A stretch of 64,000 nt of DNA from a virus. A model generated the notes under the pieces. It was not told where the DNA came from. It saw nothing but the letters and a program-made list of their open reading frames with translations, and did not search any database. Where the stretch lies: IMG/VR virus record IMGVR_UViG_3300032240_001333, positions 1 through 64,000 of that record; one strand, given 5' to 3'. The translations under genes were made by a program, and so were the position numbers. Shown one piece after another: positions 1 through 64,000 of this stretch (positions are counted from its first letter, which is position 1; each line of letters begins with the position of its first letter).

Positions 1-888
1 GCTGGTTCTCCATGTTATGTAAGTTCTGCTATTACTCAATATAAATATTATCAAAATGAGACAAAATATGCTTGCGACACACCAGCATCCGTTTCAAGTT
101 TATATTCACCATGTCCTGGATGTTCAACATACTCAGTATTAGTGTCAACTACAACTTGTACTGATGTAACTACATACTGGTGTAAATCTAGAAGTTATAC
201 TCAAGATAATCAATGTATAGGGCCAGAGTATATTGCTTATAATAATGTATGTCCAACAGCAGGTCAAAATAATGGAGATGCTTGTGGCTGCTACCAGAGT
301 ACAACCGATAGCTGTTCTGCCCCTAGAACAACTACAAATATTAATACATGTAACTCAGAAAGATGTAATAACTCTTGTACACCATTTACTGTATATTCAT
401 GTCCATCTGGATATGGCAGTCCTTATTTACAAAATGGAAGATATTATTGTACTGGTACCACTACACCATTTGCAACAATTTTTGCAACAGCAACAACAAA
501 CTATTCGTATACAGTAAATGAAACTATAAATGTAAAAAAATATAAAATTAGAAGAAGTGAAACCGTAACAGATTGTAATGCAACGCCCTATGTTGTTTCA
601 GGATACAGCGCTAATTGTCCTGGATGTAGCGTGTATACTACATCGGATCAAGTATGCACCACAAGTTCATATACAGACTATAGATGCGATAGCAGAACAT
701 ACTATACATGCACTGCTGGCCCGTACTACTCAGACACAAATCCCACATATACAGCATGTAGTTCAAATTTGGTTTCAACATATAATTATAAAAAATATGT
801 TCAAACGTGTGATAATTTTATTACTTATTATGCAAATAGCCCCACAGATCCAATATGTGACGGATGCCCAACATCAGAATTGCCATAG
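1..888 (+). CDS. Cys/Thr/Tyr-rich repeat protein, 5'-truncated; probable tail fibre or receptor-binding protein
   Basis: Frame 1 is open from base 1 into ORF 142..888; internal repeats such as YSPCPGCSTY / YSANCPGCSVY; followed by small tail-associated-type ORFs. Confidence 0.5.
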   Translation, partial: AGSPCYVSSAITQYKYYQNETKYACDTPASVSSLYSPCPGCSTYSVLVSTTTCTDVTTYWCKSRSYTQDNQCIGPEYIAYNNVCPTAGQNNGDACGCYQSTTDSCSAPRTTTNINTCNSERCNNSCTPFTVYSCPSGYGSPYLQNGRYYCTGTTTPFATIFATATTNYSYTVNETINVKKYKIRRSETVTDCNATPYVVSGYSANCPGCSVYTTSDQVCTTSSYTDYRCDSRTYYTCTAGPYYSDTNPTYTACSSNLVSTYNYKKYVQTCDNFITYYANSPTDPICDGCPTSELP

Positions 889-933
889 ACAAAAAATAAC
901 TTATTTGATACAATATATAAAAAGGAGCAATAA

Positions 934-1167
934 ATGACAGATGAAACACAAAATCAACCAGGGGTAAATAATTTGCCTCCAATTAAACTTGCATTTATAG
1001 TAGATAATGAAGTGGCAGATATCCTTCATACTGATGAAAGACTTTCTGCTATTTTTACAAGTAATCCATTAATTTTAAATGTAACAGATAGATTTGGTCA
1101 AGAAGATATGGCAGTAGGCTATACCTATGATCCAGCAACTGATACATTTACTAAGCCAACAGAATAA
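934..1167 (+). CDS. Hypothetical protein, possible tail-fibre accessory
   Basis: AAGGAG RBS; ends in GYTYDPATDTFTKP, a pattern common next to fibre genes. Confidence 0.5.
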   Translation: MTDETQNQPGVNNLPPIKLAFIVDNEVADILHTDERLSAIFTSNPLILNVTDRFGQEDMAVGYTYDPATDTFTKPTE

Positions 1168-1172
1168 TAAAT

Positions 1173-1442
1173 ATGTCAAAATCTAATTGGCAACTTTGGA
1201 AAGAAAAACAGGCTGGGGACCCAGTTAGACCTTGGGATTTATTAAATCCTAATATTCAAAATGTAGATGATGAAACATTTAATGATAGATATAATCTATG
1301 CCTTAAATGTCCTTCATTAATTCAAGCAACAAAAACATGTAAAAAATGTGGATGCTTTATGACACAAAAAGCTAAACTTCCTCATGCTTCATGTCCAATT
1401 GGCAAATGGGGAGCTTACGTAGAAGCCCCAGATGTAGTATAA
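1173..1442 (+). CDS. Small Cys-rich metal-binding protein
   Basis: CLKC...CKKCGC...CPIGKW pattern. Confidence 0.65.
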   Translation: MSKSNWQLWKEKQAGDPVRPWDLLNPNIQNVDDETFNDRYNLCLKCPSLIQATKTCKKCGCFMTQKAKLPHASCPIGKWGAYVEAPDVV

Positions 1443-1454
1443 AGGAGGATTTAA

Positions 1455-1664
1455 ATGTCACTAACTAATCAAGAAAAAATTGAAATTATTAATCAACATA
1501 TTAAGAATTCAGAAAAAAATGAATTTAATCTTTATGTGTCTTTACTAGGAGAACAACAAAAATCAGATAATGATTTAATAATTTCTGCTTTAGAAAAACA
1601 AATACAGGATGAAGTTAATAAACAAACTGTATTAAATTCAGAAAAAACAAAACTACAAGCATAG
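1455..1664 (+). CDS. Hypothetical coiled-coil protein
   Basis: AAGGAGG RBS; ORF track. Confidence 0.65.
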   Translation: MSLTNQEKIEIINQHIKNSEKNEFNLYVSLLGEQQKSDNDLIISALEKQIQDEVNKQTVLNSEKTKLQA

Positions 1665-1672
1665 GAAAATAA

Positions 1673-1852
1673 TTGGAAAAAACAGAACTTATTATCACAG
1701 CTTTACAACAACGCATAGGAGAAATTGTTTCAAATTATGAAACTCAAATTGCAGTATTACGGGCAGAAATTACTGAACTTATTAATGAAAAGCAGGAACG
1801 TGAAAAGTCTATTCAAGAATACTCAGACTCCATTAATAACATCACCAACTAA
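1673..1852 (+). CDS. Hypothetical 59-aa coiled-coil protein (not in ORF track)
   Basis: TTG start after AGGA; reads MEKTELIITALQQRIGEIVSNYETQIAVLRAEI...; fills the gap between neighbours. Confidence 0.55.
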   Translation: MEKTELIITALQQRIGEIVSNYETQIAVLRAEITELINEKQEREKSIQEYSDSINNITN

Positions 1853-2198
1853 TTTTCCATCAGGTATTGCCGTTAAAACAGATAGGGCAACCTATTGGAT
1901 TAAAGATGGAAAAAGATACAAATTGATTTCTGATAGGGCAGCAAAGTCTTGGTCATTTACTACAGTAAAGGCTACTGAAGAAGCATTATCTTTAATTAAA
2001 TTATCTGGTAAGTTGGGCTTTAGAGATGGGGCTTTGATAAAAAACATAGCAGATGGTAAAATGTATTTAATATCGCAAAATAAAAAAAGGCATATTGTAG
2101 ACCCAGACGTATTTACTAAATATGGATTAGATAGATCTAAAACTATAGAAGTAAGCGAAGCGGAAACAAATGCACATGATTTAGGAGATAATTTATAA
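1800..2198 (+). CDS. Hypothetical protein with internal duplication
   Basis: Likely GTG start at 1800 within ORF 1725..2198; two similar halves (YWIKDGKRYKL / YLISQNKKRHI). Confidence 0.55.
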   Translation: MKSLFKNTQTPLITSPTNFPSGIAVKTDRATYWIKDGKRYKLISDRAAKSWSFTTVKATEEALSLIKLSGKLGFRDGALIKNIADGKMYLISQNKKRHIVDPDVFTKYGLDRSKTIEVSEAETNAHDLGDNL

Positions 2199-2602
2199 TG
2201 GCAGGCGACGTTTGGAAACCAGTAGTATTTAATGAAGGTGCACCATTTGATCCAAATGATTTAAATCAATTACAAACAAATATTACACAGTCTTTTCAAC
2301 AAGGTAAAGATATTTTAAGAAACCTTTTAATTGGAACTGACCAATCTTTATTGCTTGCTGCGGGAACTAGTGAGACTAAATCAGTTCCAGCAAATACAGC
2401 AACATCATTTAATTTAGGTCGTGATAGCAAATTTGGATCAGGTATTCCTACATATGTAGTATCTATTGGCTCACCAATTCCAAATGGAACAATTATGTCA
2501 GTAGGAATTATTAATCCTGATACAAATCCACAAGCTGTAGTAGTTTCAAATAAAGCAGCCACAGGTGTATTTCTTAACTTTATAGCATTTGCTATAAAAT
2601 AA
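2198..2602 (+). CDS. Hypothetical protein, possibly virion-associated
   Basis: AGGAG RBS; TAATG coupling to upstream gene. Confidence 0.55.
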   Translation: MAGDVWKPVVFNEGAPFDPNDLNQLQTNITQSFQQGKDILRNLLIGTDQSLLLAAGTSETKSVPANTATSFNLGRDSKFGSGIPTYVVSIGSPIPNGTIMSVGIINPDTNPQAVVVSNKAATGVFLNFIAFAIK

Positions 2603-2605
2603 TAC

Positions 2606-2633
2606 TTGACAGCATAGTTTAATATGTTACAAT
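2606..2633 (+). promoter_or_regulatory. SigA-type promoter of the replication operon
   Basis: TTGACA-N16-TACAAT with extended TG; palindrome GTTACAAT-ttt-ATTGTAAC over the -10. Confidence 0.65.
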
Positions 2634-2648
2634 TTTATTGTAACTTAT

Positions 2649-2674
2649 AAAGTCACGACCGTCGTGACTTTTTT
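2649..2674 (+). terminator. Intrinsic terminator
   Basis: AAAGTCACGA-ccg-TCGTGACTTT followed by further Ts. Confidence 0.75.
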
Positions 2675-2690
2675 AATTTAAGGATAGTAA

Positions 2691-3506
2691 ATGTCTAACG
2701 ATTTAAAATGGATGTTGTCGTCTGATCAGCAGTTCCCATATCAAGACGATAAAGCCATTGAGCTTTGGTTTAAAGTAATGAAGTGGTTTAAACCAGATGT
2801 AGTTGATTATCTTGGTGATACAGATGATCAAGCATGTTATAGTAAGTACACAGACGGTAAGCCAACAGAATTTTTAAAAGCATATAAAAATGATGATGTC
2901 GCCAATGATTTAGATTTAATGCTTAAAGATATGAAATTAGAGGCAAGCGGTGCTCGTGAATTTTATACTAGAACCAGAAAGATGTTACCTAATGCACAAC
3001 TATTTTCAGCATTAGGAAATCATGATATTAGAATTTTTGATTATTTAGATAAAAAGATTCCTGAATATGCAAAACATGTAACCCCAGAAGCTTTATGGAG
3101 CTTAGACTCATTAGGATATGATTATATTTATTATAATGAATTACCTAAACGTCGTTTTGGAGATATCCATGTTCACCACGGAATGTCAGTGTCAGCTACT
3201 GGTGCAGTTAGAAAAGATATGGAAGATTTACAAATTTCATTAATCCGTGGACATTCACATAGAATTGCTTCACATATGGTAACATATGAATTAAGAAATA
3301 AAGGCAAGGGTGAAACAATTAGAGGTTATGAAATTGGACATATGTGTGATGAAAAAGGTCCAGGAATGAAATATACTCAGCACCATGATTGGCAAAAAGG
3401 ATTTGCAGTTGCTTATATTGAAAATGGAAAATATCCGCATATTAATATGATACATATATCACCAGACTATACATGCGTTGTTGATGGAAAGTTGTTTACT
3501 TTATAA
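2691..3506 (+). CDS. Calcineurin-like metallophosphoesterase
   Basis: SDQQ, LGDTDD, GNHD, HHG and GHSH motifs. Confidence 0.85.
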   Translation: MSNDLKWMLSSDQQFPYQDDKAIELWFKVMKWFKPDVVDYLGDTDDQACYSKYTDGKPTEFLKAYKNDDVANDLDLMLKDMKLEASGAREFYTRTRKMLPNAQLFSALGNHDIRIFDYLDKKIPEYAKHVTPEALWSLDSLGYDYIYYNELPKRRFGDIHVHHGMSVSATGAVRKDMEDLQISLIRGHSHRIASHMVTYELRNKGKGETIRGYEIGHMCDEKGPGMKYTQHHDWQKGFAVAYIENGKYPHINMIHISPDYTCVVDGKLFTL

Positions 3507-3691
3507 TGTGGTGTGCTAAATGTTCTGGAAGAGTTTTTGTTGATAGAGTATTTTCTCAAAAACTACATATAGAGTTATTTTGTATTCTATGTGGTAAGCG
3601 TTGGATGATCAATAAAGAAACGAACAGATTTGGAAAATGGTTAGAAAAAAGAGATCGGGAATACGCAAAAAATTTCTCTATTTCTTCTTAA
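3506..3691 (+). CDS. Zinc-ribbon protein
   Basis: CAKC...CILCG. Confidence 0.65.
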   Translation: MWCAKCSGRVFVDRVFSQKLHIELFCILCGKRWMINKETNRFGKWLEKRDREYAKNFSISS

Positions 3692-4116
3692 ATAATCAAT
3701 TACATAAAGTAATTAGATTATCTAGGGCGAAAGATGAAGTCATTGCTTGGCGCTATTCAGATAAAAAAAGAGTCCTATATTCTTATGCAGATGTGCAAAA
3801 AAATATGGAGAACGCTTATACTATTACACAAGTTGGTGCAATATTGGGTAGGCATAAAGTTACTATTGAAGAATACATTCTTCAGGGTAAAATTAGTACA
3901 CCGCAAAAAGTTTACCCGATAAGTAACCCAGACAGTACTTGGTCTAAATTTATGTTTAGCGAATCTGATATATTAAAACTACATGAATATATATTGGAAG
4001 CTGGATATACAAAAAATATACCGTCCAAGGCAGAATTAAGGGCACTTCTCAAAAACAATATGATATTGTATACTAAGACCGAAACAGGGTTTGTACCAGT
4101 ATGGAAGGCGGAGTAA
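3637..4116 (+). CDS. HTH DNA-binding protein (MerR/excisionase-like)
   Basis: YTITQVGAILGRHKVTIEEYILQGKI helix-turn-helix. Confidence 0.7.
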   Translation: MVRKKRSGIRKKFLYFFLNNQLHKVIRLSRAKDEVIAWRYSDKKRVLYSYADVQKNMENAYTITQVGAILGRHKVTIEEYILQGKISTPQKVYPISNPDSTWSKFMFSESDILKLHEYILEAGYTKNIPSKAELRALLKNNMILYTKTETGFVPVWKAE

Positions 4117-4225
4117 TGTCTAATAGATTTGTTATATGCGATATATGTAACAAAGAAATAGAATTACGATGGGGAATATTTGGAAGCGATACTCTAAGGA
4201 GACATGTAAAGGCGGAGCATAAATA

Positions 4226-4429
4226 ATGGCGGATACAAAAGTAAAAGTAGATCTTTCATTTACTAGAAATCTTGGTAATTATGAAAGCATTAAAATAGGT
4301 ATTGGTATTGAGGATGATGTTCGTGCTGGTGAAAATGTAGATACCGCTACTGAACGTGTATATAAATTTGTTGAAGAAAAGTTAATTCAAAAAACACAAG
4401 AAATTGAAGAAGAGTTAAAACGTGGCTAA
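4226..4429 (+). CDS. Phage hypothetical protein
   Basis: ORF track; TRNLGNYES motif; AGGCGGA upstream. Confidence 0.65.
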   Translation: MADTKVKVDLSFTRNLGNYESIKIGIGIEDDVRAGENVDTATERVYKFVEEKLIQKTQEIEEELKRG

Positions 4430-4739
4430 TACCAAAGAGCCCTATATTTTATTAACCATGTATCAAAATATGTATATGGAAAAATATGGTAAAACCCCTT
4501 TTATGAATAAATATAGAGAAAAGTGGGCTATGCAAGATGTCATAGATAGTGTAGGATATACTCGTGCAAAAGAATTATTGGAGTATTATTTTACAACTGG
4601 TAAATATGGACATCCGCTACAGTTCTTCTTTTTTAATTTTGATAAGATTGATATAATGCAAAGAGAAATTGAGAAAGATAAAAAAAATCGTAAGGCTTTA
4701 CAAGAAGCCACAAAGAGATTAGTTGAGGGTGAAGAGTGA
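4422..4739 (+). CDS. Hypothetical protein upstream of the helicase
   Basis: Overlaps both neighbours in operon fashion. Confidence 0.6.
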   Translation: MANTKEPYILLTMYQNMYMEKYGKTPFMNKYREKWAMQDVIDSVGYTRAKELLEYYFTTGKYGHPLQFFFFNFDKIDIMQREIEKDKKNRKALQEATKRLVEGEE

Positions 4740-5974
4740 ATACAGAAGCTACGTTAATATCAGCAGTATGCAAAAACAAGGATATCAGTACATTACTTGC
4801 AGACAATGTTGATGATTTATTTACTTCACATAGAGATATTTGGGAAGGTTTAAAATCCTACTATTATAAATTTAAGGCTGTCCCAGAAACTGGTGTACTA
4901 CAAGAAAAATTTAAAGACTTTGAACCTGATCTAAATGTAAAGGCAGAAACTGGATACTATCTAGACAAATTAAAGAATGAGTATTTATCTGCAAGATTAA
5001 AAAGCATTATTCTTCAAGGTGGATCTGCGTTAAAAGAAGATGCAGCATCTAGAGTTTTAGCAGACATGCAAAGCAAACTTGCTGGCCTTGCTAGATTTAC
5101 AAATAATGTTAGAGATTTAGATATTACAGATCTAGATGCAGCAGAAAGACACTTTGCATCCGTTAAAGATAGATCTGCAGCAATGGGTGGAAGTCCAGGA
5201 ATTAAAACTGGTTTTCAAGCAATTGATACTGCATATCCAACAGGCATGGCTCCAGGACATTTAATTGTTGCTATTGGTTGGCCAGGAAAAGGTAAGACAT
5301 GGTTTACATCATATCTTGCATGCAAAGCTTGGGAGCAAGGTTTCAAGCCAATGATTATATCGCTAGAAATGTCTCCAGAAAATATGCGTGATCGTATTTA
5401 TACAATGTTGGGATCTGGTTTATTTAAAGCCAGCGATTTGTCAAAGGGAGATATTAATATAGATGATTTTAAATCATGGGGACAGAAAAAGTTTGAAGGA
5501 AAGAATAGTTTTGTATTGGTATCAAATGAAGGAACAGCAGAAGTTACACCAGCTACTGTCCAAGGTAAAATTGATCAACACAAACCCGACCTTGTTATAT
5601 TGGATTATCATCAGTTGTTTAATGATAACAAACGCTCTAACTCAGAAGTAGAACGAAATAGAAATATTTCTCGTGAGTTTAAATTACTAGCAGTATCTAA
5701 TAATATTCCAATTATTGATATTACGGCTGCAACAGCAGATGATATTTCTGATCAAGAGAATCCACCAATGATGAGCCAAGTTGCTTGGTCAAAAGCAATT
5801 GAATACGATGCTGATATGGCTATGGCTATTCACAGATATCCAGGAACAAATCTAATTGAAGTGGTTTCACGAAAGAATCGTCATGGACATGAATTTGATT
5901 TCCATTTAGATTGGGACATCAATAGGGGTGTTATTAAAGAATTATATGATTATGTACCACCACAGACCAATTAA
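4736..5974 (+). CDS. dnaB: Replicative DNA helicase (DnaB-like, SF4)
   Basis: Walker A GWPGKGKT, SLEM, ILDY, IEYDAD, KNRHG. Confidence 0.92.
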   Translation: MNTEATLISAVCKNKDISTLLADNVDDLFTSHRDIWEGLKSYYYKFKAVPETGVLQEKFKDFEPDLNVKAETGYYLDKLKNEYLSARLKSIILQGGSALKEDAASRVLADMQSKLAGLARFTNNVRDLDITDLDAAERHFASVKDRSAAMGGSPGIKTGFQAIDTAYPTGMAPGHLIVAIGWPGKGKTWFTSYLACKAWEQGFKPMIISLEMSPENMRDRIYTMLGSGLFKASDLSKGDINIDDFKSWGQKKFEGKNSFVLVSNEGTAEVTPATVQGKIDQHKPDLVILDYHQLFNDNKRSNSEVERNRNISREFKLLAVSNNIPIIDITAATADDISDQENPPMMSQVAWSKAIEYDADMAMAIHRYPGTNLIEVVSRKNRHGHEFDFHLDWDINRGVIKELYDYVPPQTN

Positions 5975-6245
5975 AAGATTTCAAATAGATGTTGAATTTA
6001 AAGACGATTCAGATTTAATTAGATTAAGAAATCAGTATGAAAATATGTTAGTGCACCAAATGAGAGATAAGGGATACTCAAGAGTGCTTGACATAGACAC
6101 TGCATTTTCGGTAGAATTTACAGGTGAATCATGGAAGTTTTTAATGACTCTCCATGGAATACATACAGGAAGGCGGAAAGCATGGGAATCAGAGGGAATA
6201 ACACAAGGGAAGTTAGTTCCACGCAATATGCACCAAACCATATAA
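5928..6245 (+). CDS. Hypothetical protein between helicase and primase
   Basis: ORF track; true start uncertain. Confidence 0.55.
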   Translation: MLLKNYMIMYHHRPIKRFQIDVEFKDDSDLIRLRNQYENMLVHQMRDKGYSRVLDIDTAFSVEFTGESWKFLMTLHGIHTGRRKAWESEGITQGKLVPRNMHQTI

Positions 6246-7180
6246 AAGCTGTTGTAAAAGAAATTGGTTTAAAAATTATTAGTGAATCTAATAATAATTT
6301 AGTTATATATTGTCCATTCCATAATAATACTCATAGCCCAAGTTTTTATATTAGCGAAGAAAATGGCGCATGGCTTTGTTTTAATCCGTCATGTGCAGAA
6401 ACTGGCAATATTATTCAGCTAGTTAAAAAGATTACTAATAAAAATGATTTTGAAGCCATTAGACTTGTAACCGCAAAAGAGTCACAGGCATTAGATAGTT
6501 TTGATGAAGCACTTAATCAAATGTTTGAGGAAAAGCCAGAATTTATAGAATTTGATCAAAGTAAATTAGATGATTTATCTATGGAATTAACGTTTAATAA
6601 AGATGCTAGAGACTACTTTGAATCTCGTGGTATAAATCAAGCATCTATGACTTATTTTAAATTAGGATATTCACAGTCTCAAGGAATGGTTATTGTCCCA
6701 GTACATAGTCCAGATGGCGTGCCAGTTGGACTAGTTGGTAGATCAATAACTGAAAAGAAGTTTAAAAACAGTACAAATTTACCAAAAAATAAAACATTGT
6801 TTAATGTGCATAGAGCTAAAAGAATTGGTGATCAGGTAATAATTGTTGAATCTAGTTTTGATGCAATTATAATACATCAAGCAGGATTCCCTAATGTTAT
6901 TGCAACATTGGGTGGTCACATCTCATCAGATAATATAAATTTATTAAATAGATATTTTAATAAGATTATTATCATGACAGATGCTGATCATGCAGGAAGA
7001 GAATTAGGGTTATCAATATCTAGTAAATTAAGAAACAAAGACATCTTGTGGGCTTCTTATGCTTATGGTAAAATATATCCACATGAAGCAAAAGATGCAG
7101 GAGATATGACTGAAGAAGAAATTAAGCTTTGTATTAACAATGCTGTTTCTGACATAGAATACAAATCCTGGACCTTGTGA
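6182..7180 (+). CDS. dnaG: DNA primase (CHC2 zinc finger plus TOPRIM)
   Basis: CPFH...CFNPSC, VESSFDA, DADHAG; start placed at ATG 6182 behind AGGCGGA (ORF track begins 6131). Confidence 0.9.
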   Translation: MGIRGNNTREVSSTQYAPNHIKAVVKEIGLKIISESNNNLVIYCPFHNNTHSPSFYISEENGAWLCFNPSCAETGNIIQLVKKITNKNDFEAIRLVTAKESQALDSFDEALNQMFEEKPEFIEFDQSKLDDLSMELTFNKDARDYFESRGINQASMTYFKLGYSQSQGMVIVPVHSPDGVPVGLVGRSITEKKFKNSTNLPKNKTLFNVHRAKRIGDQVIIVESSFDAIIIHQAGFPNVIATLGGHISSDNINLLNRYFNKIIIMTDADHAGRELGLSISSKLRNKDILWASYAYGKIYPHEAKDAGDMTEEEIKLCINNAVSDIEYKSWTL

Positions 7181-7235
7181 TATAATACAATGACAGATGG
7201 ATTTATACCATCAACTATAGAAAAGAGGAAGTAAT

Positions 7236-7901
7236 ATGGGTCTAGTAAAAGGACTAAAAGATTTAAATAAAGTAATGGATAAACCGCAAGCATCTAGCGG
7301 TGACGGGTCGAAAGCTCGTTGGGTTAAATTAGATGACACAGAAAGTGTTAAGATTAGATTTCTTCAGGAATTAGATCCTGATTCTCCCTACTACAATGAA
7401 AAAAATGGTTTAGGCTTTATTGCCGTTGAACACACAAATCCAAAAGATTATAAGCGTAAAGCTTTGTGTACAATTGATGACCAAGGAAAATGTTGGGGAT
7501 GTGAACAACATCGCAAAGATTACAAGGCAGGATGGAAAGGCCGTTCCCGTCTTTACATTAACGTTCTTGTAGATGATGGCAAAGAGGAGCCATATGTTGC
7601 CATCTTGTCTCAGGGTAGTAGCGGAAAGACTATTACTCCTACATTAATTGAATATGCTGGCGAAATGGGTAGCATTTCAAATTTAATGTGGCGCATTAAG
7701 CGTACAGGCACAAAGACAGACACCAGTTATACATCAATCCCACTTGCCAAAGATGAGGTACCATTTGATTCATCTGGATTGGAATTGTATGAATTGGAAA
7801 AGGTTGCAGTTCGTGACCTACCCTATACAGAGCAAGAAGCCTTCTTCAATGGTGAAGGCGTAGATGAGCCATCAAACGCAACAGGTAGCGTAGAGTGGTA
7901 A
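7236..7901 (+). CDS. Probable single-stranded DNA-binding protein
   Basis: Lies between primase and polymerase; Cys pair CWGC; acidic C-terminus ending in W; own promoter and terminator. Confidence 0.6.
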   Translation: MGLVKGLKDLNKVMDKPQASSGDGSKARWVKLDDTESVKIRFLQELDPDSPYYNEKNGLGFIAVEHTNPKDYKRKALCTIDDQGKCWGCEQHRKDYKAGWKGRSRLYINVLVDDGKEEPYVAILSQGSSGKTITPTLIEYAGEMGSISNLMWRIKRTGTKTDTSYTSIPLAKDEVPFDSSGLELYELEKVAVRDLPYTEQEAFFNGEGVDEPSNATGSVEW

Positions 7902-7910
7902 ATTAAATAG

Positions 7911-7941
7911 ATAGGGGATGGCTCTTGTCATCCCCTGTTTT
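7911..7941 (+). terminator. Intrinsic terminator overlapping the next promoter
   Basis: ATAGGGGATGG-ctctt-GTCATCCCCTGT then T tract; TTGTCA-N17-TAGAAT overlaps it. Confidence 0.7.
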
Positions 7942-7959
7942 ATTTAGTAGAATCCATAT

Positions 7960-8166
7960 ATGAGAACTTACGAAATACCAGATCCATTTGTTGAGTTTGT
8001 CCATAATAAAAATCTTAAGTTATCTGGTGCAATACATGATTACTTTGCAAAAGAATGGAGTTATAAATGCATTACCTGTCTAGAAGTAATGTATGCTCCA
8101 AGTAAAAAAACAATAACAAAAACTAGACTTTATCATACTAGAAATATATGTTTGGGCGGATATTAA
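7960..8166 (+). CDS. Small zinc-finger-like protein, leaderless
   Basis: CITC...H...C; TAGAAT just upstream of ATG. Confidence 0.55.
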   Translation: MRTYEIPDPFVEFVHNKNLKLSGAIHDYFAKEWSYKCITCLEVMYAPSKKTITKTRLYHTRNICLGGY

Positions 8167-11100
8167 TGAGTTTTACACATTTACATGTTCATAGTTACTA
8201 CAGCCTTATGGATGGATTAAATTCACCATTAGAGTTAGCTCAGGCTGCAAAAGATGCTGGCCAAACTGCAATAGCAATTACAGATCATGGAACTCTTGCA
8301 TCTCATAGAGATATGCAATTAGCATGTAAAGAAATTGGCATTAAACCAATTTTAGGTGTAGAAGCATATATATCTCCAACAGATAGATTTGATAGATCAT
8401 CTAAAACAGATAAAAGTATTCAGGCATATAACCATATTATTCTTTTAGCAAAAAATATGAAGGGCTTAGAAAATATAAATATTCTACAGGAACTTGCATG
8501 GAATGAAGGGTTTTATCATAAGCCACGTATTGATAGAGAGGTTTTAAATGATTATAACGAAGGTATTATCGTTCTCAGCGGATGTCTTAATGGACTCATT
8601 AGTAAAGCTATCGATAAAGGTAACATGGAGGAAGCAGAACTTCTTCTCAAAGGTTTTAAACAAACTTTCGGACAAGATTTTTACGTGGAAGTGCAATCAC
8701 ATAACCCTATGGAGATCAACTCTGCCCTTTTAGAATTAGCAGACAAGCTTGGAATTAAAGCGGTGGCAACAGGAGATGCTCACTTTGCTAAGGGTGAAGA
8801 TAAGATATTAGAAGAGGCAATGCTTATATTGTCCACATCCCCTAAATCAGATAAAGAAGCAGATTTTGAAATGTCTAGAAATATGAATAATATGTTGGAT
8901 AGATTTAACTATCTTTATCCTGATCGTCGTATTTCATTTCAAGACTATAATTTATTTATTCAAAGCAGATCTGAAATTGAATTAGATTTTAATAATGCTG
9001 GAATTACAAGAACTGATATTTACGATAATACTATTGAAATAACAGAAAAAATTGGAGAATACGATTTTAACAGGGGATTAGATCTCCTCCCAGTACCTAA
9101 GACCAATGCTGACCAGAAACTGGCTGATATGGCCTTTGAAGGCCTAGAAAGGCTACGTCTAAGGGAGAACTGGCTAGGAAATGATATATATGATCAAAGA
9201 CTTATGGAAGAACTTGAAATAATTAAAGAAAAGAATTTTGCCTCATATTTTTTAGTAGTAGCAGATATGATTAATTGGGCTAAAGAAAATAATATTATGG
9301 TTGGTCCTGGCCGTGGTTCAGCAGCAGGTTCTTTGGTATGCTATGCCCTAGGAATTACAGATGTAGATCCAATTGAATATGATTTATTGTTTTTCCGATT
9401 TATTAATCCTGAGCGTAATGACTTTCCAGATATTGATACAGATTTTGAAGATCGTCGTCGCAAAGAGGTTAAAGATTATCTTAAAAAGAAATTTAAGCAC
9501 GTAGCATCTATTTCAACATACACATATTTTAAAGATAAGGGTGTTATTAGAGATGCTGCTCGTGTATTTATGGTGCCATTACAAGATGTAAATCGTGCAA
9601 TGAAATCAATTGATACATTTGAAGATTTTATGGAATCCCCTAATACAAAAGAATTTAGAATGAAATACCCAGAAGTAGTATGGCTTGCCGAAAGATTGCG
9701 TGGAAAGATTAGAAGCGTAGGAGTACATGCTGCTGGTGTTGTTGTTGCAAAAGATGATATTAGAAAGTTTGCTCCAATTGAATCAAGAGAAGATGCACAG
9801 GATAAAGTATCTGGAAGAATTCCAGTTGTTGCTTATGACATGGATACTGTTGCAGATATTGGTCTTATTAAACTTGATGCTCTTGGATTAAAAACTTTAT
9901 CTGTTATTTCTGACACATTAAAGGCAATTAAAAAAAGACATAATAAAGATATAGAACTCTCAAGCCTATCCTTAAATGATGCAGAAGTTTACAAAACATT
10001 AAGCGAAGGATATACAAAAGGTGTATTCCAAGCTGAAGCAACTCCATATACAAACCTATTAATTAAAATGGGTGTAGATAAATTTGAAGATCTTGCTGCT
10101 TCAAATGCTTTAGTTCGTCCAGGTGCTATGAATACCGTAGGTGCTTCATACATTAATAGAAAACATGGGCGTGAAGATGTAGAATATGTTCATGAAATTA
10201 TGAAGCCTTTTACCGAAAACACATATGGTGTTATTATATATCAAGAACAGGTTATGCAAGCTTGCGTACACCTAGGAGGGATGTCTTGGTCAGAGGCTGA
10301 TAAGGTCCGCAAGATTATTGGTAAGAAAAAAGATGCAAAAGAATTTGACCAGTTCAAGGATAAGTTTATTGATGGGGCTTCAAAGCACATTTCTAAAAAG
10401 AAAGCCGAATCGTTATGGCACGATTTCGAGGCTCACGCAGGCTATTCTTTTAATCGTAGTCACGCTGTTGCTTATTCCATGCTTAGTTATTATACGGCTT
10501 GGCTTAAAAAGTATTACCCTCTTGAGTTCATGTTTTCAATTCTTAAAAATGAAAACAATAAAGATGCTAGGACGGAATATTTAATTGAGGCTAAACGCCT
10601 AAACCTTAAAGTATTATTGCCACATATTAATGAATCAGATGTATATTTTTCATTAAAACAAAATGCTATTCAATTTGGATTAGCTGAAATTAAATTTATT
10701 TCAGATAGTATTGCAAATAAAATTATAGAAAGAAGACCTTATGAAACGTATGCCGATTTCGTTCAAAAAGCCTCTGCCAAAGGTAGTGGCATTAACAGTA
10801 GGGCTGTATCTGCTCTTAATGCTATTGGTGGTGCTGCTTTCGACGACAATATCAGAAGCGGTAAGGAAAAGGAAAACTACTACGAATATTTAGGAATACC
10901 TACATTTAATTTAGAATCAATTCCACCACGAATTAAATCACAGGCTAGACCAATCCAAGACTTTGACGATCTTGGATCATTCCCAATGTTTGGTATGGTA
11001 AAAAGTATTAAACGTGGAACTGGATGGGCACGTATAGAATTAGTAGATGAAACTGGATCAATTGGTTTATTCCATCATGAGCAAACTCAAATTGAAACTG

Positions 11101-11444
11101 GACAAATGTATTTTATTCTTGTAGGAGATAATCGTATTGCTAGATATATTAAGGTAAACGATATTGATCCCAACGGCTCAGATCTATTTGTAGATTATTT
11201 ATATAGAAAAGAATATGATATGGAAGATGATGAAATGATGGTTATTAACTTTAATCCATATAAAACAAAAGCTGGCAAGACAATGGCACACATTGTTATG
11301 ACAGATAAAAATAAAGAGTTAAAACGGGCTATCGCATTCCCAGCCATGTATCCAAAAGTACTAGCCAAAATGCGTGAAGGTATGAAATGTAAACCAGTTC
11401 TGTCTAAATTAGATGACGGAACCTTAATGATAAAGGAAGCATAA
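8166..11444 (+). CDS. dnaE: DNA polymerase III alpha subunit (family C)
   Basis: PHP motif HLHVHSYYSLMDG, TDHG, GPGRGSAAGS, PDIDTD, YSFNRSHA; start MSFTH coupled to the upstream stop. Confidence 0.96.
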   Translation: MSFTHLHVHSYYSLMDGLNSPLELAQAAKDAGQTAIAITDHGTLASHRDMQLACKEIGIKPILGVEAYISPTDRFDRSSKTDKSIQAYNHIILLAKNMKGLENINILQELAWNEGFYHKPRIDREVLNDYNEGIIVLSGCLNGLISKAIDKGNMEEAELLLKGFKQTFGQDFYVEVQSHNPMEINSALLELADKLGIKAVATGDAHFAKGEDKILEEAMLILSTSPKSDKEADFEMSRNMNNMLDRFNYLYPDRRISFQDYNLFIQSRSEIELDFNNAGITRTDIYDNTIEITEKIGEYDFNRGLDLLPVPKTNADQKLADMAFEGLERLRLRENWLGNDIYDQRLMEELEIIKEKNFASYFLVVADMINWAKENNIMVGPGRGSAAGSLVCYALGITDVDPIEYDLLFFRFINPERNDFPDIDTDFEDRRRKEVKDYLKKKFKHVASISTYTYFKDKGVIRDAARVFMVPLQDVNRAMKSIDTFEDFMESPNTKEFRMKYPEVVWLAERLRGKIRSVGVHAAGVVVAKDDIRKFAPIESREDAQDKVSGRIPVVAYDMDTVADIGLIKLDALGLKTLSVISDTLKAIKKRHNKDIELSSLSLNDAEVYKTLSEGYTKGVFQAEATPYTNLLIKMGVDKFEDLAASNALVRPGAMNTVGASYINRKHGREDVEYVHEIMKPFTENTYGVIIYQEQVMQACVHLGGMSWSEADKVRKIIGKKKDAKEFDQFKDKFIDGASKHISKKKAESLWHDFEAHAGYSFNRSHAVAYSMLSYYTAWLKKYYPLEFMFSILKNENNKDARTEYLIEAKRLNLKVLLPHINESDVYFSLKQNAIQFGLAEIKFISDSIANKIIERRPYETYADFVQKASAKGSGINSRAVSALNAIGGAAFDDNIRSGKEKENYYEYLGIPTFNLESIPPRIKSQARPIQDFDDLGSFPMFGMVKSIKRGTGWARIELVDETGSIGLFHHEQTQIETGQMYFILVGDNRIARYIKVNDIDPNGSDLFVDYLYRKEYDMEDDEMMVINFNPYKTKAGKTMAHIVMTDKNKELKRAIAFPAMYPKVLAKMREGMKCKPVLSKLDDGTLMIKEA

Positions 11445-11683
11445 TGAGCAAAACCCCTGTAGAAGTATATGAAGCAATGAATGCTACTAATATTTTAGTG
11501 GCAATTTTAGATTCACAAAAAACAGTATCTATACCATTAGACGTATTCTTAAATGCGTCAAATGAAAATAAAAATTTAAATGTTGAATATAATGAGGATA
11601 CAACCTCATTTATTTTTGAATTGAGGGATAAAGTTGAACAACAAAATGTTGATCAGAATGTTGATGCAGAATCAAATAATTGA
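11444..11683 (+). CDS. Hypothetical protein
   Basis: AAGGA RBS; coupled to dnaE. Confidence 0.6.
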   Translation: MSKTPVEVYEAMNATNILVAILDSQKTVSIPLDVFLNASNENKNLNVEYNEDTTSFIFELRDKVEQQNVDQNVDAESNN

Positions 11684-11783
11684 ACCAGATCAGCCTATTA
11701 TTTATAATAGGTCAGAAGATTTTAGTTATAAAAAATAAAAACTAGTTTTAATGCTATAATGAGTAGATAGAGAAAGTAGAAGA

Positions 11784-12788
11784 ATGACAATTTTAATAGA
11801 TGATGTATTAGCAAAATTAGATCCAAAAACAAGAGCAAGAGTGCAGTCAGCACAAGATATTCAAGTACATAAACAACTTACACCAAGCATTGGTTTAAAT
11901 AGTGCATTGCGTGGTGGTTTGGGCTATGGAAGACAAGTCCTTGTATGGGGAAATAAATCTGCTGGTAAATCTTCGTTTTGTTTACAAATGATTGCTCTTG
12001 CACAAAAAGAAGGAAAAGCATGTGCATGGATTGATGCTGAAGCATCATATGATCAGTCATGGGCAGAACAATTAGGCGTAGATTCTTCTAAATTAATTTA
12101 TTCACCAGCTAAAACAGTTAACGATATGGTTGATGTTGCTACAAAATTAATGGAAGCTGGGGTGGATCTAATAGTAGTAGACTCCATATCAGCATTATTG
12201 CCAGCAATTTATTTTGAAAAAGATGGTAATGAAATGAAAGATTTGCAAGATACAAAGCAAATTGGTGCAGAAGCAAAAGATATGACACATGCCGTTAAGA
12301 TGTTAAACTATGCAAATAAAAATACATTGCTTGTTTTAATCTCACAGCAACGAAATCAATTTGGATCTATGCATGCCTCTCATATTCCTACAGGTGGTAT
12401 GGCTGTTAAATTCTTTTCATCAACTGTTATTAAGTTGTGGAGTTCTGAAGCAGAAGCTAATGCAATTAAAGCAGGAGTTCCTGTTGGTGATAAGATTATT
12501 GAGCAAAGAGTTGGTAGACCAGTAAATTGGATTATTGATTATAATAAACTTGGACCACCAAACTTATCAGGACAATATGACTTTTATTATCAAGGAAAGT
12601 CTCTTGGCGTAGATAGGGTTGGAGAAACTTTAGACATTGCAGAAATGTATGGCATTGTAGAAAAAGGTGGTGCTTGGTATACGGTAAATGGGGAAAGATT
12701 CCAGGGACGTGCTAAAGCAGTTGCATACTTAAAAGAAAATTTAGATGTTGTTGAGAAATTAATTGAGGAAATAAATGCCAAATCTTAA
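11784..12788 (+). CDS. recA: RecA/UvsX-like recombinase
   Basis: GNKSAGKS Walker A, WIDAE, VVDSISAL, TGGMAVKFFSS, KGGAWY. Confidence 0.93.
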   Translation: MTILIDDVLAKLDPKTRARVQSAQDIQVHKQLTPSIGLNSALRGGLGYGRQVLVWGNKSAGKSSFCLQMIALAQKEGKACAWIDAEASYDQSWAEQLGVDSSKLIYSPAKTVNDMVDVATKLMEAGVDLIVVDSISALLPAIYFEKDGNEMKDLQDTKQIGAEAKDMTHAVKMLNYANKNTLLVLISQQRNQFGSMHASHIPTGGMAVKFFSSTVIKLWSSEAEANAIKAGVPVGDKIIEQRVGRPVNWIIDYNKLGPPNLSGQYDFYYQGKSLGVDRVGETLDIAEMYGIVEKGGAWYTVNGERFQGRAKAVAYLKENLDVVEKLIEEINAKS

Positions 12789-12966
12789 AGAGTTTTTTGA
12801 CAAACCAGAGATTCTTCACAAACAAGGTCTAGAAGAAATTCCTGGAACCAAACCATGTTCTAAATGCGATAAGGATGCTGAAAGTGCATTTTGGGATCCA
12901 AATACATTTATTATGTCTTGGAAATGTCCAGATGGACATGATAATCAATATAAGGTAAATGTTTAA
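12775..12966 (+). CDS. Small zinc-ribbon protein
   Basis: CSKC...CPDGH. Confidence 0.55.
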   Translation: MPNLKEFFDKPEILHKQGLEEIPGTKPCSKCDKDAESAFWDPNTFIMSWKCPDGHDNQYKVNV

Positions 12967-13274
12967 TGTCAGAAAGATCTGAGGTTAAACGTGATGGTGC
13001 TAAGGCTCAAAAAAATAGTGGGCGTGGCGACTATCAAAAAGGTGATGCCAAGTGGAATCAATTTCTTGTTGATTATAAAGAGGCATCACGTTCATTTACT
13101 TTAAATAAAGATGTCTGGTCTAAAATATGCACAGACACATTTAAAGTTAGCAGAGACATGCATCCAGCTTTAAAAATAATTATTGGTGAAGATGCAAAAG
13201 TAAGACTAGGAATTATTGAATGGTCTATATTAGAAGAGTTAATTAATTGCTGGGAGGAGCACAATGGGAAGTAA
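12966..13274 (+). CDS. PD-(D/E)xK nuclease, possible Holliday junction resolvase
   Basis: NSGRG...KGD...VDYK motif. Confidence 0.6.
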   Translation: MSERSEVKRDGAKAQKNSGRGDYQKGDAKWNQFLVDYKEASRSFTLNKDVWSKICTDTFKVSRDMHPALKIIIGEDAKVRLGIIEWSILEELINCWEEHNGK

Positions 13275-13487
13275 TAATAAAATACCTTTTAATCCAACTA
13301 TTATTAAAAATGGCAGGATTATAAGACTACGCAAAGATGGAACAATTAAAGCAGATCTTGGTCCATATGAAACAAAGAAAAAGAAAGAGGTAAAACGTGG
13401 TTAATTTTGCATTTGGTTTAGGACTTGGATATGTACTAGGAGTATATGTTCAATATTATGTTATTAAACTAAGCAAGGATTTAGAGA

Positions 13488-13826
13488 ATGACGGAAAGTA
13501 AGAATACGCTTGAGCTAATTAGCGATATTACAGAATTTAATGACCTTCATGAATTTATGAAGGATGAGCACCTAGATAAAGCTCTGGCTATTGTGGTAAA
13601 ATTATTAATGAATCCAGATGTGCCGTCTTCAAAAGCTCCACATTTAATTATGGAATTACAAGCAATGTCTACTAAATTTGCTGTCATGGCGTCAGTATAT
13701 TCTACTATTATGAAAGACAAATCTGGAACAGAGAATAATAACAAAAAGAATGTTTATTATTCAGTTAAGGAGTCGATAGACAAACTTGTAGATGCTCTCA
13801 AGTATGTTGTCAGATATAATGGGTAG
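13488..13826 (+). CDS. Hypothetical protein
   Basis: ORF track; AAGGA RBS. Confidence 0.6.
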   Translation: MTESKNTLELISDITEFNDLHEFMKDEHLDKALAIVVKLLMNPDVPSSKAPHLIMELQAMSTKFAVMASVYSTIMKDKSGTENNNKKNVYYSVKESIDKLVDALKYVVRYNG

Positions 13827-14595
13827 AGAAATAGTAAGTAATTTAAAATTTAAAAAAGTTAACGGTAACTTTGATCCAGAGTCATTTGCTAAAATGCTTG
13901 ATGATGCATACTTAGCAACAAAACGTGGCGATCAAACAATGATTAAGACATCATTTAGTCCTAGCACTATTGGTTATGGACATGGAAATTGTCCTAGATA
14001 TTGGTATTTAGCTTTTAGTGGTGTTGGATTTATTGATGAGAATGATTCGATTGCAGTTGCTAATATGGCTCAAGGAACTCAAGCACATGAGAGATTACAA
14101 AAACTAATTAATTCTACAGGGAAATTAAAAGAAGAAGAACGTGAAATTAAAAATGAATATCCACCAATCAGAGGATTTATTGATCTTGTTTTAGATTGGA
14201 ATGGCAAAGAAGTTATAGGTGAAATTAAAACTGCTAAACAAGAAGTATGGGATACCAGACAAGCCACAATGAAGCCTTCTGCAAATCATCTGCTTCAACT
14301 ACTTACATATATGAAATTAACTAAAGCCAAAGAAGGATTTTTCTTATATGAAAATAAAAATACTCAAGAAGTATTAATTATTCCAGTTTCAATGAATGAA
14401 AGAAATACAAAGATAATTGAAGATACCTTTACTTGGTTATGTGAAGTTTGGGATAATTTTAAAGATGGAGATTTGCCAATGAGGGCATTTACAAAGTCTA
14501 CATCTACATGTAAATATTGTCCTATTAAAAAAGACTGTTGGTCAATGGAAACTGGTACGGTGCAAATAGAAGCATTTGAGGTCCCTAAGATATGA
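13819..14595 (+). CDS. Cas4-like PD-(D/E)xK exonuclease
   Basis: CPRYWY, GTQAH, GFID...GEIKT, QLLTY, C-terminal CKYCP..C Fe-S cysteines; likely start MGREI. Confidence 0.85.
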   Translation: MGREIVSNLKFKKVNGNFDPESFAKMLDDAYLATKRGDQTMIKTSFSPSTIGYGHGNCPRYWYLAFSGVGFIDENDSIAVANMAQGTQAHERLQKLINSTGKLKEEEREIKNEYPPIRGFIDLVLDWNGKEVIGEIKTAKQEVWDTRQATMKPSANHLLQLLTYMKLTKAKEGFFLYENKNTQEVLIIPVSMNERNTKIIEDTFTWLCEVWDNFKDGDLPMRAFTKSTSTCKYCPIKKDCWSMETGTVQIEAFEVPKI

Positions 14596-14870
14596 TTTGT
14601 TCAAATAAAGAATGTGCTAAAGAGTTTGATGCAAAAACTCATAATCAAAAGTACTGTACAGATGAATGTTGTCGTATTGCCACAAACCGCAGAATAATGG
14701 AAAAGTATTATGAAAAAAAGGCTATTAAGAATGGCGCACATAGAATTTGCAAAAATTGTAAAACTAAATTAAGTAGATATAATCAATCTAATATATGCTC
14801 AACTTGCGAAAAAAATATTGATTATCAAAGCAAAAAAGTAATTTGGAGTATATTAGGTGACCTTAGCTAG
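14592..14870 (+). CDS. Cys-rich zinc-binding protein
   Basis: Multiple CxxC and CxxxC pairs. Confidence 0.6.
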   Translation: MICSNKECAKEFDAKTHNQKYCTDECCRIATNRRIMEKYYEKKAIKNGAHRICKNCKTKLSRYNQSNICSTCEKNIDYQSKKVIWSILGDLS

Positions 14871-15423
14871 TTTAAAAAAAACTCAAGCTTATAGAGTTTT
14901 AGGCATAGATGCATCTACAAACTCAGTTGCCTTTTGTTTAATGGAAAATAATATACCTTTAAAATGGGGTAAGATAGAGTTTACTGGCGCAGATATATAT
15001 GAAAAAATATATGACGCTAAAATTAAAATGAATGCAATGTTAAATGAATTAAAGTCAGATTATATTGTAGTTGAAGGCGCAGTCCTTGTCAGATCCCCAG
15101 ATGCTGTAATAAAATTGTCTTATGTCTATGGAGTTGTTATTGCTGAGCTTATGTCTACTGGCGCTAAAGTTATTACAATTAGCCCATCCGCATGGCAGGC
15201 GTATATTGGCAACAAAAATCCGACAAAAGATGAAAAGTCTGCAATAAGACTAAAGAATCCAGGCTACGCAGATTCATGGTATAAAAACCAATTAAGAAAC
15301 ATGCGTAAACAAAGAACTGTAGATTATTTTAATAATAAATATAAGTTAAATTTATCAGACTTTGATGTAGCAGATTCATTTGGCATTGCTCATTATTCAA
15401 ATGAGGTATTGACTAAACGATGA
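14857..15423 (+). CDS. RuvC-like Holliday junction resolvase
   Basis: VLGIDAS, VVE and DVADS acidic triad (RNase H fold). Confidence 0.8.
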   Translation: MTLASLKKTQAYRVLGIDASTNSVAFCLMENNIPLKWGKIEFTGADIYEKIYDAKIKMNAMLNELKSDYIVVEGAVLVRSPDAVIKLSYVYGVVIAELMSTGAKVITISPSAWQAYIGNKNPTKDEKSAIRLKNPGYADSWYKNQLRNMRKQRTVDYFNNKYKLNLSDFDVADSFGIAHYSNEVLTKR

Positions 15424-15562
15424 AACTATATCAAAATAAAACGTGGCTATATCGTAGGTATATAATTCAAAAAAAAAGTATTACAGTAATAGCTCAAGAG
15501 TGTGGCGTATCAACCATGACTATACAAAGATATGTTCAAGAGTTTGGATTTAGTAAAAAAAG

Positions 15563-16258
15563 ATGAATATAGCATATAAACTTTTCCATTTGCCAAGAGA
15601 TCATGAACGCAATAAACTTGTTGAAAATGTTCATTCTAATCTTCTTAAAAGTATAAAAATATTAAATACAGATACAATTAAAATATCATCTTATGATGAA
15701 TATACTGCATTTAGAGAGCGGTATCCAGATTTTAATATAGACCCTAATGGATATAACTTAGATAATAAACAAGGTTGGCGGTACGGAGAAGTTGGTATCT
15801 GGGCTAGTAATTGGTTAGCTTGGAAAAATTTTATAGAGTCTGATTATGATTATTTAATATTAATGGAAGATGATATATTATTATATGATGATTTTTTAAT
15901 TTATGTTAAAAAATATTTAAAAGAATTACCAGAAAATTTTGATGCATTTCATGTATTTTCACCAGAAGATCAAAATTATAAATATAATACTGGACTAGAT
16001 ATATCAGAAAATATATGCTCTTCATATCAAGACTGGTCTTGTGCTTGTTATATAATTAATAAGTCTGGTGCTAAAAAAATGATAGAATTAGCCTCTAAGG
16101 GAATCTACCTTCCATTAGATTGGTTTATGTTTAGACAAAAACATGCATTAAATATATGTACAGTTAAACCAATGCTAAATAAAATATGTACAGTAATTAA
16201 TATACAATCAACATTTCAAACTAGAGAAGATAGGAAAATATTAAATGGGATTCTCTGA
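15563..16258 (+). CDS. Glycosyltransferase family 25-like
   Basis: GEVGIWASN, LILMEDD, CYIINKSGAKK, PLD. Confidence 0.8.
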   Translation: MNIAYKLFHLPRDHERNKLVENVHSNLLKSIKILNTDTIKISSYDEYTAFRERYPDFNIDPNGYNLDNKQGWRYGEVGIWASNWLAWKNFIESDYDYLILMEDDILLYDDFLIYVKKYLKELPENFDAFHVFSPEDQNYKYNTGLDISENICSSYQDWSCACYIINKSGAKKMIELASKGIYLPLDWFMFRQKHALNICTVKPMLNKICTVINIQSTFQTREDRKILNGIL

Positions 16259-16763
16259 TCCAACTAATAAGCCATGGACACAAGAAAAAATAATTGAATT
16301 AAATCCTACAACGGTTCTTGATGTAGGTGCTGGTCAGGGGGTGTATCTTGACTTAATTAGACAAGGTTTAGGAAATGGTGTTACTGTAAATGCAGTAGAA
16401 GTATGGCAGCCATACATAGATCAGTTTGATTTAGAAAATAGATACGATAAATTATTTGCAATGGATGTAAGAGATTTAACAAATTTTGCATACGATCTTG
16501 TAATACTTGGAGATGTATTAGAGCATATGTCGGAAAATTCAGCGGTTGAACTTTGGGACAGAATATCTCAACAGGCAAGACATGCTATTATCTCTATTCC
16601 TATTATTCATTACCATCAAGACGCAATTAATGGAAATCCATATGAAGTTCATGTGGAAGAAGATTGGAATACTGAAAGGGTTTTAAAAACTTTTAAAGGA
16701 ATTATAGAGCATAAAGAGTTTCCAGTGACAGGAGTATTCATAGCGAAATTTGATAATCAATGA
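16245..16763 (+). CDS. Class I SAM-dependent methyltransferase
   Basis: VLDVGAGQG, YDLVILGDVLEH. Confidence 0.85.
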   Translation: MGFSDPTNKPWTQEKIIELNPTTVLDVGAGQGVYLDLIRQGLGNGVTVNAVEVWQPYIDQFDLENRYDKLFAMDVRDLTNFAYDLVILGDVLEHMSENSAVELWDRISQQARHAIISIPIIHYHQDAINGNPYEVHVEEDWNTERVLKTFKGIIEHKEFPVTGVFIAKFDNQ

Positions 16764-17476
16764 TTCCAAAGATTATCTGGCAAACTTACAAAGATCCATT
16801 CGATCAACTACAACCATATATGCTGGATGCAGTAAATACATGGAAGACATTAAATCCTGAATATGAATATAAATACATGGATGATAGTCAAGCTGCACAA
16901 TTTATTTTAAAAGAATATGGGCAAGAATGGCATGACTTATTTGTCGGACTTCCAGTAGGAGTAATGCGTGGTGATTTATGGAGATATATGATTATCTATA
17001 AATATGGTGGAGTTTATACAGATTTAGATACAGAATGCTTAAATCCAATTAAGGTATGGTTAAATGAAGAATATGAAATGATTATTTGTCCTGAAACTGA
17101 TATTCATTTTTGTCAATGGACATTTGCTGCATCTGCTGGAAATCCAATATTAAAATCAGTTTTAGATACAATTAAAGAAAAATTAATTAATCCAACATAT
17201 GGGTCACCACATTTTGTTCATACACATACAGGACCAGCAGTATGGACTGAAGGTATTATTAAAGCTTTAGATATTAAAGTAAATAATTTAATTAGCGATC
17301 ATCTATTGTTAAACTCTTCAGATAATGCTAAACTATATAAGTTCCACTGTTATGGTGGAGAAAATTGGCGGATATTTCATTTTATTGATGTTAAGCATAT
17401 TTACGGTAGTCAAAAATGGAATGACGGAAATTATATTCAATGGATTGAAGATCCATTAGTTAGGGGTACAAGATAA
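16760..17476 (+). CDS. Glycosyltransferase family 32 (OCH1-like, DXD)
   Basis: IPKIIWQT, DLWRY, YGGVYTDLD, TGP. Confidence 0.88.
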   Translation: MIPKIIWQTYKDPFDQLQPYMLDAVNTWKTLNPEYEYKYMDDSQAAQFILKEYGQEWHDLFVGLPVGVMRGDLWRYMIIYKYGGVYTDLDTECLNPIKVWLNEEYEMIICPETDIHFCQWTFAASAGNPILKSVLDTIKEKLINPTYGSPHFVHTHTGPAVWTEGIIKALDIKVNNLISDHLLLNSSDNAKLYKFHCYGGENWRIFHFIDVKHIYGSQKWNDGNYIQWIEDPLVRGTR

Positions 17477-17799
17477 TGCCAAAACCAGTATTTAAAGACA
17501 GTAAGCAATTTATATATGATGAATTATATATGCATTCATTATCAGCACCTTCTGGAATTAAAATATTAAATGCATGTGTGGATGTGGCTCAAATGCTTAT
17601 TGAAAAAAATATATCATATGGAGATTCAGCTTTGTCCCCAATTAGATTATTTTCAACAGCGGATAATATAGAACAATTAAAAGTAAGAATAGATGATAAA
17701 TTAAATAGGGTTAAAAATGCCCAAGGATTCCCAGGAGATAATGATATAGATGACCTAATTGGTTATTTAATATTGTATAAAATAGCCAAATCTAATTGA
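17476..17799 (+). CDS. Nucleotide-modification-associated domain protein (DUF1599-like)
   Basis: KNISYGDS...RIDDKLNR...DLIGY. Confidence 0.65.
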   Translation: MPKPVFKDSKQFIYDELYMHSLSAPSGIKILNACVDVAQMLIEKNISYGDSALSPIRLFSTADNIEQLKVRIDDKLNRVKNAQGFPGDNDIDDLIGYLILYKIAKSN

Positions 17800-17824
17800 C
17801 ATTTTAGTCAACTAGAATTATAAT
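17796..17824 (+). promoter_or_regulatory. Consensus SigA promoter for the terminase operon
   Basis: TTGACA-N17-TATAAT, 8 nt before ATG 17833; spacer holds palindrome TAGTCAACTA. Confidence 0.8.
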
Positions 17825-17832
17825 TCATATAT

Positions 17833-18375
17833 ATGGAAATTGAATTATCTGATCATTTTGATCGTATGAATAAAGTTGTTGCCGAACTTTTAAAAGGCAA
17901 TAATCCGACCCAGATTGCCTCTCTAACGGGCTTTAAACGATCTGACGTAGTAGAACTTATAGATGAGTGGAAAGCGGTCGTATACAACGATACAAGTTCT
18001 AAAGAACGGGCTAAAGAGGCTATTTCAGGAGCAGATCAACATTACTCAATGCTAATTAAAGAAGCATGGAAAACTGTAGAAGATGCTGATCAAGCAGGTC
18101 AATTAAATGTTAAAGCTAATGCTCTTAAATTAATTTCAGATATTGAAACAAAAAGAATTACCATGCTTAAAGAAGTAGGCGTATTAGATAATGCTGAAAT
18201 TGCAGCACAAATTGCTGAAACTGAACATAAGCAAGATATATTAGTTAAAATATTAAAAGAAGTAACTGCTACATGTCCTAAATGTAAAATGGATGTTGCT
18301 AAAAGATTATCTCAAATTACGGGTATTGTTGAACCAATTATTATTCAAGAGGAAAAAATAGAAGATGTTCAATAA
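17833..18375 (+). CDS. Probable terminase small subunit
   Basis: N-terminal HTH (PTQIASLTG), helical body, upstream of the large subunit. Confidence 0.55.
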   Translation: MEIELSDHFDRMNKVVAELLKGNNPTQIASLTGFKRSDVVELIDEWKAVVYNDTSSKERAKEAISGADQHYSMLIKEAWKTVEDADQAGQLNVKANALKLISDIETKRITMLKEVGVLDNAEIAAQIAETEHKQDILVKILKEVTATCPKCKMDVAKRLSQITGIVEPIIIQEEKIEDVQ

Positions 18376-19003
18376 AAATGGATTTAAAACAATTGGTGAT
18401 AATATTTATGTATATAATAATTTTGTTACAGAGCAAGAATGCAATCAGATACTTTCTTTAATTAAAACATTTCAAGAAGATAAATGGATGGGTAGATTTT
18501 CTATTGATGGTGAAGGTCATAAGTGGTATGATTTTAGTGTTGATTTATTAGTTCCAATAAAAAAAAGAATTGAAAATATTCTTGATGATAAAATATATTT
18601 AGGTGACAATTTAAGCATAATAAGAATGTTAAAAGGACAGTCTTGGGGACTGCATTCAGATGATCATGATTACAAAGAAATAGTAAAAGCTAGTAAAAAT
18701 TTAAAAGAAGGCGAAGAATTTGAGTTAAGACAAAATATTGTTATGGGTCTTATACTTTATTTTAATGAATTTGAGGGTGGAGATCTATACTATCCTATTC
18801 AAAATGTAGGCTACCAGCCTAAAAAGGGAGATCTTGTAATCCACGGACCAGATAAAAATTGTCAACATAAAGTAAATAAATTAATTAGTGATGTTAGATA
18901 TTCTCACTCAAATCATCTGTATGAAATTATTAAAGTGCCAAAAGGAACACCTGGAGAACCAGCTCATTATTTTAATGAAAGTGATATAGATAATGTCATT
19001 TGA
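18365..19003 (+). CDS. 2OG-Fe(II) oxygenase (prolyl-4-hydroxylase-like)
   Basis: HSD...YFN.FEGGDL...H...R. Confidence 0.85.
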   Translation: MFNKNGFKTIGDNIYVYNNFVTEQECNQILSLIKTFQEDKWMGRFSIDGEGHKWYDFSVDLLVPIKKRIENILDDKIYLGDNLSIIRMLKGQSWGLHSDDHDYKEIVKASKNLKEGEEFELRQNIVMGLILYFNEFEGGDLYYPIQNVGYQPKKGDLVIHGPDKNCQHKVNKLISDVRYSHSNHLYEIIKVPKGTPGEPAHYFNESDIDNVI

Positions 19004-20792
19004 TTTTGCAGATATAATAGATATTTTAGATAATGAAGAATTTGAAGAGCGCCCAGTAGATTTAAGAACATTCGTTACCAGTCCAGAATATCTTGGGCTA
19101 CCACCACTTTCAGAGCATCAATATACATTAATTGAAAAATCATCTCAAATTTATAAAGAGTCTACTTTAATTAAGTTATTTGGTGAAGACGAAGGCAGAC
19201 GTATATTTAAACAAACTGCTAATGAAGTTATCGCACAATTAGGTAAAGGTTCTGGAAAAGATTATTCATCTACTATTGCTGTAGCATATATTGTATATTT
19301 GCTGTTATGTCTTAAGGATCCTGCATTATATTATGGAAAACCACCAGGAGATGCAATTGATATTTTAAATATTGCTATTAACGCACAGCAGGCAAATAAT
19401 GTTTTTTTTAAAGGGTTTAAAACACGCATTGAAAAGTCACCATGGTTTGTTGGAAAATATACAGATAAAGCTTCCGAAATGAAGTTTGATAAATCTATTA
19501 CAGTTCATTCTGGTCACTCTGAACGTGAAGCATGGGAAGGCTATAACGTTATTATTGTTATTCTTGACGAAATATCTGGTTTCGCTACAGAAAATACAAC
19601 TGGTCATGATCAAGCAAAAACTGCTGACGCTATATATGATATGTATCGTGCATCGGTAGATTCTCGTTTCCCAGATTTTGGTAAAGTTATTTTGCTTTCA
19701 TTTCCTCGTTTTAAAAATGATCCAATTCAAAAGTTTTATGATTCAGTAATTGCAGAAAAAGAAACAATTACTAGAAGCCATAGATTTAAAATGGATTTAG
19801 ATTTACCTGATGGAACGGAAGGTAATGAGTTTGATATTGAATGGGAAGAAGATCATATAATATCTTATTCTATTCCTAAAGTATATGCATTAAGAAGGCC
19901 AACATGGGAGATCAATCCCACAAGAAGCATTGAAGATTTTAAAGTAGCTTTTTATAAAAACTCTATGGATGCTTTAGGTAGATTTGCTTGCATGCCACCA
20001 GAAGCCATAGATGCATTTTTTAAATCAAGAGAAAAAATTGAAATAGCTTTTAATAATACAGCATTAGCAATTGATCAATTTGGAAGATTTGAAAACTGGT
20101 TTGCCCCAGACCCAGATAAAGATTATTTTATACATGTAGACTTAGCACAAAAACATGACCATTGTGCAGTATCTTTAGCACATGTACAAAAATGGGTTAA
20201 TGTGAAGTTAACGGATACATACTCACAACCAGCACCAATTGTAGAAGTTGATGCAGTAAGATATTGGACACCAACAGCAGATAAATCTGTAGATTTTACT
20301 GAGGTTAAAGATTATATATTATCTTTAAGAACAAAAGGATTTAAAATAAAAGTTTGTACATTTGACCGATGGAACTCTCATGACATGATGCAACAACTAA
20401 AACAATATGGCATCAATACAGAGATTCTGTCGGTCGCTAAAAAACATTATGATGATATGGCAATGGTCGTTTTAGAAGAAAGATTAAAAGGTCCACATAT
20501 TCCATTATTAATAGATGAACTTTTACAATTAAAAATTATGAGAGATAGGGTTGACCACCCAAGAAAAGGTTCTAAAGACTTAGCAGATGCTGTTTGTGGA
20601 TCAATATATAATGCTATTAGTAAAACAAGATTTGAGTCAAATAATGAAATTAAAATTCATACATACGAATCTATGAGTTTTGATAATGACTTTAACCCAA
20701 CACAAGAAGAAGAGTTTGTACAAAATATGATCAGGGCACCAAGGATGCCAGATCATTTAGCAGAATCCTTAGAAAGAATGACAACGTTATGA
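18993..20792 (+). CDS. terL: Terminase large subunit
   Basis: GKGSGKD Walker A, ILDE Walker B, nuclease motifs HVDLA, FDRW, DLADA. Confidence 0.88.
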   Translation: MSFDFADIIDILDNEEFEERPVDLRTFVTSPEYLGLPPLSEHQYTLIEKSSQIYKESTLIKLFGEDEGRRIFKQTANEVIAQLGKGSGKDYSSTIAVAYIVYLLLCLKDPALYYGKPPGDAIDILNIAINAQQANNVFFKGFKTRIEKSPWFVGKYTDKASEMKFDKSITVHSGHSEREAWEGYNVIIVILDEISGFATENTTGHDQAKTADAIYDMYRASVDSRFPDFGKVILLSFPRFKNDPIQKFYDSVIAEKETITRSHRFKMDLDLPDGTEGNEFDIEWEEDHIISYSIPKVYALRRPTWEINPTRSIEDFKVAFYKNSMDALGRFACMPPEAIDAFFKSREKIEIAFNNTALAIDQFGRFENWFAPDPDKDYFIHVDLAQKHDHCAVSLAHVQKWVNVKLTDTYSQPAPIVEVDAVRYWTPTADKSVDFTEVKDYILSLRTKGFKIKVCTFDRWNSHDMMQQLKQYGINTEILSVAKKHYDDMAMVVLEERLKGPHIPLLIDELLQLKIMRDRVDHPRKGSKDLADAVCGSIYNAISKTRFESNNEIKIHTYESMSFDNDFNPTQEEEFVQNMIRAPRMPDHLAESLERMTTL

Positions 20793-21034
20793 GTGAATAT
20801 CAAGAAAAAGCAAAAGAATGTAAATGTTGTGGAAAACATGTACCACTTCCAACTGTATTAAAAGAGTATAATGGAATTATGGTATGCCCAACTACATTTT
20901 CAAACATTACAGAATATACTAGAATATGGAATAGTTTAGGACATAGACCAGCTGGAAATATTAGAAAACATTTTTCAGAGTATGTTCAGCAAATAGTTGA
21001 AAGATCAATGACGGAGGCAAAAAATGATATCTAG
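20789..21034 (+). CDS. Hypothetical Cys-containing protein
   Basis: ORF coupled to terL. Confidence 0.55.
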   Translation: MSEYQEKAKECKCCGKHVPLPTVLKEYNGIMVCPTTFSNITEYTRIWNSLGHRPAGNIRKHFSEYVQQIVERSMTEAKNDI

Positions 21035-21668
21035 TTTTATTGAAAATAATTATCAAGTTAAAGAATTTATGGATCAGGTATTTATTGTAGAGAACTTTAT
21101 AACTGAAGAAGAGCAAAATTTTTTAATGAATTTAGCCGAAACAAGCACTCAAAAAGATTGGGAAAAAGAATATACTAAAAATTTAAAAAATTTTTGTATG
21201 GAAAAGTTTGGCAGAGATGATGTCGATAATTTAGTTAAAGAAGGTAAATTTGAAATAACTGAAAATTGGTCCGATAAAATTATTGCAATACATCAAACTA
21301 CTGCATCTAAAAATATTACATCTAGATTAAAAGATGTTTTAAAAACATATGAACATTTAGATATAAGGGGTTTTGGAAGCGTACAAAGACAAACAGAAGG
21401 TATTCCTTTAAAAGCACATACTGACATACATACAGATCCATCCATTCAATATGCATCAATTATTTATTTAAATGATGACTATAATGGTGGAGAATTTTAT
21501 TTTGTAAATAAAGATTTTGAAATAAAACCACCAGCTAGATCTTTATTAATTTTTCCAGGAACTGATGAATTTGAACATGGAGTAAATTCACCACAAGCTG
21601 GACCAATTAGGTATGTATTGCCTGGATTTATTCATACAAAAGGTTTCTACGAAAATAATAAATTTTAA
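21024..21668 (+). CDS. 2OG-Fe(II) oxygenase
   Basis: HTD...YLNDDYNGGEF...HGV...R. Confidence 0.87.
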   Translation: MISSFIENNYQVKEFMDQVFIVENFITEEEQNFLMNLAETSTQKDWEKEYTKNLKNFCMEKFGRDDVDNLVKEGKFEITENWSDKIIAIHQTTASKNITSRLKDVLKTYEHLDIRGFGSVQRQTEGIPLKAHTDIHTDPSIQYASIIYLNDDYNGGEFYFVNKDFEIKPPARSLLIFPGTDEFEHGVNSPQAGPIRYVLPGFIHTKGFYENNKF

Positions 21669-21715
21669 TATTATTGACTGTTGTATATTTAATATATATA
21701 ATGATATTATTATGA

Positions 21716-21789
21716 GCAACAGTAGCTTAGTTGGTTAAAGCCCCGAACTCATAATTCGGTAATCGTAGGTTCAAGTCCTACCTGTTGCA
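21716..21789 (+). tRNA. tRNA with CAT anticodon (Met, or Ile2)
   Basis: Acceptor GCAACAG/CTGTTGC, anticodon arm CCGAA-CTCATAA-TTCGG, T arm GTAGG-TTCAAGT-CCTAC; CCA not encoded. Confidence 0.92.
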
Positions 21790-21801
21790 CAAGGAGATAT
21801 T

Positions 21802-22092
21802 ATGGATAGTTATGATGAAAGATTAGCATACTATATTGAAATAGGTGCAATAGATCCTGTAGGATTAGACAAAGACGGAGAAGTAATATTTCAAGTTACA
21901 GAAAAGGCAAAAGATTTAATACCAGAAATATGGGAAGCCCATACTCAATATGTTGATGAAATTTTAATTGATTTATTTGAAAAAGACCTTATATCTGTAG
22001 AGTACAATGAAAATTTAGAGGCAAATATTAGTTTAACAGATGAAGCAAGAAAAATAATACAAGAAAAAGGAATTATTGACCTAGAAGAATAG
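21802..22092 (+). CDS. Acidic hypothetical protein
   Basis: AAGGAG RBS. Confidence 0.6.
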   Translation: MDSYDERLAYYIEIGAIDPVGLDKDGEVIFQVTEKAKDLIPEIWEAHTQYVDEILIDLFEKDLISVEYNENLEANISLTDEARKIIQEKGIIDLEE

Positions 22093-22127
22093 GTCTTTTA
22101 GGCAACTGGGGATGGTATACTAAGATC

Positions 22128-22577
22128 ATGGAAGAATTAATTTACAGACTAAGACAATGGCAGGCAAATTCTCTTGTCCTGTATTCAACTGCACATGGAT
22201 TCCACTGGAATGTTGAAGGTGCATTATTTACACAGTATCATGAATTTTTTGAAAAAATTTATACCGATGTTTTTGAATCAATTGATACAATTGCTGAATG
22301 GCAACGTAAGTTTCAAAGTCCAGCTCCATTCACATTACAACAATTTACATCTTTAAATACATATGGAGATATTCCAACAGGTTATACATCTCCACTTGTA
22401 ATGTCAGAAGCATTATTACTTATGATTGAAAAAATGATTGAAGATGTAAAATCTTTATTTGATATTGCCACCGCCAATAGAGAACAGGGGTTAGCAAATT
22501 TTGCTGCTGATCGTCAAGATAAACTAGAGTTTTGGGCATGGTGGTTACGCTCAAGTATTAAATCAACAATTAACTAG
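22128..22577 (+). CDS. dps: Dps/ferritin-like DNA protection protein, leaderless
   Basis: HGFHWNVEG..F...H.FFE..Y......D.IAE; TATACT just upstream of ATG. Confidence 0.88.
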   Translation: MEELIYRLRQWQANSLVLYSTAHGFHWNVEGALFTQYHEFFEKIYTDVFESIDTIAEWQRKFQSPAPFTLQQFTSLNTYGDIPTGYTSPLVMSEALLLMIEKMIEDVKSLFDIATANREQGLANFAADRQDKLEFWAWWLRSSIKSTIN

Positions 22578-22585
22578 GAGTTAAT

Positions 22586-22768
22586 ATGCCATACAATATC
22601 AAGCAAGGCGCAGCAGGATGTAAAGGCTGGGCAGTAGTAAATGATAAAGGTGAACTAAAAGGTTGCCATCCAAGTAAATCAAGAGCATTAGCACATCAAA
22701 GAGCCTTATACGCAGCAACTGCAAATGAACAAAAAATGGCTGAACAAAAAAAGAAACGTATATTGTAA
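22586..22768 (+). CDS. Small basic hypothetical protein
   Basis: AGGAG RBS; GCH motif. Confidence 0.6.
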   Translation: MPYNIKQGAAGCKGWAVVNDKGELKGCHPSKSRALAHQRALYAATANEQKMAEQKKKRIL

Positions 22769-22794
22769 AAAAATAAAGTATTTGATATACTTAT

Positions 22795-22856
22795 ATACGG
22801 ACCGCTCAAATGAGGGTCCGTATATTAATTTATTCGCTTGAAGGAGGAATAAAATG
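22795..22856 (+). promoter_or_regulatory. ROSE-like RNA thermometer in the hsp20 5'UTR
   Basis: Long 5' hairpin, then TTTATTCGCTTGAAGGAGGAATAAA hairpin covering the SD and containing U(U/C)GCU. Confidence 0.6.
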
Positions 22857-23261
22857 GTAACAAAACTTGCTATGGATCTTTTTAATGATCCATTTTTTAT
22901 TGGGTGGGATACAAATTTTGCAAAAATGCAATCTTCAAATTCTAACTATCCAATTTATGATTTAGTTAAATTCGATAACGGTTCCTACGGAATTAGTCTG
23001 GCAGTTGCTGGATTTGAACGTAGTGATATTAAAGTATATGTTGAAAATAATACTTTAGTTATTGAAGGTGAACTTCATGGAGAACACTGGGATGGTGAAT
23101 ATATTCATGAGGGCATTGCTAAAAGAAACTTTCAAAGATCATTCTCATTAGGAGAATATATGGAAGTTACTGAAGCTGAAATGAAAGATGGAATGCTCTA
23201 TATATCAATTGATAAGAATGTTCCAGAAGCAAAAAAGCCAAAGACTATTAAAATAAAATAA
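22854..23261 (+). CDS. hsp20: Small heat-shock protein (Hsp20/IbpA-like)
   Basis: NYP.YDL, LAVAGF, YIHEGIAKRNFQRSF.L, DGML.I. Confidence 0.92.
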   Translation: MVTKLAMDLFNDPFFIGWDTNFAKMQSSNSNYPIYDLVKFDNGSYGISLAVAGFERSDIKVYVENNTLVIEGELHGEHWDGEYIHEGIAKRNFQRSFSLGEYMEVTEAEMKDGMLYISIDKNVPEAKKPKTIKIK

Positions 23262-23277
23262 ACAATAGTATAATATA

Positions 23278-23361
23278 AGTCTGCATCCCGTCACTGGGAA
23301 GTCGCAGGCTATTCGGGTCGCTACCCGAAGGATACACCTGAGCATGTGTATAAACTGCTCC
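23278..23361 (+). ncRNA. Structured RNA: two hairpins plus an H-type pseudoknot
   Basis: TATAAT at 23269; AGTCTGC/GCAGGCT, TTCGGGT/ACCCGAA, ATACAC/GTGTAT with loop GAGCA pairing to downstream TGCTC. Confidence 0.65.
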
Positions 23362-23379
23362 TTAACATTAAGGATTATT

Positions 23380-23565
23380 ATGCCAACGTATGAGTATAAA
23401 TGCATGAATAATAAAACTCACACCATTGAAGAACAAAGATCAATAGATGACAGAGATTTACCAACCACATGTTCATGTGGATCTGATATGTCAAGAGTTT
23501 TAGTTGGTAGCGTAGGTATTCAGTTTAAAGGAACTGGTTTTTACAAAACAGATAATCCTAAGTAA
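23380..23565 (+). CDS. FmdB-family zinc-ribbon protein
   Basis: MPTYEYKC...CSCG...FKGTGFY.TD; start moved to MPTY behind AAGGA. Confidence 0.8.
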   Translation: MPTYEYKCMNNKTHTIEEQRSIDDRDLPTTCSCGSDMSRVLVGSVGIQFKGTGFYKTDNPK

Positions 23566-23625
23566 CTAAGATTATTTAAATAAAGATACATGATATAATT
23601 TCAATGTAACAAAAAGTTTGTTGCA

Positions 23626-25188
23626 TTGGAGACCCAATTGAGTAGAAAGTTAAAACTATTACTAGTCAGCCTATTATCATTTGGCTGGCTTTTTGCAATT
23701 AATACTGAATCATCAAATTCTGTTTGTATTAATACTTCACAGGCTGCAACGATTGCAGCTGCTGCTACACCTACTGCTCCTGGAGATACTCCAACTGTTA
23801 CCGTATTAGAAACTTGTGGCGGAGACGACATTTCCTATTCAGTACCAATTACTGCAACGGTAACATTTGATGGTCGTCAATATGATTCTGTATATGCAAC
23901 GACCAACTCAGTAATTACTTTTGGTGCCCCAGACGGCACCTACTGGCAATATCCTCAGACACCATCTATTTCTTTATATAGTATGGACTGGGTTGCTTAT
24001 CCACGAACTTGTATTGCTCCATGTGTTAGACCATGGGAACATGATGATGAGCATTTTATTATTAGTTCTAGTGATGGTGGCTTTCAAGTAGATTTATCAG
24101 CAAGACCATATTGGATGCAAAATGCTGCTGAAGCAACTAACATTGTTATTACTGCTGCAATAAATGCAAATGGAACTGTTGCAATATCTTATGCTGTAAA
24201 TGGACCTACTTATACAGGTCAAACAAGAACTGGTGTTACATTAAATAATGGAAATGTAGTTACTCTTGAAGAATATGGTGTTGTACGTGTAGAAACACCT
24301 GTTGTTCTTACACCAACAGTGGTTGAAACACCTACAGTAGTTATTGAAACACCAACTGTTATTGTTGATACTTCGACTTCAACTGTTGATAGTGGTTCTG
24401 TAACTGTGGATACTCAAACTTCCCAAACTGATACGTCAACGGCTCCAACAACTCAACCTGTTTCTCCAACTCCACCAGCGCCAGTTGAACCCGCTCCTGC
24501 AATTGAGCCACTTCCTCCTGTAGTGGAACCTGCTCCAGAACCTGCTCCAGTTGTTGAACCTGCGCCGCAACCAGACCCAGAACCTGCGCCTGCTCCTGCG
24601 CCAGAAGAAGCACCCGCTCCTGAGCCTGCTCCAGAGCCTGAACCAATTCCTGAAGTTGCACCTGAACCTCCTTCTGTTGAAAGTGTAGTAAGTGATGCTA
24701 TGGCAGATGGAAAATTAACGGATGCTGAAAAAGAAATAATTGCTGATGCGCTTATTGCTGATGCTCTTGTTAATGGAACAGCCGTTACTGCAGAAGATAT
24801 AAAAAATGCAGGTCTTACATATGCTGATTTACCACCAGAAACTCCAGTTGAAGTTAGAACTGATGCTCATGGAAATGAAGTTATTATTACTGCAGAAGTT
24901 GCTGCAAATTTAGAATTAGTACAAGATCCTGGAGCATTATTAAATGCAGTATTTACAAATCCAGCAGAAGCATTAGCAGCATTAGGTAGTTTGGGTGCAG
25001 ATATGAGCCCACAAGAAAGAGCAAAAGCAGAAGATATGGTTGTAGCAACAGTAGTTGCAACAGGAGCAGCAATAAATGCAGTAACAGTAGCTTCAGGACC
25101 AAGTACTCCATCAAATAATAGATCATCTAACGGATCATCTGGTGGTACTAATTCTGGAGGTTCAAGAAGGAGGAACGAAAGATGGTAA
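23626..25188 (+). CDS. Secreted or membrane Pro/Thr-rich protein with a (PE/PA)n linker
   Basis: N-terminal signal-like segment, long PAPEPAP repeats, C-terminal hydrophobic stretch. Confidence 0.7.
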   Translation: METQLSRKLKLLLVSLLSFGWLFAINTESSNSVCINTSQAATIAAAATPTAPGDTPTVTVLETCGGDDISYSVPITATVTFDGRQYDSVYATTNSVITFGAPDGTYWQYPQTPSISLYSMDWVAYPRTCIAPCVRPWEHDDEHFIISSSDGGFQVDLSARPYWMQNAAEATNIVITAAINANGTVAISYAVNGPTYTGQTRTGVTLNNGNVVTLEEYGVVRVETPVVLTPTVVETPTVVIETPTVIVDTSTSTVDSGSVTVDTQTSQTDTSTAPTTQPVSPTPPAPVEPAPAIEPLPPVVEPAPEPAPVVEPAPQPDPEPAPAPAPEEAPAPEPAPEPEPIPEVAPEPPSVESVVSDAMADGKLTDAEKEIIADALIADALVNGTAVTAEDIKNAGLTYADLPPETPVEVRTDAHGNEVIITAEVAANLELVQDPGALLNAVFTNPAEALAALGSLGADMSPQERAKAEDMVVATVVATGAAINAVTVASGPSTPSNNRSSNGSSGGTNSGGSRRRNERW

Positions 25189-25365
25189 ATTTCATTAAAG
25201 ATATGCTAGATCAAGCATGGACTCTATTAGGTATGTTTGTAGCTTGGCTAGTATTAGAAGGAAGCGCTAAAACCGTTACTGGGTATGCAATTATTCTAAC
25301 TAGCTTTATTTGGGCTCTTACATACCCTTTACGCACAAAAGACGAAAATTAGGTATAATGGGTAT

Positions 25366-25587
25366 ATGAAAAAAATTACCCGTATTGCCCTATCTGGCAT
25401 ATTAATGCTATCATTAACCTCATGCGGATATGATGGTGGATATCGTTATTCATGTCAAGATCCAGCAAATTGGGGAAAAGCAGAGTGCAACCCTCCAATT
25501 TGTGAACCTTCTGGAATATGTTCAAAAGATCTAGTAGGTAAAGCAACATGGGACGAATATCAGAAAACAAAGGTAAATAATGGCTAG
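25366..25587 (+). CDS. Small Cys-rich lipoprotein, leaderless
   Basis: Lipobox LTSC; TATAAT just upstream of ATG. Confidence 0.7.
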   Translation: MKKITRIALSGILMLSLTSCGYDGGYRYSCQDPANWGKAECNPPICEPSGICSKDLVGKATWDEYQKTKVNNG

Positions 25588-25993
25588 ACGTGAAAGATTA
25601 ACACCAGCAGAATTAGATGCTAGATTAAAATTTATTTTAGGTATTACATTGGGAACAATTTTATTATGTACAGCATTAGGAATTCTTTACGGCCTTTTGT
25701 TTGTTACTCAACCAGTAGGTGCACAATCAGAAAATGATAAAATGTTTTTTAATGTGTTAGGATCAGTAGCAACATTTATTACAGGAACATTGGCGGGTCT
25801 ATTAATTGGACAATCAGGTGCTAAAGATATTATGAAGGCACAACTTGATAATAAAGAAATGGATTCTAAAAATACTTTAGCAGATAAAAAATTAGAAGCA
25901 GAAATTGATGAAGCAGCAGCTCGTAGAGCAGCAAAAGATCCTTCACAAGTTCCACCAGAGCACCCAATTGATGATGATTGGAATAAAAAATAA
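25580..25993 (+). CDS. Two-TM membrane protein, possible holin or lysis accessory
   Basis: Two hydrophobic segments; directly upstream of the endolysin. Confidence 0.55.
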   Translation: MARRERLTPAELDARLKFILGITLGTILLCTALGILYGLLFVTQPVGAQSENDKMFFNVLGSVATFITGTLAGLLIGQSGAKDIMKAQLDNKEMDSKNTLADKKLEAEIDEAAARRAAKDPSQVPPEHPIDDDWNKK

Positions 25994-25995
25994 TC

Positions 25996-26499
25996 ATGGC
26001 TTCATTAGGTACAGCAGCAAAATTAATTGAAGTTGCAGAACAAGAAGTAGGAACAGTTGAAGGTCCTAAAGATAATGAAACTAAGTATGGTAAATTTACT
26101 AAAGTAGATTTTGCTCCATGGTGTGGTTCATTTGTTATGTGGTGTGCCAATCAAGCAGGAGTTAAAGTTCCAAATACTGTTCATACTCCAACAGGTGCAG
26201 CAGCATTTAAAAAAGCTAATGCGTGGATTGATGGAGATCTAGCAGATCCAGAGCCAGGAGATATTGCATATTTTGATTTTCCAGCAGATGGTGTAGATCG
26301 TATTAGTCACGTTGGAATTGTTGTTAAAGACAATGAAGACGGAACAGTTTGGTGTATTGAAGGAAATACTTCTGGTAACCCTAAAGGCAGCCAAAGAAAT
26401 GGTGGAGAAGTAGCCAAAAAACTTCGTGCATTTAGAAAAAATAAAAAAGGTGTACAAATTTCAATAGTTGGATTTGGAAGACCTGTCTTTAAAAAATAA
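25996..26499 (+). CDS. CHAP-domain peptidoglycan hydrolase (endolysin)
   Basis: PWCGSFV, PGD, HVGIV, IEGNT. Confidence 0.85.
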   Translation: MASLGTAAKLIEVAEQEVGTVEGPKDNETKYGKFTKVDFAPWCGSFVMWCANQAGVKVPNTVHTPTGAAAFKKANAWIDGDLADPEPGDIAYFDFPADGVDRISHVGIVVKDNEDGTVWCIEGNTSGNPKGSQRNGGEVAKKLRAFRKNKKGVQISIVGFGRPVFKK

Positions 26500-26641
26500 T
26501 GAATGTTTATAAAGTAAAATTAGAAGTAGAGGTAGAAGTAGAAGCCTTTGATGAAAATGATGCTTTAGATTATTCAAATGATATATTTGGCATAGATGAT
26601 GAAATAACAAACGTTAAAGTAATTAATATTAAGGAGAAATA

Positions 26642-27748
26642 ATGGCTAAAGAAGGATACAAACCAACCGCAGGAATGCAGTCAGCAGCACGTCGTGCTAT
26701 TAAATTAAAAGAGCAAGGCAAAGCAAAAGGTGCTGGTACAGCAGTAGGATGGACTCGTGCAGGACAACTTGCTAGAGGAGAATCTTTAAGTTTAGATACA
26801 GTAAAAAGAATGTATTCTTTCTTTTCACGCCATGAAGTAGATAAAAAAGGTAAGGACTGGGGTAACGCAGAAAATCCATCAAATGGAAAAATTATGTGGT
26901 TAGCTTGGGGCGGAGATGCAGGATTTTCTTGGTCAAGAGCAATTGTAAACCGTGAAAAGAATAAAGTTAATAAAGCATACGGCAATGAGATTGTAGAAGA
27001 AATTAAATCAATGTTTGATGATGTCATTGATCCAATTACAGAAGAAATTCAAATTGATGATACAGAAGAAATTCAAAAAGCATTAAGAGCAGAAGTTTCT
27101 AGAGAGCAATTGTATGAATTAGTACAACATTTACATGAGGCAATTGAAGCCTTAGTTGAAACTCCAGACACTATAGAAGAAGATGATATGGCGGAAGAGT
27201 CTGATATTATGATCGAAGATGCTAATCCAGGAAACCCAGCTCCAATAGGAGATCCCGATAAAAATCCTATTAATTGGCCAATTGCTAAATCTGAAGAAAT
27301 GGAAGATTTAAATAAAGCCAAAGATAAATATGATAATGTAATTAAACCTAGAAAAGGTGAACCAGCAGATAAAGAATTATATGCCAGGATTATTGCTGAA
27401 GCTAAAAGAAAATTTGATGTATATCCATCTGCATATGCAAATGGATGGGTAGTTCAAGAATATAAAAAGCGTGGAGGAACATATAAAGTGTCAAAAAATA
27501 TATTTGAAGGATCATTTGACCCATATGATTTAGTAAAACGTAAATTTAGTCCTGAGTCAAGAAGAAGAATGGCAGATTCAGGAAATGCAATGCCAGATGG
27601 ATCTTATCCAATTGGCAATAAACAGGATTTAATGAATGCTATTCGTTCATGGGGACGTGGCGGATCAGATCCAAAAGTTAAAGCACATATCAAGCGTCGT
27701 GCAAAGGAATTAGGCGCCGAAGATATGATTCCAGAAAATTGGAAATAA
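26642..27748 (+). CDS. Multidomain phage protein with basic modules and an acidic linker; possibly head-associated
   Basis: RM.SFF.RH...W.AWGG, YPSAYA....QEYKKRGG and MPDGSYPI modules. Confidence 0.5.
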   Translation: MAKEGYKPTAGMQSAARRAIKLKEQGKAKGAGTAVGWTRAGQLARGESLSLDTVKRMYSFFSRHEVDKKGKDWGNAENPSNGKIMWLAWGGDAGFSWSRAIVNREKNKVNKAYGNEIVEEIKSMFDDVIDPITEEIQIDDTEEIQKALRAEVSREQLYELVQHLHEAIEALVETPDTIEEDDMAEESDIMIEDANPGNPAPIGDPDKNPINWPIAKSEEMEDLNKAKDKYDNVIKPRKGEPADKELYARIIAEAKRKFDVYPSAYANGWVVQEYKKRGGTYKVSKNIFEGSFDPYDLVKRKFSPESRRRMADSGNAMPDGSYPIGNKQDLMNAIRSWGRGGSDPKVKAHIKRRAKELGAEDMIPENWK

Positions 27749-27827
27749 TTATAAAAAACAGTTGACAAGGCTTAAAAAATCCCTGTATAATAGTATGCAG
27801 GGATTCGCCCTTTATATTTAAGGAAAA

Positions 27828-28058
27828 ATGTTACATTTAAACGAACTTGGTGTAAACGTATTTATAAATAAATATAAATCATTAGTAAATGAAGCTTATT
27901 GGAATAATTACGATTTAATTATTTGGAAAAAAAATCAAAATGGATTTTTTAATGTAAAAGGAATGTTTAAAAATTCTTGGGGCACAGCAGATAAAGTATC
28001 TGTAAATTATAATGGAATGTGGGTTTTACCAAAACAATATGTCAAATATTTTAAATGA
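27828..28058 (+). CDS. Hypothetical protein
   Basis: Preceded by TTGACA-N18-TATAAT and AAGGA. Confidence 0.6.
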   Translation: MLHLNELGVNVFINKYKSLVNEAYWNNYDLIIWKKNQNGFFNVKGMFKNSWGTADKVSVNYNGMWVLPKQYVKYFK

Positions 28059-28350
28059 TTTAGGTGTTGATAAAGACGATCTGGATTGGTGGCACCTTTC
28101 AGTATGTCGTGGCATGGATACTAATTTATTTTATGATAAATATGAAAATGATCCAAAGATTGCAAAAAATATAGATGAGGCATGTCTAGCGTGTCCAGTA
28201 ATATCTATGTGTTATAAAAATGGAGTTAGCAATAATGAATACGGAGTATGGGGCGGAGTTTATTTAAGTTCTGGCGCAATAGATAAAGCTAGAAATATTC
28301 ATAAAACACCAGACGTATGGAAAAAATTAAAGGCAAAGAATGTTCATTGA
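28039..28350 (+). CDS. whiB: WhiB-family Fe-S transcription factor
   Basis: C...CLAC PVISM C and GVWGG signature; likely start MSNIL. Confidence 0.88.
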   Translation: MSNILNDLGVDKDDLDWWHLSVCRGMDTNLFYDKYENDPKIAKNIDEACLACPVISMCYKNGVSNNEYGVWGGVYLSSGAIDKARNIHKTPDVWKKLKAKNVH

Positions 28351-28657
28351 TAAAAACAAAGATCATTTTAAATATGGAATTAACCAATGGACTGGGGAAC
28401 CAAACAAACCAGTTTTTTATACACCAGAAATGGCAAAAGCTTTAAGAGGAATAACTAAACCAGTAAACAACTTACAAATGGATGTTGTTAAATATCCAGA
28501 ATTTTTAGCATTAAGATTATATGAAGATAACTTTATACAATTTGAAGGAGTTAAAAAAGAAATGGTCATTGATTATGTAGCAAAAGCAAAAAAGCTAATT
28601 GAATCATATGGCGTAAGATGCGTGCTGGAAGGAGTCCCTAGTGAAAGAGTACTATGA
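28340..28657 (+). CDS. Hypothetical protein
   Basis: Overlapping operon ORF. Confidence 0.6.
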   Translation: MFIDKNKDHFKYGINQWTGEPNKPVFYTPEMAKALRGITKPVNNLQMDVVKYPEFLALRLYEDNFIQFEGVKKEMVIDYVAKAKKLIESYGVRCVLEGVPSERVL

Positions 28658-28844
28658 TAGAGTTTTAATAGTTTTTATTCACGATATGGGAATATATGGA
28701 TCTACAGAAAAATTAGGAGCATTTGCTTCTATAATTAAATATACAATAAATGGAGTGGAGCATGAAGAGTTGATTGATAATGATGAATTTGCAATCATGG
28801 ATGAGTTAGTATTTACACACGTAGAAGAGGATTATAATGGATAA
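28641..28844 (+). CDS. Hypothetical protein
   Basis: AAGGAG RBS. Confidence 0.55.
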   Translation: MKEYYDRVLIVFIHDMGIYGSTEKLGAFASIIKYTINGVEHEELIDNDEFAIMDELVFTHVEEDYNG

Positions 28845-29073
28845 AGTACTTTGTTACTCATGTAATAAATCAAAAAATAAGCTAAATGTAAAAAAGTCTA
28901 GTTTACTAGCAATTAATTTATTAATGTGTGAAGGATGTATTACATCTAAATTTGAACCACGTTGGTTAATTGTAATTGCTGGAAGACAAAATGGTGCGGA
29001 TTCAGTAAGAGAATTTGTATTAAAAAAGAAGTATGTTGGAAATGAAATCTCTGCTTCTGAATTATTAATTTAG
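28837..29073 (+). CDS. Zinc-binding hypothetical protein
   Basis: CYSC...CEGC. Confidence 0.6.
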   Translation: MDKVLCYSCNKSKNKLNVKKSSLLAINLLMCEGCITSKFEPRWLIVIAGRQNGADSVREFVLKKKYVGNEISASELLI

Positions 29074-29102
29074 CAAACATTTACGGTATAATATGATATA
29101 TA

Positions 29103-29411
29103 ATGACCCTAGACCTGAACTCTATAATTATTGCCATAGCTGCAGCCGTATTGTCTGGCATGGGAACGGCAATTATTGCTGGATTGAACGATAATAAAAA
29201 AGAAAAAAATAGACAAAAAGAACGAGAACAAGATCAATTAAAATTAGAGGTTAAAGATCTTAAAATTGAATTATATCAATTAGAAAAAGAATTAACTGAC
29301 TGGAAAGATAAATATTATGATGCTATTCAGGAATTAATTTTAATTAAATCTGAGCTTGAAAATGCGCTTAGAGACCTTTCTGAGGTGGAATTTAACGAAA
29401 AAGAAGACTAG
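29103..29411 (+). CDS. Membrane-anchored coiled-coil protein
   Basis: N-terminal TM segment then heptad repeats. Confidence 0.65.
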   Translation: MTLDLNSIIIAIAAAVLSGMGTAIIAGLNDNKKEKNRQKEREQDQLKLEVKDLKIELYQLEKELTDWKDKYYDAIQELILIKSELENALRDLSEVEFNEKED

Positions 29412-29443
29412 ACCTTCGAATTTATAAATAGTATACTAGTACT

Positions 29444-30013
29444 ATGACTGCCGTAGTAGCCCTAATTCATGAAAATAAAGTCCTCTTAGGAGGAGATGCT
29501 GCTGCATCCGATGATAAAAGTGGTTTAATTTTTTCTAGAACAGATCCAAAAGTATTTAAAGTAGGACAATTTGGTATTGCATTTGTTGATAGTTTTAGAA
29601 TGGGACAAATTTTACAATACAACTGGATCCCACCAGTTTATAAGCCAAGTGCTGGATTTAAAAACTTAGATAAATTTATGAGAACTAAATTTGTAGAGTC
29701 TATCAAAGAAGCATTTAAAGAAAATGGATATGGAAACCAAGTTCCAGGATCAAGCGAAGATGGTGATGAAGGCGGAGTATTCATTATTGCAGTTCAAGGT
29801 GCAGGCAGAATTTTTACAATGGATTCAGATTTTCATATAGGTGAAGCAGATTTACAATATATGGCAGAAGGAGCAGGACAAGAAATAGCTTTAGGTTCAT
29901 TATTTTCTACCACATCTATTAAGACCCCTCGTAAACGTGTTAGAATGGCTCTAGAAGCCTCTGCCAAGTTCAACATGTCAGTCAGACCCCCATTTACAAT
30001 AATTGAAGTTTAA
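29444..30013 (+). CDS. Ntn-hydrolase protease (HslV/proteasome beta-like), leaderless
   Basis: Thr after the initiator Met, GGD, KVF lysine, AEGAG loop. Confidence 0.75.
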   Translation: MTAVVALIHENKVLLGGDAAASDDKSGLIFSRTDPKVFKVGQFGIAFVDSFRMGQILQYNWIPPVYKPSAGFKNLDKFMRTKFVESIKEAFKENGYGNQVPGSSEDGDEGGVFIIAVQGAGRIFTMDSDFHIGEADLQYMAEGAGQEIALGSLFSTTSIKTPRKRVRMALEASAKFNMSVRPPFTIIEV

Positions 30014-30027
30014 AGTATAATAATATT

Positions 30028-30240
30028 ATGGATGATATTGGAGATTTAAGCCCTAAGAATTACTCTCAGGCTATGGATCTAAGAGGTACTCCAACACATG
30101 TATGTCCATGCGGTTGTTTTGTATGGAATGTTAAAGTAACTTTTTATGATTATGAAATTGTTCAATATTTTTTAGATATGGAATGTGCAAACTGCGGAAG
30201 CTTAGCAACCGCCCCAACACCAGAGGATAGGCCAGAATGA
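30028..30240 (+). CDS. Zinc-ribbon protein, leaderless
   Basis: CPCG...CANCG. Confidence 0.6.
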   Translation: MDDIGDLSPKNYSQAMDLRGTPTHVCPCGCFVWNVKVTFYDYEIVQYFLDMECANCGSLATAPTPEDRPE

Positions 30241-30439
30241 GAAAATCAGAAAGACTAAGACTACTTGAAATGCAAATTATTAAAATGGAATTTGAATTAG
30301 ATTTATTAAACAATATGCTTGCAACTTTATTAGAAGCCAACAACCTTGCTCAGCCACAATTAGATGCTGGTAAGTGGTATCAAAGAAGGCTAGATAAAAA
30401 CTCTTGACATATACCCTACTAATTTAGTAGAATGTAGAC

Positions 30440-31372
30440 ATGAATAAAAAATTAATAACTGCAATTTCAGCGGTAACTTTAATGCTACCAATTACATTTA
30501 TTACTGCAGAGGCTAAGGCGGATACACAAGCCCCTGCAGTTGCTGTATTAGATACAGCCTTAGATACTTCATTACCAATTTTTAAAGATAGAATTGCATA
30601 TGAAGTATGTATTTTGGAATGGGCCTCATGTCCAAATGGTCAAAAGTTTATGGAAGGCACAGGATCAACAGTGCTTCCATCAAATATTATTTTACAAAAT
30701 GGGTTTGATCATGGAACACAAATGGCATCAATTGTTGCCAATACAGATCCAAACGTTAAAATTGTATTTGTTAGGATTATTGGAAATACAAAAGCTGGTG
30801 CACGACAAACTACTAGCGAATCAACTGTAGCGTTAGCATTAAAATGGGTATTAGATAATAAAGATCGTTTTAATATTCAAGCAGTTTCAATGTCTCAGGG
30901 TCATCATAATTTAACTACTTTAACTGATTACTGTCCTAAAACAACAATGACTAAATCATTAGTAACATCGTTAATGCAGGCACAAATTCCAACTTTTTTT
31001 CCTGCTGGTAATGGAAGGGATTATGAAAGATTAGATTGGCCAGCATGTATTGACGAATCAATTTCTGTTGGAATGACAGATCAATATTCACAAATTGATA
31101 ATTATTCTAATTATGATTTTAAAAAATTAGATTTTTATGCTTTGGGTAATTTATTAGTAACTATGCCAGGAGGTATTGTTAAGTATGCTGCTGGCACTTC
31201 AGCATCGACACAAGTTGCAGCAACTACTTGGGTAGCAGTTAAAAATAAAAATCCTAATTTAACTTATCAACAAATATTTGATATTCTTTCAAAAACCTCA
31301 ACCTCAACTAGAGGTTCTAGAGGACAGGTTGGTAAATTAATTGACTATAAAGGAGCATTAGATGTCAGATAG
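30440..31372 (+). CDS. Secreted subtilisin-like (S8) serine peptidase
   Basis: Signal peptide; VAVLDT, HGTQMA, AGN, GTSAS triad. Confidence 0.88.
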   Translation: MNKKLITAISAVTLMLPITFITAEAKADTQAPAVAVLDTALDTSLPIFKDRIAYEVCILEWASCPNGQKFMEGTGSTVLPSNIILQNGFDHGTQMASIVANTDPNVKIVFVRIIGNTKAGARQTTSESTVALALKWVLDNKDRFNIQAVSMSQGHHNLTTLTDYCPKTTMTKSLVTSLMQAQIPTFFPAGNGRDYERLDWPACIDESISVGMTDQYSQIDNYSNYDFKKLDFYALGNLLVTMPGGIVKYAAGTSASTQVAATTWVAVKNKNPNLTYQQIFDILSKTSTSTRGSRGQVGKLIDYKGALDVR

Positions 31373-31571
31373 AATGACAGTTCTTGAAGAAATTATTAAA
31401 GAAGTTTCTGCAGAGTTGTATCAAAAATGGTACAACGCAATGCCAGAAGAAGAAAAAAATGAATCTTCATCTGAAGCTTTGGCTAAAAATGCTGGAGAAA
31501 CCACATTTTTTGTAGTCCAAACTTTTATGAATAAGTTTAATTCAGCAGCAGAAGAGTTAAAAGATAAGTAA
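31362..31571 (+). CDS. Hypothetical protein
   Basis: AAGGAG RBS. Confidence 0.55.
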   Translation: MSDRMTVLEEIIKEVSAELYQKWYNAMPEEEKNESSSEALAKNAGETTFFVVQTFMNKFNSAAEELKDK

Positions 31572-31876
31572 TGATAGAGATTACAGATCTAACATTTACC
31601 GATCATTTATCTCAACATGATATACTAGTAGTTGATTTTTGGGCCACATGGTGTAGACCATGCAAAATGTTTTCCCCAATTTTAGAAGAAATTGCTAAAG
31701 AAAATAACATTTGGATTGCTAAGATTGATGTAGATGAAAACCCAGAATCTGCTCAAAAGTATGAAATCTCATCAGTACCAACTACAATAGTATTTGAAAA
31801 AAAAATGCCAGTTAAAACAATAATTGGTGCAAAGCCAAAACATCAAATGCTTGAGGAATTAAAACAATGGCTATAG
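31571..31876 (+). CDS. trxA: Thioredoxin
   Basis: VDFWATWCRPCK, SVPT. Confidence 0.92.
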   Translation: MIEITDLTFTDHLSQHDILVVDFWATWCRPCKMFSPILEEIAKENNIWIAKIDVDENPESAQKYEISSVPTTIVFEKKMPVKTIIGAKPKHQMLEELKQWL

Positions 31877-32089
31877 AATTTCTTGATGTTCAATCTTGGT
31901 ATGAATATGGTCGCAAAAAGAATTGGGTATCAGAAGTATTTTGTGATACACATGAAGGCCCTCCATTAACTGATGAAGAGGCTAAAGATTGGGAAGAGGG
32001 CGGAGATCCTTGCTCTTTCCATATTAAATTATGGGATCAATAGAATTCCACGCCCATAAGGGGTGGATGTTAAAGGAGAAAAAAAATAA

Positions 32090-33706
32090 ATGAGTTCATT
32101 TAAAGATATGTCTAAACTGAAGCGTATAGCTATCGCTACAGTTTTAGCATTGACGTTTGGTGCGTTATCAGCACTCCCGTCTAATGCAGCACACAATGCA
32201 GACACCTTATCACTTGATACTAATTCAACTACAATTATTGCTGGTGAAACAGCAACCGCAGTTGCATCTGTATCATTTTTGGCAACAAACTCAGGAGATA
32301 CAATTACATTGACATCTTCTGTTGTTAGCTTACCTTCAGGTGCTGCACAATTGGCAGTTCTTTCTGTAAAGGAAACTACTAGTGCAGTTGTAACAGTATC
32401 AGCAGATAAATATACTGCAGATATTTCATCAACAACTAATAGTCTTACAGCAGTATCTGCTAAATTAAACTTAAATCTTGTTGCTCCAAGCGTTGCTGGA
32501 ACATACGTAATTAAGTTAACACCTACAGTAAAAGGTGGCGGAGGATCATTAAATTCATCTGCAGTCCTATGGTCAGTAGTAGTAACAGCAAAAGATGTTT
32601 ATGCATCTGCTTCAACAACTACATCAATCATTAATTCAGGTGAAACAATTTCAGCAACTACTGATGCAACAGTATATGCTTCAAAAACAGTATCTTCCGA
32701 TGCTGCAGCAGTTATTGTTGTAACACAAAAAAATGCTGCTGGATCTTCTGTTGCAGAGTCATTAACAGCAACTGTTTTAGGATCTGGTTTAGTTGGTGCT
32801 GGTTCAAACCATGCAACAATGTCAGCATTGGGTCGCTCAATTTCAGTTAAAGCTGGAGATTATATTGGTGTATTTGCTGACGGTACTTCTGGTACTGGTG
32901 CAGTAACTATTACATCACAATCTGGTGTAGTACTAGCAACAGAAAAAATAACATTCTATGGTGATGTTGCTAAGGTAGTAACTACTGTAAAGAAGCCTGT
33001 AATTGCTACAGGAACAACAACAGATGTTCTATCTGCAGTAGCATACGATGCTAATGGAGTTATTGTAGGTTCTGGAACTCTTACTGCAACATCTTCTGAT
33101 CTAGCAGTAATTAGTAATTCAGCAACATCTGCTTCAATCGTAAATGGTGAAGCATTATTCCCTCTAACTGGTGTAAAAACTGGTGCTGCAGGTATTGTTG
33201 TAAAGAGCGGATCAATTTCTGCAGATACAGCAACTGTACGTGTAGAAGGAACTGCTGGTTCAGTTAAGTTAGCTTTTGATAAGGCTACATATGCTCCAGG
33301 AGAAGCAGCATTAATTACAGTTACAGTTCTTGATACTGTAGGATTAGTAATGTCTTCAAAGACACAATCTAATCTATTTGCAGATGGTGGAATTGTTTCA
33401 AGTTATGCATTCTCATCAGGAGATACCCTTACTGCAGTATCTGTAACTACAGATGCTAATGGTGTAAAGACATACAAGGTATTTATGCCAGCAACAGAAG
33501 GTGCTGTTACAATTACAGCAAAAGGTGGAACATTGCTTCCAGTTGCATCTCGTGTAGATGTAACCGCATCAGCAACAGTAGTAAACTCAGCAACAACTGC
33601 TCTTACTCAAATTGCTGCTTTGGCTGCTACCGTAACATCTCTTAAGACTTTAATTAATACCCTTATGGCTATTATTTTAAAGATTCAAAAGAAAGTTAAG
33701 GCCTAA
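32090..33706 (+). CDS. Secreted Ala/Thr/Ser/Val-rich surface protein with Ig-like repeats
   Basis: Signal peptide, beta-rich repeats, amphipathic C-terminal helix; strong RBS and terminator. Confidence 0.65.
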   Translation: MSSFKDMSKLKRIAIATVLALTFGALSALPSNAAHNADTLSLDTNSTTIIAGETATAVASVSFLATNSGDTITLTSSVVSLPSGAAQLAVLSVKETTSAVVTVSADKYTADISSTTNSLTAVSAKLNLNLVAPSVAGTYVIKLTPTVKGGGGSLNSSAVLWSVVVTAKDVYASASTTTSIINSGETISATTDATVYASKTVSSDAAAVIVVTQKNAAGSSVAESLTATVLGSGLVGAGSNHATMSALGRSISVKAGDYIGVFADGTSGTGAVTITSQSGVVLATEKITFYGDVAKVVTTVKKPVIATGTTTDVLSAVAYDANGVIVGSGTLTATSSDLAVISNSATSASIVNGEALFPLTGVKTGAAGIVVKSGSISADTATVRVEGTAGSVKLAFDKATYAPGEAALITVTVLDTVGLVMSSKTQSNLFADGGIVSSYAFSSGDTLTAVSVTTDANGVKTYKVFMPATEGAVTITAKGGTLLPVASRVDVTASATVVNSATTALTQIAALAATVTSLKTLINTLMAIILKIQKKVKA

Positions 33707-33716
33707 ATAAATTAAT

Positions 33717-33750
33717 ATTGGGGCAAGGGAAACCTTGCCCCTTTATTTTT
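33717..33750 (+). terminator. Intrinsic terminator
   Basis: GGGCAAGG-gaaa-CCTTGCCC then T tract. Confidence 0.8.
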
Positions 33751-33896
33751 AAAATGGTAAAATAGATTTATGGACTACATAGAAGACCAAATTCGAGAAA
33801 AAATTTTGCAGGAAATTAAATATTTAGAATTACCACACGAATGGAAACCGCAGGAAGTAATTAGCTATATAGTAAATAAATTAAGTAGGGGGAATT

Positions 33897-34115
33897 ATGG
33901 ATAGTAAAAAAAGAAGTTTGTATAAGTCAATAACTTGGCCATTAGTACATATGGCATTTGTTGGTACATTAGTATATTTTTTTGAAAAAGTTATTACTGG
34001 TGAGGCACATTGGGAATATGCTGGGGGATTTGCAATAATTTATACATTATGTGAAATGTTAGGATTTTTTTTACATGAAAGAGTTTGGGCAAGATTTGGG
34101 AAAGGAGTAGAGTGA
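33897..34115 (+). CDS. Small membrane protein (DUF2061-like)
   Basis: DSKKRSLYKSITW...FFLHERVW. Confidence 0.7.
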   Translation: MDSKKRSLYKSITWPLVHMAFVGTLVYFFEKVITGEAHWEYAGGFAIIYTLCEMLGFFLHERVWARFGKGVE

Positions 34116-34254
34116 ACTTAGTAAGTAAAGCAGAAAATCCATTAGTACACAGCATGTGTGAAAAAGGAAATTGTGAAAATAAAGCAACTAGAATCATTAA
34201 AGATTTAAATGTTTACACATGGGTTTGTGAAAATTGTTATGGAATATATAGACC

Positions 34255-34878
34255 TTGATAAAAAATATAAATAATAAAATTTATATAATTGAAAATTATA
34301 TTTCTGAAGGTACTTCTAAATTTATAACAGACGTATATAATGAATCACTATATGATTCTCCAAGCTATCAAATTAAAGGCGGACCATCTTTAAAACCAGA
34401 TGACGGATATACTTTTCAATGTGGTAAAACAATTGACCAATATAATGGAAATTTAAATCACGATGTAGCAGTAGATATATTAACTATGATTTGTACATCA
34501 ATGACTAAAACAATATCAGATTTTGCTGATAAGCAAATGGATATTAAAACTATGTTTTATGGACTAATGCTTCCAGGATCTAAAAATGAACTGCATTCAG
34601 ATAATTACTTAGAAATAAACAATGAGGATAGTCTTAGACAAAATTCAAAAGATGATTGGTCTGGATTACTGTATTTAAATGATTCATATGAGGGTGGACT
34701 TTTAGAATTTCCTGAAGAGGAGTTTTCAATAAAACCTAAAATTGGTACATTTATATTTTTTAAAGGGGATCATAATTTACCCCATAGAGTTTCAGAAGTA
34801 ACAGGCGGATCTAGAAATGTAATAATATCCTTTTTTTGGCCAAAAGAATACCGTGGTTTAGACACTATTTTAGGCTAG
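34255..34878 (+). CDS. 2OG-Fe(II) oxygenase
   Basis: HSD...YLNDSYEGG...HRV...R. Confidence 0.87.
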   Translation: MIKNINNKIYIIENYISEGTSKFITDVYNESLYDSPSYQIKGGPSLKPDDGYTFQCGKTIDQYNGNLNHDVAVDILTMICTSMTKTISDFADKQMDIKTMFYGLMLPGSKNELHSDNYLEINNEDSLRQNSKDDWSGLLYLNDSYEGGLLEFPEEEFSIKPKIGTFIFFKGDHNLPHRVSEVTGGSRNVIISFFWPKEYRGLDTILG

Positions 34879-34957
34879 TAATTTCTTAAATGCTATAATA
34901 GACCTATAGATGGATTTCTAGACCCATCTAAATTAAACAACCTATAGGAGAAATAAA

Positions 34958-35158
34958 ATGTCAGACGGTATTAATACAACAGGATTTACAGACCCAAAAG
35001 TTAACCCATCATCACCATGGGCAACAGAGTCTTACACAGAAGCACCAGCTTCTGCTTTTCCAGCAAAAGATATGTCATCACAAGGCAATGCAGGATTAAA
35101 TGGAGAAGGATCTTCATCCGCTCTTCCAATTTCTGGCGCAGACGAATCGGATATGTAG
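34958..35158 (+). CDS. Small low-complexity protein
   Basis: Own promoter and AGGAG RBS. Confidence 0.6.
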   Translation: MSDGINTTGFTDPKVNPSSPWATESYTEAPASAFPAKDMSSQGNAGLNGEGSSSALPISGADESDM

Positions 35159-35160
35159 TT

Positions 35161-35316
35161 ATGTGTGAAATGTGTGGATGCGGTAGCCAAGAATTTATGG
35201 GCGTACCATTAAAATCATTTTCAGATAAAGATATGTCGGCTCAAGGACAATCTGGAACAACTAATACAATGGTTAATTCTATTGAATCAATGAGAGAATT
35301 TGGAGCAGGAAAATAA
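35161..35316 (+). CDS. Small protein starting MCEMCGCG
   Basis: Start placed right after the upstream stop (ORF track 35017..35316). Confidence 0.55.
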   Translation: MCEMCGCGSQEFMGVPLKSFSDKDMSAQGQSGTTNTMVNSIESMREFGAGK

Positions 35317-35455
35317 TGTCAGATACAAATGTAACTGGAGAAGCTCAGGTTATCAGATCGGGAAATATGTTTTCAACTGATTCACAAGATACCCTTGGAA
35401 CTCAAATGGAAATGCCTTTAACTGCAGCACCTGAAGTAGAAATTAATAACAAGTA

Positions 35456-35686
35456 ATGTCATCATTTAAAAAAGATGACGGTACTGGAATGCAAGCACCA
35501 GCCGAAACTGGAGCAGCAGGAGCAGTTAGTTCTTCTCAAGTTGGACGAAAAAATCCATCACAAGGAAAACTTAGATCAGGAATTAATGATCAAAGATCAA
35601 TGACAAGAATTGATCGTAATAAACATGGTATTCGTAGAGAAACAAATCTAGGTGCCAAAAAAACAGGTAGACCAAAGAAAGTATAG
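35456..35686 (+). CDS. Small basic low-complexity protein
   Basis: C-terminal KKTGRPKK AT-hook-like motif. Confidence 0.55.
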   Translation: MSSFKKDDGTGMQAPAETGAAGAVSSSQVGRKNPSQGKLRSGINDQRSMTRIDRNKHGIRRETNLGAKKTGRPKKV

Positions 35687-35796
35687 TTTATGTGCACAAA
35701 ATCAATATCTAGTTCTTCGGAGCTAGATATTGACATTTTAAATACCATAGACGATCAAATAGATAAAGCCGAAAGTACGGGATTAATTTAATAATT

Positions 35797-36591
35797 ATGA
35801 ATACAATAACTACTATTGATTTTCCTGGATATGATGAAATAAAAAATAATTTTAAAAAATACAAAGAAATATTTATTAATAATAAAATAATAGCATTTCG
35901 AAATGCAAATATTGATTTTAATATGCAAACCAAAATAATGCATTTATTTGGAGATAATTTAGGATGGTATCCTAATTCAAATAATCCAGAATCATCTGAT
36001 TATATAGAAGATCATCATAAACATATGAATAATAATAATACTAATAAAAAAGATAGTATTATGTTAGCTTGGCATCAAGAACATGTTGCTACTACTGGCA
36101 AGCCATTAGTAAGTGGATTATGGAATATGACTTTATTTAACTGTAACCCAGACACTGGAAAAACTTATTTTATAGATATGTCAAAGTTTTATTATTCTTT
36201 ATTAAAAGAAGATCAATTATTTTTAGATAAATGTAAAGCAATGGTTAACATAGAAGATTCATTTTTTATATACGATGTAGTTTCAAACCATTGGATAACA
36301 AATGAAAAAGTATTAAGAACATATTTTGATGATGAAATAGTAGAATTAATTGAATTTGATTCAAAAGAGCCATCAGAAATAGAAAAAAATAAATTTAATT
36401 ATTTATCTAAATATATTTCTAATGAAATTAATTTTAATGAAGATATAAAAATGCAACATATATGGCAACAAGGAGACTTATTAGTTCCTGATTTATTTAA
36501 ATTAGCACATGCAGTAAGTGGTGGATTTAATAAAAATGAAAGAAAGCTAGAAGGAATGTTTGGTAAGTTAGAACCTTGGGGTAAAGGTTAA
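35797..36591 (+). CDS. TauD/TfdA-family dioxygenase
   Basis: WHQE, G.TYF.D, H.WQQGDL...D....H. Confidence 0.8.
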   Translation: MNTITTIDFPGYDEIKNNFKKYKEIFINNKIIAFRNANIDFNMQTKIMHLFGDNLGWYPNSNNPESSDYIEDHHKHMNNNNTNKKDSIMLAWHQEHVATTGKPLVSGLWNMTLFNCNPDTGKTYFIDMSKFYYSLLKEDQLFLDKCKAMVNIEDSFFIYDVVSNHWITNEKVLRTYFDDEIVELIEFDSKEPSEIEKNKFNYLSKYISNEINFNEDIKMQHIWQQGDLLVPDLFKLAHAVSGGFNKNERKLEGMFGKLEPWGKG

Positions 36592-37151
36592 TAATTTAAA
36601 GCATAGTCTTTATCATTAGTTAACCAAAATAAAACTGCATATCTTGTACTAGATATTTTTTTAATACAATGATCATACTCTGGTTCAGTAGAAGGCCAGC
36701 AGACCAAGTCTCCCTTTATAGATTTATATTTATAATTAAAATATGGGAAATATAGTTCGCCATCTTTTATTGTATCATTTAAATAAATAGCACAACTATA
36801 TTTAAATTGAGTATTATTGCCATTATCGCTATCATTATGCATATCCAAATGAGAACCATCTGATTGTTTGGCCAGCCAAAAAGAATTAATATATAATTCA
36901 TCATTATAATTAAATTCATTTTTTACTTTATTGATTACTTTATTAAAATATTCAATAATTAAATCTTTTATTTCATCAATTCCCTCTAAATACTCTATAG
37001 ACTCTTTATGGTATTTATCCTTACCAAATAACAATATTCTATATTTATCATCTTGATAAGAAACAAATTTATTTAAATTATTATCTATATAATTAATTAT
37101 TAAATCTGCGGACCGATCATCGATAAAATTATTAAATATTTTAATATTCAT
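36588..37151 (-). CDS. 2OG-Fe(II) oxygenase
   Basis: HND...YLND...GEL.FP...H...R. Confidence 0.87.
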   Translation of the reverse strand: MNIKIFNNFIDDRSADLIINYIDNNLNKFVSYQDDKYRILLFGKDKYHKESIEYLEGIDEIKDLIIEYFNKVINKVKNEFNYNDELYINSFWLAKQSDGSHLDMHNDSDNGNNTQFKYSCAIYLNDTIKDGELYFPYFNYKYKSIKGDLVCWPSTEPEYDHCIKKISSTRYAVLFWLTNDKDYALNY

Positions 37152-37184
37152 TATTATATTATATCATTTATGCTATAATATAAT

Positions 37185-37742
37185 GTGAACAAAAAAGAGT
37201 TAATTCCAGGCGTAGTCGTATATTCAGATATTAACGATAATTTAAATTTTATTGATTTTATTATAAATAGTAATCTTTTATGGCAGCAGTCCCTATCAGT
37301 TATAAATAATGAAGAGGTTTATGATGATAAAAGAACAAGCAAATATATATATATTCCTCATGAACAAGAAAGCAATAATAGTATTCAAGAAAATTTGAGA
37401 CAAAAAATTATAAATTTTTCTAAAGAAGCTGAAGAAGACTACAAGAATGAATATGAAATTCAAACAAAATTTCATGATGGATATTCTATATTAAAATATG
37501 AAAAAGGAGATAAATGTGCTGAGCATATTGATAATAATGAAATTAATCCTAGAACGATTTCTACTGTGTGGTATTTAAATGAAGACTATAAAGGCGGGGA
37601 AATATACTTTCCTAGATTCAATTTAAAATATAAACCTTTAAAAAATGAATTATTAATATTTCCATCATTTTATGTGTATAACCACGAAGTATTGCCAGTT
37701 ACAGAGGGAACAAGATATTCCATTGTAAGCTGGTTAAATTGA
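37185..37742 (+). CDS. 2OG-Fe(II) oxygenase, leaderless
   Basis: HID...YLNEDYKGGE...HEV.PV..GTRY. Confidence 0.9.
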   Translation: MNKKELIPGVVVYSDINDNLNFIDFIINSNLLWQQSLSVINNEEVYDDKRTSKYIYIPHEQESNNSIQENLRQKIINFSKEAEEDYKNEYEIQTKFHDGYSILKYEKGDKCAEHIDNNEINPRTISTVWYLNEDYKGGEIYFPRFNLKYKPLKNELLIFPSFYVYNHEVLPVTEGTRYSIVSWLN

Positions 37743-38024
37743 TTGACTAATCTGGTATAATATTATACAATTACTAGATGTTAAATAAAATCATATGTAA
37801 AATATGGGGGCACCCCATTTTTAGAGCAACCTCATGTCCATTTACAATGATGAATTATCTTGTATGTGATAAATGTGGTTATATGAAAGTGGTGAGATAA
37901 TGAAGATTGTATTATTTATAGGTTTAGCAATAGCAATAACTATTGGAATATTTAATTTAATATATAAAAATGTTTTAAAAGACTATCAAACATTAGATTT
38001 AACTGGTAAGTCTTGGGAAGAGGA

Positions 38025-38255
38025 ATGAGAAAACTCCTTGATGGCAAAATAGTTAATTCTTACTTTGACCCAATAGATTTAACTATTCATACCAAAGCCC
38101 CAGGCAAATGGAAACTAATTGATATGGAAACTGGTCAGGAATATATAGGATCGGATACAATGACTCAATACGGAATGTGGATCAGAGTTAAAGAGGCGGC
38201 AACACCAGGAAACATGGATATAGTAAAAGCTAAATATGGTAAGGATTGGTCATAA
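38025..38255 (+). CDS. Hypothetical protein
   Basis: ORF 38013..38255; likely start MRKLL. Confidence 0.5.
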   Translation: MRKLLDGKIVNSYFDPIDLTIHTKAPGKWKLIDMETGQEYIGSDTMTQYGMWIRVKEAATPGNMDIVKAKYGKDWS

Positions 38256-38522
38256 TGGGATTAAAGTTTAGAAGCCCAATATATTGGGAATATAAATTCA
38301 ATGGTTCGGTAAATAAACTCTGTTATACCTGTGGTGTTAGATATACGACTACCTTTAAAAAGATAGAGAAAAAAAAAGATAAATGCCCATATTGCAAATA
38401 TAGAGAGGCAATCTAATTAAACAGGATTATCCAGAAGAATATACTAATCCTGGATTTAGCATAGCCAAATGGTCAGACGATGACGATTGGCATCCAATAA
38501 CTCCATTTAGAGGAAAACTAAG

Positions 38523-39341
38523 ATGAATTCTAGTAGATTTGTTTTACATGGTTATACAATAAACCCGATAACAGAAGCTAAAACTTTACATAGTATAATC
38601 AATGGTTTATGTTCATATGAATATAAAATAAGCCATATTTGCGATTTTGATCCAAATAGAGTAAAAAAACATATAAATTATTTAGGTTCACCTATTAGTG
38701 TTGCTAAAATTGAAAAAATTCAAGATAATGATAAAACAGGTTTAATTGCAACTCAATTTTTAACCAATGGATATTTTACAATAAAAATATGGGAAAATAT
38801 AACTCCATCACTAGTGCGATTTGATTTATATTTAGATGAAAAATTAGATGATATTGATTTAATACTAGACCACCTAACATCTCCTGCTATACCTGATGAT
38901 GGATTAGGTTTATTTGATTATACATATTCACTGACCCATGATCAATTTCATAAGCATCCTTTGCAAAAATATGATAAGAAAATGTCTTCTTATTTTATTA
39001 ATGATAAGATTAAATATGAGGACGATGAAATAAATTGGTCAATTACTTTAAATGAGTTGGATAAAATAGAATGTCATTTTTGTAGTAATGCTGCCACACA
39101 ATGGATTATAATTAGCCCACCTTGGTTAAAAGAAGGTGAATTTGGCGAAGATTATAACTTTATAACTGTAACTGTTTGTTCCAATTGTGTTTCTAGGGGA
39201 AGAAAAGGAGAAATTATAAAAATTAAAAAAGATAATATGAAAATTATTACTACTTCAGATTTAAATTATTTAAAAGTAACAGAAATAGATGAATTTGGAA
39301 ATAAATATACTAGAAATGATCCACAAGATAATCATGAATGA
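38523..39341 (+). CDS. Degenerate SAM-decarboxylase-like domain fused to a zinc finger
   Basis: GLIATQFLTNGYFTIKIWE...LVRFDLY resembles the SpeD core; CHFC...CSNC at the C-terminus. Confidence 0.4.
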   Translation: MNSSRFVLHGYTINPITEAKTLHSIINGLCSYEYKISHICDFDPNRVKKHINYLGSPISVAKIEKIQDNDKTGLIATQFLTNGYFTIKIWENITPSLVRFDLYLDEKLDDIDLILDHLTSPAIPDDGLGLFDYTYSLTHDQFHKHPLQKYDKKMSSYFINDKIKYEDDEINWSITLNELDKIECHFCSNAATQWIIISPPWLKEGEFGEDYNFITVTVCSNCVSRGRKGEIIKIKKDNMKIITTSDLNYLKVTEIDEFGNKYTRNDPQDNHE

Positions 39342-39575
39342 ATTTGATGGATATTGCAAATATTGTGAAATGGTTGTAAGAGGTAAAACTACAGCAATCA
39401 ATACCCTGGAATCTGGTAATTACCTATATATAGGAGAATGCCTAATATGCCTATATGAGATCAGAAAAATAGTTGCAAAAGCTAAACAAATTATAGTTGA
39501 CTAGAATATATATATAATATATACTATATACATCCCAATTAGTGCAAGCGAAAAGTGAAGCGGAAAAGAGAACAA

Positions 39576-39857
39576 ATGAACATATTTAGGCAATTTCGCC
39601 TTAAGAAGGCTATTGGCCAGATAATGAATGAGCATGAAGAATTATTTAAACAATTAGCAGAGGCGGAGAAACAACCAATTACCAATTTAACATGGCAAGA
39701 TGATGATGGGCTATATAGGGCATGGTCCTATAATAAAAAGCAAAATAGATACTATTTCAATGATATTGGTGATGAGATGTTTTTGAAAGTATGGGAGTAT
39801 ATATTTAAAGATGGCGGGGAAGATGAATTATCTAAAGGAAGGCTGGTAGAGTTATGA
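39576..39857 (+). CDS. Hypothetical protein
   Basis: ORF 39555..39857; likely start MNIFR. Confidence 0.5.
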   Translation: MNIFRQFRLKKAIGQIMNEHEELFKQLAEAEKQPITNLTWQDDDGLYRAWSYNKKQNRYYFNDIGDEMFLKVWEYIFKDGGEDELSKGRLVEL

Positions 39858-40036
39858 GTTATATATTTTTGATGGCTATTACATGGTTAATAACTAGGTT
39901 ATATTACACAGGAAAGCTGGAAAAAATTCTAGGCAATTCAAATCTCATAGAGACTAAATGCGATAGATGCTCCAATATCCTGTATTTAACCCAAGAGAAC
40001 ATTAGAGCAGTAAATTACTGCAATGGCTGCAAATAG
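39854..40036 (+). CDS. Small membrane-anchored zinc-ribbon protein
   Basis: N-terminal hydrophobic segment; CDRC...CNGC. Confidence 0.5.
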   Translation: MSYIFLMAITWLITRLYYTGKLEKILGNSNLIETKCDRCSNILYLTQENIRAVNYCNGCK

Positions 40037-40787
40037 GACGGGGAAAGCGATGAAATGCGATATATGTAAACTAGATAAGAAACTATACCTATATATCAAA
40101 GATACTCTAATATACGGATTATGCTTATTATGTCTGAAGACCCAAGAGCAAATAGATATAGCCAGAGATTATAAAGAACTTAAAGAGCAACTATATAATA
40201 ATATGCTGAAAGATGACCTATAATAGCTGATATAAGCCATTAGAAATTCTTTCAGTATGGCTAAAATATGCTACATATCCTAACTTCCCCCTTCCCTTCC
40301 AGAGCTCTTAAAACCCCCTTTAAAGCCCATTTAGAGCCATTTCTATTAGATATCTATGAAAGTAAATACTATTAATTCATTAGTAAATACTATAGATTTA
40401 TGATTATATAATTATACATGTATTTGAGCATCCTCCATAACTCCCCATAATGCTCCACATGTCCCCATGTCTATCAAATGTTCAGGGATTTGTCAACATG
40501 TCTCGTAAAAGCATATTTTTGCCCACATGTCAATAGATTTTATATAACAATTTGGCATAAATGTATGTTAAATTTGCTATACATTTTGCTATATTTTATA
40601 TATATTTTAATAGATTCTATATATGTTTTATTATATTATTATACATTCTTATATGATTCTCAGGGATTTTTAAGTATTCTTCGTAAAGGAGAAATTGTGC
40701 CCTTAGCTAATATACAAAAAAGGGACATATATATCCAAGATGTACATATAGTACAAATCGGACATACATGTCCCATGTTTGATTATA

Positions 40788-41057
40788 TTATATTATAGGT
40801 TCATGTTGTTCTATTACTTCGGCTAGATGACTGGATAACATTAGGGCTTCTGATGTATATCCTTCCGCCCATGCCGTTTGGAAATTACCCGCCTGTTGTT
40901 TAATAACTTCCTTTATCAGTTCCATAAGTCTATCTTGAGTATATAGCGGTAGGTTATTAACAATAATACTAGCGCAAATCATTGGATTAAACCAATGATT
41001 ATCTAATACTACTTGTAGTTGGTCTACGATTTTTTCTTCATCTGTTTTCTTTGCCAT
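40788..41057 (-). CDS. Early-region hypothetical protein
   Basis: GAAAGAGGCGGA directly upstream; TATAAT promoter near 41082. Confidence 0.65.
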   Translation of the reverse strand: MAKKTDEEKIVDQLQVVLDNHWFNPMICASIIVNNLPLYTQDRLMELIKEVIKQQAGNFQTAWAEGYTSEALMLSSHLAEVIEQHEPII

Positions 41058-41150
41058 GTCCGCCTCTTTCTAGTCTTTGGATTATATCAAAAAAGTTGGG
41101 AAAGGTCAATAGTGATATGCGACTATCAACCCCTCCCAATGTTAGATAGT

Positions 41151-41291
41151 TTACTTGGTCTTAACCTCTGCAGTAAACTTGATGCCGTTCTTCTCGGCCT
41201 CTGATAGAGCTTGCTTGGCTGCTCCTGAGAAGCGACCACGCTTGCCGACAGTAATGCCCTTGCTTACTAGATATTCACGTTTTGTAGCCAT
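41151..41291 (-). CDS. Lsr2-like DNA-binding domain only, 46 aa (not in ORF track)
   Basis: MATKREYLVSKGITVGKRGRFSGAAKQAL... with the RGR AT-hook; AGAGGA RBS. Confidence 0.7.
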   Translation of the reverse strand: MATKREYLVSKGITVGKRGRFSGAAKQALSEAEKNGIKFTAEVKTK

Positions 41292-41293
41292 TT

Positions 41294-41725
41294 TTATTCC
41301 TCTTCTAATATAACAGGTTCCGCCTTGAAACCTGGTTCTTGCGTTCCATATTCAGTTGTATTATCTGACTCCTCGTCAGAATCTTCATCCAGCCATCCGT
41401 CGTCTTCGAGGGCGGCAAGGAAATCATTATCAATCATCCAATCAAGAATTGCCTCATCAACAGCCTCCGCACCATATTCAAGGGTAAAATCACTTGGCGG
41501 GTTGGCCCAGAGTTTATCCCAGATAACATCTAGAGTAGTATTAGCAGTTATTACAAAGTCATTGCCAAAATCATCTTGAGAATAATTATTAAACTTATCT
41601 TTAATTACATCCCATACCCATAGCCATACTAATGACATTGGAACATCCATGCCATTTAAAGTATCGACAATTTGGTCCAATTGCATTCTAATCTTGACAC
41701 CACGGTCATATTGTGCATTATCCAC
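41294..41725 (-). CDS. Acidic early-region hypothetical protein
   Basis: CAACGAAAGG leader upstream of GTG. Confidence 0.65.
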   Translation of the reverse strand: MDNAQYDRGVKIRMQLDQIVDTLNGMDVPMSLVWLWVWDVIKDKFNNYSQDDFGNDFVITANTTLDVIWDKLWANPPSDFTLEYGAEAVDEAILDWMIDNDFLAALEDDGWLDEDSDEESDNTTEYGTQEPGFKAEPVILEEE

Positions 41726-41972
41726 GCTGTTTTGCCCTTTCGTTGATAGCGAATGCTAAATTATACGTCATAACATACAAATCTGTCAATGCGTCCATAC
41801 GTCCTTCAAAATAAAATTTATCTGCAATATTATCAGAATCACCTATTTCCGATAGTTTTGTTTCACATTCATACATCCAATTTTTTAATTCACCATGCAT
41901 GATGTTAGTACCTGTTTCTCCCAGGTCAATCAGCTTTTGAAGATGTGGGCTTAATTCATCAGACATTATCAT
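41718..41972 (-). CDS. Early-region hypothetical protein
   Basis: ORF track; operon packing. Confidence 0.6.
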   Translation of the reverse strand: MIMSDELSPHLQKLIDLGETGTNIMHGELKNWMYECETKLSEIGDSDNIADKFYFEGRMDALTDLYVMTYNLAFAINERAKQRG

Positions 41973-42394
41973 TTGCTACCTCCAATAAATGTTCTATGGC
42001 AAATATCTGTCCTTGTATATAATGCCAATCAATTGAATCATCTTTTAAAGATGTCTTTTCAATTAGTTCTTTATCTTGTTCAAGACTTATTAAATGAAGT
42101 TTCATATATTCGATTAAATTAGTCATGGATATCTTTCTGTCCAGTTTCTCTATTATGAATTGCATATACTCCGCAATCACAATTAAAGTATCCTGGTGTG
42201 TCGGTGCATTCCCATTTATGACTATGCATGATCGAAATACCCCTCAGCCCATAGTCCTTGCAAGAAACTGTTTGCCATTTCTAAATCGCTTCTAAGTTCT
42301 GTCTTATCCATTAAATTGGACGGGGTCCTAAGATAAAAAAGTTTTGCGTCATGTATAGCATTAATCATTCTATTTAAATCATTTTCAGTATAAC

Positions 42395-42604
42395 CTAGCA
42401 TAAGAAGTACTCATCCCCTTCTTTATATCCATAATATTCATTATAAGATTGTCTTACATTATCAGGAGCAAATTCCATAAATTTAAATTCAGCATATTCT
42501 TCGCCTTCATCTAAATTAGAATTATTCCAGTCTTCAAACAATTGCTCTTTTATATCATGCTGGATAGAATCTATTAGCATTTCATTCATATCATCTGTAA
42601 ACAT
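42395..42604 (-). CDS. Acidic early-region hypothetical protein
   Basis: Own TGTCAG-N10-TATAAT promoter and AACGAAAGG leader. Confidence 0.7.
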   Translation of the reverse strand: MFTDDMNEMLIDSIQHDIKEQLFEDWNNSNLDEGEEYAEFKFMEFAPDNVRQSYNEYYGYKEGDEYFLC

Positions 42605-42760
42605 TTTTCCCCTTTCGTTATGGCTTAATTATATATCAGACCACTGACATTTGTAAATAGAATATTGGTGTGTTTCACACCACATTGTCCAAAGATTGAG
42701 ATTTCCAGGAAATTTACTTGACATCCGTAAAACAGATATGATACCCTCACCAGCTGCGGG

Positions 42761-42894
42761 AAATAAGAAACCCCCCAGCCGAGACTACTGGGGGATTAAG
42801 AGAGTGGCTGCTAGGACCTCAACGAAAGGAAAAGCCTGCTTTACTTAGCAACTAGATAAGTTGCACCACTCATATGAATAGGCACCCTGGGCCT
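42761..42894 (-). ncRNA. Candidate trans-acting antisense sRNA 1 (anti-AACGAAAGGAAAA)
   Basis: TGCTATAAT promoter (42901-42909), several stems, UUUUCCUUUCGUUG in a predicted loop, terminator CCCCCAG/CUGGGGG plus U-rich tail. Confidence 0.75.
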
Positions 42895-42911
42895 AATCAA
42901 ATTATAGCATA

Positions 42912-43316
42912 TTAGACGAGCAGTCTCTCCAATGCATACTTCTCACAGAATGATGTGAGATCCATGGTAAAGATTGCTTCATTCTTCATACCTAAAACTT
43001 TATTCTCTAAGTTGCGATGATCATCTTGCTCATGCAATGAGAACGTTTGGTCCTTCCAATTAATAACAGCGATCTTGTGCTCATTGTCACCAATTGAATT
43101 TACCTGCAGACCCCAGCCTGTTTCCATGTTCCATTGGTCGCCGATCAAATGACTAATAGCAATACGTGTTGCATATGATTCGTCATTCCATCGAGGACGT
43201 GCTGCAATAACAGCATCCGCCAATTTACCTAACATGTTATATCCAGCCCAGTGTCCGTATAAGCAGATTGTATCTCCTGCTCCATCAACGAATACGTAGT
43301 TTGCTCTATCTCCCAT
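42912..43316 (-). CDS. Early-region phage protein
   Basis: MGDRAN...LYGHWAG; AGGCGGA RBS. Confidence 0.7.
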   Translation of the reverse strand: MGDRANYVFVDGAGDTICLYGHWAGYNMLGKLADAVIAARPRWNDESYATRIAISHLIGDQWNMETGWGLQVNSIGDNEHKIAVINWKDQTFSLHEQDDHRNLENKVLGMKNEAIFTMDLTSFCEKYALERLLV

Positions 43317-43507
43317 TATATTTCCGCCTTTTCTAGTTGAGGTGTTTCTTCCGTTTTGTTTAATTCTATCATTTCATAGGCCCATTTGTCTAGAGCCTCT
43401 GAATTACTATTTCGGTGATGTCCGCAAAATGCCAGCTCACCTGATGTGCTACGGGCTAACCATTTAGCCTGAGCTGAGCATGAATCACATTTGATCCATT
43501 CGCTCAT
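43316..43507 (-). CDS. Small zinc-finger protein
   Basis: CDSC...FCGHH. Confidence 0.65.
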   Translation of the reverse strand: MSEWIKCDSCSAQAKWLARSTSGELAFCGHHRNSNSEALDKWAYEMIELNKTEETPQLEKAEI

Positions 43508-43875
43508 ATCTTGTTTTCCTCTATCATATCTGATAGGCGGTCAAGGAGCCAAGAGTCGATATCCGCTAAGTCTATCTCTCTTAACTTCTCAATGATCTCC
43601 TCACGAGCAAATTTATACCCGTCATCAAAACCATCTTTATACTCAGACATTTTCTCCCCTAACATATGCTAATTCATTCTCAGCATAATCTTTTTCATTT
43701 AATACTGTAAGATTGTGAGTTTGAATTAACTTGCTCACCTTCTCAATATTACCTGTTCCGATCTCGAATGTCAAGGACTTACGGTCATGAGAATCAGGAT
43801 CAAGCCCCATGACCTCCGCATCCCATGAGGCTCTATGGAAAGCAACATTACTATTTGCTTTTAATTTATAAAACA

Positions 43876-44328
43876 TTAGTTCCAATCCACATCTGTGTCT
43901 TCAATTGACCAATCATTTACTTCAACATCGCTTCCATATGATGTTAAAGTAAGTTCATCTCCAAGTTTGTAATGAGCGTCAAAGTTATCAACCTCATCAA
44001 GTGGAACCTGAACAGTTACTTCAAAATTAATAGTTCCAGTTACTGTAACTGTCTTTGATAATTCAAATCCAAACAGTTCTGCTATTTGTTGAAGCGCTTC
44101 TTCCTTTGTATAATTAGGATTATATAATTCAACTAGAAGTTCTTCTAACTCATTAACCTTTGATTTAAGGCTATGATAGTTATCATTAGCACGACGACCT
44201 TGATCTAAGGCCCATTCTAAATCAACTACCTTATCGGTAATATATTCAGGTGCTTCAGGTGCTGCGTAGGTTCCTGCAATCTTCTTGTAAGTCACAAGTA
44301 GATTAGGATTGTATGTTTCTATTGACAT
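43876..44328 (-). CDS. Early-region hypothetical protein
   Basis: CAACGAAAGGAAA leader. Confidence 0.7.
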   Translation of the reverse strand: MSIETYNPNLLVTYKKIAGTYAAPEAPEYITDKVVDLEWALDQGRRANDNYHSLKSKVNELEELLVELYNPNYTKEEALQQIAELFGFELSKTVTVTGTINFEVTVQVPLDEVDNFDAHYKLGDELTLTSYGSDVEVNDWSIEDTDVDWN

Positions 44329-45086
44329 TAGTTTCCTTTCGTTGTAGTAGTGGTTAAGTATACATTATGGGTCTGACATTCCGCCATAGCATCTTCATCC
44401 TGCCAAGAGCCTTGATTACATTCTGAGCAGAATTCTCCGCATCCGTCTTCACAATAATCTATTGTGTTAAAAGATTGGCAGGCATAACATCTGTTTTCAT
44501 ATTCTAAGTTTTCATTAACTTCACCACGAACAATCTCGTATTCACCACCCCAACCAGTCTCTTCTTCAAATTCAAGGGTTAATAGAGAGTTTGGAACAAG
44601 ATTGCTAAGTTTAGTTAATATAGTAACGGCAGGTGACCAAGCAGTATTATATTTATAGATAACCCAGTTGTCTTCACCCTCTGATGTATATTCAAGTAAT
44701 TCAGTATCAGGATATTCATCTTTGTCTGCTACGGCAACATCCCATTTTGTTCCCCAGTTAGTTGTATTCCAGTTATACCAATCTTTCTGAGTTTTAGCAT
44801 GCTCCATTTCTTTATCAAACCAATCAGGTTGATTTGTAGAAATTCCAAGTCGTGCAGGTTGTTGAACATATTCTTGCATTGTAATACCATCTTGTAATGG
44901 AGAATGTATATTCCAAAATGCAAAGACAGGATTAGAGTAAGTAGATTCAGTTACTTCCATTTTATTAGTTTCCATGTTCCAACTATCGTGCCATACCATA
45001 AATGGCTCGTTAAGTTTATCTTTGATAAAATCTATCTCAGACTTTGGTCCTTGGATTGTTAATGTGTTATACACCCAGTTAGGCAT
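44328..45086 (-). CDS. YubB/DUF1281-like ferredoxin-fold protein
   Basis: MPNW, WYNWN..NWGTKWD, YNTAWSP; start corrected to MPNW behind the leader motif. Confidence 0.7.
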   Translation of the reverse strand: MPNWVYNTLTIQGPKSEIDFIKDKLNEPFMVWHDSWNMETNKMEVTESTYSNPVFAFWNIHSPLQDGITMQEYVQQPARLGISTNQPDWFDKEMEHAKTQKDWYNWNTTNWGTKWDVAVADKDEYPDTELLEYTSEGEDNWVIYKYNTAWSPAVTILTKLSNLVPNSLLTLEFEEETGWGGEYEIVRGEVNENLEYENRCYACQSFNTIDYCEDGCGEFCSECNQGSWQDEDAMAECQTHNVYLTTTTTKGN

Positions 45087-45210
45087 ATTATTCCTTTCGT
45101 TGATTAGCGCAATTGTATCAGAGTCGACTGACATTATCAAGGATTTCCAGGAATTTTATTGATGTTCTCATAAAAGCGAAAAAAGGCCCTTAGCTATTGG
45201 GGGCAGCTTG

Positions 45211-45284
45211 CGATCCCAACGGGACTTGAACCCGTAGCCTTTACCGTGACAGGGTAACGATCTAACCAATTGATCTATGGGACC
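45211..45284 (-). tRNA. tRNA-Asp(GTC)
   Basis: Acceptor GGTCCCA/TGGGATC, anticodon arm TTACC-CTGTCAC-GGTAA, T arm ACGGG-TTCAAGT-CCCGT. Confidence 0.92.
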
Positions 45285-45315
45285 TAGATGTGGGGCCCTT
45301 TCGGGCCCCATTTAT

Positions 45316-46323
45316 TTATACTAGTTGCAGATTATTTTGTACAACTTTTAACAAGCGATTTTTTTCTGCGTTAATTACAGGATTGAAACCACTTGCAGAT
45401 GCTAAAAGAGTTTCAGCATTTCCACGGCGATGCCAATCTAAACGCTCAGTTAAAGCGTTAAATGCTCCCCATGCATTACCAGCGATCATGTGATTAAATT
45501 CGCCAGTGTAGATATCATTAATGAGATCAACTTTCGTTTCCCATTTTTTAATTGCGCCCTTAGTATCTTTTGTAGGCTTAGGGTACGCAGCCAAAATAAT
45601 ATCGTTAAATTGTTGAGCGGTGATTTCTTTTTGAATCATCTGCTTAGCCATGATATCGAATTTATCCATGTATGAATTCGCAAGACCTAAAGCCTCACGA
45701 GCCACACGCACACGACCTTCAGCAGATTGTGTATGACGGATTTTGAAAGATTGCTTAACGCCATCTTTCTTTTTGATATTGCCCATCGCAAGATTTAGCG
45801 TGTTAGCGCATACAACACGAACGGGTGTTATAGATGCTTGAATAGCAATTGAGCCATCATGTGATGTATTAATAAGCAGATAAGTTTTAACAACATCTGC
45901 CACGCCACTAGGATCAAGAACGGTTTCACGCTCTAATGCTAATGAGCCGAATACAACACGACCGCCACGAATTGAGCCAGCAGTCTCCCAACGTCCACCG
46001 CCATCAAGAATATTATCGCCGAATGCGAATAATTCTTCATTTTGCAATGGTACATAACGCTCACCGACAATTCCTAAAACATCGGTTTGTGTTTTGTCCG
46101 TAGGATTAGTACGCACAACATATTGATAGTTTTTATCGCTTGTTAATGTAGATGGAATTTCTAATTCCTCTAAGCGAACATTCCAACCATTAAGGTTAGC
46201 GGTTTCTAGCATTTCGCTAGTTGTTTTTTCTTCTGTGAACACGGTACCTAAACCATGCCACGCAGGTTCACGAAATGATGCAAAAGAAGTTTTGCCATTT
46301 TGTGATTCTAGTTCATGAGCCAT
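45316..46323 (-). CDS. DUF932/DUF945-family phage/plasmid protein
   Basis: REPAWHGLG, ETAGSIRGGR, NTSHDGS, TPVRVVCANTL, RHT. Confidence 0.85.
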   Translation of the reverse strand: MAHELESQNGKTSFASFREPAWHGLGTVFTEEKTTSEMLETANLNGWNVRLEELEIPSTLTSDKNYQYVVRTNPTDKTQTDVLGIVGERYVPLQNEELFAFGDNILDGGGRWETAGSIRGGRVVFGSLALERETVLDPSGVADVVKTYLLINTSHDGSIAIQASITPVRVVCANTLNLAMGNIKKKDGVKQSFKIRHTQSAEGRVRVAREALGLANSYMDKFDIMAKQMIQKEITAQQFNDIILAAYPKPTKDTKGAIKKWETKVDLINDIYTGEFNHMIAGNAWGAFNALTERLDWHRRGNAETLLASASGFNPVINAEKNRLLKVVQNNLQLV

Positions 46324-46460
46324 TTATTTTCCTTTCGTTTAATGTAGCGTTATTCTAGCATACATGACTGACATTTGGCAATATCCTATCCGACACGCCA
46401 GGGATTTTAAAAGCTTGACTTAAAGCAGAAAATGCCCCCACAGTATCTGGGGGCTTTTAA

Positions 46461-46679
46461 TTAAGAAATGACTAACGATTTAAAATCGGTTGGAAAAAAC
46501 ATTGCCAGAATCTTTTTCTTTTCAACATTGTCATATACATATGCTTTGACATTGCCCTGGAACTTATTTAGATTTTTTCTAACAACTTTATTTAGCGCTT
46601 CACGATTTAATATATCATTAAAATGTAAAGTTAAATCATGAGCTTTGTTAGCATCATAGATTTCTACACGATACCGCAT
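46461..46679 (-). CDS. Early-region hypothetical protein
   Basis: AAAAGGAAA RBS; TAGACA-N18-TAAAAT promoter. Confidence 0.6.
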   Translation of the reverse strand: MRYRVEIYDANKAHDLTLHFNDILNREALNKVVRKNLNKFQGNVKAYVYDNVEKKKILAMFFPTDFKSLVIS

Positions 46680-46751
46680 TTGTTTCCTTTTGTAGTAGGG
46701 AGAACTATTTTAACATAGGGGGCTAGATTTTGTCTAGCCCCCATTTGTTTA

Positions 46752-47174
46752 TTATAGATATTGAGCGATAGCGTTGTAAGTAGAAGTTGAAACTACTTCC
46801 TCATCTGTCATTTTCAGAATACGGATAGCGTTTTCAATTTCATCTTTTGTAGCCTTGTAAGTATGAACATGGAAGGTTTCAAAATCACGCTCAGGTTGCT
46901 TAGGAAAATCCTTCTCGTCAATTTTTAAGTCAAAATCAACATTGAGTTGGTTATTCCATGAACGATAATTTGTGCGGACATTTTCCGCTTTTGAGATATT
47001 ATCAAGAGCAAACTTAACAATATCTTTATTCCACTTAGCCAAAGTCTTTTGATACTTTGCCTCGTTCTCGTCTTGTTTCTTATAGTTAGTTTCAATTTCT
47101 GCTAACTTAGTTTCTAAAGCCTTGATAACTTTAGGTGTAGCGATTTTAACGCTAATTGCTTTTTGTCTTGACAT
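46752..47174 (-). CDS. Early-region hypothetical protein
   Basis: Complete promoter plus leader cassette. Confidence 0.75.
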   Translation of the reverse strand: MSRQKAISVKIATPKVIKALETKLAEIETNYKKQDENEAKYQKTLAKWNKDIVKFALDNISKAENVRTNYRSWNNQLNVDFDLKIDEKDFPKQPERDFETFHVHTYKATKDEIENAIRILKMTDEEVVSTSTYNAIAQYL

Positions 47175-47241
47175 GTATTTCCTTTCGTTAGGTTGGGTTT
47201 ATTATAGCGGACACCACCGACAAGCGGTGTCCGCATATTAC

Positions 47242-47385
47242 TTAGTTTAGAACTACTGAAGTCCAGCGTTCTTTGCCATTTACATCTAGCAAGATACGAG
47301 CCACTCCGCTTGGGTGATTATCAACGGCTTTGATAATTCCAGTAATACCACTTGTAGTGGTTGTGTATAGTTGTCCGATTTCCAT
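47242..47385 (-). CDS. Early-region small protein (MEIGQLY...)
   Basis: Start corrected to the ATG following the leader motif. Confidence 0.65.
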   Translation of the reverse strand: MEIGQLYTTTTSGITGIIKAVDNHPSGVARILLDVNGKERWTSVVLN

Positions 47386-47436
47386 TTTTGTTTCCTTTCG
47401 TTTATGGGTTGTTATTATAGCACCTGCCACCGACAA

Positions 47437-47706
47437 TTAGTAATCGGTTTCAGGTAGCCACGCTTCTAGGTGGTGAGCCTCGATAATTGCTAAGGCAGGA
47501 GCCTTATCTCTGCCCCTATATGACACGCCTTGAGGCATATCTATCAGGCGATCATAGTCCTCATCATAGTACGCATCTATGGCATCAATACATGGTTGTA
47601 CCATTGATAGCGGAACGGGTGGATAGTGATTACCTTGTAAGTGATAACCAATAGCCATTTCTAAGTCTAAGTTTTCTGCTAAGTCTATTGCTGTATTTAA
47701 TCCCAT
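47437..47706 (-). CDS. Early-region phage protein
   Basis: HLQGNHYPPVP motif; AGGAG RBS. Confidence 0.7.
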   Translation of the reverse strand: MGLNTAIDLAENLDLEMAIGYHLQGNHYPPVPLSMVQPCIDAIDAYYDEDYDRLIDMPQGVSYRGRDKAPALAIIEAHHLEAWLPETDY

Positions 47707-47982
47707 TTATTCATTCTCCTCTAATATAGTTTCGGATAAGTTTTCTATTTCGTTAATACTATCCGTCATCTCTTTCATCTCGGTTTCGGATAGTAATACT
47801 TTAGTAGTTAGGTCTGCTGTTTTACTAGCAAGACTAGCAGAATAAAGATAAATTAACTTTGCGAAAGTTTTATCATCTATTTCATTTCTGCGTTCCATTA
47901 AGTCCCCTGCTAAGGCTGTAATATCATCATTAAATACTGCTTCCTTAGTTGCTTCTGATATTGCTATGGCTGTTGCTAACAT
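47707..47982 (-). CDS. Early-region hypothetical protein
   Basis: Promoter plus leader cassette. Confidence 0.7.
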   Translation of the reverse strand: MLATAIAISEATKEAVFNDDITALAGDLMERRNEIDDKTFAKLIYLYSASLASKTADLTTKVLLSETEMKEMTDSINEIENLSETILEENE

Positions 47983-48034
47983 ATTTTCCTTTCGTTGGTG
48001 ATGGGCTGATTATACACCAGCCCACCGACATTTA

Positions 48035-48295
48035 CTAAGCCAGTACTATAAGAGCCTGCGTAGCAAACTCATTAGCAATATCTAACTTTGCTTGGATTTC
48101 ATCTCTAGTCATATCGGCAGGGTTACCGACAAACTCAGTAATTGCGCCTTGATTGTAAGTTGCAAACCTACCAGCAGGCAAGTTTTCTACTTTTGGATAA
48201 AACTCACCTTTTGGATCTAATAAAGAGTTAAACTTAACTCCATTAACTTCGAATGGATAAACCACCCAATTAGTTGTGTCTAGCATTGTTTTCAT
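48035..48295 (-). CDS. Early-region hypothetical protein
   Basis: Promoter plus leader cassette. Confidence 0.7.
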   Translation of the reverse strand: MKTMLDTTNWVVYPFEVNGVKFNSLLDPKGEFYPKVENLPAGRFATYNQGAITEFVGNPADMTRDEIQAKLDIANEFATQALIVLA

Positions 48296-48565
48296 TTTAT
48301 TTCCTTTCGTTTAAGTAGTGGAATTGTAGCAGATCTAACTGACATTTTGTTGCGACACGCCGTCAGCTCGTAAAAATTTTCAGGGTGTTTTATATCACAT
48401 TCTTAACGACACGCCCGACCCCGCAGTATTTGCGGGCAAAGCCCCCTTTTGTCAAGGGGGACACGCTGGTTATTTAATAACACTCTCCACATAATGGATA
48501 GTAATATTCGCCATCATCAGTAATAAACTGAGTGGTATCTTGATTGCAAGATGAACATTTATTCA

Positions 48566-48775
48566 TTATAAATCCCCCATTTCTGCGTCAGCCATGCGTG
48601 TATTCATATGATCTGCATCAATATCACGCCAGCCAAAGTAAGCCATTTCTGACATATCATAACATTCAGGGCAGACATAATCGTCGCCAAAGATTTCATA
48701 TTCCTCAATAGTTTCGAAAGTCTGAGTAGCACCACAGATTTCGTACATTAAGCAAGCAACTGTTAGATTTTCCAT
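48566..48775 (-). CDS. Early-region acidic zinc-ribbon protein
   Basis: Cys pairs; promoter plus leader cassette. Confidence 0.65.
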   Translation of the reverse strand: MENLTVACLMYEICGATQTFETIEEYEIFGDDYVCPECYDMSEMAYFGWRDIDADHMNTRMADAEMGDL

Positions 48776-49025
48776 TTTAGTTCACCTTTCGTTAAGTAAT
48801 GGAATACTAACACATCACACTGACATTTCCAAATCGACACGCCGAAATTTTCAGGGCATTTTTATCATGTGTCTTAAATCACAAAACGCCCCCACAGCTT
48901 TTGCGGGCTTTTTCTAATCTGTCAAGTCGACACGCCGTTTATGTTTTAATTTTCTTGTGTATTTTTTTTTATTGCGAACAGGTTGGGCCGCATTGCTGCG
49001 GCGTAATTCCTGAATGCGTTTTACT

Positions 49026-49217
49026 TTATTTAGAAGAATATTTTGGCACATGATAACCGCTTGCTTCATGAAATTTAACAACATCAAAACGCTCATTATC
49101 TTTTGCAAACATTTCTGCAAAATCGTGAACAGTTTTAGAAAAAACAGCGGGATGAATTTTATCGCTGATATATTTTAAAATTTCAGCGGTTGCGATATAG
49201 TCTTTACGGGTCATCAT
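49026..49217 (-). CDS. Early-region small protein
   Basis: MTRKDY...A....DN.RFD..KF pattern. Confidence 0.65.
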   Translation of the reverse strand: MMTRKDYIATAEILKYISDKIHPAVFSKTVHDFAEMFAKDNERFDVVKFHEASGYHVPKYSSK

Positions 49218-49413
49218 TTTGCGGACACCAATCCAATCAAGTTAAAATTTTTAGTATACATTTTACCATTAGGCATAGTTAAATTATATCTTGCGTTTTC
49301 TACGGCAAAGCCATGATCTTTACATCTAGCAAAAGCCTCAAACGCTTGAAGAGCATCAGAAAATTCATGGGTAAATTCTAATTTCCCATCATAGTAAGTA
49401 AATAATTTATACA

Positions 49414-49545
49414 TTAGATCACCCACTCATCTAAAACACAATCACAACTTTCAACATCATAATTTTTTTCATCGCCCCAAAATACAAATCCTGCGCCACC
49501 GCATTCTTCACATTCAATTGCGATTATTTCTTTTATATTTCCCAT
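49414..49545 (-). CDS. Early-region 43-aa zinc-ribbon protein (not in ORF track)
   Basis: CEECGG.G...CDC; promoter plus leader cassette. Confidence 0.6.
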   Translation of the reverse strand: MGNIKEIIAIECEECGGAGFVFWGDEKNYDVESCDCVLDEWVI

Positions 49546-49598
49546 TTAGTTTTCCTTTCGTAGTTTGTTAATAGAATTATAGCGGATACCGCTGACAC

Positions 49599-49814
49599 CT
49601 AGTAGGTGTCAGGGTAAACATCTTCGGGTTTTCCAATCCCGATTACACGATATTTATTACGGATCATGCCCGTATCAATTTCGATTAAATAAGCATCAAT
49701 ATATCTGCCAAAAAAAGCAGAATGTTTTTCAGCAGAAACAATTTTTCCGCTGATAGTATCGGATGAATAAGTCCTACCGACTAGCAAGTCGGTGTGAGAG
49801 TAGATATTAGCCAT
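49599..49814 (-). CDS. Early-region hypothetical protein
   Basis: Promoter plus leader cassette. Confidence 0.65.
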   Translation of the reverse strand: MANIYSHTDLLVGRTYSSDTISGKIVSAEKHSAFFGRYIDAYLIEIDTGMIRNKYRVIGIGKPEDVYPDTY

Positions 49815-49865
49815 AGTTAGTTTTCCTTTCGTTTATGGTGTAATTTTAACATAACCCACTGACAA

Positions 49866-50015
49866 TCAGTGGGTTGGCGTTTCCGCCATGATTAGTTTTA
49901 ATAAACCAATTCGTTGCGATTTGGTTAAATTTAATTTCGCAACAGTTTCGGATTTTATTCCGCCATTATTATATTCGAACAAAAGTTCGTTATAGATTTC
50001 GCTAAATTCTTTCAT
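49866..50015 (-). CDS. Early-region 49-aa protein (not in ORF track)
   Basis: MKEFSEIYNELLFEY...; promoter plus leader cassette. Confidence 0.6.
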   Translation of the reverse strand: MKEFSEIYNELLFEYNNGGIKSETVAKLNLTKSQRIGLLKLIMAETPTH

Positions 50016-50122
50016 TTAGTTTTCCTTTCGTTTAATAGTTTTATTCTAACACCTACCACTGACATTTTGCCTATTACTGACCAGTATTTGAGACAGTATT
50101 CGTGTGATCATAATCACACGAG

Positions 50123-50197
50123 TTATCCACGACACGCCCGAAGTTTTCCACAGATTTTCAGGGGTTTTCCACATCTGTGCATAAACCCTGTGGATAA
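50123..50197. promoter_or_regulatory. Cluster of five DnaA boxes
   Basis: TTATCCACG 50123, TTTTCCACA 50144 and 50165, TGTGCATAA 50176, TGTGGATAA 50189. Confidence 0.75.
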
Positions 50198-50969
50198 CGC
50201 CCACAAAAAGCTGCGGGCCAATGTCGCCATTGTCAAGGCGACACGCCGTCTATTTCTTGTGAGTTTCCTCACATACGCATTTGGTATATGCGCCAGCGTT
50301 TAACCTGCCACATTTAGGGCAGGTATAGAAACCAGCAGGATTAGTCATTTAACCCACCGCTCTTTACATCGTAGTAGATAGCGTAGACTAGGGCAGATAC
50401 TACACCTAGCAACGCTAATTGGATGGCGGTGGTGATTAGTCTATTTAGTGTCATTACTTACGACCTCTCCATATTTTAATTCCAGCAATTACTACAACAG
50501 ATACGATAATTAGTTTCCAATCTAGTGCGACATAGAACCAATCGCTATCTACGCAGAAACCATATGAGTTTAATTCAATAGTCATTTATTACTCCGTCCA
50601 GTCTAAGGTTAATTCTTGCTCTGCTAATTCATCAAGGCTAATTATATCGGTATCAAAATCGCTAACGATATCTTCATCGCCCTCTTGCTTGGCGATAGCC
50701 TCTCTCTCGTCCCAATGGCGGTATGCGTCTGCGATATCCGCTTGGATAGTGTCCCATTTAGTCATCATATTAGAAACCCCAGCAATCTGAGCAGATAACT
50801 ACATCGCTCTCATCGTAGAATATAGAGGACATCTCTACATCGCACACCTTACAATTTAAGGTGATTAGTGTGTCGTTCATTTTCTTACCTTCTTTCGTTT
50901 TTGTTATGGTGAAACCTTATCATACCCCACCGACAAAGCGCAAGCCTTGCCGATGTGATGTTGCTCACA

Positions 50970-51194
50970 TTAGTAGGCACCATAGGTGCCATCCTTTAGT
51001 GATTGGATAGTAGTCAATACATGGTCAATAGCCATCATGACTATCTCTTTATCAGAGCGGTCTTGATAAGCCCAATGATCCTTATAGTAGACATATGCTT
51101 GCTCATATGTCCAGCAATAAGTATCGTGATAATACTTAAGCGTAGGAGATAGCGTTTCATACGCCTCATTTATTTCTTTTATCATAGTTATCAT
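50970..51194 (-). CDS. First gene of the leftward early block, hypothetical
   Basis: TCAACGAAAGGA leader; long structured 5'UTR. Confidence 0.65.
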   Translation of the reverse strand: MITMIKEINEAYETLSPTLKYYHDTYCWTYEQAYVYYKDHWAYQDRSDKEIVMMAIDHVLTTIQSLKDGTYGAY

Positions 51195-51221
51195 ATTTAT
51201 ATCCTTTCGTTGATATATATT

Positions 51222-51273
51222 GAGCGGTTATTTGCTAGGCTCACCTTTCGGATTATTTGCTAGGCTCACGCTC
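51222..51273 (-). repeat. Structured leader with a 17-nt direct repeat
   Basis: GTGAGCCTAGCAAATAA twice, around CCGAAAGG, closed by GAGCG/CGCTC. Confidence 0.75.
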
Positions 51274-51559
51274 TAATTCTTTATTTAATTTATACTATAA
51301 TCATATAAGAGGGGACTGACATTTTGCAAGTCACAAATCGGACATGTCGGACATTTTGAAAACTTTTTTTGGAAAATCGTGTGATACTCCTCACATATGG
51401 TCGCTCTAAAGGGATAAATCGGACATTTCAAAATGGTGTATCATACAAAATAAAAATATATTAACATTTTGTGAAATCTGAAATACTAGTCGACTAGGAT
51501 TATATGTGTATATATGAGATATATTTTAGTTAACTAAGATATTAATGTATAATTTAAAT

Positions 51560-52180
51560 ATGATTCCTAAAATAATATGGCAAACCCATGAATGGGAGTT
51601 GGCGAATCTTCCAGATACTTTTAAAGAAAGCATGAATAGTTGGAAAGGCATAAATCCTACATGGGATTATAAATATATAAGTGCCAGAGAAAGATTAGAT
51701 CATATTAGAGATTATGGCGGGGAAGAACTTTTAAAATACTATAAAGAGTGTAATAAACTTACTCAAGCAGATCTATGGAGATATCTAATTCTATATAAAT
51801 TTGGCGGGGTATACTCAGATATGGATTTTAAATGCATTTCGCCTATAGACCAGATAATAGAAGAATCATATAAAGAAAATTCAATAATATTACATTCATT
51901 TATGGAAAATCAAACAGATCCTTTTGTCAATAGCGTTATAGGATCAGATGCTAGTCAACCAGTATTTAAAAGACTAATAGAAGATGCTATAGAAAAGTTT
52001 AAATCTCTCCCAGTAGATAAAAATAATCTATATTGTCAACATGGATGTTGTTATAATAGTGATAGAGAATGTAATGGTAGAGATGATTATCATTTAGGAT
52101 GGGAGTATTTTTCTATGCATATTCAAAGACATGGGTCTCTTATTTCGCCGACGTTGCACTTGATTGCTCAACCATTTTAG
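51560..52180 (+). CDS. Glycosyltransferase family 32, leaderless
   Basis: MIPKIIWQT, ADLWRY, FGGVYSDMD. Confidence 0.85.
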   Translation: MIPKIIWQTHEWELANLPDTFKESMNSWKGINPTWDYKYISARERLDHIRDYGGEELLKYYKECNKLTQADLWRYLILYKFGGVYSDMDFKCISPIDQIIEESYKENSIILHSFMENQTDPFVNSVIGSDASQPVFKRLIEDAIEKFKSLPVDKNNLYCQHGCCYNSDRECNGRDDYHLGWEYFSMHIQRHGSLISPTLHLIAQPF

Positions 52181-52189
52181 GATATATGT

Positions 52190-52873
52190 ATGCACAATGT
52201 ATATTTAATTGGTGATTGTCATACAACTAGAATTTATCAACATCATGATTTTAATAGTAAAGATATTGATTTAAAAATTTGGGGCAAGGCTGGATTAAAT
52301 GCTTGGGATATAGCTTTTGATATAGAAGAATTAAAAAGAAATAATACAAAGGCTTCTAATATAGAATATGGAGACTTAGAAGATTGGCCAAGTGTATTAC
52401 ATTTTAATGATATAAAAGATGATGGATTAATATTAGCTTGGGCTGGGTATATAGATATAAAATATAATTTACCTAAATACAAAAATTCTGAAAAAGTAGT
52501 TATTAACTATATAAACTCTTTAATAAAGGCATTTCCAAATTCTAAAATTAAAATAATAGAACCACATCCTCAATTTGTAGAAGATATGATTAGAAAAGGG
52601 GAGGGACATGAAGGATTTGATTATGAGACCAGAGAAAAACAAAATAAAGAGTTTTGCAAAGCTCTCCAGAAGTATTCGTTAGAATTTGGTCTAGGTTTTA
52701 CTATTACTCAACAACAAATATATGAAGCAGCTGGATTAGATAAATTTACTATACTAGATACAATAAAAGGATTTCATCCAGATGATGTAGTAGATGGATT
52801 ACATCCTAAATATAGAGTAGGCATCTATAATATGTTTATGGATGAGATATATGGGATATTAAGTATAAGATAG
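52190..52873 (+). CDS. Hypothetical protein, possibly SGNH-fold
   Basis: IGDCH, G.ID and DGLH blocks. Confidence 0.5.
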   Translation: MHNVYLIGDCHTTRIYQHHDFNSKDIDLKIWGKAGLNAWDIAFDIEELKRNNTKASNIEYGDLEDWPSVLHFNDIKDDGLILAWAGYIDIKYNLPKYKNSEKVVINYINSLIKAFPNSKIKIIEPHPQFVEDMIRKGEGHEGFDYETREKQNKEFCKALQKYSLEFGLGFTITQQQIYEAAGLDKFTILDTIKGFHPDDVVDGLHPKYRVGIYNMFMDEIYGILSIR

Positions 52874-52903
52874 TCTCTTAATTCCGCCGATGCACTTTTA
52901 TTT

Positions 52904-53728
52904 TTATATATAAAACTTTTTGTATTGATCTGGGACTACGCCATTTATTTTTGCTCCTGGATTAACTCTTTTTACTTGTTCTTCCGTAAGCATTGATCCA
53001 TCATCATTTACATATGGATTATTTACAAATTGATCAGATTTGCCTTCTTCTACCTGCCAGTGTCCTTTAATCATATATTTTTCTCCACTTCTTATTTCAT
53101 GAGCTGTGTGTGGATATATATGCGGTTTTAATGGTGGAAATATAATTACACTAAAAGGTTTTGGTTTTAACCAAAATGTAATAAGATCTTTATTTTTTTC
53201 ATGGTCTGGTGGGTACAGGCCATTTGGACCTTCTGTAAGATTACCATTTATTACTTCTATTCTTTTATCAGCACTTGGTAAACTAAAAGATAATTCTCCG
53301 CCCTCGTAGTCATCATTTAAATACATTAATACCGAATAGCTTTTTAAATTAATAGGAACAGTGTCTATATGTGTTATGTAAACAGTTCCTGGGCAATGCC
53401 TGTCAATATGACTAAATTCATCAAATGGCTTTTGAGCATCTATATGCTTATCATTAGAGTAGTGAATTGATGCTTCAACAAATGCTTTGCTTATAATTTC
53501 ATTTACTTTAGGATGAGTTTGTTTACTAAATTCTTTTCTATAAGCTACCATTCCACTTTGATTTGCTTTTATTTCTGGATCTCGGTCTGGGTTATATATT
53601 TTACCAGTATCATATATTTTTACCCAATTTTCAGGTTTATTTAATATTGATAAAATATATTGTGCGTCTTCTTCATTAATTAAATCTGTATAGTAATAAC
53701 AATTTTCATCTAATTTTTCAATATTCAT
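52904..53728 (-). CDS. 2OG-Fe(II) oxygenase
   Basis: HID...YLNDDYEGGEL...H; probable leaderless start MNIEK. Confidence 0.85.
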   Translation of the reverse strand: MNIEKLDENCYYYTDLINEEDAQYILSILNKPENWVKIYDTGKIYNPDRDPEIKANQSGMVAYRKEFSKQTHPKVNEIISKAFVEASIHYSNDKHIDAQKPFDEFSHIDRHCPGTVYITHIDTVPINLKSYSVLMYLNDDYEGGELSFSLPSADKRIEVINGNLTEGPNGLYPPDHEKNKDLITFWLKPKPFSVIIFPPLKPHIYPHTAHEIRSGEKYMIKGHWQVEEGKSDQFVNNPYVNDDGSMLTEEQVKRVNPGAKINGVVPDQYKKFYI

Positions 53729-53765
53729 ATACACATTGTAGCAAATATAGTATACTAATATAGAT

Positions 53766-53838
53766 TGGTCCATAGCTCAGTTGGCAGAGCGCAGAGCTGT
53801 TAACTCTGATGTCCCAGGTTCGAGCCCTGGTGGACCAG
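53766..53838 (+). tRNA. tRNA-Asn(GTT)
   Basis: Acceptor TGGTCCA/TGGACCA, anticodon arm CAGAG-CTGTTAA-CTCTG, T arm CCAGG-TTCGAGC-CCTGG. Confidence 0.93.
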
Positions 53839-53947
53839 CATATTACAAGGAGGTAGATATGGAACCCAATAAAATGACACCTAAAGGATTATTTACAATT
53901 GGTGTATTTATTATGGCTTTAGTAATTTTTTCCATTGTTATAGCATC

Positions 53948-54574
53948 TTGAATATTCCAATAAATAAAGTAATATGGCAAACAAATGATGAAAATTTTGA
54001 AGATTTGCCACAAAGATTTATTAATAACATTAATTTTTGGAAAAACAAAAATTTAGGTTGGGATCATAGATATTTTAATGGTGAGCAAAGAAAAAATTTT
54101 TTAATTGAAAATGGATTTTTAAAAAATAATTTATCTTTAGATCGTTATAATAATTTAAAAAAATCTTGGCAATCTAATCTTTGGCGTGTAGCCGTGGTTT
54201 GGCAATTTGGTGGATCTTATGCAGACATGGACTCCGTTCCAGCGTTAGATCAATGTTTAGACAAGGCAATATTTAATGCAAATTCTTTAAAAAAACCATA
54301 TACTATTATTTGTACAAGAGATGAAAATCATTTAGGAATGGGTTGCAATAATGCAAATTTTATTGCACCAAAAAATTCAGATTTTTTAAAATCTGTATTA
54401 GATAAATATTTAAAGGTATTAAATAGCGATTATGATTATTTAAATGATGCTCAAATTAAAGAAAGAATAGAAAGAACAATGCCAAATATTACTTTTGGAT
54501 TAGAATCTATATATAGAGAAGATGCTGCATTTATTTTTGATGGAGTGCTTCATGGTAGTTCATTTAAACCATAA
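53948..54574 (+). CDS. Glycosyltransferase family 32
   Basis: INKVIWQT, NLWR, FGGSYADMD. Confidence 0.8.
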   Translation: MNIPINKVIWQTNDENFEDLPQRFINNINFWKNKNLGWDHRYFNGEQRKNFLIENGFLKNNLSLDRYNNLKKSWQSNLWRVAVVWQFGGSYADMDSVPALDQCLDKAIFNANSLKKPYTIICTRDENHLGMGCNNANFIAPKNSDFLKSVLDKYLKVLNSDYDYLNDAQIKERIERTMPNITFGLESIYREDAAFIFDGVLHGSSFKP

Positions 54575-54584
54575 TTAAAGAATT

Positions 54585-54656
54585 GGCTCCATCGTCTATC
54601 GGTTAGGACGCCAGATTTTCAATCTGGTAAGACGGGTTCGATTCCCGTTGGGGCTA
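54585..54656 (+). tRNA. tRNA-Glu(TTC)
   Basis: Acceptor GGCTCCA/TGGGGCT, anticodon arm CCAGA-TTTTCAA-TCTGG, T arm ACGGG-TTCGATT-CCCGT. Confidence 0.92.
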
Positions 54657-54854
54657 CTAGTTGACAGAAAATTTTATTTAATGTTATACTAATCACGGTT
54701 TGTGGGGGCTTACACTAGGGACTCAAATGTACCAGATGTAAATTCCTCTCTATCTTTCCAAAAAGATTTTTTAAATTTGGGGGGTAGGGGGGCTTTCCTA
54801 AAAATCTAAATACCCAGATATAACTTAAAAAAATATATAATATATAATAAAGAC

Positions 54855-55139
54855 ATGAAGTCTGAAAAGACTAGTATATCTAAACAAAAGGCATACTTGT
54901 CTAAATATATTCAGGAATTAAAATCCAAGACTCTTTGTATGGATTGTAAGATAAACTATCCCTATTATGTAATGGATTTCGATCATGTCAGAGGTAAAAA
55001 ACATAAAAATGTAATGGAATTAATTCCTACATTATCTAAAAAGAAAATTGATGAGGAAATAGCTAAATGCGAAATAGTATGTTCGAATTGTCACAGGATC
55101 AGAACTCATCAGAGAAAATTGAAAAAAACGGGGAAATAA
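54855..55139 (+). CDS. HNH endonuclease
   Basis: CMDC...FDHV...CEIVCSNCHR. Confidence 0.85.
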   Translation: MKSEKTSISKQKAYLSKYIQELKSKTLCMDCKINYPYYVMDFDHVRGKKHKNVMELIPTLSKKKIDEEIAKCEIVCSNCHRIRTHQRKLKKTGK

Positions 55140-55290
55140 AAATTTGGGACTTTGATCTCAGACCCATACCAGAGAATAATCAAATAGATTGGGAACATCT
55201 TAATAGATCCCATGAAGCACATAAGATAGTTGTAGGTCCTAATCCTCCAGTTGTATGGTGGTCTATATAGTCTATATATATTCTAGTTGA

Positions 55291-55638
55291 CTAGGATTTA
55301 GCTATAGAAAATGAATAGTAAAGCAACTCTTCAGTTTTAGACTTTACATCTTTATTTATTTTATTATACTTTGTAGTTAATTTATTATACTCATCTACAA
55401 GAAAAGCAATATTTTTATTTGCTTGATCTACATCAGCCTTATGATTTGATCTTTCATTAACTAACTCTACAGATCCATTCATAATAATATCGCTAGTATA
55501 TTTAATACAATACTGAGCAGATTGCAGAGAATTTTTTCTTTGATACTGTAAATCATCATTTATAAATATAATAACTATAAATTGTGCCAATAATAATCCG
55601 ACTAATATTAATATTAATTTATTTTTTTTATTTGTCAT
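55291..55638 (-). CDS. Membrane-anchored hypothetical protein
   Basis: N-terminal TM segment; TATACT just upstream. Confidence 0.6.
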   Translation of the reverse strand: MTNKKNKLILILVGLLLAQFIVIIFINDDLQYQRKNSLQSAQYCIKYTSDIIMNGSVELVNERSNHKADVDQANKNIAFLVDEYNKLTTKYNKINKDVKSKTEELLYYSFSIAKS

Positions 55639-55821
55639 ATACCTAGTATAGTATTTATATGTGTAACTTTCAAGTAGCCCACTTTTTCTAGAATAGCCCG
55701 TATTGGCCTTCTAAGGCCCTTTTGGGAGTTTTCTAGGCATAGATGGTGGGTTGGGTATGGATATCTCTCTTTCGACGCACTGCAATTTTACGCAATTGCA
55801 CTTATTTAGTAGAATTAGATC

Positions 55822-56322
55822 ATGGAAGAACAATACATTAAAGGTGATGAACCACTATGGGAGTATTTAAATAAAGAGCCTTATACCATCCGTCAAAGAA
55901 TGGCTGAATACTTTTTAGCAGATGAATCTTTAGTAGTAGATATAGGAACATATAAAGTTCCACTTAAGGTTAAGGGTGAGTTAATATCTATAGATCCACT
56001 TTGTACTTTTGCGGGTGGATACAATAAGGATGTTAAAACATTTTTAGAACAAGTTAATCCAATTAATTTTTCATTGTCTTGTCTCGGACTAGCAATAGAG
56101 GGCGGACAACAACAATGGGATGCCTTTATAGAGTTATTTAAAAGATCTAAGATAGCCGTTATAGAATATTCCAGAGATGCTCATAATCATTCTCATTTTG
56201 ATAAATTAGAAGAATTATGTAATATAAAAGAAGTTTATTTTAAAGCCTATTTAGATATGCCAGATATAGAATCTGAGGGAATTAAACCATATCCTAAAAG
56301 AAAATTTTTAGTCTTTAGGTGA
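55822..56322 (+). CDS. Methyltransferase-like hypothetical protein, leaderless
   Basis: VVDIG...SIDP. Confidence 0.45.
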   Translation: MEEQYIKGDEPLWEYLNKEPYTIRQRMAEYFLADESLVVDIGTYKVPLKVKGELISIDPLCTFAGGYNKDVKTFLEQVNPINFSLSCLGLAIEGGQQQWDAFIELFKRSKIAVIEYSRDAHNHSHFDKLEELCNIKEVYFKAYLDMPDIESEGIKPYPKRKFLVFR

Positions 56323-56486
56323 TTTTTTCCAAAACAGTAATTTTTTAAGAAATTTTTCAATTTTGTTTTGCATTCTCATTTCAGCACTTTCATTTTTATA
56401 ATGATCTGACTGAAAGTATGGACTAAACATTTGATTAGAAAAGTGTTTTGGGCTCATAGTTTAATTATACCTTAAATTTATTATAA

Positions 56487-57812
56487 TTATTGTGAAATAA
56501 ATGTTCCGCTAATATTAAATGTTGTTGATGTAGTCATATTAGCTGGTTTTTGTTTGGTAAATGATTCATATGTATTAGGGGTATTAGCTCCGTTAGAGAC
56601 ACTATAAATTAATCCAATAGAATTTGACCCAGCTGTTACTTTTCCACCAATATCATATATTGTTCCACCAATTGTACACTGTCCAAAAAGTAATGAATTA
56701 TAAGCAGCAGTAAATGGAAGAGTTAAAAAGTATTGAACTCCATTTTGACCAAAATTAGTTACTGTTGCTAGGTTAACATCTATATGCACAAGAACCATTT
56801 TTCCAGTTGCAAGATATCTTGCAGATGTTGGTGTTCCTGAGTATGCAAGATTTGTTGATGAAAGTGTTGATACATATGTTGTTACCGTTGGTGTAATTGA
56901 AGATAAATCTGGTTTATTAAGAATTTGAGCTTTACCAGATACTGCATTCCAATCAGAGTTTACTTGTGGAATAGCAGCAGTTGATTGAGTTGTATTATCT
57001 CCAAATGTCAGCGTTTTCCCAGAAGCCAATACCGTATTTCTATTTAATACTAAATTTGCAGAAGAGGAGGTAAGTCCAATTTGAATATCAGTAGATCCTA
57101 AAGTAGATTCAATTGTATTATTAACAAATTTAAGTTGACCCACTTGTAATTGATTAGCGCCATTAATTAAAAGTATTCCATTGTTTACAGATATACTAGC
57201 ATTTGTTAATAAAGATTGATCAACAATATTTATTGTATTTGGTCCAATATAAATATCCGCCCATTTTTTTGTTAAAGTTCCTAGAGTATATGTATTTGTT
57301 GTTGTTGGAACAATGTTGCTTGCTACATTTAAAAAGTCTAAAGGATTACCATCGGCACCAGTATCACCTTTGTCACCCTTTGGACCAATGTCACCTTGTG
57401 CACCAGTTGCTCCTTGAATACCTTGAATACCTTGTATGCCTTGTATGCCCTGTAAACCTGTATCACCTTTATCGCCTTTAATACCTTGTATGCCTTGAAT
57501 ACCAGCATCGCCCTTTGCACCAGTTGCACCAGTATCACCTTTTGGTCCAGTTAAACCAGTATCACCTGTATCACCTTTATCGCCTTTAATACCTTGAATA
57601 CCTTGTGGTCCAACAATATCTCCTGCATCTACCCAACCTTCTAATGTTGAATAAACCATTAAAGATCCGTCTGATTGTAATAACCAACAATCTCCTGGAG
57701 TACCTGCAGATGCACCTGCTCCTGCATTAAATGCAGCAAGATTTGGATAATTTCCTTTTAATGTAAATGATTGACCAGATGGTCCACGTTCTGAGGTTAT
57801 GATAAATGGCAT
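56487..57812 (-). CDS. Collagen-like (Gly-X-Y) fibre protein
   Basis: Uninterrupted GXY run ([15 protein letters not shown]...) followed by a beta-rich C-terminal domain. Confidence 0.85.
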
Positions 57813-57813
57813 A

Positions 57814-58074
57814 TTATCTTTCCAATATTAAAATAGAAGTTGTTCCAGATCCAATAGCATAAAGTTTGTCATAGGGATAGAGATCGGCACTAAAAATTTG
57901 TCCAGGTGCAAGTTTAATTCCATAAGATAATGTACTTACATTTTCATCGCCAATATAAAGCACATTTGTTGGATCTGTATTTTGAATAGATATTGTATTA
58001 TGTGAATCTACAGGATCTGTTAACGTCAATAATGCTGGAGTCCCAGTTAAAGTTAAATTTCTAGTTCTTAGCAT
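57814..58074 (-). CDS. Small beta-rich protein, possibly virion
   Basis: ISIQN...LYIG...YGIKL.PG; upstream of the fibre gene. Confidence 0.55.
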
Positions 58075-58139
58075 AAAATCCCCTTAGTTGCCAATTTGCA
58101 ACAATTCCATTATACACCCATATAAACAATAACTAAAAT

Positions 58140-58220
58140 AACAGAAAACCCAATCGGAGGCGGATCCAATTGGGTTCTGGCATCTAATGATGCAATGTAA
58201 GGAGCCAAAGCTCGACCTAC
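58140..58220 (-). ncRNA. Candidate sRNA 2 (anti-AGGCGGA loop)
   Basis: TTGACT-N17-TATACT promoter (58227-58255), three hairpins, last one AACCCAAUUGGA-UCCGCC-UCCGAUUGGGUU plus U tract; no ORF. Confidence 0.7.
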
Positions 58221-58270
58221 AAAATAAGTATATAATTCTTAATTTTATAAGTCAATAGAATTAGTAAATA

Positions 58271-59074
58271 TTACCAACCATTTTTTTCCATCATAATTTT
58301 TGTTTTTTCTTCTATTATATCTGCAAATTGTGGATTAATTCTTAGCGGAGAATTCCAATCATTTAATTGTTGTTCGCTAGGATTTTCATATTTTCCAATT
58401 TGTTCTTCCCATTCAGGAGTTTTATAATTATAAAATGTTCCTGGGTTATCCTCTGCTAATAAAGCAAAGCATGAAAATGCAAATCTTGTACCACTTTTTG
58501 TTTTTCTAGTTCCATGATCATAAGGGATACATGCTCCATGTAATATAATATCTCCTGGTTCTGGCTGAACTTCAAGACAAGGCTGAGCAAGTTTTTTCTC
58601 ATCAATTCTCATATCGCCAGTTTTTTCAGTACCATCTGGATTAATATTTGGATAATATAAAGCACCGCCAGTAAAGTCACCCAAATAGGCAATCATTCCA
58701 TATTCAAGTTCACAACATGTAGACCATTGATCTATTTCAAGTAATAATTCACATCTTCCTTTTCCAGGACTGTCAGCATGAACAAACATACCTTCATCAT
58801 GTGGTTGAGAAACCATTAAACTTCTTACTGGATGAATAACAATTTCTGGATGTATTAATTCTGACATAAATTTCCATAAAGGGAATGTGCTAGAAAAACC
58901 TGGAGTCATTTTGTCCTTATACCAGTCCCTAACACTCCAGTCATTATCTGCCCCACCTCTTTCAAAGGTTGCAAGATCTTTATTAATCGATTCAATTATT
59001 TCTTTAGGAATAATATTTTTAAATATATAAATTCTATTTGCTATTTTTTTACATCTAGGATCATCGTAAAACAT
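58271..59074 (-). CDS. 2OG-Fe(II) oxygenase
   Basis: HAD...YLGDFTGGALYYP...HGT...R. Confidence 0.85.
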   Translation of the reverse strand: MFYDDPRCKKIANRIYIFKNIIPKEIIESINKDLATFERGGADNDWSVRDWYKDKMTPGFSSTFPLWKFMSELIHPEIVIHPVRSLMVSQPHDEGMFVHADSPGKGRCELLLEIDQWSTCCELEYGMIAYLGDFTGGALYYPNINPDGTEKTGDMRIDEKKLAQPCLEVQPEPGDIILHGACIPYDHGTRKTKSGTRFAFSCFALLAEDNPGTFYNYKTPEWEEQIGKYENPSEQQLNDWNSPLRINPQFADIIEEKTKIMMEKNGW

Positions 59075-59134
59075 ATATTATTTCCTCCTTTATTTTATGT
59101 TAATATTATACCACTTATGTGATACAATAACACT

Positions 59135-59218
59135 ATGACCGAAAACATAAATGAGGCATCAGTTAACTGCTGTGAAGCATGTACTTGTGATACTCCTCAT
59201 AAATCAAAACCAGAGTAA
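59135..59218 (+). CDS. 27-aa Cys/His-rich leaderless microprotein (not in ORF track)
   Basis: TGATACAAT 6 nt before ATG; MTENINEASVNCCEACTCDTPHKSKPE. Confidence 0.5.
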   Translation: MTENINEASVNCCEACTCDTPHKSKPE

Positions 59219-59284
59219 TTTTTAAATTTACTTATAAATAAAGCCCCAGTCTATTGACCAGGGCCTATATTTATTGTGCAAAAT

Positions 59285-59473
59285 TTATTCTTTTATTAAT
59301 TCTTTTTCTAATAGCCTTTGATAAGTGTTTGTACATACCAATTCAAAACTAGGTTTACCTTGTTCTATATAATTAGCAGACTCATCATCGGAGATACCAG
59401 CATTAGAATACATAAATTTCATATCTTCAATAAATCCATTTAGCATTAATTTAATAATTTCTTCTTTATTCAT
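59285..59473 (-). CDS. Hypothetical protein
   Basis: AAGGAG RBS. Confidence 0.6.
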   Translation of the reverse strand: MNKEEIIKLMLNGFIEDMKFMYSNAGISDDESANYIEQGKPSFELVCTNTYQRLLEKELIKE

Positions 59474-59669
59474 TAATTTCTCCTTCTGGTGTAAATGATG
59501 GAACTGGTCCTAATAAATATCCTTGATTATGATATTCTACCATTTTAGAAGTCTTTTCTTCCCCAGCAACTTTATTAGAAATTAAAGTTAATATATCATA
59601 TATTCTATGAAGCATAATATATGTAACCATTGGAATATTTTCTTCTAAATTTTGATTTTCATCTGACAT
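59466..59669 (-). CDS. Hypothetical protein
   Basis: AGGCGGT upstream. Confidence 0.6.
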   Translation of the reverse strand: MSDENQNLEENIPMVTYIMLHRIYDILTLISNKVAGEEKTSKMVEYHNQGYLLGPVPSFTPEGEINE

Positions 59670-59874
59670 TTGCGTCTACCGCCTTTTTCATATCGTTATA
59701 AGCTTTTTCTCCTATAAACTTTTTATAAGAGCAAGAAAGACAATATAAATAAACATTGTCTTCTAAATCTAAATTAGAAAGAAGAAGACCTTGATCCATT
59801 GGACATTCCATTTTAGGAACCAGGCCTTCTTCTGATAAAGCTATATATTTAGATACGTATTGTATCTGTTTCAA
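59659..59874 (-). CDS. Zinc-ribbon protein
   Basis: CPMD...CLSC; AAGGAG RBS. Confidence 0.6.
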   Translation of the reverse strand: MKQIQYVSKYIALSEEGLVPKMECPMDQGLLLSNLDLEDNVYLYCLSCSYKKFIGEKAYNDMKKAVDANVR

Positions 59875-59883
59875 TATTGCTCC

Positions 59884-60441
59884 TTAAGCTGATGGAAACT
59901 CTGTTATGAGTTGCCTTGCTTTGCCTATTGAATTAGGCCAAGCTGACCAATTTTTACCGCCATCGGTCATATAGTACGTTATCTCTGCGTTTGTTACTGG
60001 ATCAAATAATTCCTTATTTGAAACTAAATCGAACTTTTCTTTTCTCTTTACGCCTAAATCTCCAAGCATATTGATTTGGAAAATTCCGTAAGACTTATCT
60101 CCAGTTGATTTGTTATCGTTTAAAGCCATTGGTCGCCCATGTGACTCTACCGTTGCAACAGCCCAAGCTGTTTTTAATTCAGTTCCTTCAAAACCTACAG
60201 CCCATAAAAGATCTTTTAAATCTTCAGGCGAAAGCATTTCAGAACTGCCATAAGTATCATTACTGAACTTATTTAGTATTTCTCTTTTTAGTTGTTTTTC
60301 GGTTTTTTGCGGTTTTACTTCTAAAGCCTGAGTTACTGTTGGTCCAGGTTGGACGGAAAATAAGAATAATGTTATCATTCCTATTGCAGTCCAATTATGA
60401 ACAACATCGCTCAAACTTTGTTTGATTCTCTCCATTGGCAT
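59884..60441 (-). CDS. Membrane-anchored lytic transglycosylase (SLT/lysozyme-like)
   Basis: AVATVES, SYGIFQIN, DPVTNA, WSAW. Confidence 0.85.
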   Translation of the reverse strand: MPMERIKQSLSDVVHNWTAIGMITLFLFSVQPGPTVTQALEVKPQKTEKQLKREILNKFSNDTYGSSEMLSPEDLKDLLWAVGFEGTELKTAWAVATVESHGRPMALNDNKSTGDKSYGIFQINMLGDLGVKRKEKFDLVSNKELFDPVTNAEITYYMTDGGKNWSAWPNSIGKARQLITEFPSA

Positions 60442-60519
60442 TCCTCCTTTAGAGATAACGAACTATAATAATAACATTGGCGGGTAATGACTGTCAAGCC
60501 AGTCAACCAGAAGGATTTA

Positions 60520-61509
60520 ATGAATATTTCATTTTCTACAGTAATTGCTAATTTAAGAAGTAGCAATGGATATGGATATGCTGGTCAAAATATAGTAAAA
60601 TCATTAAATAACTTAGGACACTTTGTTCCATTTCAAGATCCAAAAGCACTAGTACAATTAAATTTTTCTCAACCATCACATTTTAAATTACATAAAAATC
60701 AATATCAAATTAGCTATACTCCATGGGAATCAACTGTAATACCAGAAGAGTGGAAATATTATATGAATGCATGTGATGAAATTTGGACAACATCTAACTG
60801 GTGTGCAAATGTATTTGAAGATAATGGATTTAAAAATATAAAAGTATTTCCTCATGGAATTGATCCAATGTGGGTACCAAATAGAAGACAAGATGATGGT
60901 ATTATTAAATTTTTACATATAGGAGAACCAGCTCCTAGAAAAGCTGGACAAATAGTAGTTGATGCATTTACAAAATTATTTGGTGGAAAAGAAGGATATT
61001 CTTTAACAATTAAAGCAGATCAAATTAATACTACTAGAATATATAATAATTATATAGATAAAAATATAATTGGATTACCTAATGAGTTATATCCAAATAT
61101 TAATTTAATAACTAAAATTTTAAATGATGAAGAATTAGTGCAGTTATATCAAACACATGATGTATTAATTTATCCTAGTTATGGAGAAGGATTTGGATTT
61201 ATTCCACTTCAAGCTTTAGCAACTGGTATGCCAACAATATGTACATCTGGTTGGGCACATTATGAAAATTATCTTGGTCCATTAAAATTAAAATCAGAGT
61301 TAATAGATTCGCCTTGGCCATTTCCACATGAAGGAAAAGTATTTGAACCAAACTATCAACATTTACTTGAGCTTATGAGAGATGTAGCAATAAACTTTAA
61401 TGCATATTCTGGATATTATTTTGCTCAGTCAACTAAAATACATAAAGATTATAATTGGGATCAGTTGACCAAAAATGCATTTAATCATATTTTTAAAAAA
61501 TTTTCATAA
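60520..61509 (+). CDS. Glycosyltransferase, GT4 / group 1
   Basis: RKAG, YPSYGEGFGFIPLQALATG; likely start MNISF. Confidence 0.88.
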   Translation: MNISFSTVIANLRSSNGYGYAGQNIVKSLNNLGHFVPFQDPKALVQLNFSQPSHFKLHKNQYQISYTPWESTVIPEEWKYYMNACDEIWTTSNWCANVFEDNGFKNIKVFPHGIDPMWVPNRRQDDGIIKFLHIGEPAPRKAGQIVVDAFTKLFGGKEGYSLTIKADQINTTRIYNNYIDKNIIGLPNELYPNINLITKILNDEELVQLYQTHDVLIYPSYGEGFGFIPLQALATGMPTICTSGWAHYENYLGPLKLKSELIDSPWPFPHEGKVFEPNYQHLLELMRDVAINFNAYSGYYFAQSTKIHKDYNWDQLTKNAFNHIFKKFS

Positions 61510-61593
61510 AGTCTTCCCTCTATAAATAACATTTGATACACTTAGATCTCATTCAAAAATTTATTTAACCGTAAGGCAGAGGAAAAGGTCTAT

Positions 61594-63528
61594 ATGTCAA
61601 CATCTATTGAAAACCCATATGAAAATTTTATTGCGTTATCTCGTTATGCAAGATGGATACCAGAAGAGAATCGCAGAGAAACATGGAGTGAGACAGTAGA
61701 TCGTTATTTTTCTTTTATGCTTGATCACTTATTTAAAGAGCATGCATATGAGCCATCATCAAAATTAATTGCAGAATTAAAGCAAGCAGTATTAGATCGA
61801 AATGTAATGCCATCAATGAGATCAGTAATGACCGCTGGTGCAGCACTAGAAAGAGATCATGTTGCTGGATATAATTGTTCATTCGTACCAGTAGATAATC
61901 CAAGATCATTTGATGAGACTATGTATATTCTTATGTGTGGAACTGGTGTTGGATTTTCTGTTGAATATAAATATGTTAATAAACTTCCTGCCATTCCAGA
62001 ATCATTTGAAAAGTCATCAACAATAATTAACGTTGAAGATTCTAAGCAAGGATGGGCAAAAGCATATCGTGAACTATTGGCACTCCTTTGGACGGGACAA
62101 ATTCCATCAATTGATGTAAGCAAACTTCGTCCTGCAGGTGCAAGACTTAAAACAATGGGTGGTCGTTCATCTGGACCACAACCATTAATTAATCTTTTTG
62201 ATTTTACAATTGCAAAATTTAAAAATGCAGCAGGTCGTCAACTTAAACCAATTGAGGCACATGACATTATGTGCAAGATTGGTGAAATTGTAGTAGTTGG
62301 TGGAGTTCGCAGATCTGCAATGATTTCTTTGTCAAACATTAATGATATTGAAATGGCTCAAGCAAAATCTGGTAATTGGTGGGAAAATAATTCACAACGT
62401 GCATTGTCTAATAACTCAGTGGCCTATTCACGCAAACCAGAAATGGAACAATTTATAGCAGAATGGAAATCTTTATATGATTCAAAATCAGGAGAACGTG
62501 GAATTTACAATGTTGCAGCAGCACAAAAACAAGCAGCTAAATATGGAAGACGGGATCCTGAAATTCATTATGGAACCAACCCATGTTCAGAGATTATTCT
62601 ACGTCCTTATCAGTTTTGTAATCTTTCAGAAGTCGTATTACGTGAAAAAGATAAAATTGAAGATGTTGCAAATAAAGTCCGTCTTGCCACTATTTTAGGA
62701 ACATGGCAATCAACATTAACAGATTTTAAATATCTTCGTAAAATTTGGAAAGATAATACAGAAGAAGAACGTTTATTAGGAGTTTCTTTAACTGGTCAAT
62801 TTGGACATAAATTCTTTTCAGGTAAAGAAGATATTAATAAATTGGAACAAGTATTAATTGAACTTCGTGAGTCTGCAAGAAAAACAAATGCAGCAGAGGC
62901 TAAAAAAATTGGTATTCAAGAATCAGCAGCAATTACATGTGTTAAGCCTTCTGGAACCGTATCTCAATTAGTTGGAGTTTCATCTGGAATGCACCCATGG
63001 CACTCTGAACACTATATTCGTACAGTTCGTGGGGATAAAAAAGATCCTATTTCTACATTCTTAAAAGAAGTAGGAATTCCAGTAGAAGATGATGTAATGA
63101 AACCAAACGATACATATGTATTTTCATTTCCAGTAAAAGCACCAGAAGGTGCTATTGTTAGAAATGATCTTACTGCAATTGATCATTTAAATACATGGTT
63201 AATTTATCAACGTGCATGGTGTGAGCATAAGCCATCAATTACAGTTTCTGTAAAAGAAGATGAGTGGATGGAAGTTGGAGCATGGGTATACAAGCATTTT
63301 GATGAGGTATCTGGAATTTCATTCCTACCACATTCAGATCACACATATAAGCAAGCACCTTATCAAGAAGTTTCCAAAGAAGAATATCTAGATCTTTTAG
63401 GTAAAATGCCTAAAGAAATTAGATGGGCAGATCTTTCATTTTATGAAACAGAAGATGGAACATCTGGAACTCAAACACTTGCATGTACTTCTGATGGAAA
63501 TTGTGAAATTGTAGATATTTCAGCATAG
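61594..63528 (+). CDS. nrdJ: Class II (B12-dependent) ribonucleotide reductase
   Basis: YNC, GGVRRSA, TNPCSEI, CNL, TCVKPSGT, C-terminal ACTSDGNCE. Confidence 0.92.
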   Translation: MSTSIENPYENFIALSRYARWIPEENRRETWSETVDRYFSFMLDHLFKEHAYEPSSKLIAELKQAVLDRNVMPSMRSVMTAGAALERDHVAGYNCSFVPVDNPRSFDETMYILMCGTGVGFSVEYKYVNKLPAIPESFEKSSTIINVEDSKQGWAKAYRELLALLWTGQIPSIDVSKLRPAGARLKTMGGRSSGPQPLINLFDFTIAKFKNAAGRQLKPIEAHDIMCKIGEIVVVGGVRRSAMISLSNINDIEMAQAKSGNWWENNSQRALSNNSVAYSRKPEMEQFIAEWKSLYDSKSGERGIYNVAAAQKQAAKYGRRDPEIHYGTNPCSEIILRPYQFCNLSEVVLREKDKIEDVANKVRLATILGTWQSTLTDFKYLRKIWKDNTEEERLLGVSLTGQFGHKFFSGKEDINKLEQVLIELRESARKTNAAEAKKIGIQESAAITCVKPSGTVSQLVGVSSGMHPWHSEHYIRTVRGDKKDPISTFLKEVGIPVEDDVMKPNDTYVFSFPVKAPEGAIVRNDLTAIDHLNTWLIYQRAWCEHKPSITVSVKEDEWMEVGAWVYKHFDEVSGISFLPHSDHTYKQAPYQEVSKEEYLDLLGKMPKEIRWADLSFYETEDGTSGTQTLACTSDGNCEIVDISA

Positions 63529-63567
63529 TAGTATAATAGATAGTGGCGAAAGCCAAAAGGAGATAAC

Positions 63568-63762
63568 ATGAACACATATACAGCACAAATACTAGCAGCA
63601 CTAGGAACTTACGGAAGAGCATTCCTAGCAGCAGCTACAGCCTTATACATGACTGGAAATACAAATCCAAAAGATTTAGTTGCAGCAGGAGTTGCAGCAA
63701 TAGCTCCAGTTATTCTAAAGGCATTAAGTCCAAGTAATCAAGAATTTGGCTTCAAGAAGTAA
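63568..63762 (+). CDS. Small holin-like membrane protein
   Basis: Two hydrophobic helices and a basic tail. Confidence 0.55.
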   Translation: MNTYTAQILAALGTYGRAFLAAATALYMTGNTNPKDLVAAGVAAIAPVILKALSPSNQEFGFKK

Positions 63763-63839
63763 AATAAAGTAATACCAATTAGGATCGCTCCTATGCTAAA
63801 ATGGGCATAGGAGTTTTCCTATTTTAGGAGATTTTGCAA

Positions 63840-64000
63840 ATGGCAGTAAACAAAAATTTTGAAGTAGATCAAAATACTACTTTCACCTTTCAGGTTCAAT
63901 ATACCTTAGAGGATGAAGTAACGCCTATTAATTTAACTGGTGCAACAGCAAAGATGCAAGTTAGAAATACACAAGGTGGAGATAAACTAGCTTTTACTTT
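63840..64000 (+). CDS. Probable virion structural protein, 3'-truncated
   Basis: AGGAG RBS; MAVNKNFEVDQNTTF...PINLTGATAKMQVR. Confidence 0.55.
   Translation, partial: MAVNKNFEVDQNTTFTFQVQYTLEDEVTPINLTGATAKMQVRNTQGGDKLAFT

Follow-up and report, generated by a model that had tools for sequence, protein, structure and literature searches.

Candidate PafBC-type promoters arrayed before the small genes of an uncultured actinophage

Introduction

In actinobacteria, the tuberculosis bacillus included, the chief activator of the DNA-damage response is PafBC, for which, to our knowledge, no role beyond the control of host repair genes has been described. In temperate phages with SOS boxes, a different damage regulator, LexA, acts as a repressor and serves prophage induction. 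In large virulent phages such as Bacillus phage SPO1, host-takeover modules near a genome end combine dense, strong promoters with many small family-less genes, the promoters being of the usual kind for the housekeeping sigma factor, with a -35 element. The PafBC-dependent promoters of Mycobacterium and other Actinobacteria (RecA-NDp, recA P1-type) operate by "sigma adaptation" (PMC8635444; PMC11804915; PMC6789036); their published motif, tGTCgg(N10)tA(N3)T, places its 5' part between -23 and -28 and is accompanied by no -35 (PMC8635444). The middle promoters of T4 are organized along similar lines, in that AsiA/MotA sigma appropriation acts on a normal -10 without a -35, with a replacement box (the MotA box at -30) read by a sigma-region-4 adaptor (PMC8635444). 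No phage promoters of the PafBC type were reported in the literature that we searched.

The locus described here shares with PafBC promoters the same 22-nt bipartite layout, an invariant GTC, the lack of a -35 and a housekeeping-sigma -10, and this promoter class belongs to a phylum in which PafBC is almost universal. It differs from them in presenting 14 such promoters within 9 kb of a virus, before small family-less genes rather than DNA-repair genes, with no adjoining LexA box, a preference for A at position 5, an A/T-rich flank and a frequent TGn. The operational analogy with T4 goes only so far, as T4 brings its own adaptors, whereas here none is recognizable and the box is identical to that of a host adaptor. 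With the SPO1-type modules it has in common a dense promoter array before small genes near the genome end, but not their -35 elements. As in the LexA-controlled temperate phages, phage genes would be wired to a host DNA-damage regulator; in contrast to these, the regulator would be an activator, the genome looks to be of the virulent type and LexA boxes are not enriched.

Results

The phage and its small-gene block

The window, i.e. the whole stretch of DNA analyzed, covers positions 1 to 64,000 of an IMG/VR virus record of 81 kb with 33% G+C. It encodes a WhiB-like protein of 112 aa, a marker of actinobacterial hosts, and the phage is therefore an actinophage. All 467 homologues of this WhiB lie within the phage family, and a search of cellular genome contigs returned no close cellular relative. 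No nucleotide match to the phage was found among 50,697 phage records. Its DnaE is closest to those of Streptomyces phages (57% identity), which together with the low G+C and the lack of a nucleotide match rules out a mycobacteriophage origin. The host of this uncultured phage, which has no close cultured relative, is accordingly not Mycobacterium, in which the earlier note had set its experiments. The closest cultured relatives by DnaE lack the motif discussed below, with no site in BillNye and three, the control level, in Samisti12.

The replication genes at 1-40 kb run opposite to a block of small, mostly family-less genes (Table 1), whose equivalent in complete relatives lies 0.3-14 kb from a contig end. 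Searches of the block genes against Pfam and PHROGs matched only DUF932, an Api92-like domain and three unnamed PHROG families. The block is probably a host-takeover or early module.

The promoter array

The window contains 15 copies of the motif TGTCRG-N10-TAnnnT, whereas 100 dinucleotide-preserving shuffles of its sequence gave 1.15 +/- 1.03 (maximum 4). Fourteen of these sites fall within 42628-51321, all of them on the minus strand; the fifteenth is antisense within the DnaE gene and looks like a chance match. The earlier note had counted 13 promoters in this region, so that the array is real but was one site short, while the example that it quoted at 47414-47436 is exact. Its claim of an invariant 10-bp spacer is likewise borne out: spacers of 9 or 11 nt yield 0-1 sites as against 14 at exactly 10 nt, and the entire 81-kb record has 16 sites with the 10-nt spacer, 15 of them on the minus strand, and 0-2 for each spacer of 6-9 and 11-14 nt. 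The longer form TGTCRGTGG, described as frequent, is found in 7 of the 14.

Table 1. Positions of the promoters and other features in the window
Feature	Sequence	Position	Strand	Downstream gene or remark
P1	TGTCAGTCCCCTCTTATATGAT	51300..51321	-	leader of ~100 nt, then 74-aa ORF 50970-51194
P2	TGTCGGTGGGGTATGATAAGGT	50914..50935	-	36-aa ORF 50770-50880
P3	TGTCAGTGGTAGGTGTTAGAAT	50043..50064	-	49-aa ORF 49866-50015
P4	TGTCAGTGGGTTATGTTAAAAT	49843..49864	-	71-aa ORF 49599-49814
P5	TGTCAGCGGTATCCGCTATAAT	49576..49597	-	43-aa ORF 49414-49545, more small ORFs to ~48914
P6	TGTCAGTGTGATGTGTTAGTAT	48804..48825	-	69-aa ORF 48566-48775
P7	TGTCAGTTAGATCTGCTACAAT	48323..48344	-	86-aa ORF 48035-48295
P8	TGTCGGTGGGCTGGTGTATAAT	48009..48030	-	91-aa ORF 47707-47982, 89-aa ORF 47437-47706
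P9	TGTCGGTGGCAGGTGCTATAAT	47414..47435	-	47-aa ORF 47242-47385; example of the earlier note
P10	TGTCGGTGGTGTCCGCTATAAT	47201..47222	-	140-aa ORF 46752-47174
P11	TGTCAGTCATGTATGCTAGAAT	46352..46373	-	335-aa DUF932 protein 45316-46323 (phrog_1221); also -35-like TTGCCA (5/6 match) at 18 nt
P12	TGTCAGTCGACTCTGATACAAT	45112..45133	-	252-aa protein 44328-45086, Api92-like ferredoxin-like domain
P13	TGTCAGACCCATAATGTATACT	44357..44378	-	150-aa ORF 43876-44328, four small ORFs to 42912
P14	TGTCAGTGGTCTGATATATAAT	42628..42649	-	69-aa ORF 42395-42604, more small ORFs
Small-gene block		40788..51431	-	~35 small, mostly family-less genes, P1-P14
WhiB-like protein		28012..28350	+	112 aa; actinobacterial-host marker
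Fifteenth motif site		9894..9915	-	antisense within DnaE gene
Consensus sigma-70-type promoters		41789-41760, 41109-41081		downstream end of block
SOS-box near-match		49975-49990		within ORF

In its hexamer, spacer and -10 the motif is the same as the published PafBC consensus (PMC8635444), which supports the earlier assignment to the PafBC type. The flank before TGTC is A/T-rich, with mostly A rather than T immediately preceding it, in contrast to the "tT" that the earlier note gives for the RecA-NDp consensus, and most of the 14 sites carry TG at -15/-14 (extended -10). At 13 of the 14 promoters a conserved (A)ACGAAAGGA ribosome site lies 12-21 nt past the -10 and an ATG 23-33 nt past it, opening ORFs of 36-335 aa. 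The statement that each promoter precedes a small gene therefore holds closely for these 13, the most upstream site being separated from its ORF by a leader. Elsewhere, promoters of the TTGACA-N16-18 or extended -10 type had been noted; the downstream end of the block does carry two consensus sigma-70-type sites, but such sites are not enriched, either overall (59 against 51 +/- 7 in shuffles) or in the block. Nor is the SOS box TCGAAC-N4-GTTCGA enriched (2 matches at <=2 mismatches, 0.8 expected), and the sole near-match inside the block falls within an ORF.

Conservation across the phage family

The same architecture recurs in about 80 related contigs, where 544 motif sites lie on the gene strand and 51 on the opposite strand, and where spacers of 9 and 11 nt account for 15 and 8 sites, respectively. 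TGTCAG is the preferred hexamer (88% of family sites), an extended -10 (TGn) is seen in 64%, and the -35 consensus TTGACA is matched at >=5/6 positions in only 8-11% of 369 unique family cores. Most family sites thus have the box without a -35, and a minority carry both.

The relation between box and -35 is seen most directly upstream of the DUF932 gene, where 57 unique regions could be anchored on gene homology, independently of the motif. The motif stands at a fixed distance upstream of the orthologue in 44 of them; in 11 of the 13 regions that lack it, TTGACA or TTGACT stands at 17-18 nt. A perfect -35 is present in 8 of these 13 promoters as against 9 of the 44 that retain the box (Mann-Whitney p = 0.004, a value that overstates independence because the sequences are related), the latter nine being examples of a box combined with a good -35. 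The usual gain of a consensus -35 on loss of TGTCRG in orthologues indicates that the box stands in for the -35.

Search for a reader in phage and host

The earlier note had allowed for a phage WYL activator encoded outside the window. This alternative found no support: neither a WYL domain (PF13280) nor Sigma70_r2 was found in the 81-kb record, including its remaining 17 kb, or in three relatives that are 99-100% complete (CheckV). The sigma r4_2 profile gave only sub-threshold matches in the same set, and weak HTH-like matches were seen in ORFs of 57-70 aa in two relatives.

A search with HGC69a, a general Actinobacteria 23S probe, returned Actinomycetota records only. WYL genes turned up in 399 of the 401 genomes sampled from the host class. 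The candidate host order consists of actinobacteria with genomes of 1.1-2.2 Mb, and a check of this candidate for pafBC, of the kind that the earlier note had suggested alongside the search for phage WYL genes, was positive: its PafB matches 7P5X chain AY over the full length (4e-39) and its PafC matches chain AX (9e-22), the two genes being adjacent to each other and beside tatC. The GTC-reading arginines of the RMFER motif (R46 and R50 of M. smegmatis PafB) are kept. A PafBC-type box occurs together with a LexA box before recA-recX, a composite found in 126 of 151 genomes of the order against 5 control matches, and the same box precedes carD, a LysM gene and island genes such as one for a C5-methylase. 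Like the phage sites, those of the order prefer TGTCAG and frequently carry TGn; many of them have an ATG exactly 6 nt after the -10 and are leaderless, whereas the phage mRNAs have leaders and a strong ribosome site. The 6-nt distance is an indirect sign, on the host side only, of a transcription start 6-8 nt past the -10, which would put the box at -23 to -28. Phage and candidate-order DNA match at tRNAs only (73-84% identity). An order with PafBC and a boxed recA is a plausible host for the phage.

Discussion

Taken together, these observations lead us to favor, as the probable reading, that the host housekeeping RNAP uses the 14 sites as promoters, which are read by host PafBC, switched by ssDNA and drive the small-gene block. 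Early timing, the ssDNA trigger, dependence on PafBC and the identity of the host are what we infer here from sequence patterns. Lacking a -35, each promoter would present a "-26 element", TGTCRG at -28 to -23, 10 nt before TAnnnT; PafB would contact the GTC triplet and PafC sigma region 4, as in sigma adaptation. Since the phage has no recognizable WYL protein or sigma factor, host PafBC is the most likely reader. It is always present and is switched on by ssDNA. In an infected cell this could come from DNA ends, as in the processing of incoming linear DNA proposed by the earlier note, from breakdown of host DNA or from phage replication, and would turn on or boost the block. Near-consensus -10 hexamers and the frequent TGn may add PafBC-independent activity: as about two-thirds of the promoters have an extended -10 and some a good -35, part of the activity may bypass PafBC.

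It is unlikely, in our estimate, that TGTCRG is instead read by an unrecognized phage factor, be it a small activator or a MotA/AsiA-like sigma appropriator, its likeness to the PafBC box being convergence or mimicry. Nearly all block genes and many others are family-less, which leaves room for such a factor, as do the weak HTH-like matches, and the phage WhiB is itself a protein of the sigma-region-4-binding type. Against this, hexamer, spacer and -10 all fit a host system found throughout the host phylum, and the complete relatives have no WYL or sigma gene. Moreover, all 14 promoters of the block are boxed, even the most upstream one, and a phage factor would therefore have to be injected or made elsewhere first.

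The extended -10, with TG at -15/-14 in the majority of family sites, the near-consensus -10 hexamers and the usable -35 in some promoters would also suit constitutive promoters served by SigA alone, with TGTCRG as an operator (e.g., for late shut-off) or a site for another host protein. We regard this as quite unlikely, given that a consensus -35 appears when TGTCRG is lost, as expected of an activating element that replaces it, and that an operator needs no spacer fixed to the base pair over 369 diverged sites. Very improbable as a main function is that the boxes are decoys, drawing PafBC and RNAP away from the host damage and defense regulon with expression of the small genes secondary. The phage -10 hexamers (TATAAT, TAGAAT, TACAAT) are indeed nearer consensus than those of the host (TACCTT, TATGTT), and PafBC-type promoters also precede island genes of the candidate order; yet a pure decoy has no need of a fixed distance to a ribosome site and gene. 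Such titration adds to promoter use through host PafBC rather than replacing it.

If PafBC is indeed the reader, the block would represent the first phage regulon under the control of a WYL-type sensor, as well as the first viral use of host sigma adaptation. Phages using PafBC imply that infection itself must activate it; infection would then be a natural PafBC trigger, and a virus would have a new means of timing gene expression that requires no factor encoded by itself. Phage predation would become linked to the way in which very abundant bacteria, presumably of lakes, respond to DNA damage, and the phage would furnish compact, strong PafBC-responsive promoters usable as reporters. More tentatively, and with somewhat less confidence than in its opposite, we propose that a widespread family of large phages, infecting low-GC actinobacteria that abound in aquatic habitats, lacks a transcription factor for its host-takeover genes and starts them through the PafBC ssDNA alarm with more than 10 promoters, and that the same signal may drive a host island with a DNA methylase and other possible defense genes, so that phage and host would compete for it.

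The upstream end of the block also has four perfect CRP-type palindromes, TGTGA-N6-TCACA, at 50103, 50258, 50954 and 51380 (range 50103..51395), which are a possible second host input.

A block of PafBC-type promoters

In the window the motif TGTCRG-N10-TAnnnT has 15 matches where 1.15 are expected; 14 of these, one more than the earlier note had counted, fall between 42628 and 51321 on the minus strand. These sites, numbered P1 to P14 from the upstream end, serve a minus-strand block (40788..51431) of about 35 small genes. The strict 10-nt spacing that had been claimed holds across the whole record, with 16 sites at 10 nt and 0-2 at each of the other lengths in the 6-14 nt range. Behind 13 of the sites stand a conserved ribosome site, (A)ACGAAAGGA, and, 23-33 nt past the -10, an ATG that opens an ORF of 36-335 aa; the first site, P1, has a leader of ~100 nt. 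The block shows no excess of canonical sigma-70-type promoters (59 vs 51 +/- 7 in shuffles), and two consensus examples lie at its downstream end. Almost none of the block genes could be assigned to a family, save the gene of a DUF932 protein and one whose product carries an Api92-like domain. We infer that these are early genes because their promoters are many, the genes are small and family-less, and the block lies near a genome end in an orientation opposite to that of the replication genes. From the position of the tRNA-Asp gene in the block (see table), its co-transcription from P11 would follow.

The motif resembles the promoters of PafBC, the heterodimeric DNA-damage activator of actinobacteria. 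The in vivo PafBC consensus of Mueller et al. is a 22-nt tGTCgg(N10)tA(N3)T, in which the 3' part is the SigA -10, the 5' part ("-26 element") lies at -23 to -28 and there is no -35; its GTC triplet is read by the PafB arginines R46 and R50 (PMC8635444). The phage sites are identical to this consensus in hexamer, spacer and -10, as expected of the PafBC-type motif proposed earlier. Literature searches on RecA-NDp or PafBC in connection with phages turned up no description of phage promoters of this kind.

Features of the window that accompany the promoters or bear on the identity of the phage
Feature	Position	Strand	Remarks
WhiB-family protein	28012-28350		
Terminator-like hairpin	42797-42769	minus	within 42761-42909; past an ORF-free stretch that separates the P13 genes from P14
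tRNA-Asp gene	45210-45284	minus	between DUF932 gene and P12, inside the block
CRP/GlxR-type palindrome	48868-48883		one mismatch
Actinobacterial LexA box TCGAACAAAAGTTCGT	49975-49990		near-perfect, one mismatch; inside 49-aa ORF after P3
TGTGA-N6-TCACA palindromes (four)	50103-50118, 50258-50273, 50954-50969, 51380-51395		perfect, CRP/GlxR type
Direct repeat GTGAGCCTAGCAAATAA	51225-51275	minus	two copies ~20 nt apart, in the long leader after P1
ATGTCCGA(T/C), three copies	51340-51432	minus	two adjacent; upstream of P1

Conservation in the phage family

With the DUF932 protein as query, 470 related IMG/VR contigs were recovered, from which 80 loci were kept for motif counts. These hold 544 sites on the gene strand vs 51 on the opposite strand; 15 sites have a 9-nt spacer and 8 an 11-nt spacer. 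Among 369 unique family sites, the flanks and the spacer sequence vary freely, TGTCAG is favored (88%), TG stands at -15/-14 in 64%, and a -35 is lacking as a rule (a match of at least 5/6 in 8-11%). In three relatives that are 99-100% complete (111-117 kb), the sites are restricted to one strand of a single ~10-kb block, 0.3-14 kb from a contig end. The box is absent from the closest cultured relatives of the phage.

Phage identity and candidate host

The window makes up the first 64 kb of an IMG/VR virus record that spans 81,264 bp (estimated 75% complete) at 33% G+C. Among its genes are those for a DnaB-type helicase, a DnaE-type polymerase and a ribonucleotide reductase, together with four tRNAs. 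Its DnaE is closest to those of Streptomyces phages of the Stanwilliamsviridae (57% identity), and a nucleotide comparison of the early region with 50,697 phage records gave no match; with the low G+C, these results rule out a mycobacteriophage origin. The phage also carries a WhiB gene, and since the WhiB family is exclusive to Actinobacteriota and regarded as an actinophage marker (PMC10202952), its gene content identifies it as infecting an actinobacterium. The low phage G+C points to a low-GC host. No cellular relative of the phage WhiB was found.

Actinobacterial genomes were therefore sought with the 23S probe HGC69a, which returned Actinomycetota only. In the class holding Demequina, 399 of 401 sampled genomes have WYL genes; this tally takes in nine unpublished genomes (G011, G026, G031, G034, G040, G245, G283, G342 and G364), which were used for it and for no other result. 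The 1.3-1.5 Mb genomes of the sample fall in one order. Nearly all of its 151 sampled members measure 1.1-2.2 Mb, and the stretches read have 44-51% G+C, which fits "Ca. Nanopelagicales". We treat this order as a candidate host, the link to the phage resting on G+C content and WhiB only; DNA similarity between the two is confined to tRNAs (73-84% identity).

Four complete genomes of the order carry adjacent PafB-like and PafC-like genes beside tatC. The former product matches the entire M. smegmatis PafB (7P5X chain AY, 4e-39) and the latter PafC (7P5X chain AX, 9e-22; also 6SJ9); the RMFER arginines are retained. In genome G131, cTTGTCAGTGG-N7-TAcctT lies ~175 nt upstream of recA-recX with a LexA box directly after it. 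Other boxes of the order precede carD and a LysM gene that resembles the mycobacterial damage-inducible chiZ; the carD box, TGTCAGCGATGGCTGGTAGAAT, lies 23 nt upstream of the gene and is conserved in three genomes (L245, G131:C1:81501-81522; G089:101229; G202:64067). A composite of the box and TCGAAC occurs in 126/151 genomes, about two per genome, vs five control hits in total. At many sites an ATG follows exactly 6 nt past the -10, as in leaderless actinobacterial genes. The box thus works as a promoter element in this order, and it shares with the phage boxes the preference for TGTCAG and TGn.

In three complete 1.3-1.4 Mb actinobacterial genomes, box sites cluster in one ~50-kb region of lower G+C (44-46%): G131:C1:436001-492000 (L241-L243), G089 at 450-474 kb and G247 at 411-432 kb. 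They precede, mostly in leaderless fashion, genes for a C5 DNA methylase, two TPR proteins, a trypsin-like peptidase and unknown products. This region could be a PafBC-controlled variable or defense island.

What reads the box

A motif-independent test bears on the role of the box. The DUF932 orthologue was located by tblastn and the 110 nt upstream were extracted, giving 57 unique regions, in 44 of which the motif keeps a constant distance to the gene. Eleven of the 13 box-less regions have TTGACA or TTGACT at 17-18 nt from the same -10, and a decayed trace of the box (TGTCTG, for instance) often survives in them; a perfect -35 is present in 8/13 box-less regions vs 9/44 with the box (Mann-Whitney p = 0.004, a generous value given that the sequences are related). 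TGTCRG might instead be the operator of a repressor; however, promoters that lose an operator should not gain a -35, and the interchange is the behavior expected of an activator-type -26 element. This pattern indicates that the -10 is recognized by the housekeeping holoenzyme and that TGTCRG takes the role of a -35. The activator could in turn be phage-encoded, and the earlier note had allowed for a phage WYL protein outside the window. The candidate host order has both PafB and PafC; neither a WYL domain nor Sigma70_r2 was found in the whole record or the three complete relatives. For Sigma70_r4_2 there were sub-threshold matches only, to ORFs of 57-70 aa in two of the relatives. Moreover, all 14 block promoters, the most upstream included, carry the box, so that a phage factor would need to be injected or synthesized beforehand elsewhere. 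It is simpler to assume a host factor.

PafBC is present in almost every actinobacterial species (PMC8635444) and is activated by ssDNA (PMC11804915). We consider it rather likely that host PafBC reads the phage promoters, in which case the ssDNA-activated protein would turn on the block. Incoming DNA ends, the trigger favored earlier, are one possible source of ssDNA beside host DNA breakdown and phage replication. The extended -10, plus a usable -35 in some promoters, may give PafBC-independent activity. At the level of sequence the observation is confirmed, and both the promoter class and its resemblance to PafBC promoters hold; the earlier interpretation as a whole is partly supported.

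Other elements near the block

The four perfect CRP/GlxR-type palindromes are packed into a 1.3-kb stretch at the block's upstream end, with no other perfect copy in the 64 kb and ~0.1 expected by chance by our estimate. Relative to the inferred transcription starts, palindrome centers lie ~54 nt upstream for P2, ~75 nt for P3 and ~94 nt for P1; the palindromes may represent a second host input (cAMP). The single LexA box is not above chance. Copies of the sequence GGCGTGTCG precede P6, P7 and P11 by 10-20 nt; both it and the ATGTCCGA(T/C) repeat contain TGTC and stand without a -10 partner.

Follow-up and report, generated by a model that had tools for sequence, protein, structure and literature searches.

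A conserved non-coding RNA of an uncultured freshwater actinophage with an invariant loop complementary to a leader shared by early genes

We identified a genuine, conserved, and structured non-coding RNA gene on the minus strand of a virus genome, with a transcript predicted from the sequence. The gene represents a previously undescribed RNA family, and its invariant loop is the exact complement of a leader, ribosome-binding site (RBS) included, that is found in front of 14 genes of one genomic block. We consider it probable (about 0.6) that the product would be a trans-acting antisense RNA masking the Shine-Dalgarno (SD) sites of promoter-proximal early cistrons. Because the loop is invariant and matches both the early leader and its RBS, the RNA probably controls the whole early gene set at once. 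Both the RNA family itself and the proposed logic of one RNA for many leaders are new.

Genomic setting and architecture of the RNA unit

The window, i.e., the whole stretch of 64,000 nucleotides analyzed here, comes from an IMG/VR virus record of 81 kb with ~33% GC. The DnaE-like polymerase of the virus showed 57% identity to that of the Streptomyces phages BillNye and Samisti12, and the 335-aa DUF932 protein of the early block showed 53% identity to a protein encoded in the ~11-kb terminal repeat that phages of the Jay2Jay type (Stanwilliamsviridae) carry. Additionally, an ORF at 28012-28350 on the plus strand (112 aa) contains a four-Cys pattern and a GVWGG turn, a signature that we take to be WhiB-like and that supports an actinobacterial host despite the 33% GC. 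The actinobacterial assignment made in the first-pass annotation is thus right, and the similarities point to an actinophage from freshwater that carries an early, host-takeover-like block.

The RNA unit spans 42909-42761 on the minus strand, directly 3' of the stop codon of a 134-aa ORF, and comprises, in this order, the extended -10 element TGCTATAAT, a 5' hairpin, a multibranched fold, and an intrinsic terminator. The candidate RNA is ~125-134 nt long and non-coding, and its transcription would start near 42894. The features of the unit are as follows.

42912..43316, minus strand: conserved 134-aa gene directly upstream of the RNA (phrog_31860)
42901..42909, minus strand: extended -10 promoter TGCTATAAT, recognized by sequence, without a -35 element and without a PafBC-type box
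42879..42895, minus strand: 5' terminal hairpin AGGC...GCCU in the minimum-free-energy fold, present in most but not all relatives
42802..42871, minus strand: three-way-junction core, from RNAalifold and pair counts
42871-42865 with 42808-42802, minus strand: P1 of the core
42864-42859 with 42853-42848, minus strand: P2 of the core
42847-42840, minus strand: invariant junction UAAGUAAA of the core
42839-42835 with 42815-42810, minus strand: P3 of the core
42816..42834, minus strand: P3 loop CUUUUCCUUUCGUUGAGGU, holding the anti-leader (42820-42833) and the invariant core CUUUCGUU
42761..42797, minus strand: intrinsic terminator, an 11-bp GC-rich stem (42797-42769) followed by the U-rich UUUCUUAUUU, from terminator scan and fold

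The minimum-free-energy fold (-46.3 kcal/mol, z = -2.4) contained all three stems that had been proposed from the sequence, AGGC/GCCU, GAGUGG/CCACUC, and GCAACU/AGUUGC. The earlier delimitation of a non-coding unit by an extended -10 (42909-42901) and a terminator also held, and the terminator scan found 11 pairs plus the U-rich tail. On the plus strand, a T-run following the terminator stem was looked for and was absent. The sole ORF in the unit, of 10 codons and starting with the AUG in cauAUGAGU, was rejected as a coding sequence, being without an SD and absent from relatives. With its own promoter and intrinsic terminator, the unit has the layout of the class of trans-encoded base-pairing sRNAs; a conserved, accessible seed complementary to the RBS of target mRNAs, likewise a mark of this class, was found by sequence and folding prediction. 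A further conserved block, GCCCGCA...GAGGGTAnCATAT...TTTACGGAnGTCAAnTATATTTCCCTGAAAT, is located just 3' of the RNA terminator (42640-42760, minus strand) and occupies the same position in loci L002-L066.

The existence of a conserved minus-strand non-coding RNA, as the first-pass annotation had it, was borne out by covariation with compensatory stem changes across relatives. The architecture was derived from an alignment of 43 unique sequences, which were sampled via the neighboring 134-aa gene and not selected on the loop; it forms a three-way junction of P1, P2, and P3, in which the junction sequences GGUG, UAA.UA, and GCAGCC are invariant. In this alignment, 10 of 18 pairs showed changes on both sides. 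In the alignment of the copies from 100 loci (see below), 95.2% of cells were paired versus 28-49% when the partners were slid, and the covariation score was 0.456 versus at most 0.077 in the slid controls, with changes on both sides in 9 of 18 pairs. The RNA strand is minus, because the many G-U pairs fit this strand only and the T-run is one-sided. A pseudoknot between the junction UAAGUAA and the UUACUUA of type B loops was rejected, as the G/A variation in the junction was unmatched by the loop. A pattern scan detected the RNA in at least 119 IMG/VR contigs, once per locus. The covariance model found one copy in each of 100 loci (50-111 bits) and exactly one in the window (109 bits, E = 2e-22).

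The RNA family is abundant in lake viromes. No Rfam family was matched by cmscan, either in the window at the gathering threshold or in 42400-43100 at E <= 10, and a weak match to NsiR1 was discarded since it covered the terminator only. The same searches gave no match to the C4 covariance model (P1/P7 c4, P4 CI), nor to that of the actinobacterial 6C RNA, which consists of two C-rich-loop hairpins as opposed to the three-way junction found here. A search of INPHARED with the 1.1-kb region as a query returned no match in near and distant modes, and we found no description of such an RNA family in the literature. In a genome collection, the pattern scan gave 24 matches, three of them true; these three come from short contigs (2.9-3.5 kb) that had been assigned to MAGs of unrelated phyla and thus provide no host information.

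The 134-aa gene has 66 relatives in IMG/VR, which come from lake metagenomes (Mendota and Erie type) and are encoded on contigs of up to 115 kb, and in nearly all of them the leader complement is situated 59-137 nt past the end of the gene. Invariant His, Asp, Glu, and Asn residues are numerous in the protein (YGHWAG, DNEHKI, and FSLH). It matched no Pfam family, and structural searches with its AF2 model (pLDDT 86) likewise gave nothing convincing (Foldseek E >= 0.15, VIA Z <= 3.6). A TGnTAnnnT element was conserved at a fixed distance upstream of the RNA in 89 of 120 unique relatives (74%), and a plain -10 was present in 11. The other 20 (~17%) had no promoter, and there the RNA begins ~10 nt past the stop codon and would be a 3'UTR product of the 134-aa gene. 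This distribution, with a dedicated extended -10 in 89 relatives and no promoter in 20, indicates that the RNA probably arises in two ways, by transcription from its own promoter and as part of a 3'UTR.

The shared leader and its pairing with the loop

The motif ACGAAAGG occurred 15 times in the window versus 0.57 times expected (26-fold), and 0 of 100 shuffles reached 15. Its distribution is as follows.

41736..51210, minus strand: early block with 14 leaders carrying ACGAAAGG, from motif count and promoter inspection
41743, 42618, 44342, 45100, 46338, 47188, 47401, 47995, 48310, 48792, 49561, 49832, 50031, and 51210, minus strand: 5' ends of the ACGAAAGG copies

The minus strand carries 14 copies, between 41743 and 51210, and the plus strand only one, at 42822-42829 inside the candidate RNA, which is in agreement with the earlier remark that the RNA copy is the sole inverted one. 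The leader is also specific to the early block, as had been claimed: all 14 copies are within 41.7-51.2 kb, and the 17 kb of the record that lie beyond the window, with AGGAG-type sites at their genes, contained no ACGAAAGG. The 12-mer AACGAAAGGAAA is present exactly at seven leaders and in inverted form in the RNA. A tRNA-Asp gene (45210-45284, minus strand) is located inside the early block, between the 253-aa gene and the DUF932 gene.

Each leader copy is 5-10 nt upstream of an ATG or GTG and 9-16 nt downstream of a -10 element, placing the motif 2-9 nt from the inferred transcript 5' ends. Most leaders are within a repeated module composed of aaTGTC(A/G)G-N10-TAnnnT, 9-16 nt, AACGAAAGGAAA, 5-10 nt, and ATG. 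About 13 early promoters of the form TGTC(A/G)G-N10-TAnnnT were found on the minus strand (window positions 42628-51321), and this promoter type is kept in relatives devoid of the RNA (hereafter, RNA-less relatives). The pattern matches the published PafBC (sigma-adaptation) motif of mycobacteria, tGTCgg(N10)tA(N3)T (PMC8635444). The copies at 41736 and 44332 had been described as promoter-less and operon-internal, a description that does not hold: TTGACA-N18-TATAAT precedes 41743, and TGTCAG-N10-TATACT precedes 44342. In view of these promoter-like sequences, the motif follows the 5' ends of transcripts no less than it follows translation starts.

We then evaluated the pairing between loop and leaders. 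All 14 leaders, each in front of an early minus-strand start as first noted, formed 9-14 contiguous Watson-Crick base pairs with the loop (-15 to -22 kcal/mol), and the same leaders paired with the 16S tail motif at -8.5 to -12 kcal/mol, about half the value of the loop duplex. The core of the P3 loop, CUUUCGUU, was invariant in the 43 unique sequences; the stems diverge and the 134-aa protein falls to 41% identity, and CUUUCGUU is nonetheless unchanged. The leader complement, originally described as displayed by a weak stem, sits in the conserved P3 loop and is predicted to be accessible: opening the 8-mer core would cost 0.66 kcal/mol in the window RNA, and the center of the core had a mean predicted unpaired probability of 0.75-0.87 over 105 variants. 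The loop types A, B, C, and F differ in their flanks, which are partly self-paired; in type A loops, the anti-SD CC is partly sequestered (CCUU/GAGG), and opening the 13-mer costs 4.8 kcal/mol. The apical UUUCGUU is always exposed and is the complement of AACGAAA, that is, of the non-SD AAC together with the beginning of the SD. This exact match of an always-unpaired segment supports the relevance that had been attributed to the AAC flank beyond the SD.

A joint change of loop and leader across relatives, which had been put forward as a check, was not observed; both cores are invariant, and compensatory change between them is therefore not scorable. In the ACUUUCG loop types, where an A precedes CUUUCG, the facing leader base is a G, i.e., a mismatch, in 64-66% of cases. 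Loops paired with their own leaders over 10.50 bp versus 10.16 bp after swapping, and the own combination was better in 22 of 31 loop types, which points only weakly to co-adaptation of the loop and leader flanks.

Co-occurrence of the RNA and the leader among relatives

In a count anchored on the promoter pattern alone, AACGAAAG followed the shared promoter pattern at 61% of 1080 promoters in RNA-bearing loci versus 10% of 306 promoters in RNA-less loci. Relatives that lack the RNA and share the promoter type thus seldom have the leader, and the expectation that the two go together was supported. In ~73 relatives with at most 87% DUF932 identity, the RNA was absent within 10 kb on either side. 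Two RNA-less relatives are 99-100% complete genomes with the same PafBC-type promoters, and the RNA was absent throughout; they contain 1-2 copies of ACGAAAGG per genome, whereas complete genomes with the RNA have 8-14 in addition to the inverted one. The RNA-less relatives combine the same promoter type with mixed SDs. The leader of the DUF932 gene itself was AACGAAAGG in RNA-bearing phages (three of three unique leaders) and of the AAAAAGGAGAAA type in 43 of 44 cases in RNA-less phages. The RNA-bearing phages may be a single clade, and hence the co-occurrence of RNA and leader may represent one evolutionary event.

One relative presents the loop on a different scaffold. In locus L061 (10396-10500), a plain 9-bp GC-rich hairpin, followed by a separate terminator, replaces the junction and still shows UUUCCUUUCGUU. 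This phage has 10 leaders of the same type, and the covariance model does not match its hairpin RNA. The presence of one loop on two scaffolds argues that the loop is the functional part. RNA-less relatives encode a 115-aa homologue of the 134-aa protein, with 42-48% identity in the N-terminal half, and have just a terminator hairpin at the position of the RNA, and the L061 hairpin may be an evolutionary intermediate derived from the terminator hairpin of such relatives (L297 and L298).

In the RNA-less loci L132 (4360-4425), L297, and L298, a CU-rich tail (CCUUUCUUUU or CCUUUCUG) closes the terminator that follows the gene for the 115-aa homologue. This tail resembles the complement of their AAAGAAAGG-type leaders but may equally be an ordinary U-tract. 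A candidate for another anti-leader RNA in RNA-less relatives, CCTTTCTTT, was dismissed: this 9-mer was not enriched in the two complete RNA-less genomes, and its matches were mostly leaders of genes on the opposite strand.

Proposed mode of action and alternative explanations

In the mechanism that we propose, the extended -10 of the unit would drive transcription of the RNA, to which read-through from the upstream operon of the 134-aa gene would add. The apical P3 loop UUUCGUU (within CUUUUCCUUUCGUUG) would pair in trans with the 5' leaders AACGAAAGGAAA of ~14 early genes, and the pairing would span the SD GAAAGG(A) and the flanking AAC, with first contact via the apical UUUCGUU and subsequent extension into the SD. 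Because a duplex of 9-14 bp would outcompete the ~7-bp pairing with the 16S tail, ribosome loading would be blocked jointly on the early set. As a structured, terminator-bearing molecule, the RNA should outlive the mRNAs and accumulate, and the stable RNA could then exert feedback on, or shut off, the early (host-takeover-like) genes. One point against this mechanism is stoichiometry, as one RNA would have to titrate ~14 strongly promoted mRNAs.

The same pairing might have the opposite outcome, with early mRNAs being protected from RNase J/E or from a host RNA-targeting defence, or might set a titration threshold. The target is ~2-9 nt from the inferred mRNA 5' ends, as such protection would have it, and the RNA promoter is a plain extended -10, unlike the PafBC-type early promoters, so that the RNA need not follow these promoters in time. 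However, the duplex takes in the entire SD and stops 5-10 nt short of the start codon, and in characterized RBS-masking sRNAs this placement blocks 30S binding, making a protective or threshold role unlikely. Pairing could also serve mainly to exclude related phages, the RNA of the first phage silencing the early leaders of later arrivals. Many lake phages that occur together share an identical leader and loop, and the known c4 RNA acts in this way in P1/P7 immunity (PMC12197685). The RNA would, however, hit the early mRNAs of its own phage equally, and exclusion is therefore not separable from self shut-off; as the main role, we regard it as rather improbable.

Neither the invariant GUU nor the second scaffold is well explained by readings that dispense with pairing to the early mRNAs. 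The unit might act in cis within the 134-aa operon, as a 3'UTR element, a terminator, or a stability element, perhaps affecting only the operon's own first leader (44342), with the trans targets being incidental. Such a reading draws on the constant position of the RNA after the same 134-aa gene, on the 20 of 120 relatives in which it begins ~10 nt past the stop codon without a promoter, and on the plain terminator hairpin at that position in RNA-less relatives. A terminator, though, needs neither a three-way junction nor an invariant 8-nt loop, 74% of relatives have a dedicated extended -10, and the odds of a chance 8-mer complementarity to the shared leader of the block are ~1e-4; a purely cis-acting element is accordingly quite doubtful. 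Finally, the loop could mimic the 3' tail of 16S rRNA (UCCUUUC) and bind a protein or factor recognizing the anti-SD instead of mRNAs, given that UCCUUUC is common to type A loops, type B loops, and the actinobacterial 16S tail motif. What is invariant, however, is CUUUCGUU, in which the GUU has no 16S counterpart and matches the AAC of the leader, and many variants have A or U at the position where a C would lengthen the resemblance. We consider 16S mimicry very unlikely.

The antisense mechanism, in which the RNA would mask the early SD sites, has partial precedents. The c4 RNA of phages P1 and P7 is trans-acting, mediates immunity, and is made from the same transcription unit as its target; like the present candidate, it is a phage-encoded structured RNA with loops that pair around the RBS of a phage mRNA, the pairing being predicted in our case (PMC12197685). 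In contrast, c4 uses two loops and controls one operon (icd-ant) in a temperate phage, whereas the RNA described here has one invariant loop facing ~14 separate early transcripts in a phage related to lytic Streptomyces phages. Gram-positive sRNAs with C-rich or CU-rich loops, such as the 6C RNA of Actinobacteria, RsaE and RNAIII of S. aureus, and RoxS of B. subtilis, also use a pyrimidine-rich hairpin-loop seed that pairs with SD regions, in hosts without Hfq. The present seed differs from theirs by reaching beyond the SD, with GUU opposite AAC, and is thereby specific for the leader of the phage itself and not for generic G-rich sites.

To our knowledge, shut-off of early host-takeover genes is known in only a few model lytic phages, where it is achieved by proteins. 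In phage T4, RegA is a translational repressor protein, and RegB is an endoribonuclease cutting GGAG; there, as proposed here, one phage product would act post-transcriptionally on a short RBS motif of many early mRNAs to shut them off, the proposed effector here being an RNA instead of a protein. At roughly even odds, phages would more generally mark a temporal gene class with a shared short 5' leader that is read by a single structured RNA, constituting an RNA counterpart of RegA/RegB with joint control over the host-takeover genes. If the antisense reading is true, one conserved RNA reading a leader common to early transcripts would constitute a simple mechanism that is new and, in Actinobacteria, a multi-target sRNA independent of Hfq. 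It would also supply an orthogonal leader/RNA pair, ready for use in the synthetic control of gene sets.

The early block resembles the terminal-repeat host-takeover modules of SPO1 and of the Streptomyces BE cluster in its size of ~10 kb, its many tiny genes with their own strong promoters, and its uniform strong RBSs, and it shares with the Jay2Jay terminal repeat a DUF932 homologue. We know of no anti-leader RNA in the SPO1 and BE-cluster modules, and the covariance model found no homologous RNA in the Jay2Jay terminal repeat (L152), giving there a 13.5-bit match without the loop. The repeat does contain early-type promoters (TGTAGACT and TGTAGAGT) followed by caTCGAAAGGGAG...CTCCC 5' stem-loops (e.g., 6620-6672, 7490-7542, and 11320-11373), so that CGAAAGG at transcript 5' ends also occurs in distant cultured relatives without the RNA.

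Follow-up and report, generated by a model that had tools for sequence, protein, structure and literature searches.

The actinobacterial 6C sRNA represses panD and dnaB through C-rich loops that pair with G-rich ribosome-binding sites (RBSs), and it does so without a chaperone (PMC6486639). By analogy, this RNA is the closest experimentally established precedent for the phage element described here. In Staphylococcus, sRNAs of the RNAIII/RsaE type carry UCCC loops, including one in the terminator hairpin of RNAIII, which block initiation at the Shine-Dalgarno (SD) site of several mRNAs. In phage T4, the RegA protein turns off the translation of many early and replication mRNAs by attaching to their initiation regions. 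Small RNAs encoded by phages themselves have been reviewed and fall into two kinds, one cis-antisense to a single gene, the other dependent on Hfq and acting largely on host genes (PMC12197685). P22 sar, lambda OOP and aQ belong to the first kind, each directed at a single gene, and VpdS and PreS to the second.

The element that we compare with these systems lies in a single phage contig of 81,264 bp (33% GC), whose first 64 kb are the stretch analysed here (the window). The genome encodes a DNA polymerase III alpha subunit (Pol III alpha), a DnaG-type primase, a collagen-like fibre protein, four tRNAs, and a WhiB protein; the WhiB-family gene (28087-28260, plus strand) scores 41.9 bits, above the Pfam cut-off, and supports a probable actinobacterial host. 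An earlier note, made from the letters of the window, had described a promoter that drives an ORF-less RNA of about 80 nt with three hairpins, and our analysis bears this out, each feature being recovered in place on the minus strand. The unit is situated between the stop of a gene for a 267-aa protein (58271-59074) and the start of a gene for an 86-aa protein (58074), both on the same strand as the sRNA. Its promoter is composed of a -35 hexamer TTGACT (58250..58255, minus strand) and a -10 hexamer TATACT (58227..58232, minus) separated by a 17-nt spacer, from which a transcript of ~80 nt (58142..58221, minus) is predicted, with ends placed by the promoter position and the terminator. The fold of this RNA comprises hairpin 1 (58196..58221, minus; GUAGG-UC-GAGC-UUUG-GCUC-CUUAC), which contains a conserved GGUYGAG...CUCC core and shows covariation in its outer stem; a variable hairpin 2 (58180..58193, minus; GCAUC-AUUA-GAUGC), which is retained as a hairpin with changed sequence in relatives and is absent from L035, L040, and L052; and hairpin 3 (58178-58145, minus; 58146..58177 when counted as 13 bp), a terminator stem of 13-14 bp with the U-rich tail UUUUCUGUUAUUUU (58135..58148, minus). 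Hairpin 3 presents the hexaloop UCCGCC (58159..58164, minus), closed by the pair A58165-U58158, loop and closing pair both being invariant, and the reading of the loop plus the next base as UCCGCCU is confirmed by the fold and the coordinates. A 91-nt stretch folds into the three hairpins at -35.7 kcal/mol (z = -5.65), a value that none of 200 shuffles equals, and hairpin 3 has the make-up of an intrinsic terminator (14 pairs, 5 of them GC, a loop of 6, and a U-rich tail), with 0.1 such sites expected in shuffles. The unit thus has what generally characterizes a trans-encoded sRNA, namely its own promoter, no conserved ORF, a Rho-independent terminator, and a conserved single-stranded seed complementary to near-RBS sites in several mRNAs.

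The RNA is not peculiar to this contig. About 170 distinct homologous loci were found in IMG/VR, where an exact 19-mer from the hairpin is present in 68 contigs. Two of the searches were independent of hairpin 3: following the neighbouring 267-aa protein (down to 41% amino acid identity) led to the sRNA in 65 of 79 loci, always on the strand of the protein gene, and the hairpin-1 motif yielded 86 RNA homologues among 101 unique matches, the other 15 lying in coding-like sequence without the sRNA hairpin and being taken as chance. Exactly one copy occurs in each of 17 out of 20 further large relatives, and the three without a copy (G017, G020, and G023) are genomes only 59-74% complete. An upstream promoter of the form TTGAC(T/A)-N17 or N19-TAnnnT precedes 113 of the 170 unique loci, and among 12 of the others that were inspected, most show TTGACT-N17-GATACT or GACAAT. 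The predicted RNAs are ~60 to 98 nt long. They share no conserved ORF: in 52 homologues, the size of the longest open frame varies from 3 to 37 codons. In an Rfam scan, no family reaches its gathering score at the sRNA locus, and only tRNAs do so in the sequence scanned; a blastn search of 57800-59100 against deposited phages returned no match. The locus has the architecture of a stand-alone phage gene and represents a new, very well conserved family missing from Rfam. The best Rfam match, ctRNA_pGA1 of a Corynebacterium plasmid (RF00236), resembles the phage RNA in that a small hairpin precedes the terminator hairpin, which is GC-rich and has a C-rich loop, and it reaches 30.9 bits against a gathering score of 45. 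Membership was rejected for this sub-threshold score, which reflects a generic hairpin-terminator match; moreover, the strand opposite the phage RNA carries no gene leader, so the RNA is not antisense to a replication-initiator leader. The hairpin is also found in two MAG contigs labelled Candidatus Saccharibacteria and Bacteroidia (L515 and L516), which we did not accept as identifying a host, these being probably phage contigs binned by mistake. Most homologues (L080-L147 and L294-L390) have an extra C-rich loop, AUCCCAC, in hairpin 1, at the place of UUUG in the copy of the window, and this loop may address a second target word. In G006 (~62120-62190, L407), hairpins 1 and 2 are absent and the UCCGCC hairpin comes almost directly after a stop codon; this minimal element may be a 3'UTR-derived form.

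The element lies 16 nt past the stop codon at 58271 of the 58271-59074 gene, and in G006 the hairpin directly follows a stop codon; both would also be expected if the element did no more than terminate the upstream 267-aa gene as an intrinsic terminator, with a chance promoter match and no separate RNA. We regard this as extremely improbable, given that nearly every one of the 170 homologous loci retains the promoter, that in most relatives the unit stands upstream, not downstream, of the 267-aa gene, and that the invariance of the loop is no property of terminators. A further alternative is that the element works mainly in cis, as a terminator, an attenuator, or a put/Q-type leader at which an antitermination factor would allow read-through into downstream late genes, with no function in trans. 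The arrangement resembles the lambda pR'-tR' 6S unit, in which a strong promoter yields a transcript that terminates after a short distance, and the sRNA usually heads an operon of late or structural genes (for a collagen-like fibre and oxygenase-like proteins). Against such read-through, a separate extended -10 promoter follows the terminator, here and in all relatives inspected. For the 86-aa gene of the window, a -10 sequence TATAAT of this kind can be read at 58109..58114 (minus strand), and in relatives the extended -10 usually ends exactly 6 nt before the next ATG, as for a leaderless start. The downstream neighbour moreover differs among genomes, and in L080, L132, and L147 the sRNA ends tail-to-tail against a convergent tRNA cluster, which leaves nothing to read into; a plain terminator takes its place in a related lineage that lacks the sRNA. 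A cis-acting role of this kind is therefore very unlikely, and the transcript is not just the 5'UTR of the downstream gene, as its own conserved promoter, the separate downstream promoter, and the varied contexts indicate. A -10 (often extended, TGnTAnAAT or GGTATAAT) that ends exactly 6 nt before an ATG, with no SD site, is found at many genes of this phage, with starts at 7960, 8148, 17833, 22128, 25366, 29444, 30028, 30440, 33770, 37151 (minus strand), 37185, 55638 (minus), 55822, and 56457 (minus), and also in relatives (L088-L140). No -35 box was noted at these genes, whose mRNAs are apparently leaderless.

The comparison of hairpin 3 across homologues sets an invariant loop against a stem that is free to change. 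In an alignment of 52 diverse homologues, 11 of the 13 stem pairs have changed on both sides and 98.1% of cells remain paired, a value reached by none of 500 shuffles and approached by no slid register, and frequent G-U pairs in the stem fit an RNA of the minus strand only. Some homologues have unrelated stems altogether (CCCUGAAGAA in G006; GCCAUACGUAA in G010 and G025; CCCCCUGGA in G012, G014, and G015; CCCAUUCCGA in L296), and these, like every other homologue seen, have the identical UCCGCC loop and closing A-U pair. Neither whole genomes nor the loci reached through the neighbouring protein or the hairpin-1 motif yielded a variant of the loop. This is the opposite of a conserved stem with a drifting loop, the pattern that would have spoken against a function of the loop. 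The syntenic spot in the sRNA-less lineage is occupied by an ordinary terminator with an unrelated loop, which shows that termination does not need UCCGCC. Mimicry of the anti-SD sequence, suggested by the resemblance of the apex (UUGGAUC..CCUCC) to the 3' tail of 16S rRNA, was rejected, the CCUCC flank not being conserved: the 3' flank of the apex reads ...CCUUGG in L296 and ...CCUU in L324, G006, and G010, and the constant part is UCCGCC plus the closing pair. Invariance of the loop across very divergent phages also fits a conserved host target, and it is possible, if on the whole rather unlikely, that the sRNA is real but that its loop recognises a host RNA (e.g. the RBS of a host mRNA) or an RNA-binding protein, in which case the atypical RBS word of these phages would be a weak SD dialect whose complementarity to the loop is coincidental or incidental.

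This word, AGGCGGA, which is complementary to the loop plus the next base, occurs 14 times in the genome where ~2 copies would be expected from base composition, and all 13 copies outside the sRNA locus are on the sense strand of the local genes. Three copies lie within 22 nt upstream of starts with strict start calls and five with lenient calls, at a box-to-start spacing of 1 to 9 nt, and this proximity to starts is the top value among 105 composition-matched permutations of the word. About half of the copies are gene-internal, mostly in Gly-Gly or Ala codons. AGGTGGA, on the other hand, has 8 copies in the genome and none at starts. The word is present at each of the sites where the earlier note had placed it, and the enrichment at starts, for which that note had advised a check, was found here as well as in five other sRNA-bearing genomes. 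When 30 composition-matched permutations are ordered by their proximity to starts, GGCGGA and AGGCGG take ranks 1 and 2 in every one of these six genomes, with a spacing mode of 6 nt and the consensus AAGGCGGA. Conserved boxes precede the orthologues in at least eight gene families, namely those of the 36-aa (4116), 67-aa (4226), dnaB, Pol III alpha (8166), 41057, 43316, 644-aa, and primase proteins. The dnaB box is present in relatives and absent from this genome. Pfam and PHROG were searched for functions of the target genes, and the matches were all of unknown function.

Several of these boxes can be followed individually. The one at 4106..4112 (plus strand) lies 3 nt before the ATG at 4116 of a 36-aa CxxC ORF and is kept before the orthologues in G007, G009, G011, and G012 but lost in G002 and G003, the two genomes without the sRNA. 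The next (4210..4216, plus) stands 9 nt before the ATG at 4226 of a 67-aa protein (phrog_5189) in a non-coding intergenic spacer; it is kept in 5 of the 6 sRNA-bearing genomes, and both sRNA-less genomes have GGCTGA. A target that the earlier note had not listed is the gene of Pol III alpha, where GGCGGA (8155..8160, plus) precedes the ATG at 8166 by 5 nt and GGCGG is present in all six sRNA-bearing genomes and changed in both sRNA-less ones. This gene has two in-frame ATGs 18 nt apart (8148 and 8166), the first of the leaderless type (CATACT-N6-ATG) and the second after GGCGGA, and the pair is kept in G009, G011, and G012. On the minus strand, the box at 41059..41065 is 1 nt from the ATG at 41057 of an 89-aa protein, where the leader that follows an extended -10 is very short, and this family has the box in 6 of 6 sRNA-bearing genomes. 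Tandem double boxes, AGGCGGAGGCGGA-t-ATG and AGGCGGAAGGCGGA-cga-ATG, are seen for the 41057 family in G009 (29574-29948) and G011 (93223-93594). The box at 43323..43329 (minus) is 6 nt before the ATG at 43316 of a 134-aa protein (phrog_31860), and GGCGG is kept there in 34 of 47 unique orthologous contexts via a GCG Ala codon that makes up 4.3% of Ala codons in this genome. Some sRNA-bearing genomes have no box at an orthologue, e.g. G007 at the 43316 and 4226 families.

The primase, which the earlier note had singled out as a target, is a mixed case. Its box is indeed present (6171..6177, plus strand), 4 nt before the ATG at 6182, but it is confined to the closest relatives (83-87% identity) and falls inside an overlapping gene (5928-6245, plus). 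The box there consists of the rare Arg codons AGG (8.5%) and CGG (1.5%), at which other relatives have AAG-AAG. The 105-aa ORF at 5928-6245 is a real conserved gene (phrog_17515) that overlaps the primase start at 6182 by 64 nt in another frame. Since an upstream in-frame ATG at 6131 is not conserved in relatives, 6182 is likely to be the primase start. The AGGCGGT variant before the ATG at 59669 (59678..59684, minus), a weak site, does not hold as a member of the class, being not conserved and reading AAAGAAAGAGTTGG in the closest orthologues. A GGCGGG variant (60479..60484, plus), 2 nt before the ATG at 60487, is a further candidate that could pair with the loop via G-U.

The boxes are well supported by the comparative data as RBS elements, and selection at the nucleotide level is indicated by the non-coding spacer at 4226, the rare codons at 43316 and the primase, and the tandem boxes of G009 and G011. 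What bears on their relation to the sRNA is the lineage of G002 and G003, the only one confirmed to lack it, sister genomes with ~80-85% nucleotide identity, neither of which has the UCCGCC hairpin. Both are complete, G002 having direct terminal repeats (100% complete) and G003 being circularly complete with ends that overlap within dnaE. A diverged sRNA was sought in the two genomes through hairpins with a CCGCC loop and the hairpin-1 motif, and none was found. All that G003 has is a stem GGAGGCGG/CCGCCUCC before dnaE. A hairpin at 113337-113362 of this genome, GUGGAGGCGG-UAUUGA-CCGCCUCCAC, just upstream of dnaE, holds both the box and the complementary sequence, paired with each other. DnaB and DnaE of G002 and G003 share 81-85% identity with those of this phage, and those of the sRNA-bearing genomes 77-84%. 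For the eight families, GGCGG stands upstream of starts in 37 of 48 cases in the six sRNA-bearing genomes versus 3 of 16 in G002 and G003 (Fisher p = 5e-5, a value that ignores kinship and compares with one sRNA-less lineage only). The changes in G002 and G003 are point substitutions within the box (GGCTGA, AGCAGA, GGTGGA, GGTGGT, and AGCGGA), and the ratio of GGCGG to GGTGG at starts falls from 38:17 in sRNA-bearing to 7:14 in sRNA-less genomes (p = 0.008). As the loss of boxes is seen in one lineage, this is a single phylogenetic contrast.

These data also bear on the reading in which the loop has a host target and the boxes are merely an SD dialect. In its favour, G003 keeps four start-proximal GGCGGA boxes, in the early block, despite lacking the sRNA, which indicates that the boxes do not strictly need the sRNA and function without it, and the boxes lie in a GAAAGG-like purine context that would act as an SD site on its own. 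A plain SD dialect is, however, difficult to reconcile with the conservation of the C that breaks the SD match, even in intergenic spacers and through rare codons, when one mutation would give a perfect GGAGG, nor does it explain why AGGTGGA is unused at starts in sRNA-bearing genomes and why orthologous boxes decay in the sRNA-less lineage. Coincidence is improbable as well, for a hexaloop that never varies would have to match by chance, base for base, the atypical RBS word that stands out most.

The complementarity between loop and box is a perfect 7 nt. In nearest-neighbour calculations, the six AGGCGGA/GGCGGA boxes form duplexes with the apex at -13.3 to -15.5 kcal/mol and the two variants at -11.3 and -13.0 kcal/mol, compared with -7.6 to -9.3 kcal/mol for canonical AGGAGGA sites. 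Energies of full-length duplexes were set aside, as they ignore intramolecular structure. Several points count against the proposed pairing and control: it is sterically demanding for all bases of a 6-nt hairpin loop to pair, the distance from box to start varies, about half of the copies are gene-internal, some sRNA-bearing genomes have no box at an orthologue, G003 has boxes but no sRNA, and among RNA sequencing runs none was found to contain this DNA. Taking all of this together, we favour, with a probability of roughly 55%, a trans-acting sRNA whose C-rich loop occludes a private SD variant at replication and some early genes. According to this model, a host-type (-35/-10) promoter would give rise to the RNA of ~80 nt, ending at its own intrinsic terminator, whose hairpin would display UCCGCC for base pairing with (A)AGGCGGA boxes in vivo. 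A defined set of phage mRNAs would carry the boxes, at the SD position or within the first codons; here this set would comprise the replication module (4116, 4226, primase, and Pol III alpha) and the early genes 41057 and 43316. As a one-mismatch variant of GGAGG, the box would recruit ribosomes weakly, its central C weakening the pairing with CCUCC of the ribosome. Pairing with the sRNA would then occlude the RBS of this class and leave genes with a canonical AGGAGG unaffected, an effect that is probably repression rather than activation. A box that is weak for the ribosome but perfect for the sRNA would make the class addressable apart from the canonical AGGAGG genes. The interpretation put forward in the earlier note is thus upheld in part: the gene and its loop are solid, as are the boxes and the match between loop and box, and control by the sRNA is what we infer from them.

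The earlier note had further seen in this locus the second of two loop/leader pairs of a modular system. A first candidate sRNA (42761-42909, minus strand) carries the sole minus-strand copy of UUCCUUUCGUU (42831-42821), and its complement AACGAAAGGAA is found in 11 leaders of minus-strand early genes (44333-51211) versus 1.3 expected, so that another complementary sRNA/leader pair does exist at the level of sequence. The modular claim rests on this first candidate, whose support is its sequence complementarity. The wider idea is that a private SD dialect (GGAGG to GGCGG) serves as an address label, by which one 6-nt loop could switch a class of genes off or on, and that together with the 42761-42909 sRNA acting on AACGAAAGGAA leaders, at least two RNA master regulators would run much of the temporal programme post-transcriptionally; we put this forward as tentative, and somewhat doubtful in its full extent.

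With respect to the described systems, the phage RNA is like the 6C sRNA (B11, RF01066) in being a small sRNA of actinobacterial type that would act without a chaperone, with C-rich loops for the RBSs of several mRNAs that include that of the replicative helicase (the phage box precedes dnaB in relatives), the pairing being read here from complementarity and conservation. It differs in being encoded by a phage and not by the chromosome, in having a fixed loop word, UCCGCC, that contains a G in place of a run of at least six C, in using the loop of its terminator as the seed, and in that its putative targets carry one defined 7-mer box, not generic G-runs. 6C RNAs have two loops with runs of about six C, whereas the phage loops read UCCGCC and, in hairpin 1, UUUG (AUCCCAC in relatives), and the covariance model RF01066 gives no match at E <= 10 at this locus or in a relative with two C-rich loops. 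The RNAIII/RsaE-type sRNAs are comparable in their C-rich apical loops and in pairing with SD regions, but they are unrelated RNAs of an unrelated phylum and target the canonical SD, which the phage loop mismatches, its match being a non-canonical variant. T4 RegA offers a parallel as one phage factor for many early and replication mRNAs, with the difference that RegA is a protein and the factor proposed here a base-pairing RNA. With P22 sar, lambda OOP, the PAK_P4 asRNAs, VpdS, and PreS, the element shares being a phage-encoded small RNA of a kind that regulates translation or stability of phage or host mRNAs (PMC12197685). In contrast to the cis-antisense RNAs and to the Hfq-dependent ones that act largely on host genes, it is encoded in trans and would reach a regulon of several phage genes via a word of 6-7 nt. 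We infer that what is new here is a C-rich-loop, RBS-targeting sRNA that is encoded by a phage and matched to a dedicated RBS word.

Whatever its mechanism, the sRNA family, with its ~170 loci, is useful as a marker for this phage group, an abundant and uncultured group of freshwater actinobacterial phages. The proposed design is compact and directly testable, as a loop of 6 nt would read a box of 7 nt that departs from the canonical site at one base. Should the pairing prove real, viruses would share the mechanism by which the C-rich loops of the mycobacterial 6C sRNA act without a chaperone, and the RNA would be, as far as we found, the first phage-encoded trans-acting sRNA that governs the multi-gene regulon of the phage itself via a dedicated RBS variant.
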